Shown here: one piece after another, positions 1 through 64,000 of the stretch | Numbering within the stretch: position 1 is the first letter of the stretch | Layout of the letters: the number at the start of each line of letters is the position of its first letter | Origin: Octopus vulgaris | Taxonomy: Eukaryota | Direction: 5' to 3' | Length of the DNA stretch: 64,000 nt | Assembly (NCBI GenBank): GCA_951406725.2 | Contig: OX597817.1 | Coordinates: forward strand, 42,346,001-42,410,000 | Translations under genes and position numbers: made by a program | Notes under the pieces: generated by a model | What the model saw: only the letters and a program-made list of their open reading frames with translations | Told to the model about the DNA's origin: nothing | The model's database searches: none

Positions 1-1133
1 TCCTAGTATGGCTGCAGTCAAATTAGACTGAAACAACTAAAAAAAAATCACAGTAAAATATAAATTAATAGATTGTTTTGTTTTGTTTTGTTTTTTTTGA
101 GGTTTTTTTTTAATTACAACTGTGATTAAAATTTTTGTAATAATTGTTTCTGACATTCATTTCTCGAGCAGTCCTTAATAGGGTCTTGTAGAAGTGATCC
201 TTTTTCTCACTTGTTAATTCTGTCCAGAAATATTACAATGGCATTAACATAATCAATAACTTAAACAATAGGAATCTATTACATAACCCAACCACAACCC
301 ACGCTAGCACGGAAAACGGACCTTAAATGATGATGATGATGATGATAATGTATGTATATATGTGTGTGTGTGTATAATATGTGTGTCTATATATAATGTG
401 TGGATATATATATATATGTATATACATATATATATAATATATGTGTGGACATATATATATATGTATACATATATATATATATATATATAATATGTGTGTA
501 TACATATATATTTATCCACTTCTCATTTATAATACTTAACCACTAAAAATATTTTTTCATCATAAGCTGAAGAATTATTTCCAAGTCAATAAATAATTAT
601 ATATATTTTCTTTCCAGTCAGGTTGATGTATCTCTATATTAGAATTCTTCTACCAATAATTCTTTCTAATTTTGGTACAAGGCCAGCAATTTTGAGAGGA
701 TGGGCGTTAGTCAATTACAATGACTTCTATGATCAAATGATACGTATTATATTGACTCCAAAATGATGAATGGTAAAATCAGCATTGATGGAGTTTGAAC
801 TCAGGATGTAAAGAGCTGAAAGAATTGGTGTTAAATGTTTTGCTTGTGAAGCTAATGATTCTGCCAGCTCACCATCATCGAATTCTTGTGCATATATAAA
901 TATATGAGTGCCTTGGATACAAATTCCTGGACTTTTACACCTACGGATTACTGTTACCATTCTTCCGGAGTATGCCACTGAAATCGTGATTGGAAATCAA
1001 AAAAATTTGTCCGTGACTCTTCCACTTTTTCCTCGTCCTTTTTTACCTTTCTTCTTCTACCTCCATTTTTCCACTTGTGTCGCCACCACTTACACCTACA
1101 CAGACATTCACCACTTCTCAACATGCCTGACTC

Positions 1134-1342
1134 CAAAATGTGACCTCGTGTGTACCGTTGGCGATTTTTTTCCTCTGTCTTCCCTTCTCTGGATCTTTCC
1201 TTCTCCTATGTTTCTGACGAAGAGCTCTGCTCGAAACGTTAAACCCTCCTTCTTTCCTTCTTTCCTGAGCGTCCAATAATACTATATTTGTTCCACGTCC
1301 TCGCGTTGTTGTGTTTTTTTGTGCTTTCTTGTTTGGATTAAC
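1134..1342 (+). mobile_element. ~210-bp hammerhead-bearing repeat unit, copy 1 (Penelope-like pLTR / retrozyme-like); related sequence may extend upstream to ~905
   Basis: Closely similar to units at 1651-1858 and 1916-2130; contains hammerhead motif at 1210-1244; ends ggattaac followed by (TA)n. Confidence 0.7.
1210..1244 (+). ncRNA. Minimal type I hammerhead ribozyme motif (family H1, copy 1)
   Basis: GTTT-CTGACGA-A-GAGC(tct)GCTC-GAAA-CGTT-AAAC: stem I GTTT/AAAC, core CUGANGA plus one extra A, stem II GAGC/GCTC, GAAA, palindromic stem III ACGT, GUU triplet. Confidence 0.7.
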
Positions 1343-1343
1343 A

Positions 1344-1374
<31 letters not shown>

Positions 1375-1650
1375 TATATGTATACATATATGTATGTATA
1401 TATGTATGTATCTGTGTGCCTGTGTATCTCTGTTTGTCCCTACCACCACTACCACCATCACCGCCACTACTGCTTGACAATCGGTGTTGGTGTGTTTGTG
1501 TGGCCATGTGGTAAGAAGATTGCTTCTCAACCACATGGCTCTAGGTTCAGTCCCACTGCAGGGCACCTTGGGCAAGTGTTTTCTACTATAGCCTTAGGCT
1601 GACCAAAGCCTTGTGAGAGTATTTGGTAGACAGAAACTGGGAGAAGCCCA

Positions 1651-1853
1651 GACTGCATGTGTATCGTTGGCTATTTTTTTCCTCCATCTTCCCTTCCTTG
1701 GATCTTTCCTTCTCCTATGTTTCTGACAAAGAGATCCGCTCGAAATGTTAAATCCTCCTTCTTTCCTTCTTTTCCTGAGCGTCCAATAACACTATACTTG
1801 TTGCACGTCCTCACGTTGTTGTGTTTTCTCTTTGTGTTTTCATGTTTGGATTA

Positions 1854-1858
<5 letters not shown>
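1651..1858 (+). mobile_element. Hammerhead-bearing repeat unit, copy 2 (ribozyme core mutated)
   Basis: Aligns to copies 1 and 3; motif at 1719-1753 reads CTGACAA...GAGAtccGCTC GAAATGTT (G8>A, stem II mismatch, palindrome lost). Confidence 0.7.
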
Positions 1859-1908
<50 letters not shown>

Positions 1909-1915
1909 ATATATT

Positions 1916-2125
1916 CAAATTCTGACCGCGTGTGTACCATTGGCGATTTTTTTCCTCCATCTTCCTTTCTTTGGATCTTTCCTTTTCCTATGTTTCTGAT
2001 GAAGAGCTCCGCTCGAAACGTTAAACCCTCCTTCTTTCCTTCTTTCCTGAGCATCCAATAATACTATACTTGTTCCACGTCCTTGCATTGTTGTGTTTTC
2101 TCTTTGTGTTTTCATGTTTGGATTA

Positions 2126-2130
<5 letters not shown>
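1916..2130 (+). mobile_element. Hammerhead-bearing repeat unit, copy 3
   Basis: Aligns to copies 1 and 2; (TA)n on both sides. Confidence 0.7.
1992..2026 (+). ncRNA. Minimal type I hammerhead ribozyme motif (family H1, copy 3, intact)
   Basis: GTTT-CTGATGA-A-GAGC(tcc)GCTC-GAAA-CGTT-AAAC. Confidence 0.72.
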
Positions 2131-2180
<50 letters not shown>

Positions 2181-2221
2181 ATGCATGTGTGTGTGTGTGT
2201 GTATATATGTATATATATGTA

Positions 2222-2276
<55 letters not shown>

Positions 2277-2280
2277 ATAT

Positions 2281-2327
<47 letters not shown>

Positions 2328-2712
2328 TAATATATAATATATATGGTGGGGGGTATTTGTGTGTGAGTGTGTGTCTGTGTTTGTCCCTCCAACATCGCTT
2401 GACACTGTCTCTGTAACTTAGTGGGTCAGCAAAAGAGACTAATAGTATAAGTACCAGGTTTACAAAGAATAAGTCCTGGTGGCCGATTTGTTCAACTAAA
2501 GGTAGTGCTCCAGCATGGCCATAATCAAATTATTGAAACAAGTAAAAAAGCAAAAGAGTAATTATATAAATGAATTTACATCTTACATCTTCGCATATAT
2601 CTGGCTCTCCTCTGCATTGTTCTTTCTCAAACACACACACATGAACATACGTGTGCATGCATGTGTACATGTACATATGCACACATTCATACATTCACCC
2701 AGATACACATAT

Positions 2713-3282
2713 CTCTCTAGCATCTCTTGCTCTCTCTATCTTTCCCCTCTCTCTGTCTCTCTCTCTTTCCCTTCCTCTCACTCCTTCTCCCTCTTTCACC
2801 CTCTCTCTCCCTTTTTCACCCTCTCCTTCATTCTGCCCCTGCTACCTTGTCACCCCTTTCTCCCACTCTTCCAGTTTTCTGCCTCTCACTTTCTCTCTCA
2901 CCCTCTCTCCCCTCTTTCCCTCTCTCTCCTCCATTCTTCTCTGCCCCTCCTCTCCCATCCCTCCATCTTTCTTTCTCTTTCTCTTTCTCATTTCCTCTCT
3001 TCCTCTCTCTTTCCCTCACCTTCATTCTCTCTCCCTCTCCCCTTATCCCTCCTTTCTCCCACCCCTCCATCTTTCTCCCTCTCTCTTTCTTCTCTCTCTC
3101 GTTTCCTCTCTCCCTCTCTCTTTACCTCACCTTCATTCTCTTCCCCTCACCCACTTATCCCTACCCCCTCTCCCACCCCCGCCCTCCTTTCTCCCTCTCT
3201 CTCTTTCCCTCACCTTCATTCTCTCCCCCATCTCCCCCTTATCCCTACCCCTCTCCCACCCTCCCCCTCTCTCCCTCTCTCT
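2713..3282. repeat. CT-rich polypyrimidine low-complexity tract with internal repeated units
   Basis: Almost purely C/T; recurring ctctctctttccctcaccttcattctct motif. Confidence 0.9.
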
Positions 3283-3636
3283 ACATATATGAGAAAGACC
3301 AGTTGATAATGAAGAAAATGATGCTGTTGTTTATGAGACAACTTACAAGTAGCAAGCAAGCATTATGTGCCTTACATTCAGACTGAAGAATGAAGCAACA
3401 TTATTGCACATGTTAGCAGTAAATAAGTAAGCTGGACAAGTCATGGGTGATATCTCCATAAACAGGAAATACTCCACCAGAAATATCTGAGAAAAATCAG
3501 ACACATTCAGTGGTAGAAAAGGTACCAGAATGTCAACATGCTCACCCATACTGACATTTCTCCAGCATTTATTTTTTTTTAAACTGTGATCCCTCAATGC
3601 CATTTTTGATAGGCTGACGATGCTAGTTGCTATCCA

Positions 3637-4038
3637 GGCGGCGAGCTGGCAGAAACGTTAGCACACCGGGTGAAACGCTTAGTGGTATTTCGTCTGCCGC
3701 TACGTTCTGAGTTCAAATTCTGCCGAGGTCGACTTTGCCTTTCATTCTTTCGGGGTCGATAAATTAAGTACCAGTTACGCACTGGGGTCGATGTAATCGA
3801 CTTAATACCTATGTCTGTCCTTGTTTGTCCCCTCTGTGTTTAGCCCCTTGTGGTTAATAAAGAAATAGGTATTTCGTCTGCCGCTACGTTCTGAGTTCAA
3901 ATTCTGCCTTTCTGACTTTGCCTTTCATCCTTTCGGGGTCGATTAAATAAGTACCAGTTATGCACTGGGTTCGAAATAATCGACTAAATCTGTTTATCCT
4001 CTCTGTGTTTAGCCCCTTGTGGGTAGTAAAGAAATAGG
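3637..4038 (+). mobile_element. tRNA-derived SINE family B with tandem duplication of its body
   Basis: A-box-like TGGCAGAAACG, B-box GAGTTCAAATTC; body ~3689-3868 repeated at ~3869-4038; matches copies at 37729 and 49070. Confidence 0.85.
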
Positions 4039-4189
4039 TTTACTCATAGCTGAATGAAGGACAGTGCGAGTAAGACAAAGGAAACAATTCAAGGAGATGA
4101 TAAAAAGAAATTTGATCAGGTGTAGCATTTATGCATACAGGTGGGAAGGATTTGATGAATGGCCAATGCAAGAACAGATATATTACCTA

Positions 4190-4512
4190 TGGCTCAGTGG
4201 TTAGAGCATTGGATTCACAATCATGAGGTAGTGAGTTCAATTCCTAGGCTGGGCTGCGTGTTGTGTTCTTGAGCAAGACACTTTATTTCACGTTGTTCCA
4301 GTTCACTCAGCTGTAGAAATGATTTGCGACATAACTGGTACCAAGTCGTATCGCCCTTTGCCTTTCCCTTGGATAATACTGGTGGCATGGAGAAGGGAGG
4401 CTGGTATGCATGGGTGACTGCCGATCTTCCATAAACCCAGAATTGTGCCTCAGAGGGTAACTTTCTAGGTGCAATCTCATAGGCATTCTTGACCGAAGGG
4501 GGCCTTTACCCT
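4190..4512 (+). mobile_element. tRNA-derived SINE family D (CORE-like body)
   Basis: A box TGGCTCAGTGG, B box GAGTTCAATTCC, CORE-like tgtgttcttgagcaagacactt; second copy at 23390-23660. Confidence 0.8.
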
Positions 4513-5680
4513 TATTAATGGAACTTAACACTTCAATATATCACAGATTGAACATCCAAATGATAAACATGAACAAAGAAAGCAGTATAAAACAACCAGA
4601 AACAGAGTCTCTTCTCTCACAGAACTCAAAATTGCCTGTTTGTGACATGAGTCCCACACTATCCAATATGTAGCCACATATGGCTACAGGTAGCCTATAA
4701 ATAGTCACATGGGGCCACATATAGCCACACTGGCCTGTAAGCCCATTGAAGATAAATCTGGTGAATAATCATCCTTGACCCAGAGAGGTTACCAATGATG
4801 GTCAGTGAGTTATAATGTATAAATAACTGTTTGGAATGTTTCATTTAACTTACATTTTATGGCTGGATGCACTTCTTGCCTTGCCCTCAAGCATTCTGAT
4901 GGAACAGACCAAACAGAGGTTGGCTTTCCAGATACAATCCTTCTCTACCTTGAATCATGGAATTATTTTGGAATGACATTTCTTCTAAACGGGTCATCAT
5001 ACTGTCTTACGCATATGTGCACACACACACACACACGCACACACACACACACACACACAACACATACACACGTACACACACACGTATCTCCCTCTCTCCC
5101 TCTCTCTGTCTCTCTCTTTATATATACCTATACATTATATTATGCATGTGTGTATATGTGTATATATATATATATCATATATATATATATGCATTTATAT
5201 ATATGATATATATATATATATATATATATCATATATATAAATGCATACATCATACACACACACACACACAAACATATATATATATATACCTCATTTGGTT
5301 TTGATTGTTTACTTCCACTGGGCATATGTATTCTAGAATAGAAGATTAATGAAAATCTGAGCAAGGATTAATTTGTACTGATTCAATGATGCAAAAACAG
5401 TCTTTCCAAATTCAAGTGCTTTCAGGCACACCTAAACAACCTAAACAAAAAAGTCAGACATTTTACAAAGAAAAAAATACAATAGGAAATATTTGCTGAC
5501 AAAATTTTTTCAATTTTGTTCTCTACTAATATCAATGCTTCAATGTACGTATATACATGTTTATTATATGTTTATTATATGTTTAAGCAGTTATGTGGGA
5601 ATCAATGTTTAATGTAGATCTGTGGTTTATGTATATGTAGGAACATGTGAAAATGAGAAGCCATTTTGTTTTCCTTCTCT

Positions 5681-5890
<210 letters not shown>

Positions 5891-6718
5891 ATGCATATTT
5901 ATGTTTGTTTATATGAAATACAATGTTTATATATGTTAAAATGTGGTTGAATGTAACTAAGTGTTAGCTTGTATTTTATGCGTATGCATAATGAGCTGTA
6001 TATACAGTGTATACATATATATATTTATATATATATATGCAAGAGTGTAGAATTGTATTGAGTTTTATGTGAATATTGTTAGTGTATGAGTGCATGAAAA
6101 ACTGGTGTGTAAATATCAAATGTTTGGTTGGATATTATATAAACCTATGTATGTGTGCACAGTATGTGGTGGAACTTACTTTTATATTGATTCTGTACGA
6201 ATGACCGGGAGATAGTGACTCTATCAAATGACAGAATCTTTCTTGCCTCCAACTAGAAAAATCCTGTAACTAGATCAGTTCTTCATACATTTTAATTCAC
6301 ATTGTTTTTCAAAGTATTTCGTTAGCTTTTCCTGTTTAATGAAGTAACATATTTCTTTTGATTTGTTCTAACATAATTAAATTGTTTAATAAATGTCTTA
6401 GCTGTCATCACAAGATTAATCCCAGATTATGAAAAAGCGCTTTCAGCACAGAAAAGTGGCTAGCTGTTTGAAAATTAAATTTAAATTTCTAAACTTTCAT
6501 ACCCACTTAATGCATATCAACATGGAAATATAGATAATGAAAGAGAATTAACCCTATTAATTCATTTGATACACTAATCAAATAACAAAATAAACAGATG
6601 AAATAAAATAATTCTCCACATTTGGAAATAATTCTTCCAAATGCTATTATAGTTTCTATGATGTATTAAAATCTATTGACTGAACAAGTCAAATTTTAAC
6701 TCTACCTGTCACTACCTA

Positions 6719-6925
6719 TTAACCTTTGATACCAATCCACCTGAGACCACTGCTACTTCAATGACACAAGCTTCTTGCTTCCAAATGATTAAAGTTAAAA
6801 TATTCTATCAATGTCTCATATTAATTTAAGTTTTGAACATTAGATTAGAAATGACAAAGGTATGATTATTTTCAAATGTAATTGAAAGGTTGCATATTTC
6901 TACAGAAATGTATCAAAAGCATTAA
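6719..6925. mobile_element. Possible old TTAA-flanked MITE
   Basis: TTAA-cctttgatac ... gtatcaaaagca-TTAA imperfect terminal inverted repeats. Confidence 0.35.
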
Positions 6926-8149
6926 ATAATAATCTTCTAATGCTTTTCTTTTCAAAGAGAGGAACCTCCCACTCTGTATCACTAAACCTTTTGCTGCTGT
7001 CCAGGTTACACACTTCAAGTTCTTCCCAAAATATGCACTCATTATGTGCAATCCATTCTCCCATCATTCTCTCACTTGAAAATCACAAACAGAGAATTCC
7101 GTTTATTCTACTTCAAAGTCTCTCTTCTGCATCCTTCCAATCCATCTACTAATACTACCTGAACTTCTTAACGAACAGATGTCATTTAATTATCTTTCGT
7201 ATTACACTGGGGACCTTTAACTCAATCGAAATCATCATTCTTGCAGGTGCCAAATCTGAAATGTTTATCAGCTTAATCCCTTCACGATCATATTTCTTAT
7301 GAAATATACTGCCTGTATATTATATTTGAAATTAATCAGGAATATGGAAGGATTTAATAAAAATAGCAAACATTTTTATTATTAAGCTGGTGTTTGGAAC
7401 ATAACTTCTTACATAAAATTATGATAGAAGGTCTTAATTTATGTAGGAAGACAGTTTTGTATAATTATAACCCAAAGAAATCTCAGGCATTTATTATCAA
7501 GATTGTTGATTAAACTAAACATTTTCATCATTAATCCATATCTGTCTGTAATTCACCTACCGATTCTGCAAATTTTGGCACAGGGCCAATAATTTCAGAG
7601 TAGGGGTAAGTTGATCACATCAGCCCCAGTGCTTGGCTGGTATTTCATTTTATCTGCCCCCAAAAGAATGAAAGGCAAAGTTGACCTTTGCAGAATTTGA
7701 ATTCAACTCTATGAAACTCTTTATTGCTTCTTTGTCCAACTCTTACTCACCACGGGGACAGATACATCATAGTATTTGTCCCCACTCCATAGGATCTATT
7801 TACATTAACTAGATCTGAAAGAAGGGACAGGGGCCATAACATCTGCAGGCACTATGTGACTGATATTGATGCCCTTAACTTTCTGCTTAAATTTGTTTCA
7901 AGTTGATATCTGCAGGAAGGACAAGTGTAGGAGGGGAGGAGGGGGTCTAGATAGTTGCCATTCTGGGGAGGAAGAACTGGACATAATGGTTAATGCAGGA
8001 CAAGAGACGTTGGATTCAAGATGCATGATAAGAAGATCAGTGAATCACAAATATCTGAACAAGGGGGAAAAAGACATGTGTCAATTGTAGCTGGAGCATA
8101 GATTATCAAATTACTACAATTGCAAGACAACTGCAACCAGAAGGTCCAG

Positions 8150-8503
8150 TCTTTCTCGTGGTGTAATTGTTTATGTGCCCCAATGACACTGAGAGCTACG
8201 CCAGTAGAGCACAAGTTCCTGGTAGAGTCTCTCATGCTAGACAGGTCAAATGGTAAATGTCAGATTAATGTAAAAATGTGTCCATACAGGGCCAACATCC
8301 TTACTTAGAAAAAGCAAAGTTACAGAAGCATTGAGGACAATTCAGAACCAACACGACAAAGCCTTCCTGCAGGGAAACATATACATAGAGGAGAAGCTTC
8401 TATCTATACTGAGAGAATGGCTTTGATAGCCCAGAGTCAAGAACAGTGAAGTAAAGTTGTTGATGGTTTATACTCTAGAGAGGCCAAAGGGCTTAAGCAA
8501 GGC
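8150..8503 (+). mobile_element. Decayed bipartite non-autonomous RTE derivative (5' UTR-like part fused to 3' end)
   Basis: gagagctacgccagtagagcacaagttcctggtagagtctctcatgctagacaggtcaaa resembles RTE 5' UTRs; ends gttgatggtttatactc...aagggcttaagcaag; colinear with 24072-24388. Confidence 0.5.
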
Positions 8504-9454
8504 AACTGATCACACTTCTGCTTACCGTCCAACAACCTTTTTTCTTGGAATCCTCTGATATTTAAAGTCATTAAATTCTCCACTGAATACTCCTAACAGC
8601 AAATGTAGTCCTTCCCCAGATCTATCTACCTATAGCAGCTAATTTTTCACACAACCTAAGTCAGCAACACAGAAACCCAGCCCTGTGGTATTGTATCACA
8701 TCTCTGAGAAAATAAAACTTCAGTGATGTCATCCTGTTGTAGACCTTTCAATATTATCTTAAAGTTATTGGAGACAGCTTAAATAATCACTTTCTTTATC
8801 AGCTTGAGTCTTTCAATGACCACCACAATAGTTTTCATCAAGCCAAATTAACTAGAATCCTGCTTTCGTATATCACTTAACAATGGTTTCTTTCTTTGAA
8901 AATGTCAATAAAAATAATCTTTTGACTGTGGTGAGATATAAGAATTTTTGAAGAGTTTACCAGCCTACTTCATTAGAATCCATCAGTCTACCTCTTCCAC
9001 AGGTTCCCTCAACCACTAGGGTGTGGCACATTCTATTAAGTATTTAATAACAAGAAATATATATAATATACACACCCAAGGATACAATTTCTGGAATGAC
9101 CACAGACACATGCTTCCATTACCCAATCGAGTCATATTTGTAACTATATTTTAATCTATACATGTACTAAATATGCTTGTGTTACATACTGTTTATATAT
9201 AAGTGCAGACATGGTTGAATGGTTATGAAGCTTGCTTTGCAACCATATGGTTTCAGGTTCAGTCCCACTGCACAGCTCCTAAGGCAAGGGTATTTTACTA
9301 TAGCCCTGAGCTAACCAATGTTTTGTTAGTAAGTTCTGGGTGGGCAGAAATTGCATAGAAGCCTGATGTATATGTGTGTGTGTGTTATGTTTGTATCTTC
9401 CCCCTACCATCACTTCACAATAAAACAAGTACCAGACTTTAAAAAATGCTTAGT

Positions 9455-9614
9455 AGGAGTGGCTGTGTGGTAAGTAGCTTGCTTACGAAACACATGGTTC
9501 CAGGTCCAGTCCCACTGTGTGGTACCTTGGGCAAGTGTCTTCTATTATAGCCTCAGGCCGACCAAAGCCTTGTGAGTGGATTTGGTTGATGGAAACTGAA
9601 AGAAGCTCGTCGTA

Positions 9615-9685
<71 letters not shown>

Positions 9686-9907
9686 ATATGTTTGTGTGTC
9701 TGTGTTTGTCCCCCCACTTGACAACTGATGCTGGTGTGTTTACGTCCCGGTAACTTAGCAGTTCAGCAAAAGAGACTGATAGAATAAGTACTAAGCTTAC
9801 AAAGAATAAGTCCTAGGATTGATTTGTTTGACTAAAGGTGCTGCTCCAGCATGGCCACAATCAAATGACTGAAACAAGTAAAAGAGTAAAAGAAGAGTAA
9901 AGAGTAC
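9455..9907 (+). mobile_element. tRNA-derived SINE family A, full length, with internal (TA)n and (GAGTAAAA)n tail
   Basis: Pol III A/B-box head, CORE-like gtggtaccttgggcaagtgtctt, more than ten homologous copies or fragments in the window. Confidence 0.9.
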
Positions 9908-10519
9908 CCCAGTAAAAACCTTTCAAGGCAGTGCCCCAGCATGGCCACAATCCACTTAGTAAAACAAGTAACAGGTAAAAGATATAATCAACACATCAAA
10001 AGATACAATTAGTTCAATAACCAGAGATTCCTGCTCCAACATTCAATCTACCTATACATATATAAATTTCAATCCGTACAACATATACATAATATGTATA
10101 TATAATACCAAGACATCTTATATAATAGTTTAATTATAAAAGAGTTAATAGCAATTAATTACCCAATTTATTTTGCATACAAAAATAGCAATTAATTATC
10201 CAATTTATTTTGCATATTAAATTAGCTTGTAAGCATTGATATGTTGCAAGCATTGTTAATATTAATTACATCATTAGGTATTTCAGTTAATATGTATATA
10301 AGCTAATGTTTCTTTATTACTAAAGCAGTATTCCAAAGATTTGGATTAGAACAAAATTGTTCAGCTCTGAGCATGGCTGACTTTCTTCAAAGCACAAATG
10401 TTCTTCACATCAGAGCAGCATTTCTCATCTGGGAGTTCATGTAATCCTAGAGGATCCATGTAAGATTTTGTTGTTAAAATTTATCTGCAGTAAATTGCTT
10501 ATACTTTACAATACACAAA

Positions 10520-11328
10520 ATCATCATCATTTAATGACCACTTTCCATGCTAGCATGGGTTGGACTATTTGACTGAGGACTGGCAAACCAGATGGCTGCA
10601 CCAGACTCCAATCTGATCTGGCAGAGTTTCAACAGCTTGATGCCCTTCCTAATGCCAACCACTCCGAAAGTTTAGTGGGTGATTTTACGTGCCACCAGCA
10701 CAAGGGCCAGTCAGGCAGTACTGGCCACACCCATGCTCAAATGGTGTTTTTTACATACCACCTGCACAGGAGCCAGTCCAGCGGTACTGACAATAACCTC
10801 ACTCGAATATTTTTTCACATGCCACCAGCACAAGTGCCAGTAAGGCAATGCTGGTAACAATCACGTTCAAATGGTGCTTTTTACATGCTACCGGCACAGA
10901 AGCCAATTAACTGCTCTGGTAACAATCTCGCTCAGATGGTACTCTTAGCTCTCCACTAGCACAGATGCCAGTCATAGAATTTGATTTCAATTTCGATTTC
11001 ACTTACCTCAACAGGTCTTTGCAAGCAGAGTTAAGTGTCCAATGAAGGAAAGGTGTGCATAAGTGGGCTGGTTACGCCCCTGGCATAAGTTATGGGTTAT
11101 GGTCTCACTTGGCTTGCCAGGTCTTCTCAAGCACAGCATATTTCCAAAGGTCTCGGTCACTAGTCATTGCCTCGGTGAGGCCTAATGTTCACAGGTCATG
11201 CTTCCCCACCTCATCCCAGGTCTTCCTGGGTCTACCTCTTCCACAGGGTCCCTCAACCGTTAGGGTGTGGTGCTTTTTCACACAGCTATCCTCATCCATT
11301 CTTGCCACATGACCATACCAGCACAGTT
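10520..11328 (-). mobile_element. 5'-truncated RTE-clade LINE (ORF C-terminus + 3' UTR + (GAT)n tail)
   Basis: Minus strand ~11190-11325 translates WYGHVARMDEDSCVKKHHTLTVEGPCGRGRPRKTWDEVGKHDL, a typical RTE C-terminus; 3' UTR shared with many shorter copies. Confidence 0.85.
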
Positions 11329-11384
11329 ATCTCTCTTTTAACAAATTTTTTTTATACAATTCCGAATAGTATTTGATTAAAAAA

Positions 11385-11580
11385 ACATCTAATATTAGAT
11401 GTACCATCTAATATTGGATGGTACATCTAATATTAGATGTTACCCTCTAATATTAGATGTTAACATCTAATATTATAGACGTAACATCTATGAGATGTTA
11501 CATGTATAATATAATCTATTATTACATTGATGTTATATTATAGCATCAATATAATATAACATTGATGTTATATTATAACA
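11385..11580. repeat. Tandem array of ~19-bp palindromic units
   Basis: ACATCTAATATTAGATGT perfect 18-bp palindrome, ~5 variants, then cattgatgttatattata repeats. Confidence 0.8.
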
Positions 11581-11995
11581 TCATCATCTTCGTTTAGCAT
11601 CCGCTTTCCATGCTAGCATGGGTTGGACGGTTCAACTGGGGTCTGGGAAGCCAGAAGGCTGCACCAGGCCCAGTCTGATCTGGCAATGTTTCTACGGCTG
11701 GATGTCCTTCCTAACGCCAACCACTCCGTGAGTGTAGTGGGTGCTTTTTACATGGCACCGGCACAGGTGCCAGATGAGGCTGGCAAACGGCCACGATCGG
11801 ATGGTGCTTTTTACATGCCACCGGCACGAGGCCAGTCGGGACGGTGCTGGCAACGGCCACATTCGGATGGTTCTCTTACATACCACCAGCACTGGTATTA
11901 CAGCTGCAATTTCCATTGATGTTGATCAATTTCGATTTTCACTTGCTTTCCAGGTCTTCACAAGTAGAGTTTTGTGTCCCAAGAAGGAAAGTTTT
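11577..11995 (-). mobile_element. RTE LINE 3' UTR fragment (variant subfamily)
   Basis: catcatc tail, ttccatgctagcatgggttggacgg terminus, ~60-bp internal repeats. Confidence 0.8.
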
Positions 11996-12294
11996 GTGTC
12001 TGCTCATAGATATTTGATGGTACAGCTACTGAAAATAAATTTCATTGTTTGGCCCATTTAGACATTGCATAAAATGATAAATTTTTGCACTGTTTGAATA
12101 CAGAACAAGGCAGAACAAAATGAACAATATAATGCAGTTAATGCAGTTCTGCACTAAATACAGGTCTGCACTAAATACAGGTCTGAACAAGATAAATATT
12201 AAATGGGTTTTAATCTTACCTATGTATACTTTTATATTTTAAATACTAAGAATTTTATATAGAATTTCAGTTACCTTTGATGCAAGTATGGCAG

Positions 12295-13885
12295 GGGGGG
12301 TATCAAAAACTAACCAGAAACATCCTCTGTGACACAAGCCTGCAGTAGTTCAGGTTTTTGCTACTAGGAGCCACTTGATGTGACCCTCAGGCATCAGTCT
12401 GTTGACTAGTGGTGGCATGTGAAATTATACTGCCACATGGTGCATCTTTGTTTTGCAGTGCTTCTCCCCTATTTGTCAGTTTTTGCTATGACTGAAATGA
12501 AGGAACAGCATGCTTCCATAAAATTCTGTTTTCTGCTGGAGAAAACAGTGGCTAAAACAGTTTTCATGCTTCAAACAGTTTACAAGGATGCTGCCATGAA
12601 TAAAAATACTTTAGGAATGGTCACTTGTAACTTGAAGACCAACTTCGTTCAGGACAACTGTCAAGCTCCAGGATGAATGAAAACATGAAAATTAATGAAC
12701 TGATCTTGGAGGACCAGGAGTGGTTGTGTGGTTAGTAGCTTGCTTACCAACCACATGGTTCCGGGCTCATTCCCACTATGTGGCACCTTGGGCAAGTGTC
12801 TTCTACTATAGCCTCGGGCCAACCAAAGCCTTGTGAGTGGATTTGGTAGACGGAAACTGAAAGAAGCCCATCATATATATGTATATATGTATGTGTGTGT
12901 TCGTTTATGTGTTTGTGTTTGTCCCCCCAACATTGCTTGACAACCGATGATGGTGTGTTTACGTCTCCATAACTTAGCAGTTCAGCAAAAGAGACTGATA
13001 GAATAAGTATTAGGCTTACAAAGAATACATCCTGGGGTCGATTTGCTTGACTAAAGTTGGTGCCCCAGCATAGCTAGTCAAATGACTGAAACAAGTAAAA
13101 GAGTAAAAGAGACTGTCACCAAACAATTGACGAACTTGTTAATATGACTGGTGTGTCCTGGAGCTACTGCCAATGAATTTTGAGCAAAGAACTGCGAATG
13201 GAGAGAATTACAGCAAAATTTATGCCTCACTTGCTCACGGAAAATCAAAAGCATACATGACTGAATGCATGTCCTGAACTGAAAGTTGGAAGTTGATTCA
13301 GACCTTTTTTGAAGGTCATCACTGGTGATGAAAGCTGGTGCTATGACTATGAATTGGAAACGAAGCAGCAATGTTGCCACACCCCAGAAAAGTGCGTCAA
13401 GTGAAGCCCAATGTCAAGACAATGCTGATTTGTTTCATCGATGCAAAAGGAATTGTCCATACTCAATTTGTTCCTCCTGGTCAAACTGTTAACCAGACAT
13501 TTTACTTGGCAGTTCTGAAGCATTTGTGAGATGAAAATGCCCCAACCTGAGGTAAAGTAGAGAGTAGTGGTGTCATCATGTTAATGCACCTGTGCACACT
13601 GACTTTAGTGTGAGACAGTTTTCGACCAAAAATGGTATGTCCCCATTTACCCACCATTCCTATTCACCTGATCTTGCACCCTGCAACTTTCTTTTGTTCC
13701 CCTGAATGAAAAAAAGTCCTCTAAGGAAAACGTTTTGCAAATGTGGAAGAGGTGAAGAAAAAACTACGGAGGCGTTAAAAGGCATCACTTCACAAGAGTT
13801 CCAGGACTGCCTTGAACAGTGGAACACACATCAAGACTAATGCATTGCTTCAAATGGCGAATACTTTGAAGGTAGCAAAAAGGTA
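12295..13885 (+). mobile_element. Decayed mariner transposon, interrupted by a SINE A
   Basis: EQHASIKFCFLLEKT N-terminus; AKFMPHLLT, VITGDESWCYDY, HHVNAPVHT, YSPDLAPCNF and GEYFEG motifs across frameshifts and stops. Confidence 0.9.
12716..13110 (+). mobile_element. SINE family A, full length, inserted in mariner
   Basis: Homologous to 9455-9907; mariner coding sequence resumes at ~13111. Confidence 0.9.
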
Positions 13886-14240
13886 AACATCTAAAACTAC
13901 GTGAATGAAATAATATTGCTAATTGTATTACAAAAAATTTGAATCATTTCAATTGTAATTTGCATCTTGTCTTTTTGCATTACATTTCCATCTCTCAAAA
14001 ACCACTTATTTCGTTCAGTTCTTGCTCAGAGTTTAATATTACACTTTTCGCATTCAAGTTTAGTTCAAAGGATTGTTTTGTGTGGTTGAGCTTTCTGAGA
14101 TCTGAGTTTTCAGCCCTGGCCAAATAGGGACAAACGTTTTTAGCTTAAATGCATTTTATTGTGAACTGATAAACCTTCATTTATCTTTCATATATATATG
14201 CATATAAATAGATAGATAGATAGATACACATATAAATATA

Positions 14241-14300
<60 letters not shown>

Positions 14301-14368
14301 TGAGGGAATATTATTCCAAACTTACAGGGAAAAATTCAATTTAGAAATACTAAATCAAATTTCACAAA

Positions 14369-14432
<64 letters not shown>

Positions 14433-15199
14433 AAAAATAACATTTCTTCAATTCAATAATGAAAAATTAAATTATACCATCTAGAAAATTACATATTATA
14501 GAAAGATTAAATATAAGATAAAACATATAACGATGATTAAGTAATGTGCAAAATAATAGATAAAACGTATATATTTGGTAGAATAACGACAATGGGCAGG
14601 CATTAAATTAATAAAATAACAGTAATAAACAAGTGAAGGAAAAAAAAATATAGTGTGTATTTATTTGGCAAAAAATGAATAATAATAATAAATAAAATGA
14701 CCATCCCAAAATACAATATGTGTGTGTACCAGGTGATCTTTCTGGCTGCAGAAGCAATGACCAAAATTTTGTCACATAGATATTTGAATCAAATTGACAT
14801 GTTCATAATACAGCTATTTTTAAAATTAAAAAATCACAATTAAAACTTAAAACTGAATTTTCCGAAGTCCTCTCCTCAGCCCCTAGGAAAAGATTTTCCC
14901 CACAAATTTCTTTATAATCGTAATCTATACCGTTTGAAAAGTATTTATATAAAATTTTATTAAAAAAAACCATTTTCCTAAAAGTTATGAGGGAAAAACA
15001 ACATCGGATCTTGTGAATTTTCCAAAGGCCTCTCCCCACCCCGGTTGCTTTCCCAGAATTTTTGTTTTCATATTCGTTTCCTACACCTTTTTTTACATTC
15101 GTTGCACTATTTTTTTTTTTTCCATTTTGTTTCCAGGCACTCATATCAACATTAACTCTTACCCATTTTATTTAAATATTTATTCAATCCTCTCTTTCT

Positions 15200-15319
15200 A
15201 GTTGAAATTTCCATAACATCACTGTAGAAGGTTCCTTCTTAATGCTTTTTAAAACAGCTTTTTCTATGCCAATTAGTACTAAACTGCTTGACCTTTCTTG
15301 TCCCTGCAAATTTCTTGTA
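15200..15319 (-). pseudogene. hAT transposase remnant, distal end of the dimerisation domain
   Basis: Minus strand reads RNLQGQERSSSLVLIGIEKAVLK, continuing the hAT sequence broken at 18268. Confidence 0.7.
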
Positions 15320-15648
15320 GGGGAGACCGGGGTTAGTTGACTACAATTTTTACATTTTCACTGACAGAGCAATACTATTTAATGTATTCTACTGCATCTT
15401 GTATAACACGCATAAATCAACCATAGCAGAAGACTTACAAAGCTAGAGATCTCATCTGCTTAGTGTCTGGATTTGTATTTTGTGCATTTTCTAAGACCAC
15501 TTAAATGTGTCAACTTGACCTGGCAAGTAGACACATTTAATGGGGTATGTTGACACATGAATACATTTTCTTGGAACATACATGTTAGTGGACAGAAACA
15601 CATGATATAAACTTGTTGGTTTGATCAAGGGCCTTTATTACAGTTTCA

Positions 15649-17395
15649 TTACATATCATCATCTGAGTCACAATTTGGGCATGTGAATATTGTCAGACCT
15701 AGTGTGCATGCCTTGTGAGCTCAACCTTTACAATCAGAGCAGTGAAGCCACACTAACCTTCCTTTGCTGTTGGAAAAAGGCTTGCAGCACACTAAGCAAT
15801 AGCACTCTTCCTCATAAGAGGTATCACTTTCTTGAATTTGAACTTTTTTATTAACAGTTGGACCTTTTCCCTTCGCTGACCTGCCCTTACTGAGTCCCTT
15901 TCCTATTGTTCCTTTATCAATATTTGTCTTCTTTTTACTTTTACTTTTTGTCTTTTCTTCTATGGTTGCTCTTTTAACCGGCGAGTCATTGAGGATTTCA
16001 GAACAAAGTTTCTTTCTTCCTCTGGTTGATTCTTTCCTAGGGCCGGCTTTGGGTAGCGGATGGATTTGAAATGGTGAAAGAAAAGGCCTAGTGGCTATGT
16101 TGCTTGAAGGTCCAGGTGTTGCAGGTGCTGAAGGCCCAGGTACTGGAAGTGCAGGATCCGGTCGGTCAGTGACATAGCTTGGCGCAAAGTTGCTGTCTAT
16201 GAAAATGTTGTGATTAAAAGGGCATATTCCTGTAGAAGAAAAGCCACTAAGAATGTTCGTCAGATTTGCAGTCAATGGCCATGCAGTTTTGACAATACAC
16301 GGAATGTCATAAATGGTCATGGTCTGGCCAGGATGGTTAATATTCCAGTCATCAATGGCAGTGTTTGTGTACTTCTTCAGTGGTCCATAGACCACTTTGT
16401 CCAACAGCTGTAACCTGTGTGTGCAGTGAGGTGGGAAAGAAAGCATGGTGATGCCATTGTCTGATGCATAAGTCTGCCCCTCGATACTAAGTTGGGAATC
16501 ATGATTGTCCAGCAAGAGAAGGCACAGTGATTGCTTTGAACAATTCACATTCCTCACAAAGTGTTGAAGGAATTTCACAAACTGCTCCTCACACATCCAA
16601 ACAGATGGATTAGCACCTCCATCACTGCCTTATGGTCCATTGTTCAGGAAATGTGGCCCAAAGTTCTTCCGGGGAAAAACAAAAAATGGTGGTATGCTGT
16701 TTCCAATGGCATTTACACAGCATGCCACTGTAACCAGAGTTCCCCTCTCCGCACTTGTCATTTTCCCCACTTGCTTTGTTCCTTTTTCTGGCAATAATTC
16801 TATCGGGGCGCTGCACAGTTGTTATGCCCGTTTCATCCATGTTGTAGATATTGAATGAATCAAATTTATACCGAAACATCACCTCTGCAAGTTGGTTGAA
16901 AAACATTGCAACATTTGTCTTGTTGAAACTTGTTCCTCGTGCCAAGCTTGTTGCCTGTGGACTTCTTATGGATAAATTTTTGTGTCGTTGAAGATATCCT
17001 GAGAACCAGTCTTCACCTGCCATTTCTGTCTCATGCCAGGTTGGAGGGATATTACATCCACGTGCCTTTGCCATCTGAAAAGCCAATTTCCGCACATCCT
17101 TTGGAGCAAGCCCATAGTAAATTTCTGCGGCAGCCAAAACATAAGCCTCTAACTGATTCTCGAACTCATCGGTGAGAACTTGCCATGGCCTTTTGTATCC
17201 ACTAAGACTGTGGTCATTGTTGTTTGCTTCAGTGTCCTTGATGCAGTAGTGAGACTGAGATTTTAAAGGGATGCCAAATGTCCTCAAAGCTTCCCGCAAG
17301 GAGATGACACGAGCTCGGACCTGTTGAATAGCCTGTTGGATTACATCCTGTGGAAGGGTTGCCCTCTCACTTTTGCATTTGTAGTGTCGCACCAT
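15649..17395 (-). pseudogene. pogo-family transposase (N-terminal HTH domains, DDE_1 domain, C-terminal PHD finger), disrupted
   Basis: ORFs 16622-17395 (AGEDWFSGYLQRH, IYNMDETG) and 15721-16596 (LLLLDNHDS, FPPHCTHRLQLLD, CLVC..WLHCSDC); reading through TGA 15721 gives AHKAC..FTCPNC to TAA 15649; frameshift near 16780. Confidence 0.88.
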
Positions 17396-18175
17396 GACAA
17401 TTGTAGATCTAGGTCTGTAAAGAGAGAGAGAGGGAGAAAAAAAAGCAATCTAGCTCATTGCATAGTGAAAGCAAAACGAAGCTCTGAGTGTTTACCTACT
17501 TTTTAGTTTCAAGCATGCCTGGTCACGGCATAATAACTTCATGCTTATATATCAGTAGTACAGGTTACAAAGCTGAGGCAGTATACAAGCTGTTGATTAA
17601 GTAGGTAACGGTGTGATGATAGAATAGGTTGGTATCGATAAAGATAGCTGATCGAAAACTATAGCAAGCAATACATAAATTACTCAATGAATTGATCCAA
17701 TGTACCAGACATGAATTAAATAGCAAACACTCTTAGTTAAAATGAGATAGATACAGTCTGTGAATCAATGTAAGCAACCTACAACAACTTTATCATAGGC
17801 CGGGGCAAGTTGACACACTGTGTCTGTTTACATGTGTCAACTTGCCCTGACCCCATTTCCCTCGTAAATGTAAACACTGAGAGAAAACCACTAGGGTTTC
17901 GCAAGAATCCATTAGTATAGGGTCGTGAGAGAAATTTTACTAACTCCTTAAGGTTTACTACACATAATGCAGTCTTAAACAATATCCAAAATAACTAATT
18001 ATCAAAAATGTCGAAAATAACTTACCAAGTGGAAAATTCCAATGTTGTCCGTGTATAGCAGACAAACTCTCATAACGGCAACAAAATCAAATGATGGGGA
18101 AGCTTATACTAACAGCACTACTATGATGTCATTATATTGTCCGAAAGTAGTTTCGCATTTTCTCTAGAGAAAATG

Positions 18176-18257
18176 TGTCAACTTGCCCCTGTTGTCAACT
18201 TGCCCCTGTTGTCAACTTGCCCCTGTTGTCAACTTGCCCCTGTTGTCAACTTGCCCC
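18176..18257. repeat. Subterminal 17-bp tandem repeat of the pogo element
   Basis: TGTCAACTTGCCCCTGT x4, with a fifth copy forming part of the TIR. Confidence 0.9.
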
Positions 18258-18267
18258 GGTCTCCCTC

Positions 18268-18745
18268 TAATTATGAATTCTACTTACGTATGAAAAGGAG
18301 CACTGTAGCACTTGTTGCTGGTAGTGCTAATATTAATTCACAAAGATTCGTTAATTGGGGCAAAGCTTCATCTAATCCACTATTATGCAGAATGTAAAGT
18401 AAATCCTGAACGAATTTTCCCTTTAGTTCAGCATCTTTGTACAAGGCAGTAAATTCATTTCTTAACTTTTGGCTGTCGAAATGGTCTCCACATTTAAGGC
18501 AAGTTAGAGATGCTTCCTGGACGACGTTATTTTGTCTCATTGTATCAAGAAGTGCTAAAAAATGTAAGTCATTTAAATTTTGAAATCGTATCTCAATTTG
18601 CTTGCAAATTAAATCTATAATTTTGTAAAACAGCTGTCTGTATCTTTCTTCTGTTTCAAGCGTATTTTTTCTTTTCATCATTTGAGGATAAATGCCATCA
18701 ATGTTAGCCCAAAATTTAGGAAATTCATGCTTTTTTTTCTTTCAA
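18268..18745 (-). pseudogene. hAT transposase C-terminal remnant
   Basis: ORF 18280-18681: IIDLICKQIEIRF...LPQLTNLCELILALPATSA; after a frameshift SFSYVSRIHNY, matching the hAT dimerisation-domain pattern. Confidence 0.78.
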
Positions 18746-18759
18746 AACTTTCATTCTAG

Positions 18760-19490
18760 TCTGATTTGACATGATTTCTACAGCTGGATGCCCTTCCTAA
18801 CACCAACCACTCTGAGAGTGTCATGGGTGCTTTTATGTGCCACTGGTATGGGTGCGAGTTGTGTGACACCAGTATATGTCACGACTATGAATTCACTTAG
18901 CTTGATGGATCTTCTCAGCATGTTACCAAAGGTCTCAGTCATTTGACTTTGCCTCTGTGAGGCCCAACACTCAAAAGATACTTTTTAAATACCACCAGGA
19001 CAGGTGCCGGTTACATAACACTGGCATCAGCCACATTGCTTCCATGAGGCCCAACGCTCAACAGGTGCTTTTTATGTGCCATCATCTTTACCATCATCAT
19101 CATTTAACATTGGATGGTTTGGATGGTTTGACAGGAGCCTGCACCAGACTCCTGTGTTTGTTTTGACACTGTTTTGTCCAGCAGAGTGGACAGTGTGCTT
19201 TTTACATGGCACAAGAACAGGTGAGGGCATTTTTGGCATAGGTTTTACAGCTGGATGCCCTTCTAAATGCCAACCACTTTACAGTGGGGACTGGATGCTT
19301 TTTTTTTTTGAATGATACCAATGCTGGCATGGTCACCAAGTAACTTGCAAGGCAAAGGTCCTTAGAGAGGAGAGGGGCATTAGACAAGGTGATCTTTTTG
19401 TCAGATGGTGAAAGGTTCGAGTGTGATGGAGAGACAGAGAAACAGAAACAGGTGTCTTGTTGTAGAGGAGGTACATGGTTATCTCACCAG
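18760..19490 (-). mobile_element. Cluster of older RTE-type 3' UTR fragments
   Basis: tttctacagctggatgcccttcctaa.ccaaccact core occurs twice; catcat tail at ~19092. Confidence 0.6.
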
Positions 19491-19806
19491 GAGAACAGTG
19501 CTTTAACACATCCAAGTTTAATTTACAGTTAATCACATCTTTCTTTAAAGGTGTTTATTAATTAATTATTTCCTCTCCACCAACACTATGCAGTCTTTAT
19601 AATGACATTTGGATTTACCTAAGTGAGGATTAACTGAGTATAGTAAATTCAACTAAATGGAATTTATCTATATCCACAGAGGTTAGCCAGCATTGTTAAT
19701 GGATTAGAGCAAGCACAATAGCCACTTGGATTATATATCTCTCTTAGCCATTTTTGGAAATTTACCTTTGAAATGTATGTATGTATGTATATGTATATAT
19801 ATGTAT

Positions 19807-20092
19807 AGCCTCACCTCTGGCCTTGTGAGTGGATTTGGTAGACGGAAACTGAAAGAAGCCCGTCGTATATATATATATGTATGTATATATATATATATAT
19901 GTTTGTGTTTGTCCCCCCAACATCACTTAACAACTGATTCTGGTGTGTTTACATCCCCATCACTTAGTGGTTCGGCAAGAGAGACCGATAGAATAAGTAC
20001 TAGGCTTACAAAGAATAAGTCCTGGGGTCAATTTTCTCAACTAAAGGTGGTGCTCCAGCATGACCACAGTCAAATGACTGAAACAAATAAAA

Positions 20093-20095
<3 letters not shown>
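19807..20095 (+). mobile_element. SINE family A, 5'-truncated
   Basis: Homology to 9455-9907. Confidence 0.85.
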
Positions 20096-20128
<33 letters not shown>

Positions 20129-21094
20129 ATATTCAATTGAATTAGGTGCTTAAGTTGAAGCACCAAGTCAGTGTGGTATTATCCGTACAGCTCAAAGTAA
20201 GTTGAATAAAATCATTTAAATCGATGTAATGATTGCATCGTTCAATTAAATGGAGCTACTTGAAACAGTTGTATTGCATCCCTTCTTGATATCCTATTGC
20301 TTATTTTGATATATATTTATAGACACACACCAAATATCCATCTATGTCTATGGGGGGGGGGTCTTTATTTCAGTGTATGTCACACAAACCCCTAACCAGT
20401 GTTGGTTTGTTTATGTCCCTCACAACTTAGCAAAAGAGATAGATGGAATATGTACCAGATTTATAAGAAAAAAAACATAAGAACTGGAGTTGATTTCTTC
20501 AACTAAAAGCCTTCAAGGTGGTACACCAGCATGGCCACAGTTCAATGACTGAAACAGATGAAAGATTAAAAAAATATTTTTAAAAAATATTATTATTTTC
20601 TCATCACTCCCCTCAAACAAATTTTTCTAAATATAAATTAATTCCATTTCAAATGAAGTCAAATGCAAGATAATTATTTTGTTTTTAATTAATGTTAGAC
20701 AAATTTACAGTTATTCATTCCATTATAATGGTAAGAGAGAATAATGAATCCTCTTAACCATTGAATAATTAACATTATGCCTTTGGGGTACCATTTAGCA
20801 CTACATCTAAATAAATGGGATCCTTACAAAAGAAAATCATCTCAATTGCTATGGGCTCCGTGCATTTCTCCAAGACAGTTCCGGTTTATCCATCACATTG
20901 ATATTTATTTATTTATTTTCCTAGTACTTTTTTTTCTATATTTGGACAGTAAAATATTAGGAATACAAGAGATCTTGATAGTCTCTGATTACAAAATGAA
21001 AACTTGGACAACTACCATCTAAAAACAGACTGGTTTTAGCTTCAATCCATTAAATTCTTTAGATTTCAGAATTCTTTTCACATTTAAGTGTTTA

Positions 21095-21114
21095 TTAATA
21101 TTATTATTATTATT

Positions 21115-21188
<74 letters not shown>

Positions 21189-21283
21189 CATCATCATTAT
21201 TATTTTATCCATTATTATTATTATTATTATTATTATCATTCATTATTATTATCATTATTATTATTATTATCATCATTATTATC

Positions 21284-21351
<68 letters not shown>

Positions 21352-21370
21352 CATCAACATCATCATCATC
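21095..21370. repeat. (ATT)n/(ATC)n trinucleotide microsatellite
   Basis: Direct reading. Confidence 0.95.
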
Positions 21371-22217
21371 AACCATTTTTTTTACACACACACAAAAGAA
21401 AAAAAACTAATTCACAAGCAAAAAGTTTTATAGAAAACAAATTGAATACTAAAGAATAAAATACAAGATAAATAAGTAAAAAGACATCATCATCATCATC
21501 ATCATCATCTAATGTGTGTGTGTATAAATGTATGTATATTTTAAACAAAGCTGATTGACTGAAGGAAAGATGTGTTGAACTATAACTCAAGGCTTACAAA
21601 TTCTTTAGATTTCAGAATTTTTTCCAGTACTTAAAGGTTTCATTTATTTCCTTTTACACATGTTCCTTTTAAAAAAAAAAAAAAAATTAACCGAAGGAAT
21701 AATGTGTTGAACTTAAGGGTTACAATTTCTTTGGAATTCAGAATTCTACATTTAAATGCTTTGTTTTTATTTAGTTTTTAGTTTTTTAGTTTTGTGGGGA
21801 GTTTTGCCTTTCGTAATTTTTGTTTTTTTTAAATGACATAAACTGATAAAAAAAAAATCAATGTGTTGACTTAGAGGTTACAAATTTAAATTTTGTTATT
21901 CTTCCAATCACATAACCAAACTGACAATTTTTACAACTTCATGCCAATAATATGCAGCAGTCTTTAAGACAGTCTAATTGTAAAAAAGTCACATTTTATA
22001 AAACATATTTAATACAGAGAACATTAAAAAGCTGAGAAAAGAAAACAATATTTGTTGATAATATGCATTAATTTTGGCATGTACGGAAGGTAACACTGGA
22101 CTGGATTATGATCTCATCAGCAATGCATAGATTTCACTGTAATCGCTGAAGCAGTGATGAGAGAATCACTTCATTTTACAAAACTATCTTTCATGTGAAC
22201 GTCATTTGTGAGATAAT

Positions 22218-23000
22218 TACCTCCGTCTTTACAAAGGCGGAGGTATTGTTTTCAGTCATATTAGTTTGTTTGTTTGTTTGCTTGTCCATGAACAAGATAT
22301 CTCAAGAACTGCTGGATGGATTCAGACGAAACTTTCAGGGATGTTTGGCCTCGTGACTGGTACAAACTGATTAGATTTTGGGATCGATCAGGTACCAAAG
22401 ATTCTGGATTATTTTTCTGATTTTTTTTTACTTAATTTTTGAGAGGACTTGGGTTCATCATCATCATCATCGTTTAACGTCCACTTTCCATGTTAGCATG
22501 GATTGGACGATTTGACTGAGGACTGGCAAACCAGATGGCTGCACCAGGCTCCAATCTGATCTGGAAGAGTTTCTATAGCTGGATGCCCTGCCTAATGCCA
22601 ATCACTCTGGGAGTGTAGTGGGTGCTTTTATGTGCAACTGGTACAAGGGACAGTCAGGCGGTACTGGCAACGACCAAGCTCAAGTGGTGTTTTTTACATG
22701 CCAAATGCACAGGAGCCAGTCCAGCGGCACTGGCAAAGACCTCACTCAAATGTTTTTCACATACCACCAGCACAAGTGCCAGTACAGCGATGCTGGTAAT
22801 GATCGTGTTTGAATGGTGCTTTTTACGTGCCACTGGCACAGAAGCCAGTCAGCTGCTCTGGCAGCGATCATGCTCAGATGGTGGTCATAGCACTCTTAAG
22901 TTTATTTCAAATATTCTCATTATAAAAACCATCTCTAGCTAATCGTTGAGAGGGCATTGGTGTTGCCTTGGTGGAAATTTGTGTTCTCTGGGTGCTCTTA
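22218..23000 (+). mobile_element. Helentron-associated (HINE/DINE-like) non-autonomous element, interrupted by an RTE 3' fragment
   Basis: 5' cctccgtctttacaaaggcggagg hairpin, (GTTT)n tract, 3' ccttggtgga subterminal motif; second copy at 33080-33431. Confidence 0.6.
22457..22898 (-). mobile_element. RTE LINE 3' UTR fragment
   Basis: Homologous to 10520-10950. Confidence 0.85.
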
Positions 23001-23227
23001 TTATTCTTAATTTGTGAGATTCTTAGGTTCAGGAGTGGCTGTGGGTAAGAAGCTTGCTTCCCAACCACATGGTTCTAGGTTCAATCCCACTGTGTGGCAT
23101 CTTAGGCAAGTGTCTTCTTATATACCTTGGGCTGGCCAAAGCCTTCTGAATGGATTTGGTAGATGGAAACTAAAAGAAGCCTGTCGTATATATGGAATTC
23201 ATAATTTGAAACTGACTTATTGGAAGT

Positions 23228-23270
23228 TCACCTGAAGATTGTCGATCAAGACAAGAAACAATTGTAGTGG
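23228..23270 (+). ncRNA. Minimal type I hammerhead ribozyme motif (family H2, intact core)
   Basis: TCAC-CTGAAGA-TTGTC(gatcaa)GACAA-GAAA-CAATTG-TA-GTGG: stem I TCAC/GTGG, 5-bp stem II, palindromic stem III ACAATTGT, GUA triplet. Confidence 0.75.
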
Positions 23271-23389
23271 CGGTTTTTTTTTGACTATTTATTAAAATTT
23301 TATGTATTGATTAAGTCTTTCCTTGTTTGTTTTGCAAAATAGTGGTTTTGTCTCTAATAATATTTTATTATATATATATATATATATAT

Positions 23390-23660
23390 CGGGCTGCGTG
23401 TTGTGTTCTTGAGCAAGGCACTTTATTTCACGTTGCTCCAGTTCACTCAGCTGTAGAAATGAGTTGCGACGTCACTGGTGCCAAGCTGTATCAACCTTTG
23501 TCTTTCCCTTGGATAACACTGGTGGCGTGGAGAGGGGAGGCTGGTATGCATGGGCGACTGCTAGTCTTCCATAAACAACCTTGCCCGGACTTGTGTCTAG
23601 GAGGGTAACTTTCTAGGTGCAATTCCATGGTCATTCATGACCGAAGGGGGTCTTTACCTC
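23390..23660 (+). mobile_element. SINE family D, 5'-truncated
   Basis: Homologous to ~4250-4512. Confidence 0.85.
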
Positions 23661-24071
23661 TTTATATATATATAAGTTAGACATGGCCTGGGCCAATAAT
23701 GGCCGAAACCTATCAAAGTATCAAAGTATGCATATATGTATGTATGTATATGTATATATTTGTGTGTGTATTGACAACCGATGTTGGTGTGTTTATCTCC
23801 CCGTAACTTAGTGGTTCGGCAAAAAAGACTGACAGAATAAGTACTAGGCTTACAAGGAATAAGTCTTGGGGTCAATTTGTTCAACTAATGGCTGTGCTCC
23901 AGCATGGCCATAGTCAAATGACTGAAATAAATTAAAGAACAAAAAGAATAGACTAAAGCAATTCTTACATTGTATATTTTTGTGGTTTATCATTTGGGAG
24001 CCGAGCTCAGCCTCAGAAACAGCACCAAATTAGGCTATTGTATCATCAGAATATCCACTACAAGGTCCAGT

Positions 24072-24388
24072 TCTTGTGGCTGTGTGCTAATGTATGTGCC
24101 TCAATAACTCTAAGATCAATGCCAGTGAACCTCAAGTTCCTGATAGGACCTACCATGCTGGATGGGCCAAAGGATAGAAGACTAAGATGGGCCACCTCTT
24201 CCCAGAGGTAAAAATCGGTTTGTGTAGGGTCAAAACTCCTAACTAGAAAGGAAGCTAAGTTACTGAAGCATCAATGACAATTCAAAAGCAACAAAACCTG
24301 GGAAGGGACAATAGAAGGGACAGAGGGGAAAAGCCGTCGATGACCTACACTCCTTAGGGAATGAAGGGATTAAGTGAGTAGTAAGTAC
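24072..24388 (+). mobile_element. Bipartite non-autonomous RTE derivative, copy 2
   Basis: Colinear with 8150-8503; RTE-like 3' end gtcgatgacctacactcc..gaagggattaagtgagtagtaagta. Confidence 0.5.
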
Positions 24389-24803
24389 TCTCTCTTTTAC
24401 TCATTTACTTGTTTCAGTCATTTGATTGTGGCCATGCTGGAGCACCGCCTTTAGTCAAGCAAATCGACCCCAGGACTTATTCTTTGGAAGCCTAGTACTT
24501 ATTCTATCAGTCTCTTTTGCAGAGCCACTAAGTTATGGGGACGTAAACACACCAGCATCGGTTGTCAAGCGATGTTAGGGGAACAAACACAGACACACGA
24601 ACATATAAACACGCATATATATATATATATATATACATATAAACGATGGGCTTCTTTCAGTTTCCATCTACCAAATCCACTCACAAGGCTTTGGTCAGCC
24701 TGAGGCTATAGTAGAAGACACTTGCCCAAGGTGCCATGCAGTGGGAATGAACCCGGAACCATGTGGTTGGGAAGCAAGCTACTTACCTCACAACCACTCA
24801 TGC
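24389..24803 (-). mobile_element. SINE family A, full length
   Basis: Reverse complement of the family A pattern. Confidence 0.9.
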
Positions 24804-25599
24804 ACCTACCAGAACTTTTAAATTCTTTTCTTTTAGAAAATAAGTAACATGTCTCCTACACCAGTATCAAGTCATTATTTTAGGAATAAAGTCAATGTTT
24901 TATATAATAAGATTATGATTAATACAGCAAAAACTAAGAAACTGTAGTGTGAAATTGAAACATAATAATGTTTGTTTGTTGATTTGATATTTTTTTGCTT
25001 GATTCTCTTATTTTGGTTTGGAAGAAGAAGGAGTGCCCATGGCCTCTCAAAGCTTCTCTGAGGATGGTGACATTGGAGTCATTAACAATCCATTTGAGCT
25101 GATTCCAACTCAACAGCAGCAAGAAAGATGTGTGCAAGTGGATAATTGTAAAGTCTCAAATTTCAAGAAGAAAATACACAATGTAGGAATTTGTAGTGTG
25201 GAGCCAGGGAGGAAAGAAACAATATCGTTTATGAGATTGGAAGAAATGCATAAGATAGGAATAATCAAGTGGAAGTGGTATGAGACTAGTCAGTAGTGAG
25301 GAGCAGAGGCCACAGTTGTAGAGGTAGAAATGGCAGAGGGAGGTACACCTCCTCACTGGGTCAGTTGTTAAAGTGTGTCATTGGACTGTTGTGACCATCT
25401 TGTTGTTTTCCCTAGATACATTTCACCATGGATCACATTATCTAATCCGACCTTCTTTCCTAAAATGAGAAGGTGTTGTTTGAGACAGCCTTAGCTGCTA
25501 TTTTTATGAGGTCAAGTCACTATGTAGAGGCTTCCTTTTAGGCTCAGACATAAAGATAAAGTTAAAAGCCTAACATATACTCTAAGTAAAACTGTGATT

Positions 25600-25895
25600 C
25601 AATGTTGCTTTTATCAGACTGAGTAAAAAGTAAGCAACGTTTTGAAATATGAAATTCATCACAATATATTTCAACAATACAGAAAGTTAATTCATCAAAG
25701 TAAGTACCTCTACAATCAACACATTTTTGCCAATGAGTTACAAGTTTGTTTATTCTGGTAACATAGAAGTTGGAGTTCTTGAGCTGATGAACTCTTTGAA
25801 TGCACTTTCAGCATTGGTTTGATTTTTTAACTCCTCTCATAGGAAATCATCTAGGTGCTTGAAAAAGTGGTATTTGGTAAGAGAAAGGTCTGGAA
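25600..25895 (-). mobile_element. mariner 3' fragment
   Basis: Minus strand PDLSLTKYHFFKHLDDFL...INKLVTHWQKCVDCRGTYFDE. Confidence 0.75.
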
Positions 25896-26239
25896 GGTAT
25901 ATCAGTCGAAATGTTGTGTTAACAACAAACAAGAAGAGGACAAATATCCATCTAATGTAAATAATATACATAATTCCTCATCTCTTTATTATTGAATTTA
26001 TTTTATTGAGTCCGAAAGGATAAAAGGCAAGGTCAGACTCTGCAGAATTTGAACTGACAACATAAAGATAGACAAAAGGCTGCTAAGCATTTCACCTAAT
26101 GTGTTAAGGATTCTGTCAGCTCACTACCTTATCACTGAATATTAGAAGCATTTCCTCACAGAAAAATTCTTTCTTTTTCTAAATCCTTTTCATACATTTT
26201 TTTTTTCTAGTTAGCATGGATTACCATGAATTTTCCTAA

Positions 26240-26400
26240 TTTCTATGGATTGGCTCAATAGTTCTGCCCCTATTTTTTGCTCATGTCCTTCTTTTGAACC
26301 CAACTTAGTTCTATGGAATGCATTTCCATGGATTGGCTCAATAGTTCTGTCCCTGTTTTTTGCTCATGTCCTTCTTCTGAACTCAACTTAGTTCTATGGA
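26240..26400. repeat. ~83-bp tandem duplication
   Basis: atggattggctcaatagttctg...caacttagttctatgga occurs twice. Confidence 0.85.
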
Positions 26401-26432
26401 CTTCTCAAAAATGACAAAGAAGCAAAATATTT

Positions 26433-26433
<1 letters not shown>

Positions 26434-26467
<34 letters not shown>

Positions 26468-27610
26468 AATTATTGTATACAGTGCTCAGGTGCACCACAA
26501 CTTGTCAGAAAGTGCATATAAAGTACATGCAGTAATGTAGAAATGTCTGGAAAGCGAACAATGTATGAGTCAGATACATGCCTGTGTGTGTATGGAGGGG
26601 AGAAAATCAGGTGTAGTGTTGGCGAATCTCAGAAAGCATGGAAGTTTTGAAGGATGCAGTGCTCCGACAACTAACAACTGATGCCAGCAGTTTGTTCCAT
26701 GCTTCAGCAACTCTCAGCGTGAAAAAATGTTTCTTGAAGTCATGGGAGCTGTGCTGTTTTCTTACTTTGTAAATATGTCCACGGGTATTAGATGGGTGGA
26801 GTTTGAAAAGGTGCTCAGAGTTATTGTTTGTACGATGGTTGATAATTTTATGGGTGTCTGCCAAGTCAGCTGCCAGACGTCGGAGTTTCAATGTGTCCAT
26901 GCCCAGGGAAGTAAGGCGTTCAGGATATGGCAAATGCCTGATGGAGGGTATTCTTTTGGTTGCACGTCACTGAACAGCTTCCAGACGATTGATATCCTGG
27001 GCAAGATAGGGGTTCCAGACCGGTGATGCAAATTCCAGGTGAGGTCTTACCATAGCTATATAAAGCCGCAGATAGATAGCTGGAGAGCGGCTCACAAAGG
27101 ATTTGGTGAGTGATGCCAAGACACCCTCAGCCTTCTTGACAATTTTGGCGATGTGTTTTGTCCAACACAAATTGCTGTCGACAATAACACCCAGGTCACG
27201 TTCACATGAAGACTTTTTGAGACTAGTGTTGTGGAGGGAGTAGGTGGACGCTGGGTTTCTCCTCCCAAAATGCATGGTGGTACATTTGTCCACAGCCAGC
27301 TTGAGTTGCCAGTCCATGATCCACTGCTGCATTGTGTCCAGGTCTGCTTGCAATAGAGATCTATAGTGTACAGGATTTGACCTCTTTATTTCGAGGTACA
27401 GCTTAATGTCATCTGCATATTTCAGCACTGTGGCATTCTTTAAGTTGGCATCTATGTCATTAACATATGCAACAAATAAAAGGAGGCCAAGAACAGATCC
27501 CTGTGGTACACCAGATGTCATCTCATAGGGCGAAGAGTGCTGTCCTAGAACTGTGACAACCTCTTTTCGACTGAAAATAAAGGACTTCAACCAGTTACAG
27601 AGTTCGTCTC
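26434..27610 (-). mobile_element. 5'-truncated CR1/L2-group LINE: reverse transcriptase C-terminal half, 3' UTR and (ATT)n tail
   Basis: SGVPQGSVLG, YADDIKLY, YIAMVRPHLEFASPVWNP, FFTLRVAEAWNKL; ORFs 26967-27590 and 26607-26933 are in frame, separated by one TGA. Confidence 0.92.
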
Positions 27611-27662
27611 TTTTACCATTTGCAATGTTTTTTTAATTACAGTTAGACCATATACTAACAGT

Positions 27663-27970
27663 GAAGATGCATGGCTTAATGGTTAATGCATTTGGCTAAC
27701 AGTTGTAAGGCTATGAGTTCAATTCCTGTTGGTGCATTGATCAACTGGTACACTCATCATCCTCCACTTAGCTGACAAAAACAAGTTGTACCTGTAGTTC
27801 AATAGGCCTGTCTTTTCACATTCAGTGCATCATGCTGAATCTTCCTGAGAACTTCATTAATGGTATGCATGTCTGCGGAGTGCTCAGCTACTTGCACTTT
27901 AACTTTAGAAGCAGGCTGTTCCATTGATCAAATCAACTGGTACACTCATCATCCTAACCAACAGAGTGCC
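27663..27970 (+). mobile_element. tRNA-derived SINE with tail type E
   Basis: A/B boxes (tggcttaatgg, gagttcaattcc); tail gctgaatct...ggagtgctcagc.acttgca...gagtgcc shared with 62279 and 63573. Confidence 0.75.
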
Positions 27971-28059
27971 TAGCCATATACAAACAAAATAAATGTGCAG
28001 GAACTATAAGGGAGGCCAAAAATTAACTTCTCTATTTTCAATCCTTAAAAATCGTTTAG

Positions 28060-28640
28060 GTGTTAGCATACCAGGCAAAATGCATAGTGGTATTTTGCCT
28101 GCTGCTATGTTCATCATCATTATCATCATCATCGTTTAACATCCACTTTCCATGCTAGCATGGGTTGGACAATTTGACTGAGGACTGGCAAACCAGGCTC
28201 CAATCTTGATCTGGCAGAGTTTCTACAGCTAGATGCTCTTCCTAACGCCAACCACACTGAGAGTGTAGTGGGTGCTTTTACATGCCACTGACACAAGGGC
28301 CAGTCAGGTGGTACTGGCAACAGCCATGCTCAAATGGTGCTTTTTATGTGCCATCTGCACAGGAACCAGTCCAGTGGCACTGGCAACGACCTCGCTCGAA
28401 TGTTTTTTCACAAGCCTCCAGCACAAGTGCCAGTAAGGCAATGCAGGTTACGATCACGCTCAAATGGTGCTTTTTATGTACCACCAGCACAGAAGCCAAT
28501 TTGTTGCTCTGGCAATAATCACGCTCGGATGGTACTCTTAGCACTCCACTAGCACGGATGCCAGTCATCAAATTTGATTTTTATTTTGATTTTTCGATTT
28601 CACTAATTCCGCCAAGGTTGACTTTGCCTTTAATCCTTTC
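28060..28640. mobile_element. SINE B fragment (+) split by an RTE 3' UTR insertion (-, ~28113-28604)
   Basis: B sequence ...gctgctatgttc | aattccgccaaggttgactttgcc flanks an RTE 3' UTR copy. Confidence 0.8.
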
Positions 28641-28879
28641 AAAAAGCCTGTAAAATTTTGAGCAAAGTGCTTGAGATTACTTTAAAAGCTTCTTGAACCT
28701 TTAGTTTCACTGAATTTAGCTGACTCCAGGATTTTCATTATTGAAATTGTTTTTTGTTTTTTTATGAAACTTTTTCCTTTTATAATCAGGGCTTTTAAAG
28801 TCTGTTTTGAGCTTAAGAGACTCATGAGGCCAGAGCTCATCCAGATTTTCAAAGTATTTAGGCTGAGGGTACAAGGGTT

Positions 28880-29078
28880 CACCCTGAATGGGGCACCAAC
28901 CTGTTGTAGGGTTAGATCCCCTAGGCACCACTGGTACTCATTTGAAGGCTGGTGTACTAGAATAATGTGATATAAAGTTCCTTACACAAAGAACAACACA
29001 CCACCCAACCTGAGAAACGAACCTGTGTCCTAACAGTCATGAGTTCAATACCTTAACCATCAGGCCACTTACCTTCAC
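28880..29078 (-). mobile_element. Older tRNA-derived SINE
   Basis: Minus-strand head gtggcctgatggttaagg...ggttcgtttctc. Confidence 0.5.
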
Positions 29079-30675
29079 AAATCAGAATACTGCCGATAGT
29101 TTCACACAATAAAAATTAAATGTCATACCATATTACAAGTGATATATTAAGCTCATAGTTGTTCTTTGTCTCCAATATAATAGGCAAAAAATGTAAACTA
29201 GTGATCTGCATTTATATTGAATTATCATAAAATGATATTCTTATTCAAACTAGACAAATGTATGAAAGTCGTTTAACATACAAGTGTGTAGCAAGCTGTG
29301 ATTTCTTATTTTACAGACCATAAAAGGAAAATAATTCAAGTTTAATCTGTTCTTGGCTGTGGAACATTCAAATTAAAATATTTGCTGCTTTCAAATGCTC
29401 CAGAAGGAAAACTGAACAGAAGCATAAATGTACAAAAAACAATCTTGCCTCATCTAAAATGGCTGCTGGCTTGTTTTATGTTTGTATGGTTTCAGGTTCA
29501 ATCTCACTAAACAGCACCTTGGACAAGTCTCTTATACTACAGCAATGGGTTTACCAAAGCCTTGTGAATGGAATTTAATAGAATTACACCAACATCCATC
29601 ACCTGGTTTAACACTAGTCCTTAGCTTATGGATACCGTTAACAGAGTCGAGTCTGACGGAAATAGTTGGGCCAGGTCTCCAGCCTGAGGATAACTTCTTT
29701 TCTTTCACCATCACCCACTCTTAGTTATGAACACTCAACCCTATCTCTTCTAATAATATGCTTCTAGCCAGTATGGAAGGTGGACATTAAATGATGATGA
29801 TGATGAGGAGGAGGAGGAGGAGGAGGATGATGATGATGATACGATGATGATTCGTTCATATTCATCAGCCAGGTGCCCTTTCTGTGTCCAAGGGTCAGCT
29901 TATTAAATTCTACAGTTTCCTCTGTCATGCACTCAACGAGGTTCCTGTTTCCAGTCTGCCAGCATTTTTGACGGCCTCTTGCTATAAAAATTGGTGGTAA
30001 AACTACTAAATTTTGGACAAAAATCAACTTTCCTCTTGACTTTTAAACTAAACAGTTCGTAAATTGCTTTTCAATTGGAAAAAAAAAAATTTTTTTTTAA
30101 AAGGAACAGAAAAATAATATTGGTTAAAGTGAAGATAGAAGCTTCTGAAAGTAAGTGGAGTATCACAGCCAAATTTTCTTTTGATTATTAAATCATTGCT
30201 ATGTCAGCTGGGCATAAGAGATGTAATGTAACAAACAAATACCTAATGGAAATATTTCCACCATAAAATTGTCAATTTCTTTGTGGCAGTGATTTTCCCT
30301 TAAGTTTATTTTATTTGTTATTTTATGCTTTAAAGAATTTTTTGAATGTGCGTGTGCATGTCTGTTCTGTGATTATGGAATTAGAATTATGGAAGAAATT
30401 AAGGAAAATATTGAAATTATGCTTAATATTTCCACAAGACATGATAAATTGAGTGATCAAATTTGTTTTCTGATTTCCTAGAAATTCACTTAATCCTGTT
30501 TATATTAAGCATGTAATGCATTAAAGCAAAGTGAAAATATTTTTAGCTTGACAGCTAATGTCAAACAAGAAGACTTTCTTTAAATCTCTCAACAAAATAT
30601 TTGTTGACAGAGGAGTACAATCTGTTTCATTGCCCCACCTTGCATGTTATCGACAAATGTTTCAGTCATTTCGTT

Positions 30676-30707
<32 letters not shown>

Positions 30708-30992
30708 TTTAACATCCATTTTTCCATGCTCGCATGGGTCAGACGGAATTCATTGAGGTCTTCCTGTCACCAGCCTACACTTTTTTCTCTAAGCAAGGTA
30801 ATATTTCCTCTTGGCCATACATCTTTTCACAGAAAATTGGAAATGAAGAACACCTCTTGTATGACAGGGAAGCTCATTTACAACTGCAACACAATTCCAA
30901 AATAAATAAACACAGACCAAGCACACAAACTAAATGCATGCACTCATCCACACACACACACGCACACACACACACACATACACACACATATG

Positions 30993-31330
30993 CAAGTACA
31001 GAACCTCTTATCCGGCAACCTTGGGACTGGAGGTGGTCCGGATTTCTGGATTTTCCAGGTTTCTGGACACAGCTAAATATATACCAAAAATATAAAATAA
31101 ACAGCGAAAAGTAAAGAACAAAACTGTGTAACATATACAAAGTAATACATTTCTAAAGCAGGATCCATTTGATCTGGTGTCATGTGACACATACACCACA
31201 GAAACAAAAACAAAGTGGCCGCATGGCGAACAACTATCGCCCGCGAAACTCATAGCTAGCTAGTTTCAAAAATTAGTGGATTTCTGGTAATTCCGGATTT
31301 TTGGATTCCAGATAAGAGGTTCAGTACCTG
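30993..31330. mobile_element. pogo/Tigger-type MITE
   Basis: TIRs CAAGTACAGAACCTCTTATCCGG / CCAGATAAGAGGTTCAGTACCTG, TA on the right flank, internal ccggattt repeats. Confidence 0.75.
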
Positions 31331-32112
31331 TATATATATATATATATATACATGCAATGCTACTATTGAACAGGGGGAATGAGTGCTCAATACTGCACTG
31401 GGGGATAAAAATTGTTTATTTGTGGGTTAACAAGGCAACCAATAGTTTCATGCGAACAGATTTTCACAATTGTTCAAGCATGCCATATGGTAGTGTTGGC
31501 ACTCATCTCCATTTGAACAATTGTGAAGATCTCTTCACATGAAAACATTTGTTGTGTTGTTAACCAACAAATGAAGTACAGTTTCCATTCAGATGTTCAT
31601 GAGGGTTGTTCTTATTATTTAATCCTTGTCCCTTCTATGTGAGCTGGGAATATGATAAGATACATTATCCAGTACATCATTCTTTTTTATAAGACAGCAG
31701 AGAGCGATCTGAGTGAATTTAGCTGCTATTTTTAACAGGTCACAATTCCATTGAGGCTCTCTCTTACTTGTTCATTAATCGGAGAATGGTAGTATAGTTT
31801 CTAATTAGTTTATGTTATTTTATTACTTTTTGTGTAATTACTATTGATTTATATAGTTGTTTATTAAATATATATTTTTCAGAAAAAGTTTTTCATTAGC
31901 AAACTAATTATTTCATAGTGAAGTCTGTAATAAACGTTAATGACATGAGTCATATTTTAATTAATAGAAATTAAGCCCTTAATGAGGAGAAAGGAACCAT
32001 TGGTTTACTTATTAATTTTGGTCAAAAAAAAGGACAAGGGAGAAAATCGCAAAATTTAAATTCAATAAAGTAAATTAAAAGACAGGAGGCTGTAGGAAGT
32101 GGGTCTGTTGGA

Positions 32113-32189
32113 GAAGGAGGATGATGGTAATGACAAAGATGGGAGGAGGAGGAGGAGGAGGAAGAGAAGGAGGAGGAGAAGAAGAAGAA

Positions 32190-32228
<39 letters not shown>

Positions 32229-32430
32229 GATGATGATGATGGTGATGATGATGATGATGATGAAGAAGAAAATGATGATGATGAAGATGATGATGATGAT
32301 GATGATGATGAAGAAGATGATGATGATGAAAAAGAAGGAGGAGGAGGAGGAGGAGGAGGAGGAGATGAAGAAGGAGAAGAAGATGAAGTCGAAGAAGAAG
32401 AAGAAGAAGAAGAAGAAGAAGAAGAAAGAT
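32113..32430. repeat. (GAG)n/(GAT)n/(GAA)n compound trinucleotide tract
   Basis: Direct reading. Confidence 0.95.
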
Positions 32431-33079
32431 ATCTTTCTACAATAAATTGAATTTGTATATTTGGTTTCCAGCCAACTCATAGAAAGGACACAGCATGCAT
32501 AATAAATTATGAACCATTCTAAATTTAATAAATCCATAAGAAAAGAGACTGTGGTCAGCTAAGCACAACTACAAAATTACATACATAGTTATATATTAAT
32601 ATAATTATATATTAATATTTCTACAAAATTACAAATATTAAAAATAATGATGTTATATCCAAAATGATTTTTATTCTTTAGGTATTTTCTTCCCTTGAAC
32701 GTTGGTTTGCTTTCATATTAGGTTAAATTTCATCTGAATTATCCATGATGGTATCCATTTCTTCATGGATAGCAATGGATTATTTATAACAGAAATCTTG
32801 AAATAAGCAGCTGCTTAGACATTAATGAAACATCATTTACTGACAAGCTGTTCTACACATGGATATACAAACTGTATTTCCTACTTGATTATTAGTGGCC
32901 ATATGTATCTGTCTGTTATATGACAAGCTCTATTAACTTCAAGGAATTACTGGAGAAAATGAGAGTCATTAATTTACGCTATTTAACAAGGAGAGTGTTA
33001 ATGTCAGTTATGCAAATACAGTGAAACAGCTGCAAGTAGAAAACATCACCCTGTTTAACACCACTGCTGAGTGCCTTTA

Positions 33080-33431
33080 TTTCCTCCACCTGAGAGAAGG
33101 CAGAAGTATTGTTTTCAGTCGTGTTTGTTTGTTTGTCCATGGACAAGATATCTCAAGAACCACTGAATGGATTCAGATGAAACTTTCAGGGATGTTTGGC
33201 CTCGTGACTAGCACAAACAGATTAGATTTGGGGGTCGATCTGGTACCAGACAAGGATTCTGAATTATTTTTCTGTTTCTTTTACTTCATTTTTGACAGCA
33301 GTAGGGTTCGTTTTTAGTATTCTGATTTGTGAGAGCAGTCAAGTTTATTTCAAGCATTCTCATTTTAAAAATCATCTTTGGTTAATCGTTAAGAGGATAT
33401 TGGTATTGCCTTGGTCAAGGCTTGTGCTCTT
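33080..33431 (+). mobile_element. Helentron-associated (HINE-like) element, uninterrupted copy
   Basis: Colinear with 22218-22456 plus 22899-23000. Confidence 0.6.
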
Positions 33432-33832
33432 GTTACAGATAATTTTGCTGTGAGGATTCAGATCTGATATTTGATTCCCATACTTACTCCAATCTATTTA
33501 CCAGCTAGGTATCAGCCACATCAATCTCATAAGTCTATGTAAGTCTGTAAAAATCATGGGCTCTGCCCTTCCTTCCTAACAGTCATAGAAAGAACAAAAA
33601 TTGTAAAGTTTGTTCCATAGGATACAGGCAACCTCGCTAGTGCCAGTGTAATGCAAAAACGGCATCCAGTAAACACTGTAAAGTGGTTTGCATTAGGAAG
33701 GGCATCCAACCAATAGAAACCATTTTAAAACTGACATTGGAGCTCAATGAAGTCCTCCAGCTTGTTGGATCCTGTCAAACCATCCAGCCCATGCAAGCAT
33801 GGAAAATGGATGCTGCTGTTGCTGTTGCTGTT

Positions 33833-34078
33833 GAGCGAACGGTCTTCGTCCCAGAGCTTGCAAGATGGGAGAAGTCCAAAACGTGGTCCTTTGCTATTCC
33901 TAAGACCCGCAGAAGAGAAAACAGGTCAACCCCCAACACTGAGAGCATCAACGGATGGATGAATGCGCATCCAGGCTCAGCGGTTGCGTAGGAAGTCGGG
34001 GACAAGAAACAGGAAGAAAGAGTGAGAGAAAGTTGGAGCGAAAGAGTACAACAGGGGGCGCTACCCCCACCCCCCTGC
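33833..34078 (-). mobile_element. SINE fragment with family F body and a distinct tail (G)
   Basis: gaagaaagagtg...gaaagagtacaacaggg..caccccctgc matches ~38163-38207; the remainder is unrelated to the F tail. Confidence 0.6.
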
Positions 34079-34678
34079 ACAGTTGCTGCTGCTGGTGATG
34101 CATTTATTTGTAATTTCTCTAAAATGAACATGGCTTCCAACCACCAATAAATAAACAAGGATGCATTGAATAATCCAATCCCTGATATACGATGTTTGGG
34201 AAGCTCATAACAGAATCATCTTTGATCTCAGATCTGCTTTGATCAAAGTTGAGCTGGGATTAAACAGCAATAACAACAACATGGGGCATAGTTTTTGTTA
34301 CATTTGTAAACAATGAATTGAAATAACACCTAATCTGAACTATGTATTTCAGATCATATGTATAGCAATTGTAAGTTTTAAAGATCAATAATTTTCCCAT
34401 AAAATATGAAATATGAAATATAAAGAGGGTAAGAAGGAAGAATGGATTCTTTACAAAGATAATATTGTTCTCCCTGAGAGGAAATGCATTATCCTTAAGT
34501 CATGTGGGTTCTGTTAGAGTTATAGGGTATGGGGGTGAATCAGATAAGTATTAAGGATAGGCCTTTGAAGATTGTTGTTTGCTATATTCTATGTTTATAT
34601 AATATGCTGCATGAAAAGAACGATGCGCAACACCCATGTGTACATTGTATGGCAACAGAGAGAAACTCTGTGTTTATG

Positions 34679-35030
34679 TCATCATTGTCATTATTATCAT
34701 CACCGTTTAACGTCTGCTTTCCATGCTGGCATGGGTTGGACGGTTTGACTGAGGATTGGCAAGCCAGGAGGCTGCACCAGGCTCCAATCTGATCAGGCAA
34801 GGTTTCTACAGCTGGTTGCCCTTCCTAATGCCAACCACTCTGAGAGCATAGTGGATGCTTTTTATGTGCCATTGGCATGGGAGCCAGTCAGGGGGCACTG
34901 GCATCGACCACTTTTGGATGGTGCATTTTATGTGACACCAGCACAGGAGCCCTGGCATCGACCACTTTCGGATGATACTTTTTACATGCCACTGGCACGG
35001 GAGCCAGTCAGGGGACACTGGCATCGACCA
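34679..35030 (-). mobile_element. RTE LINE 3' UTR fragment
   Basis: Same terminus and ~60-bp internal repeats. Confidence 0.8.
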
Positions 35031-35115
35031 AAGAGGATTGTGTTCAAGTAATTGACAATTTTGCACGACGTATGCCATTTGGAGCATATTTTGAAAAGAA
35101 CATGACTTTTATGCA

Positions 35116-35238
35116 AAGGGAATGATCATACACAGACTGAAGTTTAAGGGAATGATTGTAAACAAAGGGAATGATCATACACAAACTGAAGTTTAAGGGA
35201 AGGATCATATACAGTTTAAGGGAATGATCATACACAGA
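35116..35238. repeat. ~30-bp minisatellite
   Basis: aagggaatgatcatacacagactgaagttt and variants, 4-5 units. Confidence 0.8.
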
Positions 35239-35351
35239 CCTTTGTAGGATTTAATAAAATTTTCATGGATTTTGTTTTCCCAGGTCACCCTGTATATATA
35301 TATATATACATACACATATATCTTAACTTAATGTTCACTCATTGTCACAAG

Positions 35352-36065
35352 GAGGCACCCAAAAGTAACTGGAAACATTCTCTGCAAAACAAGCCTGTTG
35401 TAGTTTAGGCTTCCACCACTAGAAGCCACATTGAGTGAAGATGTACTGCCACATGGTACAGCTTTGTTTTTCAGTGTTTCTCTCCTACTCATCGATTTTT
35501 GTAATGGTTGAAACAAAGGAACAGCATGCTTCCATGAAATTCTGCTTTCTGTTGGAGAAAAAATGGTAGCTGAAACAGTTGTCATACTTCAAACAGCTTA
35601 CAAGGATGCTGACATGAACAAAACACAAATTTATGAGTGGTTTTCATGCTTTAGGAATGGTCAATTGTTACCTGAAGACCAACCTCATTCGGGGAAAACT
35701 GTTGACCTCCTGAATGAATGAAAACATCACAAAAATTCATGAAGTGATATTGCAGGGCCATTGTCAAATAATTGATGAGCTCGTTAATATGACTGGTGAG
35801 TTCTAGAGCTCTTGCCAAAGAATTTTGAGAGAGGAATTGCGAATGAAAAGAGTTGCAGCAAAATTTGTGCCTTACTTGCTCATGGAAGATCGAAAGCAGT
35901 CACAAGTGAATGCATGTTGTGAATTGAAAGGTTATCTTTGGTAATGAAAGCTGCTGGTGCTATAGAATTTGCAGATGTGGAAGAGATTAAGAAAAAAAAA
36001 AACAAGAAAGGCATTACAAGGCATCTTTTCGCAAGAGTTCCAAGACTGCTTCAAACAGTGGAAAA
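35352..36065 (+). mobile_element. Internally deleted mariner, related to 12295-13885
   Basis: Shared 5' end and EQHASMKFCFLL..TQIYEWFS..AAKFVPYLL; jumps from the GDE region to the C-terminus at ~35968. Confidence 0.8.
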
Positions 36066-36307
36066 TGCATGCATGTGTGTGTGTGTATATATATGTAAAG
36101 ATATGAGAGGTTTGGTATCTAGAGGACCCAAAATGGCAGGTAAGACTATGTAAGTGTTACAGAATGACCATAGTTAAAGTTCCGGTTTGATAATTGTTTG
36201 AGTGAGGAGTCTAGTGTGGGTCGTGTGTGAGCATGTATATGTTAAATAAAATGAGACAACAAAGCCAAAGCAGTGTGGAATTTCACGGATAATCATAAAG
36301 AAAAAGG

Positions 36308-36359
36308 TAGTCTTACAGCTGTTTCAGGGATATGAAGGATATCCCTTCATCAAAGATTA
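36308..36359 (-). ncRNA. Hammerhead ribozyme motif (family H3) with one core substitution
   Basis: Minus strand TAATCT-TTGATGA-AGGGATAT(ccttc)ATATCCCT-GAAA-CAGCTG-TA-AGACTA: 8-bp stem II, palindromic stem III ACAGCTGT, C3>U. Confidence 0.62.
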
Positions 36360-36451
36360 TATGAGAGAGTTAAATAGAGGGAAATAGTACAGTTCAATAT
36401 AAGAAGTTATTTAACATATATGTATATATGTGTATGTATGTATATACATAC

Positions 36452-36495
<44 letters not shown>

Positions 36496-37344
36496 ATGAT
36501 GTCCTTTTCTGCTTGAATAGTCACCTAACAAGTACAGACAGGGGGCAGATCTAATGTAGCTATAAGTCGTGATTGGGCAGAATCTGGATGATGTCCCGCT
36601 ATGCTTGACTAACGAAGCGACTGGTCAAGACAGGAAACAAACAAGAGGGAGTTATAATGCAGCGATTGGTCAAAATAATGATGACGTCCCGTTCCACTTG
36701 ATTAAAGCCACCTAACGAAACGATTGGTCAAAACATTGATGACGTCACGCTACGCTAGATTGACCACCTAACAGGCATTATAAAACCGAGCATTTCACAA
36801 AAACCCACTAGAACCACCCAGCGAACTTCCACCATGGGTCATCACAATTGCTTAAGGTAAAAATGAATTCCTCGCTCTTTCGGAAACATCAATCTTCTGT
36901 ATTGACCGCTTTCCACCACTTTGATCTGTTTTTTGTATTGAATACGTATCGCCACCGTGGGCCACTGCATCGAACACTTTGAACATATACTTCAAACTAT
37001 ATATCAACTATACATGAACTATATATCAACTATACATGAACTCTAAGATGTCTGACTCCGTTGTGTATTATAAATGAATTTCTTGTGTTTGACGGCATGA
37101 GCTGTCTCTTTTTATATATAACTTTTTTTGATAAGGTTCATTTCAGGAACTGAAACATGTTATAATGTATATATAAAAATTAAAAATTGTATAATACAGC
37201 AGCATTTTCGAACTTCATTTTTTACAAATATATATATATATATATATGTATTATGTATGTATGTATGTATATGTGTATATATATGTATATGTGTATATGT
37301 ATGACATATATGTATGTATATATATGTGTATATGTATGACATTA

Positions 37345-37520
37345 CAACCAGCCAGGCAAAGCCTTCGCTACATTTGTGGCACCTGCCAGAGGGAGTGCTT
37401 GTCCAGGATAGGACTACACAGCCACAGCAGGAGATGTATTAGGACATGAAATGCAAAAGCCAGACTAGATTATTTTATGTGCAACTCCATTGTCTCCCGA
37501 GACAAAAAGGATGCCAACAA
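37345..37520 (+). mobile_element. BovB-like RTE 3' terminus
   Basis: YICGTCQRECLSRIGLHSHSRRC C2H2-type motif followed by ccattgtctcccgagac..aggatgccaacaa end. Confidence 0.7.
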
Positions 37521-37530
37521 TATCTATGTA

Positions 37531-37577
<47 letters not shown>

Positions 37578-37728
37578 ATATATATATGTGTATGTATGTG
37601 TGTATATATATATATGTATATATATGTGTGTATGTATGTATATGTGTATATGAAGCATTGGGGTCGTTCTGTGTCTGTCCTACATATGTTTTGTAGTATT
37701 TAATGCATTTTTCATTTATATGATACAT

Positions 37729-37958
37729 GTTTCTTTATTACCCACAAGGGGCTAAACATAGAGGAGACAAACAAGGACAGACAAACGAATTAAGTCGATT
37801 ACATCGAGCCCAATGCGTAACTGGTACTTAATTTATCGACCCCGAAAGGATGAAAGGCAAAGTCGACCTTGACGGAATTTGAACTCAGAATGTAGCGGCA
37901 GACGAAATATGGCTACGCATTTCGCCTGGTGTGCTAAAGGTTCTGCCAGCTCGCCGCC
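37729..37958 (-). mobile_element. SINE family B, full length
   Basis: Reverse complement of 3637-3868. Confidence 0.9.
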
Positions 37959-38045
37959 TTTTCATTTATATGATGTGTGTGTCTGTGTGTGTGTGTATAT
38001 ATATATATGTGTATGTGTGCGTATGCATACATATCCATGTATCAC

Positions 38046-38334
38046 ATGATCACGTGACCAACCAGTCCATCAGATGTAGTTACACATAGCTGGTCACAAT
38101 GCATTCGCATTGTTTTAGCCTTCGAATGCCGCCACCCCGCTGGCTAAGTGAGCAGACTAACGGAAGAAAGAGTGGTGAAAGAGTACAGCAGGGATCACCA
38201 CCCCCTGCCGGAGCCTCGTGGAGCTTTTAGGTGTTTTCGCTCAATAAACACTCACAACGCCCGGTCTGGGAATCGAAACCGTGATCCTACAACCGCAAGT
38301 CCACTGCTCTAACCACTGGGCCATTGCGCCTCCA
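38046..38334 (-). mobile_element. tRNA-derived SINE family F
   Basis: Minus-strand head ggaggcgcaatggcccagtggttagagc...ggtttcgattccc; head and body shared with 62279. Confidence 0.8.
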
Positions 38335-38357
38335 TATCCATGTATATAAATATACAT

Positions 38358-38739
38358 TACTCTTTTACTTGTTTCAGTCATTTGACTGTGGCCATGCTGG
38401 TGCACCGCCTTCAGTTGAGCAAATCGACCCCAGGACTTATTCTTTATAAGTCTAGTACTTATTCTATTGGTCTCTTTTGCCGAACCGCTAAGTTACAGGG
38501 ACGTAAACACACCACCATCAGTTGTCAAGCGATGTTGGGGGAACAAACACAGACACACAAACATATACATATACATATATACAACGAGCTTCTTTCAGTT
38601 TCCATCTACCAAATCCACTCACAAGGCTTTGGTCAGCCCAAGGCTATAGTAGGAGAAACTTGCCCAAGGTGCCACGCAGTGGGACTGAACCCGGAACCAT
38701 GTGGTTCGTAAGCAAGCTACTTACCAGACAGCTACTCCT
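38358..38739 (-). mobile_element. SINE family A, full length
   Basis: Family homology. Confidence 0.9.
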
Positions 38740-39299
38740 ATGCCTACGTATATATATGTATATATATATATATATACATAGATATGTATATATATTTATA
38801 TATACTTATATATATATATATATATTTATATATACTTATACATGCGTATATAATATATATATATATATTTTTTTATGTGTACATATAAAATTTAAAATTA
38901 TTTATTTATTTAACTATCATACATGTTTCTATAATAGACATTTAAGAAATGTTTAAAAAGTAAATATCTATCATTTCCTTGGAAACTTGAAATCAAAATA
39001 AATGTTTGAAATAAAAAAAAATATACAGCATCCATTGTAACAAGTTGAAAAAATTTACTGTTAGTAAATGTTTGTATCTTCAAATATTTTGATACATATT
39101 CCATTAAATGTTAATATATATACATATGTAAGAGAGACACAGCTGTGTGGTAAGAAGTTTGCTTCCAACCACTTGGTTCTGGGTTCAGTCCCACTGTGTG
39201 GTATCTTGGGTAAGTGTTTTCTACTATAGTGTGAGAGAGAGAGAGAGAGAATTCGTGTGTGTGTGTGTGTGTGTGTGTGCATGTGTGAGAGCGTGTGTG

Positions 39300-39810
39300 T
39301 ATGTGTTGTGAGAGAGCATGCACAACTGCAAACATTCCAAACCAAGCTTTCCCCATTCACTACACCAGCCATGCGCTTTCGAGCAGCACACTTAAGTTCT
39401 TCATGCAGAACATGCTCTCTCAAAGGTGTCGACCCCACTCCTTCACTTGCTTCTTTCATCTCTGGTGATGACAGGCATTGCTCTCCCAGTCAATCTCCTT
39501 CTTATCACAGACCTTTAATGAGGACATGACACAGTCCTTAAATCACAGCCTTGGTGTCTGTCGGGGTCTCTTTCCCCAAACAAGTTCCCCATATAGCATA
39601 TTCTTAGGGATCCTGCTATCCTTCATTCTAATAAGGTGTCCAGTGTTTGTGAACCATCACCTCAATACTCAAGATATCAGCTGTCCTCAGGACCTGTGTG
39701 TTTGGTGTTTTTAATGTCCAGGCAACTTTCAGAATGTGTCTGAGATATCTCTGATGAAAGCATTCAAGGACCCTTACATGACATTTGTAAAGGGTCCATG
39801 TCTCACATGA
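39300..39810 (-). mobile_element. Decayed BovB-like RTE LINE ORF fragment
   Basis: Minus strand NAFHQRYLRHILKVAW...GHLIRMKDSRIPKNMLYGELVWGKRP..PRL*FKDCV. Confidence 0.8.
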
Positions 39811-39835
39811 GTAAAGGATCTATGTCTCACATGAG

Positions 39836-39868
<33 letters not shown>

Positions 39869-40162
39869 TATTCATGATCAGAGGTGTTCATAAACTCAGG
39901 TACAACTGTATTAAATGAATATGAGAAAGACATGAGATAAAGCACGATTTATTCATATCAGGGGTGTTCGAAAACCGAGGTACTACTGTACTAGGCTTAC
40001 AAAAAGTAAGTCCTGGGGTTGATTTGTATGACTAAAGGTGATGCTCTAGCATGGCCACAGTCAAATGACTGAAACAAGTTAAAGAATAAAAGAATTAAAT
40101 GTTCTTACGTTTATATATTTTTTATGCAAGATTCTTGATGTGAAATCGTGTGTTGAAACAGA

Positions 40163-40268
40163 TATTGTTGTATTTGGGGATGGTCATGTTGCCAGTTTAG
40201 CCAATGAAATAGTGCATGTGTTTTTATTGGCTAAACTGGCGACATGACCACCCCCAAATACAACAATA
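40163..40268. repeat. Foldback inverted repeat, ~46-bp arms
   Basis: tattgttgtatttggggatggtcatgttgccagtttagccaatgaaa versus tttattggctaaactggcgacatgaccacccccaaatacaacaata. Confidence 0.85.
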
Positions 40269-40946
40269 ATTAAATGTTCATTTTTCTGATTTGAAAAAAC
40301 GTTGATTGAAAAATTTCTACTGAATGTTATTTCAGCAACTTTACATAATGAATATAAAAGGAATGTTGAATAAAAGGAATATTCAATACAGTTATGTGTT
40401 AGTGTGTACATATGTGTATGTGTGTGTGTGTGTGTGGAGGGGAGAGTGTAAATGTAAGTGTGTTTTAAGCATTTTACAAGAAAATGTATCCCAATTTTGG
40501 TCAAATAAAATGCGAAGATATAAAAAGAATCCACAGTCTATTACTTTGGTGATATGGTGATGAGATAAAAGAGAGAGAATGTCTTAGAAGAACATAAAAT
40601 TTGAATTCAACAGCTTTCCAAGTAGAAAATAATGTTTTAAACAGAAGGAAAAAGAATACGCATCATATAATTGTGACTACTCTCCAGAAAGATAGGACAA
40701 GAAAATAGCATAGTTATATATTTAAATACATTTTATCCAGGTTTTTAAAGTGTTTTAAATATCCATTCATCTATCTGCATGTACACACAGACGAACATAC
40801 ACACACAATTACACAGACAAGTATACAAACACATACACATACATACTTACATATACACATACATGTACACATGCATACATACAAACATGCTCACGTATAC
40901 CCATCCATGTTATCTTAAAAATTAAATTATAGGATTTTTTCTGCTT

Positions 40947-41358
<412 letters not shown>

Positions 41359-41807
41359 TTTTAATTCTATTACTGGGAGAATTCTAAAATGCTAACTGGA
41401 GGTAGTTCTCTGGTTATCAGTTTAACAAATCAACTGCTTAAAGCAGTCAGAATGTCTACTGTGGTAAAACAGTGATGAAACAATCCATAATAAGCTATGG
41501 AATGCCATTAGTGTTAAAATTTAACAACATTTATTTTGAAGAGTCAAAAATGTTCAAATAACTTTATGGAAAAACATTATGCAACAAAAAGAGGAAAAAA
41601 AAGCCATCTTTGAAAATATATGAACTTTTGATAGTTTGATTCTTCTGGGGGTTTTATCATTTTTTTTTTAAAGTTTTTTCTTTTCTTTTTTTGTGTTTTA
41701 TTTTGATCCTGTAAAGAGAGAATTAAAACAATTGTAAAAATTAATGTTAAAACATAGGTGATAACAACTGCAATTTGGTGACTTTTATTTCTATTTTAAA
41801 AATTATA

Positions 41808-42197
41808 AATAATAATGATGGTGGTGGTGGTGGTGGCAACAATGGTGACGATGATGATGATGGTGGTGGTGGTGGTGGTAGTAATAGTAGTGCTGGTAGT
41901 AGTAGTAATAGTAGTGATGGTGGTAGTAGTAGTAGTAGTAATAGTAGTGGTGGTGGTGGTAGTTGTAATAGTAGTGGTGGTGGTAGTAATAGTAGTGGTG
42001 GTGGTAGTAATAGTAGTGGTGCTGGTAGTTAGTAGTAGTAATAGTAGTGGTGGTTGTAGTAGTAGTAGTAGTAATAGTAGTGATGGTGGTAGTAGTAGTA
42101 GTAGTAGTAATAGTAGTGATGGTGGTAGTAGTTGTAATAGTAGTGGTGGTGGTAGTAATAGTAGTGGTGCTGGTAGTTAGTAGTAGTAATAGTAGTA

Positions 42198-42230
<33 letters not shown>

Positions 42231-42310
42231 ATAGTAGTGATGGTGGTAGTAGTTGTAATAGTAGTGGTGGTGGTAGTAACGGTAGTGGTGCTGGTAGTTA
42301 GTAGTAGTAA

Positions 42311-42372
<62 letters not shown>

Positions 42373-42374
42373 AT

Positions 42375-42422
<48 letters not shown>

Positions 42423-42478
42423 TTGGTAGTAGTAGTAGTAATAGTAGTAGTGTTAGTAGTAGTAGCAGCAGCAGTAGT
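41808..42478. repeat. (GGT/AGT/AAT)n tract with higher-order 120-150 bp units
   Basis: Marker ggtgctggtagttagtagtagtaat recurs at ~42018, ~42166 and ~42287. Confidence 0.9.
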
Positions 42479-42854
42479 GTTTCGTTTTACACACCCACAC
42501 ATACAAGCACACACTCACCTGACACACTCACACTCACTTGCTCTTTTTAATGTCAGAATCTTACCTTAATGAGCAAAGCAGCCTACCAAAATTGTTATCT
42601 TTCTCAAATATTATTCAACTTCATCTGTCACACCATTTAATTATAACCAATTTTTTTCTTCCCTTTCTGTTTTCTTTTTATTTTTTATATTTTTTTTTTA
42701 ATTTTCTTTTGTTCATTTCTTGATTTTTCACATAATTTCTTTTCTCGATCTTTCAATAAACTAATTCCCATGCTTTAAATTAAATGGAAGATAATATTTC
42801 AAAAGATACTTCTTGTTTCTATTTCATATATACATCTATATAGCTATCTATACA

Positions 42855-42970
<116 letters not shown>

Positions 42971-43062
42971 GATAGATAGGTAGATAGATAGATAGATAGG
43001 CAGATTGATAGATAGATAGATAAATAGGTATATGTATATATGTTTATATATGTAAATGTATG

Positions 43063-43108
<46 letters not shown>

Positions 43109-44339
43109 TATGGGTCTGTGTATGTGTGTAAAATAAAGGATGCATTTGTGTTTTTAGGGGAAAATGAACACGCAAGTAAATTACATCACTGGAGACATCT
43201 CGGTGTCATCATTAATTGCATGTTTCATCATTTAGGTTGCTGGAGTTCGTCTATATCTGTTACATTATGTTTCAAGCATACACTGCGTGTGTGTGTGTGA
43301 AAGGCAGTTGTAATATGCTGCAAGTGTCAGAGTAAATATAATTTTCCTTCTAATAGCTAAATCAAAATTTATAAAATACACATTTCTTCACTAAATTTTC
43401 TCTCTCTCGCTCATATAACACATACACACACACACACATGTACACACATATATAGACAACATCATCACCATCAGGAGCAGCAGCAGTAGTGTTGTTTAAA
43501 CATATAATTTTCCATGTTTGTGTAAGTCAGATGAAATTGAGTGAAGCAGTTTTCCGCAACCGGATGCTCTTCCTGTCACCAACTTTTACCTATTCCCAGC
43601 CTCTCCCTTTTGCTCCCAGTCCTCTGATCATGAGCAACACAATGGCCTGACAAGTTTTCACTGAAGGCTACAAACAAACCACACCAAATTTTATGATGTT
43701 ATGGCAGTGGCATTCATTTACTATAAGCACACAATGTCATAGCAAGGAGACACAACTGCACACACATGAACACACACACACATACAATGCGCACACGCAT
43801 ACAACATACACACCACACACACACACACACACACACATGCAACACGCACATATACACACATACACACACTAACACACACATACATGCACTGACACACTCA
43901 TACCCTCATACACTCATAAATACACCCATGCATTCACACATATACATACGTACATACATACATGCATGGATGCATACATTCATACATATACAAATAATAC
44001 ATAGCATACGTACATGTATATACAAATACAAACAAACAAACATACATACATACATGCATTCATACATTGATACATACATACATACATTCATACATACATA
44101 TACAAATACATACATACATTCATAAATTCATTCGTTCATTCATTCACACCGGAAGCTCCAATAGGAACAAATGGTGAACACACAGAACGACTGTTAGTGT
44201 GCCATGTCTCCAAAACATGTACCAAGAGTGATAAAAATCCTGATGGTGATGATGTCTATATATGTGTGTACATGTGTGTGTGTGTATATGTGTTATATGA
44301 GCGAGAGAGAGAAAATTTAGTGAAGAAATGTGTATTTTA

Positions 44340-44931
44340 TAAATTTTATGGTGCTTGGAGTAATCACTAGTGATGATGACATTATGCATCCATTCATCTT
44401 CCCACATGGCCTCACACACAACATGGAGACCTACATCAAGTGTATGGAGGAGATACTGCTGCCCTGGATCAAGAGAGTGGCTGCAGGAAGACACTATGTC
44501 TTGCAACAGGACTCTGCACCATGCACACAATCAGGAGAACCTAGTCATGGTTGTAAGACAATTTCTGTGACCACATCAACCCTAACATCTGGCCACCTCA
44601 CTCCTCAGATTGCAACCCCTTGATTGTTATGTGTAGGGCACAGTTGAGCGAGAGACCAACAAAACTCCTCGTAACACAAAAGATGAACTGAAGGCAAGGA
44701 TTATGGCAGCATTCACCAACTTAAACAAGGAGACCATCCAGAAGAGTTGCAGGAGATTCTGAAGTCGTCCAGAGGCCATGGTTGAATCCAATGGCGATTT
44801 TATTGAATAAATTTACTCTTTAGTATTTCAAGATATTTTTATGTAATTTTAGTAAATATAACTAAGCGAGATGTCAGTGTTATTTTCATTTTTGAATAAT
44901 TTAGACAACAATATATTCACTGCACCTTGTA
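44340..44931 (+). mobile_element. maT (DD37D) Tc1/mariner transposon, 3' half
   Basis: MVLGVITSD..YVLQQDSAP(C)..WPPHSSDCNPLD with 37 residues between the last two Asp after allowing one frameshift; terminus cactgcaccttgTA. Confidence 0.8.
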
Positions 44932-45789
44932 CATACATATAAAAATACCCTGTTGGTGTTGTTGAAATTCCAGTTAAGAACCCTAGGAAGCCACCTCTTT
45001 CTCTATTGCCAAGAAATCTTGAAATAAAACTGAATACATACATACATAAAAACACACACACAAACACACACACATACATACATACATACATACATACATA
45101 CATACATACATACATAAATTCATATGTACATACATACAAACATACATACATGAGCTAATAGAATTTAGCATATAGATTATGAGCTAGTAGCACTTGTCAA
45201 TCTCATGAGACATCTACTGAGTCAATCTGCTGAGCCATTCTGCTTCATGTCAATGAAAATTGATCATTAATTGATAAATCCACTAAGTCTTCAATTAGTG
45301 ATATCAATTTCATATGATTTACCATAAACCGGTGCATGGTGCAAAACTGTGAGAAGGTGCTTGGAAAGTAACATCATTGCTTTCAATAAAGTTCTTAACA
45401 GTAAAGAATTATTAATGTTTGGCACGTAAAAACAAGTCTTCAGAAAAGGTGGCATTACAGAAACCACATTGGGGTAAGTGCTGAAGAGAGAAAAAGATTA
45501 AAGGTCACTGAGTAGTCGATCATGTATAATCTATCCCATTGAGTTTGAGATGGAATTGAGTTGGCAGCTGGTAACTAGGCAACAAACAGGTAGTTGTCAG
45601 TAAGGTAAGCAACATCCAACCATGCAACAGAATAGACAAATGACAACCAGCTTGCCATTAAAGGCGACAACCAGCTTGCCATTAAAGGCGACAACCAACT
45701 TCAGGTAGGAGTCATTTTGGTGCTGCCTATTTGGCACCGTTGATGCAATGCAAACTTATTTGACAATAGACGTTTTAATGTCTTGCTCA

Positions 45790-46125
45790 TTCTCCTCTCC
45801 CTCTCTCTCTCTCCCTCTCTCCCTCCCCCTCTCTCCCTTCTCTCTCGCTCTCTCTTGTTCTACCTCTCTCTCGCTCTCTCTCTCTCCCTCCCGCCCTCTT
45901 TCCCTCCCTCTCTCTCTCCCTCCATCTCTCTCCCTCCCTTTCTCCCTTCTCTCTCCCTCTCTCTTGTTCTCCCTCTCTCTTGTTCTCCCTCTCTCTCTCA
46001 CTCTCACTCTCTCCCCTCTCTCTTTCACTCTCTCCCCTCTCTCTTTCACTCTCTCCCCCTCTCTCTTTCACTCTCTCCCCTCTCTCTCTCACTCTCACTA
46101 TCACTCTCTCCCCCCTCTCTCTCTT
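45790..46125. repeat. CT-rich low-complexity tract
   Basis: Direct reading. Confidence 0.92.
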
Positions 46126-46592
46126 AGCCTTTCTATCCATATGTGGATTTTTCTGCACATGCATACATGCATGTTTATTCACATGCATGCATCAATGTTT
46201 ATGTGTATGTATATGTTTATGTGTATGTGTGTGCATGTATGCTTGTGAATCTATGTGTATGCATGCACATGTATGTGTATGCTTGCACATGTATGTGCAT
46301 GTGTACATGTGCATATATGTGCTCAACTATGTATGCCTATATGTATGTTTATATATTTGTGTATGTGTGTGTATGTATGTTTGTGAACATATGTATATGC
46401 ATGCACATGTATGTGCATGTGTACATGTGCATATATGTGCTCAACTATGTCTATATGTATGTGTATATATTTACGTGTATGTGTGTCTATGTATGTTTGT
46501 GAACGTATGTATATGCGTGCACATGTATGTGTATGTGTACATGTGTGTGTATATGTGTATATGTTTGAGCATGTATTTCTATATGTGTGTGT

Positions 46593-46845
46593 CATCATCA
46601 TTATCATCGTTGTTTAACGTCCGTTTTCCATGCTAGCATGGGTTGGACGGTTCGACAGGGGTCTGGGAAGCCAGGAGGCTACCCCATGCTCCAGTCTGAT
46701 CTGGCAATGTTTCTACAGCTCTATGCCCTTCCTAACACCAACCACTCTGTGAGTGTAGGGGGTGCTTTTTACGTGCCACCGGCACAGGTGCCAGGGGAGG
46801 CTAGCAACGGCCACGATCTGTTGGTGCTTTTTACATGCCACCGGA
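46593..46845 (-). mobile_element. RTE 3' UTR fragment (variant subfamily as at 11577)
   Basis: Family homology. Confidence 0.8.
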
Positions 46846-47010
46846 ACGGAACGTGCCATATTTCTGTATGTGTGTGCAAGTGTGTGTGTGTGTGTTTGCC
46901 TCTAGTGCCAAAAAGTATTGTCCCCAAAACAGACTGAATGTCCAGCCATGCCAAATCTTCTGTGTCCAGCATTCAAGCAGCTGTGCTCAGTCATCTCATT
47001 CTAACTTCTA

Positions 47011-47681
47011 TTACTCTTTACTCTCTCTTTTACTCTTTTACTTGTTTCAGTCATTTGACTGCAGCCATGCTGGAGCACCACCTTTATAGTCGAGCAAATC
47101 AACCCCAGAGCTTATTCTCGGTCTCTTTTGCCAAACTGCTAAGTTACGGGGACGTAAACACACCAGCATCAGTTGTCAAGCAATGCTGGGGGAACAGACA
47201 CGCAAACATATACACACACATATACATATATATATATATATGCACCTTTGCCGCTGGAATGTGTAAAAAGATTTGAGCGAGGTCATTGCCAGAGCCGCCT
47301 GACTGGCCCCCATGCCGGTGGCATGTAAAAAGCACCCACTACACTCTCAGAGTGGTTGGCGTTAGGAAGGGCATCCAGCTGTAGAAACTCTGCCAGATCA
47401 AGATTGGAGCCTGGTGCAGCCATCTGGTTCACCAGCCCTCAGTCAAAATCGTCCAACCCATGCTAACATGGAAATCAGACGTTAAACGATGATGATGATG
47501 ATGATGATATATATATACATATATATGATGGGCTTCTTCCAGTTTCCGTCTACCAAATCCACTCATAAGGCTTTAGTCGGCCTGAGGCTATAGTAGAAGA
47601 CACTTGCCCAAGGTGCCACACAGTGGGACTGAACCTGTGACTATGTGGTTGGTAAGCAAGCTACTTACCACACAGTCACTT
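47011..47681 (-). mobile_element. SINE family A with an RTE 3' UTR (+, ~47244-47507) nested in its microsatellite
   Basis: Both SINE halves present; the insert ends gttaaacgatgatgatg. Confidence 0.85.
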
Positions 47682-48017
47682 CACAAAATTAAATTCAGTT
47701 ACAATAACATTAGTATCACAAAGAAATTTGAAAAAATGTTTTGTTTTATTGGAAACCACTAAAATAAGTATTTGTTTCCGCAATCAATATATAAATGTCC
47801 AGTCATTATGTCTGTTGCAGCGACTTATTTAATTTACATAATTGAATTTGATGTAATAAAACTTTTGAAAGAAATACTTAAAGTTAGGTTACTTTTGGCA
47901 AGAAGAATATTAAATTTTAGAAAATATGAATGATGGTTTCATGTCCAGTCTATGTAAAATATCTAGAGTTAAGGTATGCTAATGGAACTAACTCAAGTGG
48001 ACCAATTCGAATATATA

Positions 48018-48234
48018 CGAGGAGGTGCTGAAAAGTTCCTGTCTTTGGGCAAAAGAAAATACAAGAGGATCAGTTAATTATGATTTTATTCATTATATTA
48101 CCCTCTCAGAATCACACACTTATTGTGGTGGTCTTTCAGTTTTTCTAAGCCTTGTAAAAGAACACAGAAGGTTGGGTCTCCAGCCAGGCCTTTTGTGATA
48201 CCCTTAAGGTCAAGTACTTTTCAGCAACCACTCA
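48018..48234. mobile_element. mariner-type MITE
   Basis: TA-CGAGGAGGTGCTGAAAAGT ... ACTTTTCAGCAACCACTCA-TA. Confidence 0.7.
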
Positions 48235-48434
48235 TAGTAATGTACACAAAAATATGAATCAATAGAAATTTTGCTGCTTTGTGTGAGAAAGAAAACAAAA
48301 ACCTAATGGCAATTGGTAGTGACCGTCAAAGGTGATACTTTCAATAAATTGATAATTGATTTTACAGAAAATAACATCTTCCTATTTGTGAAAGGCACTC
48401 TTGAGGAAACTGATGGTGTTTGACTGAAATGGAC

Positions 48435-48830
48435 CGTGGCTGTGTAGTAAGTAGCTTGCTACCAATTACATGATTCTGGGTTCAGTCCCACTGCGTGGTA
48501 CCTTGGGCAAGTGTCTTCTACTATAGCCTCGGGCCAACCAAAGCCTTGTGAGTGGATTTGGTAGACAGAAACTGAAAAAAGCCTGTCGTATATATGTATA
48601 TATATATATATGTATGTGTGTGTATGTTTGTGTGTCTGTGTTTGTTCTCCCAACATTGCTTGACAAACGATGCTGGTGTGTTTGCCTCCCCGTAACTTAG
48701 CGGTTTGGCAAAAGAGACTGATAGAATAAGTACTAGACTTACAAAGAATAAGTCCTGGGGTCGATTTGTTCAACTAAAGACAGTGCTCCAGCATGGCCAC
48801 AGTCACATGACTGAAACAAGTAAAAGAGTA
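48435..48830 (+). mobile_element. SINE family A
   Basis: Family homology. Confidence 0.9.
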
Positions 48831-49069
48831 AGCCTGAAATGCAGTTTTTTTGTGAACAGTTAAGGAAGAACTAAAACAGACTGACCATGCTCACAGAAGC
48901 TTGTTGCTTTATATGACTTACAAATTGTAATATCTCTTGCTCTTTCTATCTCTCTGTATGTTTTTCTACACATGCATGTGTATGTGTGTAATTTTTCAGC
49001 TGATGTTTTGAAACTGACTTATTTTTCATTACATTTCAGACAGATTCAGTGCTGAGTTGCTGAAGCCAA

Positions 49070-49308
49070 AATACCTATTTCTTTACTACCTACAAGGGGC
49101 TAAACACAGAGAGGACAAACAAGGACAGACAAACGGATTAAGTCGATTACATCGAGCCCCAGTGCGTAACTGGTACTTAATTTATCGACACCGAAAAGAT
49201 GAAAGACAAAGTCGACCTCGACGGAATTTGAACTCAGAATGTAATGGCAGATGAAATACGGCTATGCATTTCGCCTAGCATGCTAATGTTTCTGCCAGCT
49301 CGCTGCCT
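49070..49308 (-). mobile_element. SINE family B
   Basis: Family homology. Confidence 0.9.
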
Positions 49309-49549
49309 TAAATACCATTAAAGCAAATATTCAGCACAAAACCACAGATCTGCATGTCAGTTGCTGGACCATAACCATTTGAGTATGTCTCTTAGTGGCT
49401 GACAATATGTACATCTCTGATCATGAGCAGGAGTAGTTGGAGAGCATCACAGCCATATGTTGAGAGGGATTCTTTGGAGTTTCAATAAATGTAACATAAG
49501 TAAATTTTGAAGGAAATATTAGCCATTTTTCATAGTTTCTAGGGGTAAA

Positions 49550-49906
49550 TCATCATCATCATCATCATTTAACGTCCACTTTCCATGCTAGCATGGGCTG
49601 GACGATTTTGACTGAGGGCTGGCAAACCAGATGGCTGCACCAGGCTCCCATCTTGATGTGGCAGAGTTTCTACAGCTGGATGCCCTTCCTAACGCCAACC
49701 ACTCCGAGAGTGTAGTGGGTGCTTTTTACGTCCCACTGGCACAGGTGCCAGTAAGGCGACGTTGGTAACGATCACGCTCGAATGGTGCCCTTTTACGTGC
49801 CAACGGCACGGAAGCCAGTTGACTGCTCTGGCAATGATCATGCTCGGATGGTGCTCTTGGCACCCTACTAGCATGGGCACAAGTGCCAGTAAGGCAACGC
49901 TGGTAA
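49550..49906 (-). mobile_element. RTE 3' UTR fragment
   Basis: Family homology. Confidence 0.85.
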
Positions 49907-50331
49907 CCCAAGTACAAAAATTGTGTTACACAATGTTATCAATGTTATGGACTCTCAATTGCAAGATCACATTTTGATTCCCAAACCAGCTGTGTATTGT
50001 ATTCTTCAGCAAATTATTCTGTTTTATGTTGCTCCAGTCCACTCATCTGTAAATGGGTGACCTTGCGATGGATTGGAACACATGGGTGAAATGGGGACTT
50101 GGGGAAAAATCACCTGAATGGAGGTCTCATGAGCCATATTTTGTATTCGGCAATTGAAAGGACGAATAGTGCAACCCATACTGAAAATCTTGACTGGTTG
50201 GGATTGGTTATTCAGCCACACTGAGGAATGATGGTGATGATGAATAACTTCTAAGGTTATAACATCAAATTTTGCCAGGCTAAATAATGCTTAATCCATT
50301 GTCTCAAAAAAAAAAAAATAGATCTTTTTTG

Positions 50332-50551
50332 TGGCCATTGCCAGTACCGCCTGACTGGCCCTCGTGCCAGTGGCATGTAAAAGCACCCACTACACTCTTG
50401 GAGTGGTTGGCATTAGGAAGGGCATCCAGCTGTAGAAACTCTGCCTGATCAAGATTGGAGCCTGGTGCAGCCATCTGGTTCACCAGTCCTCAATCAAATC
50501 GTCCAACCCATGCTAGCATGGAAAGCGGACGTTAAACGATGATGATGATGA
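50332..50551 (+). mobile_element. RTE 3' UTR fragment
   Basis: Family homology; (GAT)n tail. Confidence 0.85.
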
Positions 50552-51529
50552 TACTCAACCAAAGAGTTGATAGTTCTTAACTGGAGCTACCTGTGCTGAT
50601 TCTGGAGCTGAAACAGTTAACTTTTGCTGTGAACAGATGCTATTCTGGGTGTAGTGTTCAACTATCAATAGTGGGAACACTGTATAATTGATGAGTGTTT
50701 TGTTAACTTGCACTGGCTGAGCTTAAATTCTATCATTGATATTTGTAGTAGAGACACTTTCCTGAAATCAATAGAGCTAATTACTTGTTGATGAATGCAT
50801 CTGATTAGGAAAACAATCAAGCAATTGATCAAGTGTATCATATATGCATGAGATAGGTATTGATTATTCATTTATTCACTTATTTTGTATTTTTGTTCAT
50901 AAAAACAGTATTTGTTACTGATTTTCAATGGGCCTGTCACTTGGCTCACTGCACTTCTGATGTGTGACAGATGACGAATCATGCAAGTGAGAGGGAGTGT
51001 GAGACTGTTACATTATGGTTGTTGATAATGAGATTGAATAGAAACAACATAACCAAGGGAATAATAGAGGAGTGTTCAGAGTATATGTTCTGTGGTGCAT
51101 AACAAATATGACAAGGGCTTCACTCAAAGAACTCCATGAATTTTGGTTTTCTCTGAGAGTTTTTCTTTCATTGTTTAGCATTTTCAGGCCATTGTGTTGT
51201 TCATACCCAAAGAACTAGGGATAATATTGATTTCAAAAATTTTGGCACAAGGCCAGCAATTTCAGCTGATTATATGCCCTCAGTGCTCAACTGGCCCTTA
51301 TTTCATTGAAAGAATGAAAGGCAAAGATAACCGCAGCAAAATTTGAATTTAAACTGTACAGATGGATGAAATGTTGCCAAGAATTTTGCTAGCTTGCTGA
51401 GTTATTACTAAGGAGTTAACATTACCTTACCAGGAGACAGATGAGTATTTGTGATAGGAAGGGCATTCAACCATAAAAAAACCTGCCTCATCAAATTTAT
51501 ATGAAACCCATGCAAGTATGGAAAATCTT

Positions 51530-51925
51530 TTCTCTTTTATTATCTTTTACTTTTTTTCAGTCATCAGACAGAGGCCATGCTGGAGCATGGCTTTGAAGAA
51601 CTTTTCGTTGAATGAATCAACCTCAATACTTTATTTTTTTAAGCCAGGGACTTATTTTACCGAACTGCTAAGTTATATGGATGTAAACATACCAGCACTA
51701 GTCATCAAGCAGTGGGGGGCGGGACAAACTCAGACACAAAGACACGCACACACATATATGTGAATCTTCTTTCGTTTTCTGTCTACCAAATCTGCTCACA
51801 AGATTTTGCTTGGCCCAAAGTTATAGTAGAAGAGATTTGCCCAAAGTACCACTCAGTAGGACTGAACCCAGAACCATGTGGTTGGGAAGCAAGCTTCTTA
51901 CCACACAACCATACAGCCATACCTG
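51530..51925 (-). mobile_element. Older SINE family A copy
   Basis: Diverged family homology. Confidence 0.75.
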
Positions 51926-53447
51926 TGTGGTAAGAAGGGACTATTAAGATGATGATGATGATGACGATGACGATGACGATGAGGAAGCAGAGGAGGATTA
52001 CTGGTGTAAGGCAAGCCATGGCTTAATGCAGCTTCACAACCTAAGAAATGATCCAAGGAGTGGTTTGACAAATTAATATCCTTGAATATACCCAGTTTAT
52101 GTTTTACAGGTTTGAAGAATACTAGCAATGTAAGTCATCATGATTTGACATCTGCCTTCCATGCCGGCATGGATTGGACAGTTTGACTGAATCTGATGTG
52201 TCTGATGACACATCATTGTGCTTCGAAGTTTCAGTTTTGGCACAGTTTCTATGGTTGGGAGCCCTTGCCAATGTTAACCACTTACAGCTTTTCTCATAGC
52301 ACCAGCACTAGTGAGGTCACCTTTAATTGGCAAGACTAAAGAATTAGACATTGATGTTCATCCTTCTTGTTTCTTTACTCTTTGTGGGTTCAGGGGTGGC
52401 TTATTAGGTCAATATTGGCATAAAATCCACAGTTACAGTAGGAGAAGTTAATAGCAGAATCAGAAGTCTTTAGGACTTTTGCTTTTCATGCACTCTCCTT
52501 CTCCTTAGTTTCTTTGATCATTAATGAAAAAAGAGGGTGATGAGTTCAGGGTAGACAGTAAGAGGATAATGAACTATGAGAACAGATTTCTTGTAAGTAA
52601 AACATCTAAATGACTGCAAGAAAGAATCGAAACCAAGTCACAAACTCAATTTACTAGGGAGAAAGGGGCTTACTTTTAGCCTCCAGTTCATACCGAATTT
52701 AGTTCACGTTAAGCTCTTTGACATTGTATTCCATAAGAAGTGAAAATGACACCAACTGACATTTGTATGAATGAGAATAATTCCTTCATTCCATTTATCT
52801 ACAAAGATATCCTCATTTTTCTTTTTTAACGTTTCGGATTTTGTCCAATATATATAAATAGATATATATGTATATATGCACTTATTAATTCTTTCGATCA
52901 TGGCTATTTACCTCTCGACAACTTGAACATCCAATTCAAATTATTTCCATCCATTTTCCTGTAGCAATTTCATGTAATGGAATTGTTGGAAAACATCTTA
53001 ATAGTTCTTTATTTTTGTTGCTGTTGTTATAGTTGGTAATGTTGGTGGGTTTTTTGGGCTTTTTTTAGAGGGGATTGTTTTTGTTGCATTTTTCTTTGGT
53101 TTTTTTTATTGTTCATGATTAAGTTTTTTTCTTCTTTCTTTTGTTCAAGCAAGGTTTGATCCTAAAATCTAAAGGAATTAAATGACATTTACACAGCATC
53201 AGAAGCAACACAGCTGAACAAACTTTATCACTCTTTCAATATTCTTTATATGTGTGTGTGCATGTGCGCGCGCGTGTGTGTGTGTGTATGTTAATGTATG
53301 TGTGTATATATATGTGTGTGTGTATATATATATATACATATATATATATGTATGTTTATATATGTGTGTGTGTATATAAGTATATATATATATACATATA
53401 TGTATATACACATATATGTACATATATTTATGTGTGTATATATATAA

Positions 53448-53508
<61 letters not shown>

Positions 53509-53754
53509 CATACATACACTTCAGACCATATATTTTAGACTCACTCCTTTCTCTTCAATGGTATATATACTGTATACAGTAACGAACTTCATGACAACTA
53601 TGGCACGTGATATTGCATGTACACACTATATATAACAACATATAGAAAATATTTACAAAACTACGTACTAACATACACGTTTAAACACACAAACATGTGT
53701 CTATTTGTGTATACACTAAAATACATCTGTACTCAAACTTGTATGTATATACAC

Positions 53755-53796
<42 letters not shown>

Positions 53797-53895
53797 AGAA
53801 GGCAATGAACACAAAAAGAAGACATCAGAGGAGGAATAAGTTTTAACAAATGTATTACTTTATAAGCATACAGATATATTTGTACACATATGTAT

Positions 53896-53935
<40 letters not shown>

Positions 53936-54151
53936 ATATATATATATATATATGTACGTTTGTATGCATATACATGTACACCTACATGGGTATAAAGACA
54001 TATATTCACCCAGGGTGTGAATATACGATGATTGTAGATATATTCTTCTTCCTCGGGCTAATTGTAACACAAAAGCACATATTTAGATACACATATATAT
54101 ATATAGAGAGAGAGACACACATATATGTATCTTAATATGTGTGTGTGCCTC

Positions 54152-54241
<90 letters not shown>

Positions 54242-54423
54242 CGTGTGTGTGTCTGTCCATATGTGTGCATTTATAATGTTAATGATGAATTAAAAGGAGC
54301 TTAGAAACCAGGATTCGAAACTAAAAACTAATGTTGATAATCGATTGTCTTCTTTGCCAACAAATCACCCAATCTTTTCTTTCACAATAGCAATTGTATT
54401 TTATTAGCACACATCTTCACAAC

Positions 54424-54463
<40 letters not shown>

Positions 54464-55365
54464 GCACACACTTGCACGTACATCTTAGCAATTATTCACA
54501 AGCACATTCAAACATGCATGCAAATGCAGATTAACACATACAACCAATCACAACACATTTAGTCATACACACATACACATACATAAACATACACATACAC
54601 ACACACACACAACCAATTTCTGTTGATTTGTTTGCTTGCATTTCGAACAGAATTGACCAGCTATAATCAATAAAAGCCATAGTTTTACATTGTACAGTTC
54701 AAACTCTTTAGTTTTGTTGCTTTACTTCATTTAATTTTTTTTTTTTTATACAATTGGAAGTTTATTTGTTTGTTTGTCTGTTTGTTTTTCTCCCCCAAAA
54801 GCTTCAATTGTAATGCATTCATTCTCTGACATTTTATATCTCTGCTCCAGTGATAAGTAGATCAGATGGAAGCTTGTTTAAAAGGAAAAGAAATAGAAAG
54901 ATAAACTACATTTTGTTAAGGCTAAAAATCATTTACTTAGAGAATTCTTCTCTAATTCTTGTTCAACTTTCCAACTTGGGAGAGAGCTTCTTTCTGCTTG
55001 AATAAATGTATTTTCAATGTAAGTTTATCTGGCCCACAATGGGGAGAGTGTGTTGTATCATAAACCAAATGGGTGCGGGTATAGCTGTGTGCTTTACAAG
55101 ATTGTATTGTATCTAGCTGGTCTTATGTTTAAACCAGAGTGTGGAACCTTAACAAGTGTCTTTTCCCATCGCTTAGGTTTAACTTGTTTTGCATATGAGG
55201 GAAATTTGTACCAAATTTCTCGTCAATTGCTCCCTTAGTTTTACTGAATTTCTGCTTCATCCCTGACATGTTAATCTTTCCTATAATCATGTAGCTCCTT
55301 TGTCCCTCTACAGCAAGAAACCTGCTCAGGCCCTTTTCGCATATTCTAATCACACATTATGTTGT

Positions 55366-55605
55366 GTCTGGGGAGAGTCATTTTCTTTTTGTGCCTTATA
55401 ATGTAACACACTCACTGGTAAAATTTCCACTTATTTCTTATTTTTATTTTCCAAAAATTTTTGTTGTGTCTTACAATCTTTTCAATAGTCAAGGTTGCAA
55501 GACGCAACAAAAATTTTAGGAAAATAAAAATAAGAAATAAGTGGAAATTTTACCGGTGAGTGTGTTAAATTATAAAGCACAAAAAGAAAATTACTCTCCC
55601 CAGAC
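55366..55605. repeat. Long foldback inverted repeat, 115-bp arms, 10-nt loop
   Basis: 55366-55480 is the near-perfect reverse complement of 55491-55605. Confidence 0.92.
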
Positions 55606-56099
55606 TTAACAGAATATGCTTCAACATATGAACTCATATAAAGAATCTTGCAAACCAAATCCAAAAACAAAATCTAATCCACATCTTCTAGCATAAAGCT
55701 GCTTCTTTGGAGGTTTGTAGTCTTGCAAGCTGCACAGCAACCTCATTTGAACTGGTAGCTTGGAAAAGGCAGTACAAACTATGTGGTTGGCATTAAGAAG
55801 GGTAACCAGTCATAGAAACCATACCAGACACTGAATCACAATGCTGTCCTTAGACCCTCAGATCTTGCCAACCCATCCAAGCCATGTCCAAATGGACATT
55901 AAATGATGATGATGGTCTATTTCTATTATATTGTTACCACCCACTTTTGTTTCTCCCCTCCTGCCTCATTCTGTGAGTCTCTATGGAGCCTTGGTAAAAA
56001 CTACTGGATCCTGAACTGCAACATCACACTCTCTACAGCAACACAGAAACAGTCATTACAACAATCATTTCATAGTAATTCCCCCCAAAATACTCTTTT

Positions 56100-56597
56100 C
56101 TTCTCTAAGCACAAGGCCCGAAATTTTGGGGGAGGGGACCAGTTGATTAAATCAACTCCAGTACTCAACTGGTACTTAATTTATCGACCCTGAAAGAATA
56201 AAAGACAAAACTGACCTTGGCAGAATTTGAACTCAGAACGTAAAAACAGACGAAATACTGCTAAGCATTTCACTCAGCATGTTAACATTTCAGCCAACTT
56301 TCTGCTTTAATTTCCCCTAAAACATTACATTATCAAAAATGATATGAAGGGCCCTCCACTAGTTTCAACAATGTGCATTCAGATGAATGATCAACTAAAT
56401 CATCACTTGGTTAATTTGATGCGTAAGTGTGAGCTGGTAGGATTGTTAGCATGGTGTGTTAAACACTTTATGCTCTGAGTTCAAATTCCACCGAGGTCAG
56501 CTTTGCTTGTCATCCCTTCAAGATTGATAAAGCAAGTATCAGTTGAGCACTAGGGTCGATGTAATTTATTAAACCCTACCCCAAGTTTTCTGGCCTT
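56100..56597. mobile_element. Two older SINE B-related copies in opposite orientation (56100-56306 minus, 56429-56597 plus)
   Basis: ctgagttcaaatt B-box and aagtaccagtt body; similar old copies at ~665-872, 7570-7705, 25995-26130 and 51238-51400. Confidence 0.7.
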
Positions 56598-57217
56598 AAG
56601 TGACTGAGTATTCCTGAGACACACAACACAACAGAAAGACACAATCATTACAACACAGTATTTATCACAAATAGTCTTGTACTTCACTCTTACTATTTAT
56701 GGATGGTGTACAATTAAAATCACCCAAATCTCTACTAATTCTATGCCTACCAAAACTCTATTTTTTGAGTCACCAAAATATGTAACCTTGCCAGGTGATG
56801 GGAAATGACACTCTACTCTTCTGCTAAACTCCACCCCCAAAGAAATTACTCTAAATACAACATAGCTTTGATTTGGTGATATTAATACCAATAGCCAAAG
56901 AACCAAAAGATCAAAGAACCAAAGAATTTTTTTGCATTATGCCACATAAAACACACTCAGTACACTCTGTAAAGTGGTTGGCATTAGAAAGGGCATCTAA
57001 CTAAAGAATCCAGGCCAAAATAGACTATGGAACCTGGTGCAGCGCCTGGCCTTGCAAGTTCCCGTCAAACTGTCCGACCCATGCCAGCATGAAAAACAGA
57101 TTTTAAATAACAACGATGACGACGATGGTGATGATGATGATAACGATGATGACGATGATGATAATGACGAGGAGGAGGAGGATGAGAATGATTCTAAAAG
57201 AGAGAGAGACCAGTAGC

Positions 57218-57720
57218 CTTTTTATACTCTTTTTACTCTTTTATTTATTTCAGTCATTTGACTGTGGCCATGCTGGAGCACTGCTTTTTAGTCAAACAAA
57301 TCGACCCCAGGACTTGTTCTTTGCAAGCCTAGAACTTATTCTATCAGCCTCTTTTGCCAAACCGCTAAGTTACGGGGATGTAAACACACCAGCATCGGTT
57401 GTCAAGCGATATTGGTGGAGGCACACACAGACACACAAACATATATATATAAAAACTTACTTGGAGAATAAGAAACAACGCAAGGCGCTCAGTCATATAA
57501 TAACAATTTAACAAATAAAACATGCATACATACATACATACATATATATATATACATATATACGACGGGCTTCTTTCAGTTTCTGTCTACCAAATCCACT
57601 CACAAGGCTTTGGTCGGCTCGAGGCTATAGCAGAAGACACTTGCCCAAGGTACCAAGCAGTGGGACTGAACCCGGAACCATGTGGCTGGTAAGCAAACTA
57701 CTTACCACACAGCCACTCCT
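57218..57720 (-). mobile_element. SINE family A with a ~70-bp foreign insert in its microsatellite
   Basis: Family homology; insert at ~57451-57520. Confidence 0.85.
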
Positions 57721-58869
57721 GCACACGTATAATAAAATAAAAAGACAATTTACATAAAGGTTTGTAGTTTCTTTGGAGCTTTGACATAGTCATATCTTAA
57801 TTACAAAGTCTCCAATTCATTTACAGTGCATGAAGTTACTTCGTCTCTGAATAACTCTGACGCTGAGCATAGGAAAATGATAAAAGCCACTTAACAAAGC
57901 AGAATGTGGACAGGAATAAGTTTATTCAATACTTTACATTTAACAAGCCCTAATTGAAATGAAAATATAGTTGTTATCTCCTTTTATTTCATTTTATTAT
58001 TTGCCGTTATCAATTAGGGCTTGTGAAAGCTTGTATACTGAATAAACTAACTTTCTTTACATACTGTATCAGGTTTTTTTAAATAGAAATGTGTTTCATA
58101 AAATAGAATGCAATGTGTATATAAAAGGAATGGGATGAGTAAAAGCCACAAGCATAATGGCTGGTTAATTAATGGAGCCGAAGAACCAAAGAATTTTCTG
58201 TTTGTTGTCCTAAAAGAGAAAAACAGAGTGCTCCAATACCAATTTTCATAACTTGTTTTTGTTATTATTATCTCGGAATATAAGAGGAGGGTCACCTGGT
58301 TAAGGTTAATATTGTTTGTGTTCAGTTTAGAGTTTAGTGGCTGAAATACAAATATGGGCAGGTAGGTTTCAGCATGTATTATGAGGAAGACTAATTGGGC
58401 AAGAATTAAAGAGGTGGATTACAATAAGAATATTAATAGGAGGAGGAGGAGGAGTGTTGTTGAGTGCATTGAATGCATTTAGTTAGAGAAGATACCCAGT
58501 GAACAAGTTCAGAGTAACAGAATCTTTTGTAAATGCAGAAACATGCAAGAATTCGTACCTAGATTGGTAGACCAACGGTTGAAAAATGGAACAATGAAGG
58601 CAGTGGTGGTGGTGGTGGGGGTTATAGTAGTAGTAGTAGTAGTAGTTAGTAAATGCCTTGATAATCTGGATAAATTCTGGCTTCATGACAAAGAAGAAAA
58701 ACACAAATATACTTCTAACATATTTAGTTTTATTTTAAAATATTTAGAACATAGTAATATCAATGGTAATCTTTAGGGTTCGATCAACGCTAAGTATTTC
58801 GCCCAGTGCACTAATGTTTCTGTCAGCTTGCTGCTTTAAATGCTAACATTTCTGCCAGCTCGCCTTCCT

Positions 58870-60221
58870 AGACTAGTTCTGAAGTGCCCCAACAGATGGC
58901 AGCACACAGGTGTGTGCGCAGTGAGAGCTAGCAGTGAATTTCATGAGGCTGTGGTATACTGAGTGACATCGTTGTGTTTACTTCACAAGTTGTGAAATTT
59001 GCTTTTGTGATCATGTGTGTGTGCTGTAGTCTGCAATTTTGTCATGGATAGGAAATTGAAACAAAGAACCAACGTGAATTTTGTGCTAAAGTTGGGAAGT
59101 CTGCTACAGAGACATTGAGCATGCTTTGGCAAGCTTACGGTGATGAGGCAATGGGTCGTACACAATGTTTCGAGTAGTATGGGTGCTTCAAAAGCAGAAG
59201 AACGTCTCTGGAAGGCAATGAGCAATCTGAAAGACCTACCACAAGCCTCACCCCTGGAAATGAGAAGAAAATCCATCAGTTTGTGCATGAGGATCGTCGG
59301 AGGTCAATCAACAATGTTTCAAAGCATTTGAGGGAGGACATTTGGTAGAAGAGATTGGATCTGTGGAGCACAAAGAATTAGATTCTTTATGATGACAATG
59401 CACCCTGTCACCAAGCTCTCCTCACTCTTGAACTTCTCACCAAAAACAACATGGTTCCACTTCCACACCCACCCTATTCGTGATCTGTGGACTTCCATCT
59501 CTTCTCCAAGATGAAAAAACAATCTGTGGACTTTCATCTCTTCCCCAAGATGAAACTGCAGCTCAAAGGTCTCTGTTTTAACACCATTGTCAAGATCAAA
59601 AGCAAATCGCAGAATGTATGCGACTCATTATCATCATCATCATCATTTAACGTCTGCTTTCCATGCTAGCATGGGATGGACGATTTGACTGAGGACTGGC
59701 TAACCAGATGGCTGCACCAGGCTCCAATCTGATCTGGCAGAGTTTCTACAGCTGGATGCCCTTCCTAACGCCAACCACTCCGAGAGTGTAGTTGGTGCTT
59801 TTATGTGTCACTGGCACATGGGCCAGTCTGGTGGTACTAGCAATGGCCACACTCAAAATAGTGTTTCTCATATGACACCTGCACAGGAGCCAGTCCAGCG
59901 GCACTGGCAACGACCTCGCTCAAATGTTTTGTTCACGTGCCGGTAAGGCGACGCTGGTAACAATCACGCTCAAATGGTGCTTTTTACATGCCACCAGCAT
60001 GGAAGCCAGACAGCTGCTCTGGCAGTGATCCCACACGGATGAAGCTGTTAGCGCTCGAATGGAAAACAATTTCCAGGCCAGATTCCAAGAGTTGCAGGAA
60101 CACTGGAGCCAGTGTATTGCTGTGCAAGGTGACTACTTTGAAGAAGATGATGTTAGAACTTAGGTTAATAAGTTATTTTTTTATTAAACATAACTAGTCT
60201 GGAAACTTTGATACCACCTTG
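58870..60221 (+). mobile_element. Internally deleted mariner interrupted by an RTE 3' UTR (-, ~59627-60056)
   Basis: MDRKLKQRTNV..KVGKSATETLSML..YGDEAMGRTQCFE; YDDNAPCH; PHPPYS; QGDYFEE; terminus aaactttgataccaccttgTA. Confidence 0.82.
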
Positions 60222-60967
60222 TATTGTACACTCACAGGTAGAAAACAGCCAAATTTTGTTTTAAAATGAATTAAAGGGACCAGCAAGTTGAAGGATTATC
60301 AATATTTCTGAATGTGAAATGATTTGTGTGAAATTAATTGAGTGGTAAGATAAGATATGATGCAGAATCTGAAGAAACTGATGATGATTGTCAGTGCCAG
60401 AAACAATTAGTCCATAGGAGGGTTTACAGAAAAGTTCATTAAGTTTAATTATGGTGAGAAGTGAAGAATCTAATATTAGATTCCTCGTTCCTCATGGCAA
60501 TTGGACATAATGAACTCTCATAATTGACTGGTAGATTACTTTATGAGAAGGTTAAAGTGTTTAATGAAGGCAGAAGCCAGCTTGAGTACACAAGCTGTCA
60601 GCATAGTGATTTCAATATTGTTGATTGTGACTATTTGGATTTCAGTAATCCAAGAAGTTAATATACCTGGTTGTTTATAATATACAATAACAAGAACAAG
60701 GCAGAGAAGGGGCTTTATTGAATCTCTGTTGGCTGAAGTCAGAGACAGAGTATGTGCAAAAGCAAGCTGTCGTTCATTGGAAATGAAAGGATAAGCATTA
60801 AAAATTACAGCAACAAAAATAATAACATATAGAATGTGTCCAGAAAAGGGACAAAATTGTTTAAAAAATGGATTTGTTCTTTTAACTTGTGATGTAATCA
60901 GATCTTTGTTGTTGGAGCAGCATTCCCAACATTTTTTTCCAGTTTTGGGACATGTATGCAACTAGGA

Positions 60968-61218
60968 ACACGGCACAGAAAACTCACCAATCGATCATGG
61001 CCACTGCCAGCTTTCCCTGGCACCTGTGCCGGTGGCACGTAAAAAGCACCCACTACACTCACGGAGTGGTTGGCGTTAGGAAGAGCATCCAGCTGTAGAA
61101 ACACTGCCAGATCAGATTGGAGCCTGGTGCAACTTCCTGGCTTCCCAGACCCCGGTTGAACCGTCCAACCCATGCTAGCATGGAAAACGGGCGTTAAATA
61201 ATGATGATGATGATGATG
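60968..61218 (+). mobile_element. RTE 3' UTR fragment
   Basis: Family homology. Confidence 0.85.
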
Positions 61219-62278
61219 AATGTGCAATTCTTACAGCATATTTCCTTCATTCTCTTATATGAAATCAATGAATTTACAGGGTTGATTTCAACTTTGGGAC
61301 TAAAAAATGTGCACAGTGTGTAGAGATGAGGGTCAGAAGTTGTCTCATGTTTCATCAAAAAGCCATGGATAACGAGATATGCCTGAACAGATATATCAAC
61401 ATGATGTAGCATTCAAGTTTAATTTATTCATTCCTCAGGCCTTTTTTCTTTGCACTACTTCTTTAAAAAAAAAACACAGAACATTTAAATAACCGTTTGA
61501 TCTGCCAAAAGCAGAAAATGATCAACATTACTTTTGTATTTGTGTGATTTTTACATATTTCTTTTTTGGTCATAATAAGGATGATCCAACTACCTTTTTT
61601 TTTTGTTTCAAACTACACCCACAGGTTGATACCTGATATGCTATTTTTTAGAAAGTTTTCATTAGAACTGAACCATGCAAGCATGGAACATGGGTGTTGA
61701 ATGATGATGAAGATGACGACAACAATGACGATGGTGATGATGATGACAATAATGATGATGACAATGATAATGAATAATTAAATAGTTCCTGGTTGACTAT
61801 GACTCATTTCTGCTGTTGCTCAGTCAGCTGACATGACGTAAATTTCATGAAAAATAAAAAAAAAAAAACAATACATCTTCAATATTTCTTTTAAAATTAA
61901 TGAATATGAGCTTTTACAATTGTATCATTCTTTAGAAATTTCACAAACTGCTCAGGGACAATTTTCACGGATCACAGTATGCACTTTTACAATGTGATAA
62001 TCAGCCCATTGTTATGGATGGTCATCTAGATTTGGGATACATGTTTTATGTTCAAGCAAACCATGTCCAGCTTCTTATACCTGCCCTACAATGCCATTTT
62101 AAAAATAAATAGTCACATCATCAAAATCTCAAAGCTACAAGATAGTGCATAATTAATCCAAAACAATGTAAACACATAAGCTTTACATTTGACAGAGAAA
62201 TCTGAATGCTAAAAGGTTGACTATAACATATCACACATTCTGTCATATTGCATTGTTGGTTGCTTACAGTATCATTAG

Positions 62279-62590
62279 TGGAAGCGCAATGGCCCAGTGG
62301 TTAGGGCAGCAGACATGCGGTTGTAGGATCATGGTTTCGATTCCTAGACCGGACGTTGTGAGTATTTATTGAATGAAAACACCTAAAGCTCCAAGAGGCT
62401 CCAACAGGGGCTGGTGATGAACCCTGCTGTATTCTTTCACTACAAATTTCTTTCGCTGAATCTCCCCGAGAACTACATTAAGGGTACACATGTCTGTGGA
62501 GTGCTCAGCCACTTGCACGTTAATTTCACAAGCAGGTTGTTCCATTGATTGGATCAACTGGAATCCTCGTCGTCATAACCGGTGGAGTGC
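62279..62590 (+). mobile_element. Chimeric SINE: family F head and body plus type E tail
   Basis: First ~175 bp match the reverse complement of ~38165-38334; the remainder matches ~27834-27970. Confidence 0.8.
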
Positions 62591-62906
62591 TACAGTATTA
62601 TTGCCCTCAGGACATGTTGCTACTGTTTTGATAACTGACCTCATCATTTTCATTGTTTTAATGTCCTTTTCCATGATTACATGGATTGGATGGGGTTTAC
62701 TGAGGCAGATTTCCAATGCTGGAGGCTGTTCCTGCTCTCAACTCTCACCTGTTTCCAAGCAAAGTGATGTTTCTTCATAACCGGACTTGTTCTCACTGAT
62801 GAACACTGCTTGTATGATGGTGATGCTTGTTTACGACTATTGCATAATGTCAAGACATGGACACACACTCACTCACACACACACATTGGTCTTCTTTTAT
62901 TTTCCG

Positions 62907-63541
62907 TGACCGGGACCTTTGGAAATATGCTGTGCTTGAAAACACTAAGCAAGCCAAGTGAGACCATAACCTCATGGCCTATGCCAGGGGTGTAACCAGC
63001 TCACTTATGTGTACCTTTCCTTTACTGGACACTAAACTCTGCTTGCAAAGACCTGTTGAGGTAATCGAAATCGAAATCAAATTCGATAACTGGCATCTGT
63101 GCTAGGGAAGTGCTAAGAGTACAAGCTGAGTGAGATCGTTGCCATAGCAGCAAACTGGCTTCCGTGCCAGTGGCACGTAAAAAACACCATTTGAGCGAGA
63201 TTGTTACCTGTGTCACCTTACTGGCACTTGTGCTGGTGGCATGTGAAAAACATTCGAATGAGGTTGTTGCCAGTGGCACTGAACTGGCTCCTGTGCAGGT
63301 GGCACATAAAAAGCACCATTTGAGCGAGGCCATTGCCAGTACCACCTGACTGGCCCTCGTGCCAGTGGCACGTAAAAGCACCCACTACACTCTTGGAGTG
63401 GTTGGCATTAGGAAGGGCATCCAGCTGTAGAAACTCTGCCAGATCAGATTGGAGCCTGGTGCAGCCATCTGGTTCACCAGACCTCAGTCAAATCGTCAAA
63501 CTCATACTAGCATGGAAAGTGGACATTAAACGATGATAATG
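62907..63541 (+). mobile_element. RTE LINE long 3' UTR fragment
   Basis: Reverse complement of ~10520-11160. Confidence 0.88.
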
Positions 63542-63572
63542 ACTCCCAAATTCACTAGTATTGGCCTGAGAT

Positions 63573-63857
63573 GAAGGCACATGGCTGAGTGGTTAAGGTA
63601 ATGAGTTCATGACTGTAAGGTCATGAGCTCAATTTCCGCCAGTGCCTCATGTCCTTGAGCAAGACACTTTATTTTATGTTGCTCCAGCTCTCTCAGCTAG
63701 CAAAAATAAGTTGTGTCATGCTGAATCTATCTGAGAACTCCTTTAAGGGTGCGCATATCTGTGGAGTGCTCAACCACTTGCATGTTAATTTCATGAGCAG
63801 GCTGTTCCATTGATCGGACCAACCAGAACTCTTATTGTCGTAACTGACAGAAAGCCA
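63573..63857 (+). mobile_element. SINE with D-type CORE-like body plus type E tail
   Basis: gtccttgagcaagacactttatttt..gttgctccag body as in the 4190 copy; tail as in 62455-62590. Confidence 0.78.
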
Positions 63858-64000
63858 AGACTAAGATGATGGCGGAAGATGCTCACCCAAGGTATCATGC
63901 ACTGAGACTGAACCAGAAACCCTGTGATTGGTAAGCAATCTTCTGTATATAATTGCCATATTCCTCAGCCTAGAGGGTCTCTGACTTCAAAGATACACCT

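Follow-up and report, generated by a model that had tools for sequence, protein, structure and literature searches.

Minimal, dimer-type hammerhead ribozymes have already been described in Penelope-like elements (PLEs; PMC4209133), and the units reported here, from the window (the whole stretch of 64,000 nucleotides of Octopus vulgaris DNA that was analysed), fit that kind. As in the accessible text of that work, the motifs lie in the pseudo-LTRs (pLTRs), occur mostly as solo motifs from truncated PLEs, and are type I, with a 4-bp helix I, an extra nucleotide inserted after position 9 and before 10.1, a G10.1-C11.1 pair, a palindrome at 15.2/16.2 and no loop 3, such that a dimer is predicted to be necessary; the described PLE motifs cleaved weakly even in that state. 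The initial annotation had drawn this correspondence, down to the extra nucleotide after A9, and it holds against the published pLTR form. Helix II, however, is 4 bp here and 7-8 bp there, the majority core here is CCGA (U4C) whereas the variants reported in that text include U3-A8 with U4C not among them, and the present host group is absent from those it names.

The coding part of the parent element finds counterparts in the endonuclease-bearing (EN+) PLEs Neptune and Nematis, as set out in the accessible portion of PMC8557442, with which it shares a reverse transcriptase (RT) followed by a C-terminal GIY-YIG domain, a CX2-5CxxC linker, a CCHH motif and DKG, as well as pLTRs, partial tandems and a microsatellite bias; unlike them, it has a CA-rich 3' UTR of ~2-3 kb, giving a 6.2-kb unit. 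The same source describes a (TA)n bias for PLEs with a linker of the CX2-5CxxC type, and states the role of the hammerhead in endonuclease-bearing PLEs to be unclear. Active Penelope-like families have already been annotated in an octopus genome (PMC13282606, accessible part).

The reconstituted lizard element PAc, a Poseidon of Anolis (PMC11167929, accessible text), likewise carries a sense-strand hammerhead in its pLTR, uses AT-rich targets and has genomic copies that span the uncut site. It belongs to a different clade, however, its ORF starts inside the ribozyme, whereas the likely start codon here lies ~400 nt downstream of the motif, and its reverse transcription starts inside the ORF. 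The lizard hammerhead is protein-assisted, and its cleavage was dispensable in vitro and unseen in RNA-seq, with no RNA ends reported at the cut; here, by contrast, some genomic copies start just after the predicted cut. Non-LTR retrozymes (PMC7229834 and bioRxiv 10.64898/2026.07.22.740005, in the parts accessible) resemble the present units in being non-coding, in carrying a type I hammerhead within a 150-400-nt range, in their kinship to PLE pLTRs and in their many monomer copies; they differ in that here a one-unit tandem array is absent, the ribozyme is minimal and the units are continuous with a coding PLE. Last, a C at core position 4 is shared with a viroid hammerhead (cited in the accessible text of PMC3088659), for which U4C is reported to lower activity in vitro yet to permit infectivity; unlike in the viroid, the change is the dominant state here, in a young family that is intact and across retroelement copies numbering in the thousands. 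In the literature accessible to the search, no octopus hammerhead motif, no U4C in PLEs and no copies that begin at the cut were described. The role of the hammerhead in endonuclease-bearing PLEs becomes testable with a young family whose ORFs are intact, whose core exists in two natural states and whose 5' ends show a measurable step.

Layout of the locus

As the initial annotation had stated, three units lie on the same (forward) strand, each followed by (TA)n: copy 1 at 1134-1343 (or 1133-1343), copy 2 at ~1652-1857 and copy 3 at ~1913-2129, with pairwise identities by alignment of 89-91% (89% for copy 2 and 91% for copy 3 relative to copy 1). Copy 1 is a pLTR of the younger window subfamily, the C4 clade, with a hammerhead motif at 1210-1244 and a (TA)n-type microsatellite at its 3' end (1344-1411, TRF). 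Copy 2, a pLTR of an older U4 group, carries a decayed motif at 1719-1753 and is followed by a (TA)23 tract (1858-1904, TRF) into which copy 3 is likely to have inserted. Copy 3, of an intermediate U4 group, has its motif at 1992-2026 and ends against (TA)n at 2130-2156 (TRF); a 10-bp duplication (1901-1920) is present at its 5' junction. The spacing from copy 2 to copy 3 is 273 nt, as claimed, and the description of all three as head-to-tail has to be narrowed: only copies 2 and 3 adjoin, via the (TA)23, copies 1 and 2 are 509 bp apart with ~300 bp of intervening sequence, and TRF returned no tandem array with a ~205-bp unit. The interval between copies 1 and 2 includes, at 1496-1652 on the forward strand, an abundant unrelated repeat, which we take to be SINE-like; it matches at 14 more places in the window and at 19 in a set of 30 other loci, and copy 2 starts at the position where the usual TA tail of this repeat would be.

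A genome search with copy 1 gave 859 candidates, of which the best 40 scored were 96-100% identical, and at all 29 other top loci the unit was solo within 1.5 kb, mostly in (TA)n. Among 60 further loci, eight had a second unit within 1.5 kb (five on the same strand, three on the opposite), a degree of local clustering (8/60, and 0/29 in the first set) above the ~1% expected, by our own estimate, from ~10,000 copies in 2.8 Gb. The opposite-strand second units at L134, L158 and L181 lie at 300-900 bp, and resemble known inverted PLE pLTR layouts. On a tree of 67 units (bootstrap correlation 0.90, not converged), copy 1 falls inside the young C4 clade with a support of 99/96, copy 2 joins a set of 11 older U4 copies (92/93), and copy 3 is placed close to a U4 group of intermediate position, its nearest rows being L173 and L175. 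Given that the copies belong to different subfamily groups, three separate insertions are likely; the separate origin of copies 2 and 3, which fall in no starred clade of the tree, appears less firm than that of copy 1. Since every insertion leaves (TA)n on either side, renewed targeting of such tracts would explain the local clustering. Taken by itself, the locus is repeat debris of an ordinary sort.

The parent element and a young sister family

The initial annotation had linked the units to PLEs, and full-length parents with RT and GIY-YIG domains, bearing the unit at their ends, were indeed found: each ~205-bp unit is the pLTR of a PLE with an RT, a CX4CxxC linker and, at the C terminus, a GIY-YIG domain. 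At L093, the order on one strand is pLTR, RT, CSRSRCNTC linker, GIY-YIG, CA-rich UTR and pLTR, the two pLTRs being 92% and 90% identical to copy 1 and the frames broken; this one-strand layout identifies the unit as a pLTR and places the ribozyme on the sense strand. Both ends of L091 are also the unit, in a layout like that of L093 with a deletion. The PLE motifs DKG, KIHK..PGRPIVS and YIDD, followed by LIYCIKC..C..YVG..EH, are present in L093 and in L117, an intact copy (the motif names follow in part the accessible text of PMC8557442), and the linker CSRSRCNTC with CCHH (CNLC..EH..HF) in L093, L092 and L117. A single ORF with RT then GIY-YIG, together with direct pLTRs or a partial tandem, is what characterizes an EN+ PLE, and both features are present here; by the criteria given in that same text the linker would place the element in Neptune or Nematis. 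The Pfam matches to RVT_1 (E 0.022) and GIY-YIG (E 0.0023) were both below cut-off. With the RT as query, 210 database proteins matched at up to 63% identity, and none of the 120 homologues listed carries a clade name.

Immediately upstream of copy 1, positions 905-1132 on the forward strand match the 5' body of the parent PLE, comprising 5' UTR and a likely start codon at 1123-1125, as suggested by L117, whose 1009-aa frame has its first Met there. This piece is 5'-truncated, joined to copy 1, and 93-97% identical to sequence 3' of the upstream pLTR at other loci. The 905-~1133 stretch has 297 candidates in the genome, sits 3' of an upstream unit copy at many loci, and leads into a PLE RT frame at least at L053, L058 and L059, with which L039 and L041 align over 2 kb; an assignment of 905-1133 as a GIY-YIG remnant was rejected in favor of this 5' body. 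Separately, L032-L060 show a partial pLTR, 200-290 bp of 5' body and a pLTR, with many different junctions between body and pLTR. The junction of copy 1 with its 5' body is one among many of this type, which template switching would fit better than a single deleted master.

A search with the endonuclease, in which 150 of 15,220 candidates were scored, recovered a young sister family. In 12 stretches selected for long frames, the frames span 883-1061 aa, the period is 6.2 kb and the copies are 95-99% identical to one another; the protein of this family is 84-89% identical to that of the window-family parent over the main stretches. At L121-L122 (G000:C10:97.80-97.83 Mb), three full-length copies of this family with long open frames are arranged head-to-tail, and such a tandem is a natural substrate for hammerhead dimers formed from pLTR to pLTR. 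The 2-3 kb CA/TA-rich 3' UTR belongs to the PLE (4220-7000 in L117, 1280-3700 in L093), from which it follows that some of the genomic CACA/CATA low-complexity tracts are PLE-derived, L016 being a truncated example.

A Pfam GIY-YIG search of the genome was set aside as a route to the parent, as it returned mainly another PLE family, in which the unit was found at one of 30 loci only, on the opposite strand. This second young family (L067, L072 and L079) has 781-aa frames, a CX4CxxC linker and 27% identity to L117. On the minus strand of L072, at position 250, the string CUGAAGA...GAAA occurs together with a G/C stem of 4 bp, a combination absent from the other loci of the five scanned.

The hammerhead core and its position 4

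The two motifs reported as intact are so, with cores at 1214 and 1996 and the arrangement GUUU-CUGAYGA-A-GAGC/GCUC-GAAA-CG-UU-AAAC; both are minimal type I with U4 and a GUU triplet, and cleavage is predicted after 1240 in copy 1 and after 2022 in copy 3. These copies have the features of a minimal hammerhead (CUGANGA, GAAA, NUH and G10.1-C11.1), which copy 2 does not, its motif being mutated as noted at the outset (G8A and C15.2U, with one pair of stem II broken). The pattern CUGANGA...GAAACGT has two matches in the window against 0.03 expected. An Rfam scan of 1-8000 gave no hammerhead family among 50 matches with E up to 1, all but two of which were miRNA families on simple repeats, and the hammerhead call rests on the core pattern together with the PLE context.

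The initial annotation had made its reading depend on the core being better conserved than the flanks. When the window copies are compared with the sister family, 30 of 32 positions of the motif block are identical, whereas the flanks agree with L117 at 42/92 and 65/111 columns for copy 1 and at 43/94 and 65/106 for copy 3 (~46-61%). The conserved block includes loop 2, and constraint therefore extends beyond the core. Variation within the window family was tabulated from the 75 of 90 copies with a full ungapped motif, the 15 truncated or gapped copies being dropped. Most changes in stem I affect one side only and are compatible with a wobble pair (23 cells), and 5 cells carry a double change; no covariation was seen in stem II. 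The changes are transitions, a class that is frequent in any case. Position 17 was U in 65 copies, A in nine and G in one, and is C in the sister family.

The expectation that a canonical CUGA core is typical was not upheld. Exact 32-nt core patterns across the genome, mostly solo in (TA)n and at least 9,667 in number, comprise 2,811 with CUGA, 6,635 with CCGA (U4C) and 221 with CCAA, such that CUGA is the minority form; descriptors requiring CUGANGA would miss ~70% of the family's motifs (6,635 of 9,446 U4-or-C4 matches). Position 4 was C in 52 and U in 23 of the 75 copies; 12 of these have U4 and an intact motif, and in 29 others C4 is the sole departure from it. In the young family, CCGACGA was present in all 83 readable cores among 100 copies; at L123, a long copy, both pLTRs carry U4. 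In the copy 1 subfamily, U4 was seen by eye in one of 100 copies on the flank-anchored list, and since copy 1 is nested among C4 copies its own U4 is likely a CpG reversion inside the C4 clade. An extension of CpG decay to all U4 copies was rejected, as the reciprocal product CCAA numbers 221 against 2,811 CUGA and U4 marks the older subfamilies; decay stands for copy 1 only.

Solo units and the predicted cut

We consider it probable that the three units are hammerhead-bearing PLE pLTR copies, likely from separate (TA)n insertions and likely inert as a group, which arose in the following manner. Transcription of the element would begin ~110 nt upstream of the cut made by the hammerhead, its GIY-YIG/RT protein would nick a (TA)n target, and reverse transcription would start internally at the end of the first pLTR, at about +100; run-off at the RNA 5' end would then leave a solo ~205-bp unit with the ribozyme uncut, and the (TA)n on both sides would attract further insertions to form a cluster. 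Were the ribozyme to cut beforehand, the same start of reverse transcription would give ~100-bp stubs starting just after the cut, and ~100-bp stubs of this kind are observed. A 3' anchor downstream of the motif gave 7,170 window-family matches, the first 90 of which were used: counted from the cut, 61 of the 90 have their first position between -114 and -89, and the 3' ends sit at a constant place near +100, where (TA)n follows. Copies 1, 2 and 3 of the window start at ~-108, -98 and -110, respectively. In the young family, the homologous site has a small cluster only, with 6 of 100 ends at -153 to -115. Internal initiation has a precedent in the lizard PLE in vitro, on RNA that spans the pLTR-ORF junction and mainly on uncut RNA (accessible text of PMC11167929); there, reverse transcription starts 111-118 nt inside the ORF at a site that shares no homology with the target, whereas the 3' end of the present units falls on a TA-rich stretch that closes the pLTR.

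Ends just after the cut were examined in the young family, in the first 100 of 333 copies, anchored at +38. Twelve alignments start at +6 to +25, or 11 at +6 to +23 when L378, by eye an internal deletion, is left out; before the cut there is one start at -30 to -1 and there are seven at -150 to -1, a figure that includes L374, which is of a different subfamily and not a truncation. With all rows kept, the step at the cut is significant relative to either interval (p=0.0014 and 7e-6, respectively), and the density of ends is 0.6 per nt at +1 to +15 as against 0.01-0.06 upstream. The offset of 5-22 nt is similar in extent to the smear of starts between -114 and -89. A search for TA-flanked stubs gave 35 distinct places, and a script check of 29 of them placed 24 starts at +1 to +17, four at -1, where the junction is ambiguous with (TA)n, and one at -7. 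The young-family step is an indirect hint of in vivo cleavage, and on balance we lean, if only slightly, toward cleavage as the cause of the ends just after the cut; a single short master and the small numbers may weigh on this reading.

The same ends may instead reflect RT stalling at a hairpin that the motif can form, TA microhomology or descent from a single short master, with the motif serving as a protein-binding site or simply decaying, and to this we assign a real chance that falls somewhat below even. An alternative hairpin of -8.8 kcal/mol does have its 3' foot exactly at position 17; against a general effect of this sort, eight other predicted hairpins of the young-family UTR, six of them stronger, show only 0-2 ends apiece over the 25 nt that lie behind, compared with 11 here. 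Junctions ambiguous with (TA)n affect the 8 of 29 stubs at -1 to +3, and the strict comparison of +1 to +7 with -7 to -1 gives 10 against 5 (p=0.15) with a pattern that is itself biased against upstream ends; the young-family ends at +6 to +23, however, lie beyond the TA-like letters and vary in position and flanks. The 90-copy window-family sample has no step at the cut (three ends at -30 to 0, three at +1 to +15). The loss of in vitro activity with U4C (PMC3088659) and the lack of RNA-seq ends at the cut in the lizard PLE (PMC11167929), as given in the accessible texts, likewise favor an explanation other than cleavage. A hammerhead cleaves only where position 17 is not G. The presence there of U, A or C across subfamilies, with the single G among 75 copies, fits this rule and argues for cleavage.

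Returning to cleavage as the cause, we tentatively suggest, as something possible that we would not yet call probable, that an active PLE family may run on an attenuated hammerhead: U4C would have become fixed in the intact young branch, and about a tenth of RNAs would be cut in vivo, probably with the aid of protein, leaving stubs. By the same suggestion, U4C would also have taken over the younger window subfamily, and most RNAs would remain uncut and be copied across the site. If true, the genome would hold a count of how often PLE ribozymes cut during transposition, and the switch between U4 and C4 would be a tuned setting. Four contig sets, which we guess to be RNA, cover the repeat family; contigs show neither ends, strand nor circles.

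It is rather unlikely, in our estimation, that the 205-bp unit is instead a self-standing, non-autonomous, SINE-like element, with one or more short masters copied by the PLE enzyme. A discrete 205-bp master would give the same 5' pile-up, and the sharpness of that boundary (61 of 90 starts within 26 nt), the large excess of solo units (the 7,170 anchor matches) and the diagnostic letters carried by each subfamily speak in its favor. Long elements of the same pLTR subfamilies (L091, L092, L093, L101, L103 and L112) are nevertheless interspersed among the solo copies of the tree, and several upstream pLTRs of longer copies begin at the very same -114 to -89 boundary, as the derivation of solo units from PLE RNA would have it.

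Lastly, it is very improbable that the locus acts as an array akin to non-LTR retrozymes, in which two motifs of a read-through RNA pair, both cut, and a 273-nt (or 782-nt) RNA circularises: two canonical cores do lie on one strand 782 nt apart, the copy 3 core could conceivably cut the copy 2 site, where GUU and a wobble-compatible stem I strand remain, and copies 1 and 3 pair mutually in the predicted fold of 1134-2130, but this pairing is in an inactive register, with a probability of at most 0.0001 for the trans stems I and III, the copy 2 core has G8A, the units come from different subfamilies with no TRF array, and the 273-nt piece (z -5.35) folds mainly via a (UA)n hairpin. [quoted passage not shown] The functional tandem releasing a 273-nt circle, as originally proposed, is therefore disfavored by the subfamilies, by the broken core and by the model, in which the active dimer reaches -5.7 kcal/mol as against -23.7 for the inactive duplex. 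The model omits core and tertiary contacts and is a weak argument for any hammerhead, and it is with this weight that folding would argue against spontaneous dimer cleavage at the locus. Elsewhere in the window, another repeat forms a partial tandem with a period of ~184 bp at 3650-4040 (families D14, D16 and D18), and 4186-4248 gives a weak tRNA match (E 0.43).
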